Shown here: positions 1 to 12,243 of the stretch, piece after piece
Numbering within the stretch: position 1 is the stretch's first letter
Layout: every line of letters begins with the position of its first letter
Origin: Myxococcota bacterium
Lineage (GTDB): Bacteria > Myxococcota > JACRCW01
Direction: 5' to 3'
NCBI GenBank assembly: GCA_040752415.1
Contig: JBFMGU010000302.1
Coordinates: 1 to 12,243 of the forward strand
Length of the DNA: 12,243 nucleotides
Translations under genes and position numbers: made by a program
The notes under the pieces: generated by a model
The model's input: the letters and a program-made list of their open reading frames with translations, nothing else
Told to the model about the DNA's origin: nothing
The model's database searches: none

Positions 1-108
1 GCAGCCGAGGCTGCACCTGGAAATTCACCAAGCCCTGCCGACGATGACGTCGTGAAAGTGGTCTGCGAGGGCAGGGCTTGGTGTTTTTCCAGCTGCGGCC
101 TTGGCCGC
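1..108. repeat. Long imperfect inverted repeat (39-bp arms, 30-nt loop); may extend past the window start
   Basis: Arm 1-39 GCAGCCGAGGCTGCACCTGGAAATTCACCAAGCCCTGCC matches the reverse complement of 70-108 (GCGGCCAAGGCCGCAGCTGGAAAAACACCAAGCCCTGCC) at 33/39 positions. Two of the six differences are G-T wobbles on the + strand; the inner 14 bp are perfect. Confidence 0.9.
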
Positions 109-269
109 CGGTGACACCAACGGGTGCTCCATGCGTTGATGCGGATCACGTGGGCGGTGAGCGGGTGTGGGGAAGGGGGGCGAGCGAGCGCAGCGGGACA
201 AACGTGGGGGGTTGGGTGTTCGCCCGCCACGACGGAATGGGCAACTTGTTTGGACGCAGCCCCTTGCGT

Positions 270-1709
270 TCAGTAGAAGCCGAACCAGCCCCGACCCCTC
301 ACCATGCCCGTCGTTTCGGGCGTGAAGTTCGGGACCTTGCGGGGCCGTCCGTCGTCCGCCACGAAATAGAGCGCGCTACCTCCGTCGGAGTTGGGAGGGT
401 CACGGCCCGTGGCCGCGGTGGCGGAGCCGTACAACGGCCACCGACAACCATCCAACGTCACCAACGTCTCTCCCGTGAAGGCGAAGGAGTCATCCTGCCC
501 CAGGATGGTGCTGAAGAGCACGCTGGTGCCGCTGGCGGAGATGTGCTCGGGAATCAGCTGCATGCGTGCGTCCCCCTCGTGCTCTCGTCGGGGCGGCAGC
601 GCCTCGTGGTGCTCCATGACCACCGATTGATCATCCACGCCGACCACGCTGATCCACGCTTCCCGGTTGCCGCTGCGGCTGACCACGGCGAAGGCGCCGG
701 AAAGGCCCACGGCGCCAAGGAATGGCACCAGCGAGAGGGCCCACGGTGAGGAAGGCTCCTGTCCCCGCCAGGGTCGCCAGGAGCGCAAGGTCCCATCCGC
801 GTGCAGCACCACGGCCGGTTCTTCACCGCGCAGCACCTGGCTGCCGCCGTAGGTCCCATTGAGCGCATAGCCCACGAGGATCCCGTCCACGCGGCCAAGG
901 GGAGTGCCGGTCTCCAGGCTGAGTGCCTCCGTGATCGCTCCCGTGATGTCGGGTCCCTGCGTGTGCGGGCGGGTGCTGACGAAGATCACGTTGGCGTCGC
1001 GCTGCACCATCCACGAGATGAAGTCATCCGTCTCCGCGGGGCGGTACAGCTCCTGCGTGGTTCCGCTGGAGAGGTCCACCCGCAACAAGCGGCGCGCACC
1101 CTCGGTGCCGGTGGGCGACCAGTAGGCCGTGGCAAAGACCACGCGCTCTTCATCCAGCGCCACCGGCCATGACGACGACACATCCAGCGGCCCGAGGTTC
1201 ACACGCTGGCGCTGGGTCACCGCGCCCTCTCCATCCACATCCCAGATCACCACCACGGAGTCGCCCGGCCCCGCGTCGCTGGTGGAGGAGTGCAAGGTGA
1301 CAATCCGACTGCCCTGGGGCGTGCCCACGCCGCTGGCGTACTGGTGGTCATCCAGCGTCAGGTACTGCGCGGCGCGTCCCGGCGTGGCGTGCATGATCTT
1401 GAGCCCGGTGGAGATCCACGCGGCGATGAGGTCGCGCTCGGGGTAGAAGGCCAGCGGGGTCGCCTGGGTTCCGACGTCAAGGAGCGGACCCAGGGTGCCG
1501 TCCACGTCGACAACGCGGAACCCATACTGCTCGGGGGTCTGCCAGAACAGCAGCGGCGCGGGCAGGTTGCCCACGGTAATCCCGCACGACGGGGGCGGCG
1601 GCTCGTCGACTGGCGCGGTGAAGGGGAGCTCCGGGGGCAGGGAGCACACCGTCATGGCGCCGGCCACGCCCAACCCCATCAACGCCTGAACCCAACGCAG
1701 TGACGGCAT
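270..1709 (-). CDS. Hypothetical exported beta-rich protein (probable beta-propeller), 479 aa
   Basis: Long ORF with GC-rich third positions. GGGAGG SD lies just upstream of the ATG, 16 nt after the stop of the upstream gene. Hydrophobic N-terminus ending in a Cys (MTVC), a Pro-rich linker, then propeller-like strands (VVVIWDVDG, LLRVDLSSGTTQELY). Confidence 0.8.
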   Translation of the reverse strand: MPSLRWVQALMGLGVAGAMTVCSLPPELPFTAPVDEPPPPSCGITVGNLPAPLLFWQTPEQYGFRVVDVDGTLGPLLDVGTQATPLAFYPERDLIAAWISTGLKIMHATPGRAAQYLTLDDHQYASGVGTPQGSRIVTLHSSTSDAGPGDSVVVIWDVDGEGAVTQRQRVNLGPLDVSSSWPVALDEERVVFATAYWSPTGTEGARRLLRVDLSSGTTQELYRPAETDDFISWMVQRDANVIFVSTRPHTQGPDITGAITEALSLETGTPLGRVDGILVGYALNGTYGGSQVLRGEEPAVVLHADGTLRSWRPWRGQEPSSPWALSLVPFLGAVGLSGAFAVVSRSGNREAWISVVGVDDQSVVMEHHEALPPRREHEGDARMQLIPEHISASGTSVLFSTILGQDDSFAFTGETLVTLDGCRWPLYGSATAATGRDPPNSDGGSALYFVADDGRPRKVPNFTPETTGMVRGRGWFGFY

Positions 1710-1725
1710 GGCGCCCTCCCGCCCT

Positions 1726-3171
1726 TTATTCGCGGATGCGGACGATCAGCGCGTCCGGTCCGCCGTTGCTGGCTGCTCCACGTCCCTCGGGCACGCTGAC
1801 CGTGTCCTCGAGCGAGCCCGTGAAATACACCACTCCCAGACCCGTGATGCTCAGCGACGTGGCGCTCTCATCCCCGGGTCCACCGACGGAGCGCGCGGTG
1901 CCGGGCTCCCCGTTGTAGTCCGTGCTGAGGATGTGGACGTCGGTGCCGCCCACCGGTGTCAAGGTGGTTTGTCCATAGGTGAAGGGCGCATCAAACGAGC
2001 CGAGCATCAAGACCCGCAGGATCAACGTGACGCCAATGACCGACACCGGCGCGGGCGGCTGGAGAGCCCAGGTGAGGGCGCCCGTGTCGTCGAAGGTGAG
2101 GATGTGCTGACCCGCGGCGGCGCCACCCGGAGCGAGGTCATGGGTGCCTTCCATCAGCAGCGCCATGCGGTTCCCCTCGATGGGAAGGGCAAGCTGCAGC
2201 GGCACGTCCTCCCCCACGCCGCCCACACGCACGGCCCAGGAGCGGGAGCCGCCTCCGGTCTGCAACACCAGGAAGATGTCCGTGCCGCCCTCGCTGGTGA
2301 GCGTGTGGCCATCCACGGTGAGGGTGTCCTGGAAGGAGCCCGCGATCAGCAGCTCCCCGGTGGAGATCGTGGTGGCTTCCAGCGCCTCGTCGTCACCCGG
2401 CCCGCCAAAGCCCTGCGGGGACTGGATCAACCCCTGCTCGTCAATGCGCAACACGAACGCGTCGCGCTGACCCACGGAGGTGATCACCCCGGTGGCCACG
2501 TCCATCTCCCCGGTGAACGAGCCGGCCAGGATGCCGTCGTGCGTGAAGGTGCGGGCCACGTCGTCACCCGCGCCGCCAATCCGGCGGGCGAAGGACATGG
2601 TGCCGGCGTCGCTGAAGTGGGTCACGAAGATGTCGCGCTGTCCCACGCTCACCAGCTCCGTGCCCTCCAGGTCCAGCGTGCCGGAGAAGGTCCCGGCCAC
2701 CGCCACGCCGTCGTCGGAGAAGATGGGCCGGAGGGAGCGCGCGGAAAGCTCCACGGAACCGCGGAAGGGTTGCTTGAGCCAGAGCAGCTGTCCGTCGGAG
2801 CGGAACGCGGCCAGGAAGATGTCGTGCGGGCGCGTGGCCTGCAGCGTGATGCCGTCCAGGGTCATCGTGTCACTGAAGGTACCGGCCACGTAGACCTGGT
2901 AGGCGCGTCCCACCGTCAACGCGATTCCGTGGTCCTCCCCGCTGCCACCCAGCGCCTCCGCGAAGTGCGCATAGAGATCTTCGCCCCAGCGGACATGGCT
3001 GGTGATGGAACCGCTGGATGAGCTCGAAGCGGATGATGATGACGTGGAGCTGGAGCTTCCCGCGGCGCCCGAGGAGGTGGACCCCGACGAGGAAGTGCTG
3101 GTCTCACCGCCCGTGGCGCCACTGCAGGCAGCGAGCGCGTAGACGCCAGCCGAAATCCAGACGAATCGCAA
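1726..3171 (-). CDS. Lipoprotein with SBBP-like beta-propeller repeats, ~481 aa
   Basis: Start placed at TTG 3171 (GGAG 6 nt upstream), giving MRFVWISAGVYALAA-C with lipobox LAAC (Cys16). A Ser/Thr/Gly linker is followed by repeated GGxGxD...(V/I)AG(S/T)F...D(I/A)F(V/L) blades. Confidence 0.85.
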   Translation of the reverse strand: MRFVWISAGVYALAACSGATGGETSTSSSGSTSSGAAGSSSSTSSSSASSSSSGSITSHVRWGEDLYAHFAEALGGSGEDHGIALTVGRAYQVYVAGTFSDTMTLDGITLQATRPHDIFLAAFRSDGQLLWLKQPFRGSVELSARSLRPIFSDDGVAVAGTFSGTLDLEGTELVSVGQRDIFVTHFSDAGTMSFARRIGGAGDDVARTFTHDGILAGSFTGEMDVATGVITSVGQRDAFVLRIDEQGLIQSPQGFGGPGDDEALEATTISTGELLIAGSFQDTLTVDGHTLTSEGGTDIFLVLQTGGGSRSWAVRVGGVGEDVPLQLALPIEGNRMALLMEGTHDLAPGGAAAGQHILTFDDTGALTWALQPPAPVSVIGVTLILRVLMLGSFDAPFTYGQTTLTPVGGTDVHILSTDYNGEPGTARSVGGPGDESATSLSITGLGVVYFTGSLEDTVSVPEGRGAASNGGPDALIVRIRE

Positions 3172-3200
3172 AGGAGGCTCCGTGGGAAGACGCGGAGCCA

Positions 3201-3229
3201 AGCTTAGGACAACTGCGGGTGAAGGCGAA
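3201..3229 (-). promoter_or_regulatory. Possible sigma70-type promoter for the lipoprotein operon
   Basis: Minus-strand TTCGCC-N17-TAAGCT, with the -10 about 30 nt upstream of the TTG start; the -35 match is weak. Confidence 0.3.
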
Positions 3230-3277
3230 GCGAAAATCAGCGCTGAAAGGCTCACCACCCCGCGCGCACGGCTTGCG

Positions 3278-4780
3278 CTACTTCCGCTGCAGCTTCTGGA
3301 ACTCCGGCACGTTCTCCAGCGTCTCGAACTCCGGGCCACGCAGGTCCACCACCTCCAGCTGCCCGTTCTTCTTCAGCTCCAGCAGGTACTTCATGGCGTT
3401 GTTGGTGTTGCCCTTGGCGGCGTGCGCGCGCGCCAGGTCCATCAGCAGCAGCGTGGGGATTCCGCGCGCCACCTCGCGCTCGGTGGGCGTGAGCTGCTCG
3501 GCGGCACGCAGCTGCTCCAGCGCCTCGTCGGCCTTGCCCATGAGCAGGTAGGCGTAGCCCAGGCGCACGCGCGGGGTCATGCGGTTGGGTGTCTGCTCGA
3601 CGCTGCGGCTCAGGTGCGTCACCGCCTCGTCGAGGAAACGCGCGTCCAGCAGCCGCTCGCCGAGGTTGAGCTGGTAGAAGGGTGAGTCACCGCCGGACAA
3701 TGCCAGCGCGGCGCGCGCGTGGGCCATGGCCTCGTCGGGCTGGTCGGCGCGGTAGGTGGCGTAGCTGAGGCGGTAACGCAGGTACGGGCTCTGCGGCACC
3801 TGCGCCGCCGCCGCGGCGAATGCGGCCTTGGCCTTGTCCCACTGTTGCGCTTCCATGTGCAGCTCGCCGGTGAGCCGCAGCACGTCGGGGTCACGCGGAC
3901 GCGCCGCCTGCACCTTGCCCAGCAGCGCCAACGCCTCCGCACGTCGACCCGCGGAGAACTCCTGCCGCACGCGCGCCAGCAACGGCAGACGCTCCAGCGG
4001 GTGCGCATCCACGTACGCCGCCAGCAGCTTGCCCGCGGCCGCATCCCCCGCCAGCGCGCGCGTGGCGAGCGAGACTCCCTCGGCCATGGGGTTGGTGGCG
4101 TCGGCGCGCGCGTCTTCACACGCGGTCTGCACGTTGGCGGGGATGGCCACGTCACGACCCTTGATGCCCGCACGCTCCAGCGCCACCGCCGCGAACGCCA
4201 CGCAGCGCACGTACCCCACCTGTCCCTTGGGCGAGGTGGGCACCGCGGGCAGGGTCCACGTCGACACGCCCAGCTCCGTGGTCAGCGCGGCGGCGATCTT
4301 TGACAGCGCGTCGGTGGGCGTGCCGGTGAGGTTGACCAGCGGCTTGCTCCGGGCCGGCGTCCCGCTGAGGACCTTCACGTCCCAGAGGAAGCCGCCCTTG
4401 GGCGCCGGCGCATAGGTGCCAAACACCACGTGCGAAGCGCCCGAGAGCTGGGCCAGCCGCGCCGCGGTCCGCTCGTCCAGGAGTGCGCCCAGCGGGATGC
4501 CCAGGTCGTCCATCATCTCCGCCTGTGCGCCTTGCGTGACCACGTTCACCGACGTGCTGGCCAGCGCCGCCTCCTCCAGCACCACGCTCACCAGCGCACC
4601 CAGGTGACGGTCCTCCGTCTTCACCGACTGCGCGGGTGCGAGCAGGACCAGCGCCACGTTGGGCAGCGGCGCCGGGTTGTTGGCGACGACGGGAGCCGCG
4701 GCGGGCGCGTCCGCCAGGGCAGGCAGGGACGCGCCCAGCAGCGGCAGCACGGAGAGCGGGAGGCGGAGGAAGTTGCGCAT
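3278..4780 (-). CDS. Exported tetratricopeptide-repeat protein with N-terminal FlgO/CsgG/TolB-N-like domain, 500 aa
   Basis: ATG 4780 follows AGGAG. Signal peptide MRNFLRLPLSVLPLLGASLPALA. The segment 'LDERTAARLAQLSGASHVVFGTY' is typical of FlgO/CsgG-like folds. Several TPRs (e.g. PRDPDVLRLTGELHMEAQQWDKAKAAFAAAAAQVPQSP) and a TPR-capping C-terminus (PEFETLENVPEFQKL). Confidence 0.85.
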   Translation of the reverse strand: MRNFLRLPLSVLPLLGASLPALADAPAAAPVVANNPAPLPNVALVLLAPAQSVKTEDRHLGALVSVVLEEAALASTSVNVVTQGAQAEMMDDLGIPLGALLDERTAARLAQLSGASHVVFGTYAPAPKGGFLWDVKVLSGTPARSKPLVNLTGTPTDALSKIAAALTTELGVSTWTLPAVPTSPKGQVGYVRCVAFAAVALERAGIKGRDVAIPANVQTACEDARADATNPMAEGVSLATRALAGDAAAGKLLAAYVDAHPLERLPLLARVRQEFSAGRRAEALALLGKVQAARPRDPDVLRLTGELHMEAQQWDKAKAAFAAAAAQVPQSPYLRYRLSYATYRADQPDEAMAHARAALALSGGDSPFYQLNLGERLLDARFLDEAVTHLSRSVEQTPNRMTPRVRLGYAYLLMGKADEALEQLRAAEQLTPTEREVARGIPTLLLMDLARAHAAKGNTNNAMKYLLELKKNGQLEVVDLRGPEFETLENVPEFQKLQRK

Positions 4781-5042
4781 GGCTCCTGAATAGCAACCGT
4801 CGGAATCCCGCGGAAGCCAGGTCCACGGCGGGGCGTGGCGGGCGCGCCCGTCGCCAAGACCCGCTGGCGGTGCTAATCGGACGGCACGGCAGCGCGTTTC
4901 CGCGGCGCGGGAGGATGAGGATGGCCATCTGCAACAGCGTGGCAGCCGCGGCGTGGGCCGGTTCCTCCGGCGCGGGGACGGGTGGGTGCTGCCGGACGTG
5001 GAGCGCCGGGCGCGCCTCCCGTGACGACGGGAAAGGCCGCGC

Positions 5043-6548
5043 ATGAGCGCGGATGTGATCCAGGTGATGCTGCTGGCCGGGGGGCAAAGCTCGTTGCCCT
5101 GGTTGCGCGCCGAGCGGTTGAGCGTGGAGCACGTGACCACGCTGGCCACGGGGATGGAACGGCTGGCGCGCGGTGGCGTGGACCTGGTGCTGGTGGGGGA
5201 GGGTCTCCCGGACAGCACTCCGCACGACGCGCTGTTGCGCATCCACGTGGAAGCGCCCTCCACCGCCGTGGTGATGCTCCTGGCGCAACCCACCGAGGAG
5301 GAGACGCTCATCCTCATCCGCCAGGGCGCCGACGACGCGTGGCCGCTCCAGCCCACCGACGTGGCGCAGGCGCTGTGGCGGGTGCGCCGCACCGTGGCCC
5401 ACAAGCGCGCCGAGCGGAACGTGCAGCACCGGCTCATCATGGCCGACCGCATCACCGCCATGGACGCCCTGGTGAGCGGCGTGGCGCACGAGATCAACAA
5501 CCCGCTGGCCGTGGTGATGGGCAACCTGGACTTCGCGGCGCTGGAGGTCCAGCGGCTGATGGCCGGGGACCCGCGCGCCGAGGAGCTGCACAAGGCGGTG
5601 CGGGATGCCCGCGACGGTGCCGAACGCGTCATGAAGCTGGTGCGCGACCTGTCCGTGCTGTCCAACAGCCGCCATGACCGACGTGGACCGGTGGATGTGC
5701 GTCACGTCGTGGACAGCGTGGTGAGCCTGGTGTGGACGGAGATCAAGCACAAGGCGCGGCTGGTGAAGCAGTACGCGGAGGTGCCGCCCATTGACGCCAA
5801 TGAGCCGCGCCTGGGCCAGGTGTTCATGAGCCTGTTGCGCAACGCGGCGCAGGCCATTGAGACCGGCAGGCCCGAGGACCAGGAGATCCGCCTCAGCATC
5901 CGGCCCCGGCAGCTTGGTGGCGTCGTGGTGGAGGTGGCGGACACCGGCAAGGGCATCCCGGCCGAGGACATCGAGCGCATCTTCGACCCGTTCTTCACCA
6001 CGCGCTCCCCCGGCAGCGGCACCGGGCTGGGCCTGGCCATCTCCCAGAGCATCATCAGCGCCATGGGGGGCACCATCTACGTGGAGAGCAAGGAGGGGCT
6101 GGGCAGCACCTTCCGCGTGGAGCTTCCCGGCGCCGCGCCCTCCCACGTCACCACGCCGCCCCCGCAGCAAGCCGTGGGCCCCCGCCGCGCGCGCGTGCTC
6201 ATCGTGGATGATGACCCCATGGTGGGGCGCAGCCTGCGCCGGCTCCTCTCCCGCGCGCATGACGCCACGCTGGCCTTCAGCGCCGCGGAGGCCCTGGAGC
6301 TGCTGCGCGCCGACCCCACCTACGACCTCATCCTGTGTGACCTCATGATGCCGGGGAAGAGCGGCATGGACCTCTTCGAGGAGGCGGTGGCGCTGAAACC
6401 GGAGCTGGGGCCGCGCTTCGCGTTCGTCACCGGCGGGGCCTTCACGCCGCGGGCGCGGGAATTCCTCTCCCGTGTGACCAATGACCGCTTCCAGAAGCCG
6501 GTGGACGTGGCCGCCCTGCTTGCCCTCATCCAGCGCCACCTCGGCTGA
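5043..6548 (+). CDS. Cytoplasmic hybrid sensor histidine kinase/response regulator (pseudo-REC, HisKA, HATPase_c, REC), 501 aa
   Basis: H-box VAHEINNPL (His149), N-box LLRNAAQA, G1 DTGKGI, F-box IFDPFFTT, G2 GTGLGL. C-terminal REC has VLIVDDD, CDLMMP (Asp433), TG and KP. No transmembrane segment. Confidence 0.95.
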
Positions 6549-6712
6549 GCCCACGACAACGGTGTCGCGGTGCCCGCCGACGGGAGCACGGCGGGATCCG
6601 CTCGTCGGAACAGGCGCGTCCGCTGCGCGGTTGCACGGGCAGAGCACGCCGTTCTGGAACGCGACGCGCGGTGCGTCACCGGAGGCGTGAGCACGCAGTC
6701 CTGGAGGTCCGC

Positions 6713-7474
6713 ATGTCCCCCATTGTGATTCCGTCCCCGTCGGAAGAGCGCGTGGCGCGCGGCAGCCTGCCGTGGGTCCCGGGCATCCTGTTCCTGGTGG
6801 CCGTGCCGGTGGTGCTGGCCGGTGCCGCCTACACCTACGACACGCTGGCGCACGAACGCGCCGCCGCCGAGATGGCGCGCCTGGAGCTGCGGGAGACGCG
6901 CTCACGCCTGGCGGAGCTGGCCGGGGAGATGCAGGCCAAGGAGGGAGAGCTGAGCGCGCTGCGCGCCACCTACCAGGAGCTGGAGCAGCAGCTGCATTCC
7001 GAGATCGGTCGTGGGGAGGTGCAGCTCATCAACGACGACGGGAGGATCCGGGTGCAGCTGGTGGACCAGATCCTCTTCGAGTCCGGGAAGGCCACGCTCA
7101 GTGAGAGCGGGGAGGACCTGCTGCGCCGGGTGGGCGGCGTGCTGCAGCGGCTGCAGGACAAGCAGGTCCAGGTCTCCGGTCACACCGATGACAGCCCGCC
7201 GGTGGGCGCCACGCGCGAGCAGTTCCCCACGAACTGGGAGCTGAGTGTGGCCCGCGCGGTCACGGTGGTGCGCTACCTGGGTGAGCGCGCGCACGTGCCG
7301 CAGAAGCGCCTGGTGGCGGCGGGCTTTGGCCAGTTCCACCCCGTGGGCAACAACGCCAACCACGAGGGGCGCGCGCGCAACCGCCGCATCGAGATCCTGC
7401 TGACGCCGATGGTGGAGGTGCAGCCGGTGGAGAAGCTCAGCGCGGGAACCACGACGTCGAGCGGGCATTCCTGA
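6713..7474 (+). CDS. MotB-like/OmpA-family peptidoglycan-binding membrane protein, 253 aa
   Basis: GGAGG SD before ATG 6713. One TM helix and a coiled coil, then an OmpA-like domain with ILFESGKA, VSGHTDD, TNWELSVARAVTV, GFGQFHP and NRRIEI. Confidence 0.92.
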   Translation: MSPIVIPSPSEERVARGSLPWVPGILFLVAVPVVLAGAAYTYDTLAHERAAAEMARLELRETRSRLAELAGEMQAKEGELSALRATYQELEQQLHSEIGRGEVQLINDDGRIRVQLVDQILFESGKATLSESGEDLLRRVGGVLQRLQDKQVQVSGHTDDSPPVGATREQFPTNWELSVARAVTVVRYLGERAHVPQKRLVAAGFGQFHPVGNNANHEGRARNRRIEILLTPMVEVQPVEKLSAGTTTSSGHS

Positions 7475-7818
7475 TGGGGTGACAGAAGTCGGAATCAGAG
7501 GTCCGCAGGTTCCGTTGTGGCAGCGCGGCTGGAATCCTGGGTACCACTTGGCGCGGGCTGACGAACCGCTGCCACCGTCCAGCAGCCCGGAACTCACCGC
7601 GCGCAACAACGTGACCAACACGCAGGTGGTGTTCCCGCGGGCGACGCTACCGCCCGACGGAGGCGGCGCGGCTAAGAGCCCAGGACACCGCCGCTTGCGT
7701 GGCGTTGCGCGGACTCACTGCGCCGCCTTTGGTGGTGGGGTCACGGGGTGGGCAGTGGCGGCCCGGACGTTCGCTGGCGATTCTGGAACGGCTCATCCTC
7801 CTTTGCTACTCAGCCGGT

Positions 7819-8420
7819 ATGCCTCGTCGCCCGAAGTCCAAACACACGAGCGCCGCACCGACGCGCACCTACTCGCTCGAACGGCTCTACGTTGATCAGG
7901 AGCCGACGTGGGTGGTGGATGCCATGCCCTTTGTCCTTGCTTGGCTGGCATCTCGTGGCACCGGACAGCCGGCGACCTTTGACGTCAGCGTCAAGTTGAG
8001 TGGCACCAAGGCGCGCCCGCAGCCGCTCGCGCTGTCGTGGGACATGGGTCAGCTCGTGGCACGGGACCCGCACCTCTCGGAGCGCGTTCGACGCCTCCAG
8101 GCGGGCAAGAGTGTCCTGGTCGAGGACGTGACCAAGATCGCTGCCTATGGGCTCGCATTGGCGGCCATCTCGGTCTTCTTGCCGGGTCGTCGCGTCACCG
8201 ACTTTCGCCAAGGGATGCCCCGGACCTGGTCTTCGAGACCAACGGCGCCGTCGATGGGGTCGAGGTTGCGGGCCGTTCCACGGGTGGCTGGGGCGCCCTC
8301 AACTCCGAGCTGAAGGTGAAGTCCGCCGAGTTGAAGGGCCGCAGCGATGTCCGGCGGGCCCACCTCTCCCTGTGGTGCGCCTCCCCCCGTGTCTCCCATT
8401 TCCACAAGGTGAAGCCATGA
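7819..8420 (+). pseudogene. Small PD-(D/E)XK-like nuclease (~200 aa if repaired), split by a -1 frameshift near 8212-8222; real lesion or sequencing error
   Basis: The frame from ATG 7819 reads ...EDVTKIAAYGLALAAISVFLPGRRVTDFRQGM. The -1 frame continues APDLVFETNGAVDGVEVAGRSTGG...AHLSLWCASPRVSHFHKVKP*, and its TGA overlaps the next gene's ATG (ATGA 8417-8420). One inserted base in GGGATGCCCCGGAC restores a single ORF. Confidence 0.7.
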
Positions 8421-9421
8421 TCGACGAGGTGCGCCACCGCGCCCTGGTGGAATCGGGTGCGCTCAAGATGCGCGCCAGCGCGCTGCTGGCCGAGGGACGA
8501 GCGGAGGACCGGTTTGAAGCCGCAGTGCTCTTCCACGAGGCGGCTCGCGCCGAGAAACGCGCGCTGAGCGCAACGGAGAACCCCTCAGCCACGGAGCGCT
8601 TGGCGCGGTGGGGAGAAGCGTGCGGGTGCCTCATCTCCGGCCTGGACCCGCCGCAGGCGGCCCGGGCCTGGGGGGAGGTCCTGAACGTCGCTGCATCGCT
8701 GCGTCCACGGACCGCCACGGCAACCCTCAACCGGCTCCGCGAGGCGTTCCTGAGGCAGAACGCGGCGTTCGTCGCAACGCTGAGGGATGCCCCGCTGTTG
8801 CAGGACGAAGCCACGCTGGTTCCCGCCGAGGACAAGGTCCGACGCCAGGTGCTCAAACAGATCGATGGGTTGCTGGAGCTCTTCCCCGGTGTTGCGCACT
8901 TGTGGTGGCTCCGCTTCCGCAATCAGAAGCAGGCAGGTGATCTGCATGGCGGGTGGGAGTCACTGCGCAAGGCTCAGCTGCTTGCGCCGGACAATCCGAG
9001 CTTTGCTGCCATTGCGCTGTGGCTGGCTCCTCAGGTCTTGTCGCGGCGTGATGCGGAGGCCCGGCTTGATGCCGCCTATGACCAGGTGGCCACCGCTTCC
9101 GCCGAGGTGTGCCTCTTCATTGCGCTAGGCAAGTTGAAGGCAGCAGCTGAGACGCGGCGCGACAGGGAGGCGCTGCACGCCGCGCTTCGCGCTGCCAGCG
9201 TCGGGTTGTCTCGGAGTGGAACCTACCCGGCCCTGAGAGCTTCGCTTTACGCCGTGCAGCTCGCCTCGGAAGTCATGCTCGGGGGAGGGACGCCGAACGC
9301 GGAGGTGCTCTACCGCGCGGGGGTGGCCGGGGACTTTGTTGGCGCAGGCCTGCCCGTCACTGATGTGCTGGGAACAATTGCCGCGGTGGGGGAGCGGAGC
9401 ATCGAGCGCTTGGCGGCGTAG
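8417..9421 (+). CDS. Hypothetical all-alpha-helical, TPR-like protein, 334 aa
   Basis: ATGA overlap with the upstream gene. Ala/Leu/Arg-rich helical sequence with a TPR-like unit (LELFPGVAHLWWLRFRNQKQAGDLHGGWESLRKAQLLAPDNPSF) and an EACGCL motif. No signal peptide or TM segment. Confidence 0.85.
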   Translation: MIDEVRHRALVESGALKMRASALLAEGRAEDRFEAAVLFHEAARAEKRALSATENPSATERLARWGEACGCLISGLDPPQAARAWGEVLNVAASLRPRTATATLNRLREAFLRQNAAFVATLRDAPLLQDEATLVPAEDKVRRQVLKQIDGLLELFPGVAHLWWLRFRNQKQAGDLHGGWESLRKAQLLAPDNPSFAAIALWLAPQVLSRRDAEARLDAAYDQVATASAEVCLFIALGKLKAAAETRRDREALHAALRAASVGLSRSGTYPALRASLYAVQLASEVMLGGGTPNAEVLYRAGVAGDFVGAGLPVTDVLGTIAAVGERSIERLAA

Positions 9422-9481
9422 GCGCCACCCGAGTCGCCAGCTGCCGACGCAGTACCCGTCCAGGAAACCGGAGGCGCCGCT

Positions 9482-11281
9482 TCACTCCGTCGTCACCACG
9501 GCGCGCGCGGCGCGGATGGGCGCATCCAGCCCCTTCACGTTGGCGTCGAACCGCTCCAGCTGCCGGATGGACCACAGCCACCCCTGCGCCTGCGCCCGCT
9601 CCGCCAGCTCCGCCGTCATCACCACCTCACCGCCCTGCGCGGTGCCCTGCAGGCGCGCGGCGATGTTCACCGTCTGCCCGAAGTAGTCGATGAGCTTGTT
9701 GGCGGTGGCGGCGTAGACCGGCCCAATGTGCACGCCCACCCGCAGGAACACGTCCGGCGCGTATCTGCGCTCGGCGCGAAACGCGGGAAAGGCGCGCTGC
9801 ATGTCCACCGCGGCGCGGACCAGGGATTCCTCGTCGGGGAACGCGGCCATCACGGCGTCACCAATGGTCTTCACCAGCGTGCCCTGGTGCCGCGCGATGA
9901 CCGCACCCAGCAGCTCGAAGTGCTCCTGCACCAGGCGGAACGCCACCGCATCCCCCGCGCGCGTGTACAGCGAGGTGGACGCGGTGAGGTCGGTGAACAG
10001 CAGGCCCACGCGCTGCACGGTGAGGCTCAGGTTGGTCCGCAGCACCTCCGCCGAGAACATGCGACGGAACTCCGGCAGCAGGCTCAGGTGCATGGCGGTG
10101 GCCGCGGTGTTGGCCCAGCCCAGGCGCTCCAGGCGCAGGTGCCGCTCGACGTCGAGGGCGTGCTCCACCGTGATGGTGCCGCCGGGAGCCACGGTGAGCG
10201 CGGCGGGCTCGGCGGTCTCGCCCACGCGGGTCCGCACCTGCGCCGGCCCGTCGGCCACCACGTCCACCGCCACGGTCAGCCCACCCCGCACGAAGATCCG
10301 GCAACGCCCCGCGGCGCCAGGTGCGGTGACCTCCACGGTGCCGCGCGGCGGCAGGATGGCCTGCGCCTCCACGTGCGGGAACAGGAACGGACCGGAGATG
10401 CAGAACGGACGCACCTCCCATTCCCGCACCGTCGAGGACGGACGGAACGTGGCCTCCACGGAGCGGTCGAACTCCAGGCCAAAGGAGATGTCGCAGAACT
10501 GGCAGCGGCCGTGCTCGGCAATGGCGGAGAGCGTGGGCGCGGTCTCGGTGCCGGTGAGACAGCTGGGACAGACCAGCTCCCAGGTCAGCTCCAGCAGCCC
10601 GGCGTTCACCGCGTGCAGGAACGTGATCAGTGTGTCCCGTCGGGGAAGTCGCCACGCATCCGCCAGCGCGAAGGGACGCAGGTGGCGCACGTCGTGATCG
10701 TCGGCGGTGGCCACGTGCTCCACCAGGCGACGCGCAATGGCGCGCTGTGCCTCCGTCACGCTTTTCACGGTGGCGTCCGCGGCGCGCTGGAAGGCGTCCT
10801 GCTTGAGACGGGGCGGCGGCACTCCGTAGGCGGGCTTGTTGCGGCGGATGTTGTCCCCGCACCGCTGGAGCGAGGAGAACACGTCGCGGAACACCATGCG
10901 GCCCACCAGCGACGCCAGCGGTGACACCAGGGGCGAGCGCGGCACGGCGCGGAGACGGAGGCGCACCTGGGTCCGCTCCGACGTCACCGGGGTCAGCTCC
11001 CAGCTCATCACCGCCCAGGCCAGCGGTCCGCTGAGGAACACGCGCTTGCCGTGGAGGAACCGGCCCACCTGCCACTCAAGGGGGTGCTCCTCGTATTCCA
11101 GCGTGGCCGGGCCGGCGCTGCGCTTGAACACGAAGCGTGCGGCGCCTTGCGCGTGGGGCGTGATGTCCGGGACACCCACGCCGGTGGCCTGGTTGCCGCG
11201 GTCCGAGTCCGCCACGACGTCCCAGGCAGCCTGCAGTGGAAGCGGCCACTCCAGGGTGTCGGTCCACATCAGCGTCTTCAT
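9482..11281 (-). CDS. Class III adenylate/guanylate cyclase with N-terminal SRPBCC/START-like and DUF5939-like Zn-ribbon regions, 599 aa
   Basis: Catalytic motifs LFTDLTAST, VKTIGDAVMAAF and IDYFGQTVNIAARL (both metal Asp, ATP-specifying Lys/Asp, Asn/Arg). CPSC...CQFC pair; N-terminal 'PLQAAWDVVADSDRGNQ' SRPBCC-like pattern; GGGGAG SD. Confidence 0.93.
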   Translation of the reverse strand: MKTLMWTDTLEWPLPLQAAWDVVADSDRGNQATGVGVPDITPHAQGAARFVFKRSAGPATLEYEEHPLEWQVGRFLHGKRVFLSGPLAWAVMSWELTPVTSERTQVRLRLRAVPRSPLVSPLASLVGRMVFRDVFSSLQRCGDNIRRNKPAYGVPPPRLKQDAFQRAADATVKSVTEAQRAIARRLVEHVATADDHDVRHLRPFALADAWRLPRRDTLITFLHAVNAGLLELTWELVCPSCLTGTETAPTLSAIAEHGRCQFCDISFGLEFDRSVEATFRPSSTVREWEVRPFCISGPFLFPHVEAQAILPPRGTVEVTAPGAAGRCRIFVRGGLTVAVDVVADGPAQVRTRVGETAEPAALTVAPGGTITVEHALDVERHLRLERLGWANTAATAMHLSLLPEFRRMFSAEVLRTNLSLTVQRVGLLFTDLTASTSLYTRAGDAVAFRLVQEHFELLGAVIARHQGTLVKTIGDAVMAAFPDEESLVRAAVDMQRAFPAFRAERRYAPDVFLRVGVHIGPVYAATANKLIDYFGQTVNIAARLQGTAQGGEVVMTAELAERAQAQGWLWSIRQLERFDANVKGLDAPIRAARAVVTTE

Positions 11282-11302
11282 CTGGCAATGCTCCCCGGCC
11301 GC

Positions 11303-11311
11303 ACCCTACCA
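11303..11311 (-). promoter_or_regulatory. Possible extended -10 promoter for the cyclase gene
   Basis: Minus-strand TGGTAGGGT (TGn-TAnnnT), 21 nt upstream of ATG 11281 and upstream of the SD. Confidence 0.4.
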
Positions 11312-11381
11312 CGAGCGTCGCGCCGCCCGTCGCCACGGTGAGCCGGGCCTGCGGCGTGGTCACGGCTTGCGCACGTTTGCG

Positions 11382-11410
11382 TTGACGGGGATTTCAAGGG
11401 GTGCCATTCC
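11382..11410 (+). promoter_or_regulatory. Possible sigma70-type promoter giving a leaderless or near-leaderless mRNA
   Basis: TTGACG (11382-11387)-N17-CATTCC with TG at the extended -10 position, 8 nt before ATG 11419; no SD before the ATG. The -10 match is poor. Confidence 0.35.
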
Positions 11411-11418
11411 TCGCGCCC

Positions 11419-11919
11419 ATGAGCGGACATCCAGTGTTTGTGGCGGTGCGGCGCGGCGACGGAACCATTGAGCAGGTGCGGGTTGGCACCGCGTACAAGG
11501 ACGGCGAGAACTTCCGCCTGGAGCTGGGCCAGCTGACGATTGGCGGCGCGGAAGTTCCCGCCACGTCGTCACGGCCGGCGGCGGCGCGCCCCGCGGCGGG
11601 CGGTGGCGGCGGCGGGATGGTGTTCCCCAACTACGGTCGCAGCAAGGGCATGCCCATCTCCGGCGCCAGCGCGCAGGACCTGGAGTTCTACGCCAATGGT
11701 TGTCGTCGGACGCTGGCCGACCCGAACAAGGCGCGCTGGCATGACAAGGAGCGCGAGCTGCTCGCCGCCATCGAAGCGGAGATGGAGCGGCAGGGCATCA
11801 GCGGCGGCGGAGGCACGTCCTCGCGCGGCAGCGCGCCCCGGGATCCCGGTTCTGCTCGCTGGGGCGCACCGTCCGGTGAGGAGCCGCCTCCCCTGTCCGA
11901 CGACGACATCCCGTTCTGA
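11419..11919 (+). CDS. Hypothetical two-domain protein with an SSB-type acidic C-terminal tail (DDDIPF), 166 aa
   Basis: Strongly GC-biased third positions. Small beta domain, Ala/Gly linker, FPNYGRSKG helical domain, Gly/Pro linker and the C-terminus PPPLSDDDIPF*. Confidence 0.9.
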   Translation: MSGHPVFVAVRRGDGTIEQVRVGTAYKDGENFRLELGQLTIGGAEVPATSSRPAAARPAAGGGGGGMVFPNYGRSKGMPISGASAQDLEFYANGCRRTLADPNKARWHDKERELLAAIEAEMERQGISGGGGTSSRGSAPRDPGSARWGAPSGEEPPPLSDDDIPF

Positions 11920-12042
11920 AGGACTGCCGGATGGTCCAGGAAGGGAAGTCAGAAGTCAGGAGTGTGACGACGTTCTTCCCACAATGAGATTGGGTGCGGC
12001 GCTTCTGGAACGACGCTTGGCCGCAGGCGTAGGCACATCCGC

Positions 12043-12217
12043 AGGTGGCCGGCAATGGTCAGCCCGGGGCCGCGCCGCCATGACGACATAGAACGGCACG
12101 CGATGCGACCGGCCCGACCGGTTCAACGCGACGGAGGACCGGACAGCAATGTAGGGGCTGCCCGTTGCCGGTACCGCGTGAACGGTGAAGGTGGCCGGCA
12201 ATGGTCAGCCCCGGGCC
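12043..12217. repeat. 29-nt direct repeat, two copies 146 nt apart
   Basis: AGGTGGCCGGCAATGGTCAGCCC(G/C)GGGCC at 12043-12071 and 12189-12217 (28/29 identical). Each copy is followed 9-10 nt later by TGACGAC. Confidence 0.85.
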
Positions 12218-12243
12218 CAGTGGTTCGTGACGACGGGAATTGG

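Follow-up and report, generated by a model that had tools for sequence, protein, structure and literature searches.

A rare, translationally coupled gene pair in Myxococcota encodes a predicted PD-(D/E)XK-like protein and a helical partner: a candidate conflict module

What might two co-oriented genes of an unannotated family do in a myxobacterial genome, where they sit between an OmpA-domain gene and a cyclase gene that runs toward them? The pair occupies positions 7819-9421 on the + strand of the window (the whole stretch of DNA analyzed, 12,243 nt of contig JBFMGU010000302.1). A preliminary description, made from the letters of the window, had proposed a PD-(D/E)XK-like nuclease coupled to a TPR-like partner, together forming a two-gene conflict system that could not be matched to a named one.

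The layout is as first described. The upstream gene, noted earlier as MotB-like, carries an OmpA domain (6671-7474, + strand; PF00691, E 2.6e-17) and is followed by a non-coding spacer of 344 nt (7475-7818; about 340 had been noted), which extends from its stop at 7474 to the ATG of gene 1 at 7819. Downstream lies the convergent nucleotide cyclase gene (9482-11281, - strand), with Guanylate_cyc (PF00211, E 5.5e-20) and DUF5939 (PF19363, E 2.4e-15) domains; both flanking genes are outside the module. Gene 1 and gene 2 are joined by an ATGA start/stop overlap at 8417-8420 (+ strand), which can be read directly from the sequence. The spacer has no codon-position GC signal, sigma-70-like site or Rfam match and no similarity to other loci of the module, and searches for repeats, terminators, promoters and Rfam families around the module gave nothing above chance. 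In a synteny comparison with the three nearest genomes, the cyclase had domain-level matches and no orthologue. The impression that the pair uses more A/T-ending codons than its neighbors is confirmed by GC3: the two parts of gene 1 have values of 0.78 and 0.82 and gene 2 has 0.79, versus 0.91-0.93 for the OmpA-like, cyclase, histidine-kinase and TPR neighbors (0.92 for each of the two flanking genes).

Gene 1 is not a single open reading frame in the window. It opens in frame 1 at the ATG at 7819 (MPRRPK...EDVTKIAAYG...GRRVTDFRQG), and this 5' part (7819-8214, + strand, residues 1-132) encodes the N-terminal domain and helix alpha-1, with a conserved Glu codon at 8122-8124; its identity to intact homologues, which are 198-210 aa long, is 48-51%. 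The family alignment is then carried onward by frame 0 (8214/8217-8420), which reads (D)APDLVF...GVEVAGR...HLSLWC...KVKP and ends at a stop codon at 8418-8420. This 3' part (8214-8420, + strand) contains the PD motif, GVEVAGR, the conserved Lys and HLSLW, and is 45-54% identical to the C-terminal halves of homologues; the PD Asp is encoded at 8223-8225, and the Glu, Ala and Arg of GVEVAGR at 8262-8264, 8268-8270 and 8274-8276, respectively. Both frames align to gene 1 homologues, and the switch between them falls within 8197-8216 (+ strand), a zone of 20 nt as opposed to 21 in intact relatives. One base is missing here, and the GGG run at 8212-8214 is one place where it could belong; once it is restored, the spacing from GRRV to APD is seven residues, the same as in intact homologues. 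Programmed -1 frameshifting was considered as an explanation and rejected: the site contains no canonical slippery heptamer, and none of the full-length aligned homologues needs a frameshift there. The shift comes just before the PD motif and the partner gene is intact; therefore, barring an assembly error at the frameshift, the window copy has most likely been inactivated and persists as a relic. Judged from the sequences and their relatives, both genes are genuine rather than chance open reading frames.

What kind of protein does intact gene 1 encode? The three motifs singled out in the preliminary description (EDVTKIAAYG, APDLVF and GVEVAGR) fall on the most conserved columns of the family. 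In 37 gene 1 sequences, numbered according to the intact homologue P0012, residues P133, D134, G146, E148, R152, K173 and S189 are invariant, and E100, A150, E185 and W191 are near-invariant. The window Glu codon at 8122-8124 aligns with E100, and equivalents of D134 (8223-8225) and E148 (8262-8264) are likewise present. For structure prediction, P0012 stands in for the frameshifted window protein. An initial model built from five sequences was discarded, with an overall pLDDT of 72.5, values below 50 for residues 125-148, and Foldseek matches that were meaningless small GTPases. The AlphaFold2 model based on a 63-sequence alignment has a pLDDT of 95.3 and a pTM of 0.92. Its secondary structure (helix 97-118, strands 126-127, 135-138 and 144-154, helices 156-165 and 173-179, strands 183-194 and 197-204) contains the core order alpha-beta-beta-beta-alpha-beta. 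E100 is on helix 97-118, the PD just before strand 135-138, and E148, A150 and R152 on strand 144-154, while K173 starts helix 173-179. Thus, an acid on alpha-1, an Asp at the N-terminus of beta-2 and an acid on beta-3 (E100, D134 and E148) are all found where the PD-(D/E)XK superfamily has them.

Structural comparisons point the same way, with weak scores throughout. All 50 of the matches listed as structural neighbors of the P0012 model are PD-(D/E)XK-type nucleases, and an exhaustive structural search gave restriction-endonuclease-type nucleases in, by our reckoning, about 40 of the 50 matches listed; none of the Foldseek matches to this model reached E<=1e-3. In BFVD, PD-(D/E)XK-type nucleases or exonucleases make up most of the named matches and also supply the best of them. 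The top structural neighbors (lambda-exonuclease/YqaJ-type 3syy, archaeal Hjc and Cas4) share with gene 1 the secondary-structure order, the alpha-1 acid, the PD at the start of beta-2 and the beta-3 Glu, with 14 residues between the D and the E. Unlike these proteins, gene 1 has an additional N-terminal alpha/beta domain of approximately 95 residues, so that the intact form is a two-domain protein of about 200 aa. The PD-(D/E)XK-like fold claimed at the outset is therefore supported by the secondary-structure order, the positions of the three acidic residues and the structural neighbors, and the C-terminal half of gene 1 is predicted from the model to be a core of this type with a variant active site.

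The variant feature is the position of the canonical beta-3 Lys, the K of (D/E)-x-K, which is Ala in at least 90% of the 37 sequences (A150) and also in the GVEVAGR of the window; catalysis is therefore not assured. Could gene 1 have the fold but no catalytic activity, or not be a nuclease at all, perhaps serving as a subunit that binds nucleic acid or acts as a scaffold, in a pair whose regulatory or accessory role is independent of cleavage? Besides the Ala, this reading can point to the lack of any detectable sequence-profile link to a nuclease family: Pfam gave no match at E<=1 for the window gene 1 pieces or the 37 members, a profile search of PDB sequences returned a single match at chance level (E 1.9), and when the family was compared by hhalign with a YqaJ alignment of six sequences from Polyangiales genomes, the probability was 0.3%. 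However, in the 37 sequences, which go down to about 25% identity, E100, D134, E148, R152 and K173 hardly vary or do not vary at all, as would be expected if an active site had been preserved, and the PD-(D/E)XK enzymes BamHI, BglII and Cfr10I also lack or relocate the Lys. We consider an inert protein distinctly unlikely, and prefer to regard intact gene 1 as a putative nuclease in which the invariant Arg at +4 (R152) and the distal Lys (K173) are candidates that may stand in for the beta-3 Lys.

Gene 2 is intact and encodes a protein of 334 aa (8417-9421, + strand), in which an N-terminal helical domain (approximately residues 1-195; 8417-9001) precedes a TPR-like C-terminal half. Its identity to the partners in loci L002, L006-8 and L020 is 38-40%. 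A word-based query with gene 2 by itself matched only gene 2; relatives were reached through the neighbors of gene 1 homologues and with an alignment query. Across these relatives, the N-terminal domain is conserved regardless of what follows it, and the C-terminal half is of two types: the TPR-like solenoid of the window and most other loci, or a winged-helix-like module of the DUF6575/DUF7226 type in a longer form of the protein, which reaches about 500 aa. The TPR-like assignment is tentative: language-model features (a score of 0.96 against TPR clusters in the Atlas) and structure (TM 0.47-0.58 to TPR proteins for the Atlas model, pLDDT 0.64) suggest it, but sequence profiles do not. Pfam gave no family for the gene 2 protein at E<=0.01, TPR models included, and the closest approach among relatives, the L002 partner with TPR_14 (E 0.02), scores 16 bits against a cut-off of 23.5. 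No Pfam DNA-binding or antitoxin family was matched by the partner.

The pairing of the two genes is strict: in each of the 21 loci where gene 1 is full-length and the DNA continues downstream of it, the partner follows directly. L002, L004 and L006 have an ATGA or GTGA overlap that can be read from the sequence, and open reading frame coordinates give a 4-nt overlap in L007 and L008. Modeling of the complex, suggested in the preliminary description, predicts binding: the natural pair from L006 has an ipSAE of 0.90 in each of three runs, compared with 0.00 for the best of three controls. Of 157 solved complexes, 116 attain the mark used for such predictions, as do 2 of 215 mismatched pairs. 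At least 97% of contacts are shared between the runs, and the partner pLDDT is at least 89. The predicted interface involves residues 3-27, 53-74 and 98-110 of the partner, all in its N-terminal domain, and the region of the nuclease around alpha-1 and the loop before the PD. In this model, the partner N-terminal domain is predicted to clamp the nuclease on the face that alpha-1, the beta-2/beta-3 hairpin and the Lys helix make up.

The nuclease gene has been lost repeatedly. In addition to the frameshift in the window, an insertion sequence lies between gene 1 residues 129 and 133 in L005 and another after approximately residue 70 in L003; an in-frame deletion in P0111 has removed the catalytic half of gene 1 and produced a fusion; and L034 retains a gene 1 remnant.

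Repeated disruption of the nuclease gene with the partner left intact is what one might see in a plain type II toxin-antitoxin pair with the toxin encoded first. Gene 2 would then be a stoichiometric antitoxin that masks the toxin and does no dedicated sensing, and the toxin would be freed whenever the antitoxin is degraded or no longer synthesized. The start/stop overlap and strict pairing suit this idea, as does a predicted tight complex in which the partner covers the surroundings of the catalytic residues; adjacent, co-directional genes with products that bind each other (by prediction here) are a mark of type II pairs. The winged-helix-like end of the long-form partner could even serve in autoregulation. 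HigBA is a type II pair in this reverse order, and the module resembles it in having the presumed toxic gene first, a translationally coupled partner behind it and a tight complex, as predicted for the module. In contrast to HigBA and to antitoxins in general, the partner is 334-500 aa, well above the usual antitoxin size, and behind a conserved docking domain it ends in either of two unrelated modules, a pattern that fits a sensor or targeting role better than a simple mask. The short form also lacks a DNA-binding domain detectable with Pfam, and no toxin or antitoxin family in Pfam, nor any known toxin-antitoxin family, was matched. We regard a plain toxin-antitoxin pair as unlikely.

How widespread is the module? 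Homologues of each gene were found at 20 other loci, with 25-59% identity, and the gene 1 family comprises 109 clusters at E<=1e-3 among 1.84e9 representatives. Among 61 genomes (the window genome and its 60 nearest), gene 2 is present in the window genome only. At the level of the phylum, 5 of 401 genomes have matches, one of them weak, leaving 4 of 401 with firm ones; in Polyangiales, 15 of 301 genomes match, two of which (G401 and G494) hold two full copies. A search of viral contigs with two peptide patterns found no relative. The module is thus a rare, unannotated family, with the patchy, non-core distribution that had been anticipated for it.

The neighborhoods of the homologues can be used to ask whether the module travels with defense systems. 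At L035, a DISARM locus (DrmMI, E=0; a GmrSD-like Orf5, 4e-181; DrmA, 4e-260) surrounds the pair, which elsewhere adjoins BrxC and IetS (L042), BrxHI (L043), a PglX fragment (L040) or IetA/IetS (L046). The window and the three loci of genus g81 have no defense neighbors. In g81 the pair occupies one syntenic place among metabolic genes; a 448-aa protein encoded upstream was considered as a third conserved gene and rejected, being confined to those three loci. A PADLOC match of any kind at E<=1e-5 is found at 8 of the 13 module loci and equally in 8 of the 13 control regions, where the matches are mostly generic kinases and sigma-54 activators. At E<=1e-30 and with kinases and sigma-54-type activators set aside, the counts are 5 of 13 and 1 of 13 (Fisher one-sided p ~0.08, with loci that are not independent). 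Single loci thus have DISARM- or BREX-type neighbors, but the window has none and the any-match counts show no difference; outside the window, the defense-island link foreseen earlier is suggestive and not statistically firm.

Could the pair instead be a restriction-modification system with a heteromeric endonuclease, gene 1 as the catalytic subunit and gene 2 as the specificity or DNA-binding subunit? The PD-(D/E)XK-like fold of gene 1 would be appropriate, 4 of 17 partners, all of the long form, have weak PADLOC REase_II matches (E 2.7e-4 to 5e-3), and at L004 a convergent type II-like N6/N4 DNA methyltransferase gene lies right downstream (PF01555, 1.2e-29; MTase_II, 1.7e-30). That is, however, the only one of 17 flank-annotated loci in which a methyltransferase gene adjoins the pair, the methyltransferase at L035 being the DrmMI of DISARM. 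The window contains none, and a host could not survive an active restriction enzyme if its own DNA were unmethylated. No DNA-binding domain was detected in the common, TPR-like short form of the partner. This arrangement is very unlikely.

A resolvase-like or tRNA-splicing-endonuclease-like nuclease for housekeeping or repair, inherited vertically together with an accessory subunit, would account for the fixed syntenic place in g81. Housekeeping genes would hardly be limited to 4 of 401 and 15 of 301 genomes, have a lower GC3 than their neighbors, sit in varied and often defense-related or mobile contexts and suffer such frequent disruption, and one Sorangium genome holds two full copies with different partner types. 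We consider this explanation very unlikely as well.

No named system accounts for the pair, in agreement with the preliminary description. PADLOC-DB 2.0.0 gave no match at E<=1 for the window gene 1 pieces or the gene 2 protein; none of the 37 gene 1 members matched PADLOC at E<=0.001, and none matched NCBIfam. Among the publications listed in a search of the defense literature, none concerns the family, judged by title or the beginning of the abstract; nor were any found on DUF7226 or joining myxobacteria, DISARM and BREX. The TALON/TOTE systems, as presented in portions of PMC12458937, are unrelated to the module.

Several described systems are nevertheless instructive for comparison. In Hachiman, HamB holds HamA in check. 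Portions of one report describe HamA as a PD-(D/E)XK effector and HamB as its partner (PMC11914072). Our module likewise has two genes and a small effector of restriction-endonuclease-like fold in a predicted complex with a larger, possibly controlling partner, but this partner is helical and TPR-like, without a helicase or ATPase domain, and there is no PADLOC match to Hachiman. Avs/STAND-type systems combine TPR-like repeat sensors with nuclease effectors. The logic is similar, with a repeat solenoid as the presumed ligand sensor, a nuclease effector and modular exchange; here, however, there is no NTPase domain or PADLOC Avs match, and the sensor and effector would be separate polypeptides joined by a docking domain. 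The nuclease (DREN) domain of short-Argonaute SPARDA systems differs in its partner family: the module has no Argonaute/APAZ partner and no match to SPARDA at the sequence level.

Taken as a whole, the proposal of an unnamed two-gene conflict system is supported, and none of the findings that the preliminary description had listed as evidence against it turned up. We put at an even chance the reading that the locus is a translationally coupled conflict module of an undescribed family, with a partner-gated nuclease that serves in immunity. In such a module, the two proteins would be bound to each other constitutively, with the nuclease restrained by the partner. A ligand derived from the invader would be sensed by the variable C-terminal module of the partner, and sensing would free or activate the nuclease, which would cut nucleic acid (DNA or RNA); cleavage would then destroy the invader or abort the infection. 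A more specific version, somewhat short of an even chance, is an unnamed anti-phage system with a Lys-less PD-(D/E)XK nuclease that is silenced by the partner docking domain and released on an invader cue, either a protein (for the TPR solenoid) or a nucleic acid (for the DUF6575/DUF7226 module). It would be present in about 5% of Polyangiales genomes, often nested in BREX or DISARM loci, and often inactivated because it is costly.

If this is correct, the known bacterial immune modules would gain a nuclease family and a docking domain that are both undescribed, and the pair would show cleanly how a single effector can be combined with either of two unrelated modules for sensing or targeting. 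Enzymology would also gain a variant PD-(D/E)XK active site (E...PD...ExAxR and a distal Lys). Myxobacteria are thinly covered in defense catalogues, and a family that occurs in about 5% of Polyangiales and is absent from Pfam, PADLOC and NCBIfam is therefore a useful lead. For the window genome itself the practical point is modest: its copy appears broken, and the locus should be annotated as a pseudogene followed by an intact partner gene.

The window is the entire contig C227 (12,243 bp) of an 11-Mb assembly in 520 contigs, which has very few close relatives. Gene 1 begins with the ATG at 7819 on the plus strand (frame 1), where translation runs through ...EDVTKIAAYGLALAAISVFLPGRRVTDFRQG; the family alignment resumes from ~8214 in frame 0 as (D)APDLVFETNGAVDGVEVAGRSTGG...AHLSLWCASPRVSHFHKVKP and ends at the stop codon 8418–8420. 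A single base is absent within 8197–8216, a stretch containing the GGG run 8212–8214, and one added base brings the GRRV-to-APD spacing to 7 residues, matching intact relatives. Gene 2 (ATG 8417 to 9421, plus strand, 334 aa) has an unbroken reading frame and shares an ATGA overlap with the gene 1 stop. Upstream lies an OmpA-domain gene, then a 344-nt spacer before gene 1; downstream is a convergent cyclase gene. GC3 is 0.78 and 0.82 in the parts of gene 1 and 0.79 in gene 2, versus 0.91–0.93 in four flanking genes, and most other loci where crude gene calling recovered the pair likewise show a lower GC3 for it than for its neighbours. Since gene layout, frameshift, overlap, flanks and GC3 are all as described, the preliminary description of two co-oriented, overlapping genes behind a spacer of about 340 nt, with codon endings richer in A/T than their neighbours', was right in every particular.

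Elsewhere in the window, three sizeable ORFs with coding-like GC3 of 0.84–0.86 (273–1709 and 1729–3339, minus strand; 11401–11916, plus strand) have no match in Pfam or PADLOC. The ORF of a TPR protein (3281–5665, minus strand, 795 aa from the first start) has a ~620-nt opposite-strand overlap with a hybrid histidine kinase gene (5043–6548, plus strand); its true start is probably further downstream.

Neither piece of gene 1 has a match in Pfam or PADLOC. A word-based search returned four intact homologues (198–210 aa, 48–51% identity), and an exhaustive HMMER search with a profile, covering 1.84 billion cluster representatives, returned 109 clusters at E ≤ 1e-3 (many of them fragments on short contigs), of which 78 reach E ≤ 1e-10 and 37 reach E ≤ 1e-30. 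None of 37 full-length members matches Pfam at E ≤ 0.05 or PADLOC at E ≤ 0.001, and NCBIfam has no match for the two members checked; as judged by these searches, the family is rare and unannotated. In the 37-sequence alignment, numbered by the intact homologue P0012, the invariant columns are P133, D134, G146, E148, R152, K173 and S189, and conservation is 90% or more at E100, A106, A150, E185, W191, W72, L14 and L77. The window's pieces keep all the residues checked: the acidic-helix, PD and ExxG motifs named earlier, which fall on conserved family columns, the K173 equivalent and HLSLW. The Ala that had been noticed instead of the usual Lys, with Arg two residues on, corresponds to near-invariant A150 and invariant R152.

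A first structural model, from 5 sequences, was poor in the catalytic region. The P0012 model from a 63-sequence alignment has a pLDDT of 95.3 and a pTM of 0.92, and none of the five models falls below a pLDDT of 94.8. Its C-terminal half runs from helix 97–118, with E100, through a short strand (126–127) to strands 135–138 and 144–154, helices 156–165 and 173–179, and strands 183–194 and 197–204. P133-D134 directly precede strand 135–138; E148, A150 and R152 are carried by strand 144–154, and K173 is the first residue of its helix. The D-to-E spacing is 14 residues, and a near-invariant Ala occupies the canonical Lys position. This order of elements and the placement of E100, PD and E148 are those of PD-(D/E)XK nucleases. 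Foldseek against the PDB and BFVD gave no match at E ≤ 1e-3, and the weak matches are rich in PD-(D/E)XK-type nucleases. By our own assignment, about 40 of the 50 matches listed, all with weak scores, are restriction-endonuclease-fold nucleases, including Hjc, EndA/TSEN, Cas4, lambda-exo, RecE, bunyaviral cap-snatching domains, EcoRV, I-Ssp6803I, CdiA-CT and Hachiman; we count 2qx2, 3n2q, 3ib5, 1vjk and 6rss among the exceptions. The structure searches agree in kind, at weak scores, with the predicted fold; the model layout fits the earlier expectation. Because the canonical Lys is missing, a non-catalytic role for the gene 1 product must be reckoned with, at what we consider a small probability.

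As the sole query in a word search, gene 2 found no relative; its relatives are the genes immediately downstream of gene 1 homologues. The partner in L002 is 38% identical to gene 2 over 295 residues, that in L004 (Sorangium sp. So ce131) shows 35% identity across the first 160 residues, and those in three genomes of one genus are 39% identical; 14 loci in Polyangiales have a partner. Conserved pairing, as proposed, was found throughout: wherever gene 1 is full-length and DNA downstream of it is available, 21 of 21 loci (the window, L002, L004, L005, L006–8, L015, L019–L030 and L033) have the partner immediately after it, in L005 after both halves of a gene 1 split by an insertion sequence (IS). 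This count leaves out L003 (gene 1 cut by an IS, contig of 1.6 kb), L031 and L032 (contig ends), L034 (a remnant) and L010 (a 68-residue match, E 5.3e-4). In tblastn, the alignments for gene 1 and for gene 2 meet within ~25 nt.

Partners come in two forms with a common N-terminal helical domain of ~195 residues, in which A42, A43, A49, E67, P78, A81, W85, G159, W164 and L190 are invariant. The short form (~335 aa), to which the window's partner belongs and which accounts for 19 of the 21 loci, is TPR-like in its C-terminal half. For the window's partner, the suggested TPR likeness is seen in Atlas features (0.96) and structure comparison (TM 0.47–0.58 on a model of pLDDT 0.64), but Pfam TPR models stay below threshold. 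The C-terminal half of the long form (~490 aa; L004 and L025) matches PF23871 (DUF7226) and resembles DUF6575-DUF7226 proteins; in L004:6567-8015 (P0121) and P0122–P0131 it is like stand-alone proteins of this kind from Pseudomonadota (Atlas 0.95). Weak PADLOC REase_II matches to this half (~residues 326–398) occur in 4 of 17 partners.

Complex modelling, also proposed earlier, was carried out on the natural L006 pair, with alignments of 39 and 17 rows. All three runs gave an ipSAE of 0.90, versus 0.00 for the best of three controls, with at least 97% contact agreement and partner pLDDT of at least 89. Of solved complexes, 116 of 157 attain this mark, as do 2 of 215 mismatched pairs, counts that are only rough with custom alignments. 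The predicted interface involves partner residues 3–27, 53–74 and 98–110, inside the conserved N-domain, and nuclease residues 28–39, 91–112, 129–136, 140, 143–146 and 177–188 (L006 numbering, in which the conserved residues are E104, P137-D138, E152, R156 and K179). On the nuclease these map to the conserved-Glu helix, the loop leading into PD, the hairpin of beta-2 and beta-3, and the helix with the Lys; none of the catalytic residues is itself among the confident contacts. As a prediction, the model lends support to binding of the gene 1 product to its partner and is silent on inhibition.

The reading best supported, to which we give an even chance, is that the window locus is a conflict module with a partner-gated nuclease that has been inactivated in this genome. 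The partner would gate a nuclease effector, whose substrate may be DNA or RNA; EndA-type and CdiA-CT tRNase folds are among the structural neighbours. A plain toxin–antitoxin pair is a serious rival, if an unlikely one: a C-terminal module that varies while the docking domain stays constant points to a sensing or targeting role for the partner rather than that of a mere antitoxin.

Gene 1 is damaged in several loci. The window's frameshift is immediately N-terminal to PD. In L005 (6339–8045) a ~1.7-kb IS lies between residues 129 and 133 of gene 1, at most a few codons from where the window's frameshift falls and right before the PD motif, and L003 has an IS carrying a DDE_Tnp_1 transposase after ~residue 70. 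The 606-aa protein P0111 joins a gene 1 N-half (residues 3–126) to a long-form partner from its residue 17 (144–601), without the catalytic half of the nuclease, and looks like an in-frame deletion product; L034 holds a gene 1 tail, then a partial partner. The partner gene is intact in the window and L005. This pattern would fit a costly or toxic effector.

The distribution is patchy, as foreseen. Among 61 genomes (the window's and its 60 nearest), gene 2 was found only in the window's own. The gene 1 profile found 5 of 401 genomes of the phylum (the window's, three from a single genus whose family is represented by 172, and a weak one) and 15 of 301 in Sorangium's order. G401 and G494 carry two full copies each, G563 a full copy and a remnant; So ce131 has one long-form and one short-form pair. 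A housekeeping role fits this distribution poorly, and we give it scarcely any weight.

The pair matched no named system, as claimed, in Pfam (2025 copy), PADLOC-DB 2.0.0 (2023) or NCBIfam 20.0; newer catalogues may hold a name. A literature search on DUF7226 found no paper, and nothing relevant was found among the listed papers on defence systems or in a search on myxobacterial defence; a passage of PMC12458937 concerns systems unrelated to the pair. A nuclease effector with a repeat or sensor partner is a design shared with known systems; both protein families and the active-site variant are new.

Neighbouring genes were scanned with PADLOC (E ≤ 1e-5) in 13 Polyangiales loci, covering 54 of 104 called genes within 5.5 kb. 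In L035 (G401:C1:9536500-9556400) the pair, the second copy in So ce131, is nested inside a DISARM locus: DrmMI (1874–5911, E=0), GmrSD-like Orf5 (5911–7602, 4e-181) and an unknown 262-aa gene are followed by the pair on the opposite strand (~8585–10215) and DrmA (10290–13790, 4e-260). Other matches are BrxC (1.7e-151) and IetS in L042, BrxHI (3.9e-276) in L043, a PglX fragment (1.5e-80) in L040, IetA (2e-73) and IetS in L046, an LmuB/mad3-like ATPase (6e-17) in L044, a type II methyltransferase (1.7e-30) in L004 and a kinase in L036; L037, L038, L039, L041 and L045 gave no match among scanned neighbours. Pfam adds a resolvase in L044 and weak integrase matches in L041 and L045. The reading as a restriction-modification system is weak, since a linked methyltransferase was seen in 1 of 17 annotated loci, and we hold it to be very improbable.

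As a control, 13 arbitrary regions of 13 kb were taken from the same genomes, and every one of their 111 called genes was scanned. Some match occurred in 8 of 13 control regions, the same as for the module loci; control matches comprised Ser/Thr kinases in 6 regions, sigma-54-type activators in 2, a kinase bearing a TIR-like domain (1.8e-43), and three that were weak or partial. Matches at E ≤ 1e-30, leaving aside kinases and sigma-54-type activators, occurred in 5 of 13 module loci versus 1 of 13 controls (one-sided Fisher p ~0.08, with loci not independent and controls scanned more fully). From these counts, the association with defence genes is qualitatively striking and suggestive, not established; the counts of strong matches lean towards the proposed defence-island enrichment and those of any match do not. 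In the window, as in the three loci of the genus g81, ordinary genes surround the pair.

IetA/IetS-like defence genes (AAA ATPase and subtilase) adjoin the pair in two Polyangiales genomes (L046:2328-5815, L042:4531-6990). One control region of G401 encodes a 554-aa protein with a TIR-like domain (ThsB model, 1.8e-43) and a Ser/Thr kinase domain (L048:1-1662, minus strand). In the three g81 genomes, and in no other locus, the gene for a membrane-anchored protein of ~450 aa and no known family shares the strand of gene 1 and lies 10–23 nt ahead of it (L012:8265-9608, L013:10427-11785, L014:10164-11483).

What the first reader, a model, noticed from the sequence alone, without database searches (positions are those of the whole stretch)
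11419..11919. Protein carrying a canonical SSB C-terminal tail without recognisable SSB motifs: possible alternative ssDNA-binding hub or SSB mimic
Seen: the protein ends in a Gly/Pro-rich linker plus DDDIPF (11899-11916), but the SSB OB-fold signatures (NKVILIGNLG, TEWHR) are absent. It has a ~40-aa beta module (VFVAVRRGDGTIEQVRVGTAYKDGENFRLELGQLTIG) and a helical module starting FPNYGRSKGMPI...DLEFYA. Established: DDDIPF is the E. coli SSB tip that docks RecO, RecQ, ExoI, PriA and Pol III chi. Inference: the beta module resembles small PC4/DUF736-like ssDNA binders, and the second module resembles the 'MPFGKYKG' DUF3820/ExoX C-terminal-like domain. The protein may recruit or titrate SSB partners in repair, recombination or phage conflict.
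Basis: partly seen in the sequence, partly recalled or inferred. Interest (0 to 1): 0.7.

Follow-up and report, generated by a model that had tools for sequence, protein, structure and literature searches.

The report
Non-OB protein carrying an SSB tail
A small, uncharacterised myxobacterial protein ends in the same docking peptide as the cell's single-stranded-DNA-binding protein but lacks its DNA-binding fold, and its middle domain plus tail also occur on phage DNA-annealing proteins, so it is probably a second docking adaptor for DNA repair and recombination enzymes.

Summary
Window 11419-11919 (+) encodes a 166-aa protein ending EPPPLSDDDIPF, with no Pfam or NCBIfam match and no OB fold. 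It is a real, conserved gene. There are 1432 homologues, and all 120 listed end in an acidic run followed by x-P-F. It was found in 53 of 201 sampled Myxococcota genomes, 50 of 54 in one family, one copy each, among unrelated housekeeping neighbours. The genome also holds three canonical SSBs.

The protein is beads on a string: a three-strand beta module, a Gly linker, a helical-hairpin module, a Gly-rich linker, then PPPxxDDDxPF.

The main new result is that the helical module and tail travel together as a cassette. The cassette also follows ERF annealase cores (16 of 23 long relatives) and one SSB OB domain, and it follows short coiled coils in many small proteins. On viral contigs it lies in a RecT operon and near an Erf gene.

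The helical module shows a local but real profile match to DUF3820 (PF12843). The proposed DUF736/PC4 likeness of the beta module was not supported.

Best reading (confidence 0.45): a non-OB adaptor that plugs into the SSB partner network, shared with or taken from phage recombination modules. ssDNA binding is untested.

The parts
11419..11919 (+). Coding sequence of the 166-aa protein (P0001), stop codon included
   Evidence: There are 1432 homologues. Homologues start at the equivalent of the ATG at 11419.
11425..11544 (+). N-terminal beta module (residues 3-42): a three-strand antiparallel meander with conserved PV.V.V.R.DG..E.VRVGTA....F.L.LG.L.IG
   Evidence: AF2 predicts strands at 3-11, 17-28 and 31-36 with pLDDT 89-95. 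No known fold was matched. A shorter variant occurs in a viral-contig protein, L112 5761-6243.
11545..11616 (+). Linker 1 (residues 43-66), rich in Ala, Pro and Gly and predicted disordered
   Evidence: pLDDT is 45-59. Length varies across the alignment.
11617..11793 (+). Helical module (residues 67-125): an FPxYGRSKGxPI hairpin loop followed by two helices (85-100 and 102-124). It is the most conserved part of the protein.
   Evidence: pLDDT is 91-96. Invariant residues are P70, Y72, G73, R74, G82, A83, D87, L88, Y91, L99, D101, K104, R106, H108, E111, R112. The same module occurs after ERF and SSB domains and in small coiled-coil proteins. It has a local profile match to PF12843.
11794..11880 (+). 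Linker 2 (residues 126-154), Gly/Ser/Pro-rich and disordered, like the SSB intrinsically disordered linker
   Evidence: pLDDT is 46-50. Length and sequence vary across homologues.
11881..11916 (+). C-terminal tip EPPPLSDDDIPF (residues 155-166): a PPP motif followed by an SSB-type acidic tip
   Evidence: P157, P165 and F166 are invariant; P158 and D161 are nearly invariant. The tip is present in 120 of 120 listed homologues and 70 of 74 genome-record orthologues. It nearly matches the tail of this genome's C21 SSB, DEPPPLTDDDIPF. pLDDT rises to 72 over the last six residues.

Best explanation
The gene encodes a lineage-specific, chromosomally fixed adaptor of DNA metabolism that is not an OB-fold SSB.

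Its working unit is a cassette with three parts: a small helical module with a conserved basic YGRSKG loop (distantly like DUF3820), a disordered Gly-rich linker, and a PPPxxDDDxPF tip that copies the host SSB C-terminal tip. Phage single-strand annealing proteins carry the same cassette.

Proposed mechanism: the free C-terminal ..D-D-x-P-F inserts into the SSB-tail pockets of genome-maintenance enzymes. Which enzymes is not tested; RecO, RecJ, PriA, RecQ and the clamp-loader chi are the textbook clients. The helical module anchors the protein to a second target at ssDNA intermediates, such as DNA, SSB, or an annealase or exonuclease. The N-terminal beta module stands where ERF, OB or coiled-coil domains stand in relatives, so it supplies self-association and/or DNA contact.

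Shown: the domain layout, the conservation, the cassette sharing and the link to annealases. Inferred: all binding steps.
For: 1. The tail is under selection.
- All 120 of 120 listed homologues and 70 of 74 orthologues from genome records keep an acidic run followed by x-P-F at the very C-terminus, after a variable linker.
- The tail resembles the host SSB tip. In 10 other genomes the main SSB ends ..DDIPF; this genome's C21 SSB ends EPPPLTDDDIPF against this protein's EPPPLSDDDIPF.

2. The gene is real and vertically kept.
- 190 relatives were found in one-genome-per-species records.
- It matched 53 of 201 sampled phylum genomes and 50 of 54 in one family, almost always as one match per genome. 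That count includes the unpublished genome G205.
- Neighbours are housekeeping genes, conserved only within genus groups, with no prophage genes.

3. The cassette is shared.
- All 149 further 50%-identity representatives examined (P0121-P0269 of the 150 listed, out of 449 hits) contain the helical module. Only 25 also have the beta module, and 74 end in the tail pattern.
- Of 23 long representatives scanned, 16 have an N-terminal ERF domain (PF04404) and 1 has an SSB OB domain.
- Fused forms end ..PPPPGDEDAPF.

4. There is a genomic link to annealases on viral contigs.
- L115 carries RecT, then orf126, then a cassette protein, with overlapping stop and start codons.
- L113 has a cassette protein 2.5 kb from an Erf gene.
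- L112 encodes a protein with the beta module plus cassette on a contig that has a terminase.

5. Published work (passages of PMC13490951) states that RecT/Red-beta C-terminal bundles couple to the exonuclease partner and to SSB-Ct. Annealase C-termini are therefore already known as the host-interface part.

6. The helical module has a local profile match to PF12843, a domain also found fused to ExoX-like exonucleases (L004) and to Rad52-like annealases.
Against: - No binding was tested.
- Family tips often differ from the host SSB tip. They read DDDAPF, DDDNIPF, DDVPF or DDMPF where the host SSB has DDIPF. The client set may therefore be narrower or private.
- The helical module has no informative solved-structure neighbour: best Z 6.1, which is in the noise for helical hairpins.
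- Many cassette relatives carry only a coiled coil at the N-terminus. What the N-terminal partners share may therefore be oligomerisation, not DNA binding.
- No relative was found in 50,697 GenBank phage records or 72,556 plasmids at E<=1e-3. The phage link rests on 4 IMG/VR contigs and on the fusions.
- The tree of the helical module is unresolved, so the direction of transfer (phage to host or host to phage) is unknown.
Confidence: 0.45

Rival explanations
1. It is a true alternative ssDNA-binding protein. The beta module (as an oligomer) and/or the basic loop of the helical module coats ssDNA, and the tail recruits partners exactly as SSB does.
For: - In relatives the cassette follows known ssDNA binders: ERF in 16 of 23 and an SSB OB domain in 1 of 23. 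RecT and Rad52 clusters appear by structure in the Atlas. The beta module therefore occupies the slot of an ssDNA-binding domain.
- The layout of folded part, disordered Gly-rich linker and acidic tip is the SSB layout.
- UniRef auto-names one member 'Single-stranded DNA-binding protein'.
Against: - A 40-residue three-strand sheet has no match to any OB, PC4, Whirly or other ssDNA-binding fold. The best score is Z 2.7, and Pur-alpha gives Z 2.2 at rmsd 7.0.
- There is no Pfam hit to DUF736, PC4 or SSB.
- About 100 of 149 relatives replace the N-terminal domain with a plain coiled coil. This argues that the slot needs oligomerisation rather than DNA binding.
- The genome already has three SSBs.
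Confidence: 0.2
2. It is a decoy or regulator. As a domesticated copy of the phage annealase cassette, it competes with SSB or with phage annealases for the same pockets. That would tune recombination or restrict phages that depend on those contacts.
For: - The same cassette sits on phage ERF, RecT-linked and beta-module proteins.
- The host copy lacks any annealase core.
- Tips diverge from the host SSB tip in whole clades, for example DDDAPF and DDDNIPF. A competitor tuned to particular clients would be expected to diverge this way.
Against: - The gene is single-copy, nearly universal in one large family (50 of 54), and sits among housekeeping genes. It is not in defence islands or prophages.
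- No PADLOC-type context was seen. The PADLOC library was not searched.
- The direction of transfer is unresolved.
Confidence: 0.15
3. The tail serves mainly the protein's own helical module. The module would be an SSB-tail receptor, like other annealase C-terminal bundles. The proteins would then be self-capped, or would chain head-to-tail and onto SSB tails, building multivalent assemblies on ssDNA.
For: - The helical module and tail are inherited together across six N-terminal contexts.
- The module has invariant Arg, Lys and aromatic residues: R74, K76, R96, R97, K104, R106, W107, H108.
- In the monomer model, confidence rises from 46 to 72 at the last residues, which form a short helical turn.
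- Published passages describe annealase C-termini contacting SSB-Ct.
Against: - No contact map was available, and no complex prediction gave an answer.
- A subset of relatives has 8-10 further residues after ..DIPF. That does not fit a pocket which needs the free carboxylate.
- The module's net charge is about neutral (sequence).
Confidence: 0.12

Closest known systems
Bacterial SSB C-terminal region (disordered linker plus the ..DDDIPF tip, the SSB-Ct hub)
   Same: Both have a disordered Gly/Pro-rich linker ending in an acidic run, a hydrophobic residue, Pro and a C-terminal Phe. The last six residues are identical to the E. coli tip as quoted in the abstract of PMC5872125 (listing). The tail is nearly identical to that of this genome's own C21 SSB.
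   Different: - There is no OB fold.
- The folded parts are a three-strand sheet and a helical hairpin.
- The family hallmark PPP lies 8-10 residues before the end.
- The tip residue at position -3 is often Ala, Val, Leu or Met, or an Asn is inserted, where the host SSB keeps Ile.
[quoted passage not shown]
   Same: The helical module is homologous to the C-terminal region of ERF-family annealases, with E 1e-16 to 1e-22 in the whole-library search. It is also encoded in a RecT operon. Passages of PMC13490951 describe such C-termini as host and partner interfaces.
   Different: This protein has no annealase core. The cassette ends in its own SSB-like tip. That feature is not described for Red-beta or RecT in the passages read, and I found no paper on it.
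DUF3820 / QSregVF_b (PF12843), the 'PFGKYKG' domain also found at the C-terminus of ExoX-like DnaQ exonucleases
   Same: Both share a hairpin-loop motif followed by a helix: P-x-[YF]-G-[RK]-x-KG-x-x-[ILV]...[LY]-[LE]-x-[FW]-[YF]. hhalign gave P 6e-4 over 23 columns, above all 100 shuffled controls. Both occur fused to ssDNA-processing enzymes.
   Different: - The Pfam model does not match any of 48 members at E<=10.
- The similarity stops after the first helix.
- hhalign probability is only 28%.
- The function of DUF3820 is itself unknown: 4 papers mention it, none in the title or abstract.
Phage T7 gp2.5-type acidic C-terminal tails ending in Phe (recalled, not tested here)
   Same: Both are acidic tails with a terminal aromatic residue on a phage recombination or replication protein, used to dock polymerase or helicase partners (recalled from general knowledge).
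   Different: gp2.5 is an OB-fold protein and its tail is not ..IPF. No sequence comparison was made here.

Membership tests
Canonical bacterial SSB (PF00436) | N-terminal OB-fold ssDNA-binding domain | tested here: not met
   No PF00436 or PF22657 hit at E<=10 for this protein or for 48 relatives. The same model finds three true SSBs in this genome. The AF2 model shows three strands plus a two-helix hairpin.
Canonical bacterial SSB (PF00436) | Disordered linker ending in an acidic tip with C-terminal ..[ILVM]-P-F | tested here: met
   The protein ends DDDIPF after a linker with pLDDT 46-50. The tip is conserved in 120 of 120 listed homologues and 70 of 74 genome-record orthologues.
DUF3820 / QSregVF_b (PF12843) and ExoX-like C-terminal domain | Match to the family profile above its curated cut-off | tested here: not met
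   No hit at E<=10. A whole-genome search with PF12843 found only the ExoX-like gene on C249, at 17.2 bits, below the cut-off. It did not find this gene.
DUF3820 / QSregVF_b (PF12843) and ExoX-like C-terminal domain | Shared hairpin-loop 'G-K-x-K-G' motif and fold | tested here: inconclusive
   hhalign gave score 22.1, P 6e-4, probability 28% over 23 columns. None of 100 column shuffles reached it (maximum 14.9). The Atlas structural neighbour is a Rad52+PF12843 cluster at TM 0.58.
DUF736 (PF05284) / PC4-like ssDNA binders | Match to the family profile | tested here: not met
   No hit at E<=10 in 48 members. PF05284 matched 0 of 201 phylum genomes, including the 53 that carry this family. No control genome matched either, so that search lacks a positive control.
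DUF736 (PF05284) / PC4-like ssDNA binders | PC4/Whirly-type curved four-strand sheet plus helix | tested here: inconclusive
   The isolated module (pLDDT 89) has three strands and no helix. The best VIA score is Z 2.7, and Pur-alpha gives Z 2.2 at rmsd 7.0. Foldseek found nothing at E<=0.001.
Annealase-associated helical-module + acidic-tip cassette (unnamed; defined here) | Helical module homologous to the C-terminal region of ERF-fused and stand-alone relatives | tested here: met
   phmmer E-values of 1e-16 to 1e-22 to ERF-fused proteins, over query residues about 45-166. The module HMM hits 149 of 149 representatives.
Annealase-associated helical-module + acidic-tip cassette (unnamed; defined here) | Module followed by a variable linker and a PPP..acidic..PF end | tested here: met
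   Present in this protein. 74 of 149 representatives match the tail pattern; many of the rest are cut metagenome fragments or have an extension after ..IPF.
Annealase-associated helical-module + acidic-tip cassette (unnamed; defined here) | Physical binding of the tip to SSB-client proteins, or of the module to a partner | not testable with these tools
   This needs biochemistry. The one complex-prediction job gave no verdict.

The most novel reading that the evidence does not exclude
There may be a portable 'SSB-tip cassette': a DUF3820-like helical module with a basic loop, a disordered linker, and a PPPxxDDDxPF tip. Phage annealases of several superfamilies, at least one SSB, and a host protein fixed in myxobacteria would all use it to wire themselves into the SSB interactome.

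In the boldest version, the helical module is itself a receptor for SSB-type tips. Cassette proteins, SSB and annealases would then form head-to-tail multivalent networks on ssDNA, and the host copy would act as a second, OB-less hub or gatekeeper of that network.
Probability: 0.15. Interest if true: 0.8.

Novelty: new variant of a known kind. Interest (0 to 1): 0.6.

Why it matters
The SSB C-terminal tip is the central docking signal of bacterial genome maintenance, and it determines which phage recombinases work in which host. This is a conserved cellular protein that carries the signal on a non-OB scaffold. The same module-plus-tip unit is bolted onto phage annealases.

That suggests two things. 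First, the hub signal is modular and is exchanged between phages and hosts. Second, DUF3820-type domains belong to this interface, although their function is unknown.

It gives a concrete handle on three questions. One is how annealases reach the replication fork. Another is recombineering design in myxobacteria, which are important producers of natural products. The third is assigning a function to a widespread orphan domain.

Tried and rejected
- **Family libraries.** Pfam and NCBIfam scans of the protein and of 48 relatives gave no family.
- **Solved structures by sequence.** The profile search found only chance-level rows: 2wfb at E 0.22 and a designed repeat protein at E 0.048.
- **Fold searches, whole model.** Foldseek against PDB and BFVD found nothing at E<=0.001. 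The VIA wide search gave a best Z of 6.1 among generic helical hairpins such as ribosomal L29.
- **Fold searches, beta module alone.** The best VIA score was Z 2.7, and Foldseek found nothing.
- **Homodimer prediction.** Full-length protein, two copies: no verdict (score 0.04 against a mark of 0.42). This is not evidence either way.
- **RNA evidence.** No RNA run holding this DNA was listed.
- **Other collections.** tblastn against GenBank phages and PLSDB plasmids found no match at E<=1e-3.
- **Longer fused forms.** The word-index search for proteins over 291 aa found none. The tool itself calls this weak evidence.
- **DUF736.** The genome search gave 0 of 201, with no positive control.
- **SOS regulation.** A LexA-box consensus recalled from memory matched 0 of 78 upstream regions. 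The promoter and terminator scan found no site.
- **Tail co-variation with host SSB.** Rejected. In all 10 other genomes checked, the main host SSB ends ..DDIPF while the family tips vary.
- **Tree of the helical module.** 162 rows over 63 columns gave an unresolved tree (11 of 159 branches supported), so no donor or order of events can be stated. Before building it I dropped rows with more than 6 gaps and three in four of the close homologues P0002-P0120.
- **Earlier findings of this scan.** Nothing was found by sequence or by words.
- **Literature.** No paper on this family or on SSB-type tips on annealases was found.

Full report
**Observation**

The + strand ORF at 11419-11919 encodes 166 residues ending GEEPPPLSDDDIPF. 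An in-frame GTG at 11401 is possible, but homologues begin MS.. at the position of the ATG. Pfam-A and NCBIfam give no hit at E<=10, and none of 48 relatives hits an SSB, DUF736, PC4 or DUF3820 model.

**A real, conserved gene with a conserved tail**

- The word-index search found 1432 homologues of 91-291 aa, all named 'hypothetical' apart from automatic labels. The named ones come from Myxococcus, Corallococcus, Pyxidicoccus, Hyalangium and uncultured Myxococcota.
- All 120 listed homologues end in an acidic run followed by x-P-F. The commonest endings are DDDIPF (44), DDNIPF (27), DEDIPF (9) and DDDAPF (7).
- In one-genome-per-species records, 190 stretches encode a relative and the best 80 were kept. 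Of these, 74 run to a stop codon and 70 of the 74 end in PF. The four exceptions are L017, L032, L040 and L064.
- In a sample of 201 genomes of the phylum, 53 have the gene, 50 of 54 in one GTDB family, nearly always as one match per genome. The count includes the unpublished genome G205. The window's own genome belongs to a different class from that family, and its one sampled family-mate (92% complete) gave no match.
- The flanks are not conserved beyond genus groups. They hold housekeeping genes: transketolase, an AAA ATPase, DUF2378, an M28 peptidase and histidine kinases. In the window, the upstream gene is a divergent adenylate cyclase. This is not a prophage or defence-island setting.

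**Canonical SSBs exist**

PF00436 finds three OB-fold SSBs in this genome. Their ends are DEPPPLTDDDIPF (C21)..VDENMPF (C86) and ..QMMDIPF (C48). In the whole genome, only 4 of 97,445 frames of 60 aa or more end [DE][DE][DEN]?[ILVMA]PF: two of the SSBs, this protein, and a zinc-ribbon protein on C301.

**Anatomy**

The AF2 model, built on a 48-sequence alignment, has mean pLDDT 77.7. It shows:

| Residues | Part | pLDDT |
|---|---|---|
| 3-36 | Three-strand antiparallel sheet | 89-95 |
| 43-66 | Disordered linker | about 45-59 |
| 67-125 | Compact module: FPxYGRSKGxPI hairpin loop, then helices 85-100 and 102-124 | 91-96 |
| about 126-154 | Second disordered Gly-rich linker | about 46-50 |
| 161-166 | Tip, with a short helical turn | 72 |

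The helical module holds most of the invariant residues: P70, Y72, G73, R74, G82, A83, D87, L88, Y91, L99, D101, K104, R106, H108, E111 and R112. In the tail, P157, P165 and F166 are invariant, and P158 and D161 are nearly invariant.

**The helical module and tail are a shared cassette**

This is the main new result.

- The exhaustive search of 1.84 billion representatives gave 449 hits. The best 150 are listed: P0089, which was already among the hits, and 149 new ones, P0121-P0269, analysed below. Most of these align only to query residues about 45-130 or 45-166.
- A module HMM hits all 149 of those representatives. Only 25 also contain the beta module, and 74 end in the tail pattern.
- Of the 23 long representatives that I scanned, 16 have an N-terminal ERF annealase domain, 1 has an SSB OB domain (P0242), and 6 have no Pfam match. 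The fused forms end ..EPPPPGDEDAPF and similar.
- About 100 small representatives (110-160 aa) carry an N-terminal amphipathic helix of about 30 residues in place of the beta module.
- The ESM Atlas lists further structural neighbours of residues 64-127: a RecT cluster from Myxococcota (TM 0.78) and a viral Rad52+PF12843 cluster (TM 0.58). These are leads, not tests.

A scan of viral contigs found four loci:

| Locus | What it carries |
|---|---|
| L112 | 160-aa protein with a shortened beta module, the helical module and ..DDSGLPF, on a contig with a large terminase |
| L113 | Coiled-coil version ending DDDSIPF, 2.5 kb from an Erf gene |
| L114 | Coiled-coil version ending DDDIPF |
| L115 | RecT (4392-5501), orf126 (5498-5878) and a cassette protein (5875-6312) with overlapping stop and start codons, i.e. 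one operon |

No relative was found in GenBank phage records or PLSDB plasmids at E<=1e-3. This genome holds no second copy of the module.

**Relation to DUF3820**

I took 11 PF12843 sequences from genomes of the phylum, plus the C-terminus of this genome's own ExoX-like DnaQ exonuclease (..INFGKYKGRTLKQLL..). hhalign against the helical-module alignment gave one local match of 23 columns, PYGRSKGxPIxGAsxxDLEFYa to PFGRYKGRRLxDLPExYLxWFxx, with score 22.1, P 6e-4 and probability 28%. One hundred column-shuffled controls had a median of 9.1 and a maximum of 14.9. It is not family membership, because the Pfam model does not match. Nothing is published on DUF3820 function: 4 papers mention it, none in the title or abstract.

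**The beta module**

Folded alone, it has pLDDT 89.1. It has no significant structural neighbour: the best VIA score is Z 2.7, Pur-alpha gives Z 2.2 at rmsd 7.0, and Foldseek finds nothing. PF05284 (DUF736) matched none of 201 phylum genomes, but no control genome matched either. The DUF736/PC4 idea is unsupported.

The module occupies the slot that ERF, OB or coiled-coil domains occupy in relatives. All of those domains oligomerise, but only some bind ssDNA. The safest inference is self-association, with DNA contact possible.

**The tail compared with host SSB tails**

In 10 other genomes that carry the family, the main SSB always ends ..DDIPF, while the family tip varies: DDDAPF, DDDNIPF, SDDVPF, DDDMPF, DDDLPF. 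There is no strict co-variation. The terminal P-F and the acidic run are constant, while the residue at -3 and the PPP motif are specific to the family. A PPP lies within the last 20 residues of 6 of the 15 PF-ending SSB tails listed, including this genome's C21 SSB, so it is partly a trait of the phylum.

**Mechanism**

Published passages state that Red-beta and RecT C-terminal bundles couple to the partner exonuclease and to SSB-Ct, and that the SSB tip governs which RecT works in which host (PMC13490951, passages).

Against that background, the most economical reading is that this cassette is the host-interface unit of myxobacterial phage annealases. The chromosomal family would then be the same unit on a small oligomerising or DNA-contacting beta module, acting as an OB-less adaptor in the SSB partner network (confidence 0.45).

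Three rivals remain:
- a genuine alternative ssDNA binder (0.2);
- a decoy or regulator (0.15);
- a self-binding tail and module (0.12).

All binding steps are inferred. The homodimer prediction gave no verdict, and no RNA data were listed.

**Novelty**

No member of the family is characterised, and no paper was found on it or on annealases carrying SSB-type tips. The elements are known: the SSB tip, annealase C-terminal interfaces, and a DUF3820-like motif. Their combination into a portable cassette, and its fixation on a non-OB host protein, appear to be undescribed. I rate it a new variant of a known kind.

Noticed in passing
window 12043-12071 and 12189-12217: A 29-nt direct repeat (AGGTGGCCGGCAATGGTCAGCCC(C/G)GGGCC, 97% identical, 146 nt apart) lies in the apparently non-coding stretch after the gene, up to the contig end.
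   Followed up: no
G000 contig C301 47532-48125 (-); locus L116 1033-1578 (-): A second non-SSB protein in this genome has an SSB-like end. It is a zinc-ribbon protein of about 145 aa (CxxC...CxxC) whose acidic C-terminus ends ..DPWWEEDIPF, with an internal WEEEDIRF.
   Followed up: partly
Proteins P0154, P0157, P0168, P0170, P0175, P0196, P0200, P0205, P0208, P0216, P0218, P0220, P0236, P0249: In a subset of cassette relatives, the ..D-[IVL]-P-F motif is not terminal. It is followed by 3-10 more residues, several of them similar to each other (..IPFAFIETRLDxP..PFLARETRLTHC). This does not fit recognition of a free C-terminal carboxylate.
   Followed up: no
G000 contigs C21, C86, C48 (loci L002, L001, L003): The genome has three SSB paralogues with different tips: DDDIPF, DENMPF and MMDIPF. 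The Myxococcus genome G152 has five PF00436 matches, one of which lacks a PF end.
   Followed up: partly
G000 contig C249; locus L004 814-1689 (+): A DnaQ/ExoX-like exonuclease of 291 aa has a C-terminal ..INFGKYKGRTLKQLL.. domain. It is a sub-threshold PF12843 match at 17.2 bits.
   Followed up: partly
window 11382-11421: TTGACG lies 31 nt before the ATG, with no obvious ribosome-binding site. CGTTGACA occurs in 17 of 78 orthologous upstream regions. This is compatible with a leaderless or near-leaderless mRNA, but the consensus scan called no promoter.
   Followed up: partly
window 270-11281: The other genes of the window are:
- two large proteins of unknown family (270-1709 -, 1726-3339 -);
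- a TPR protein (ending at 3278, -);
- a hybrid histidine kinase with a receiver domain (5043-6548 +);
- an OmpA-family protein (6671-7474 +);
- two unknowns (7699-8313 +, 8417-9421 +);
- a class III nucleotidyl cyclase with DUF5939 (9482-11281 -).
None is linked to DNA metabolism.
   Followed up: partly
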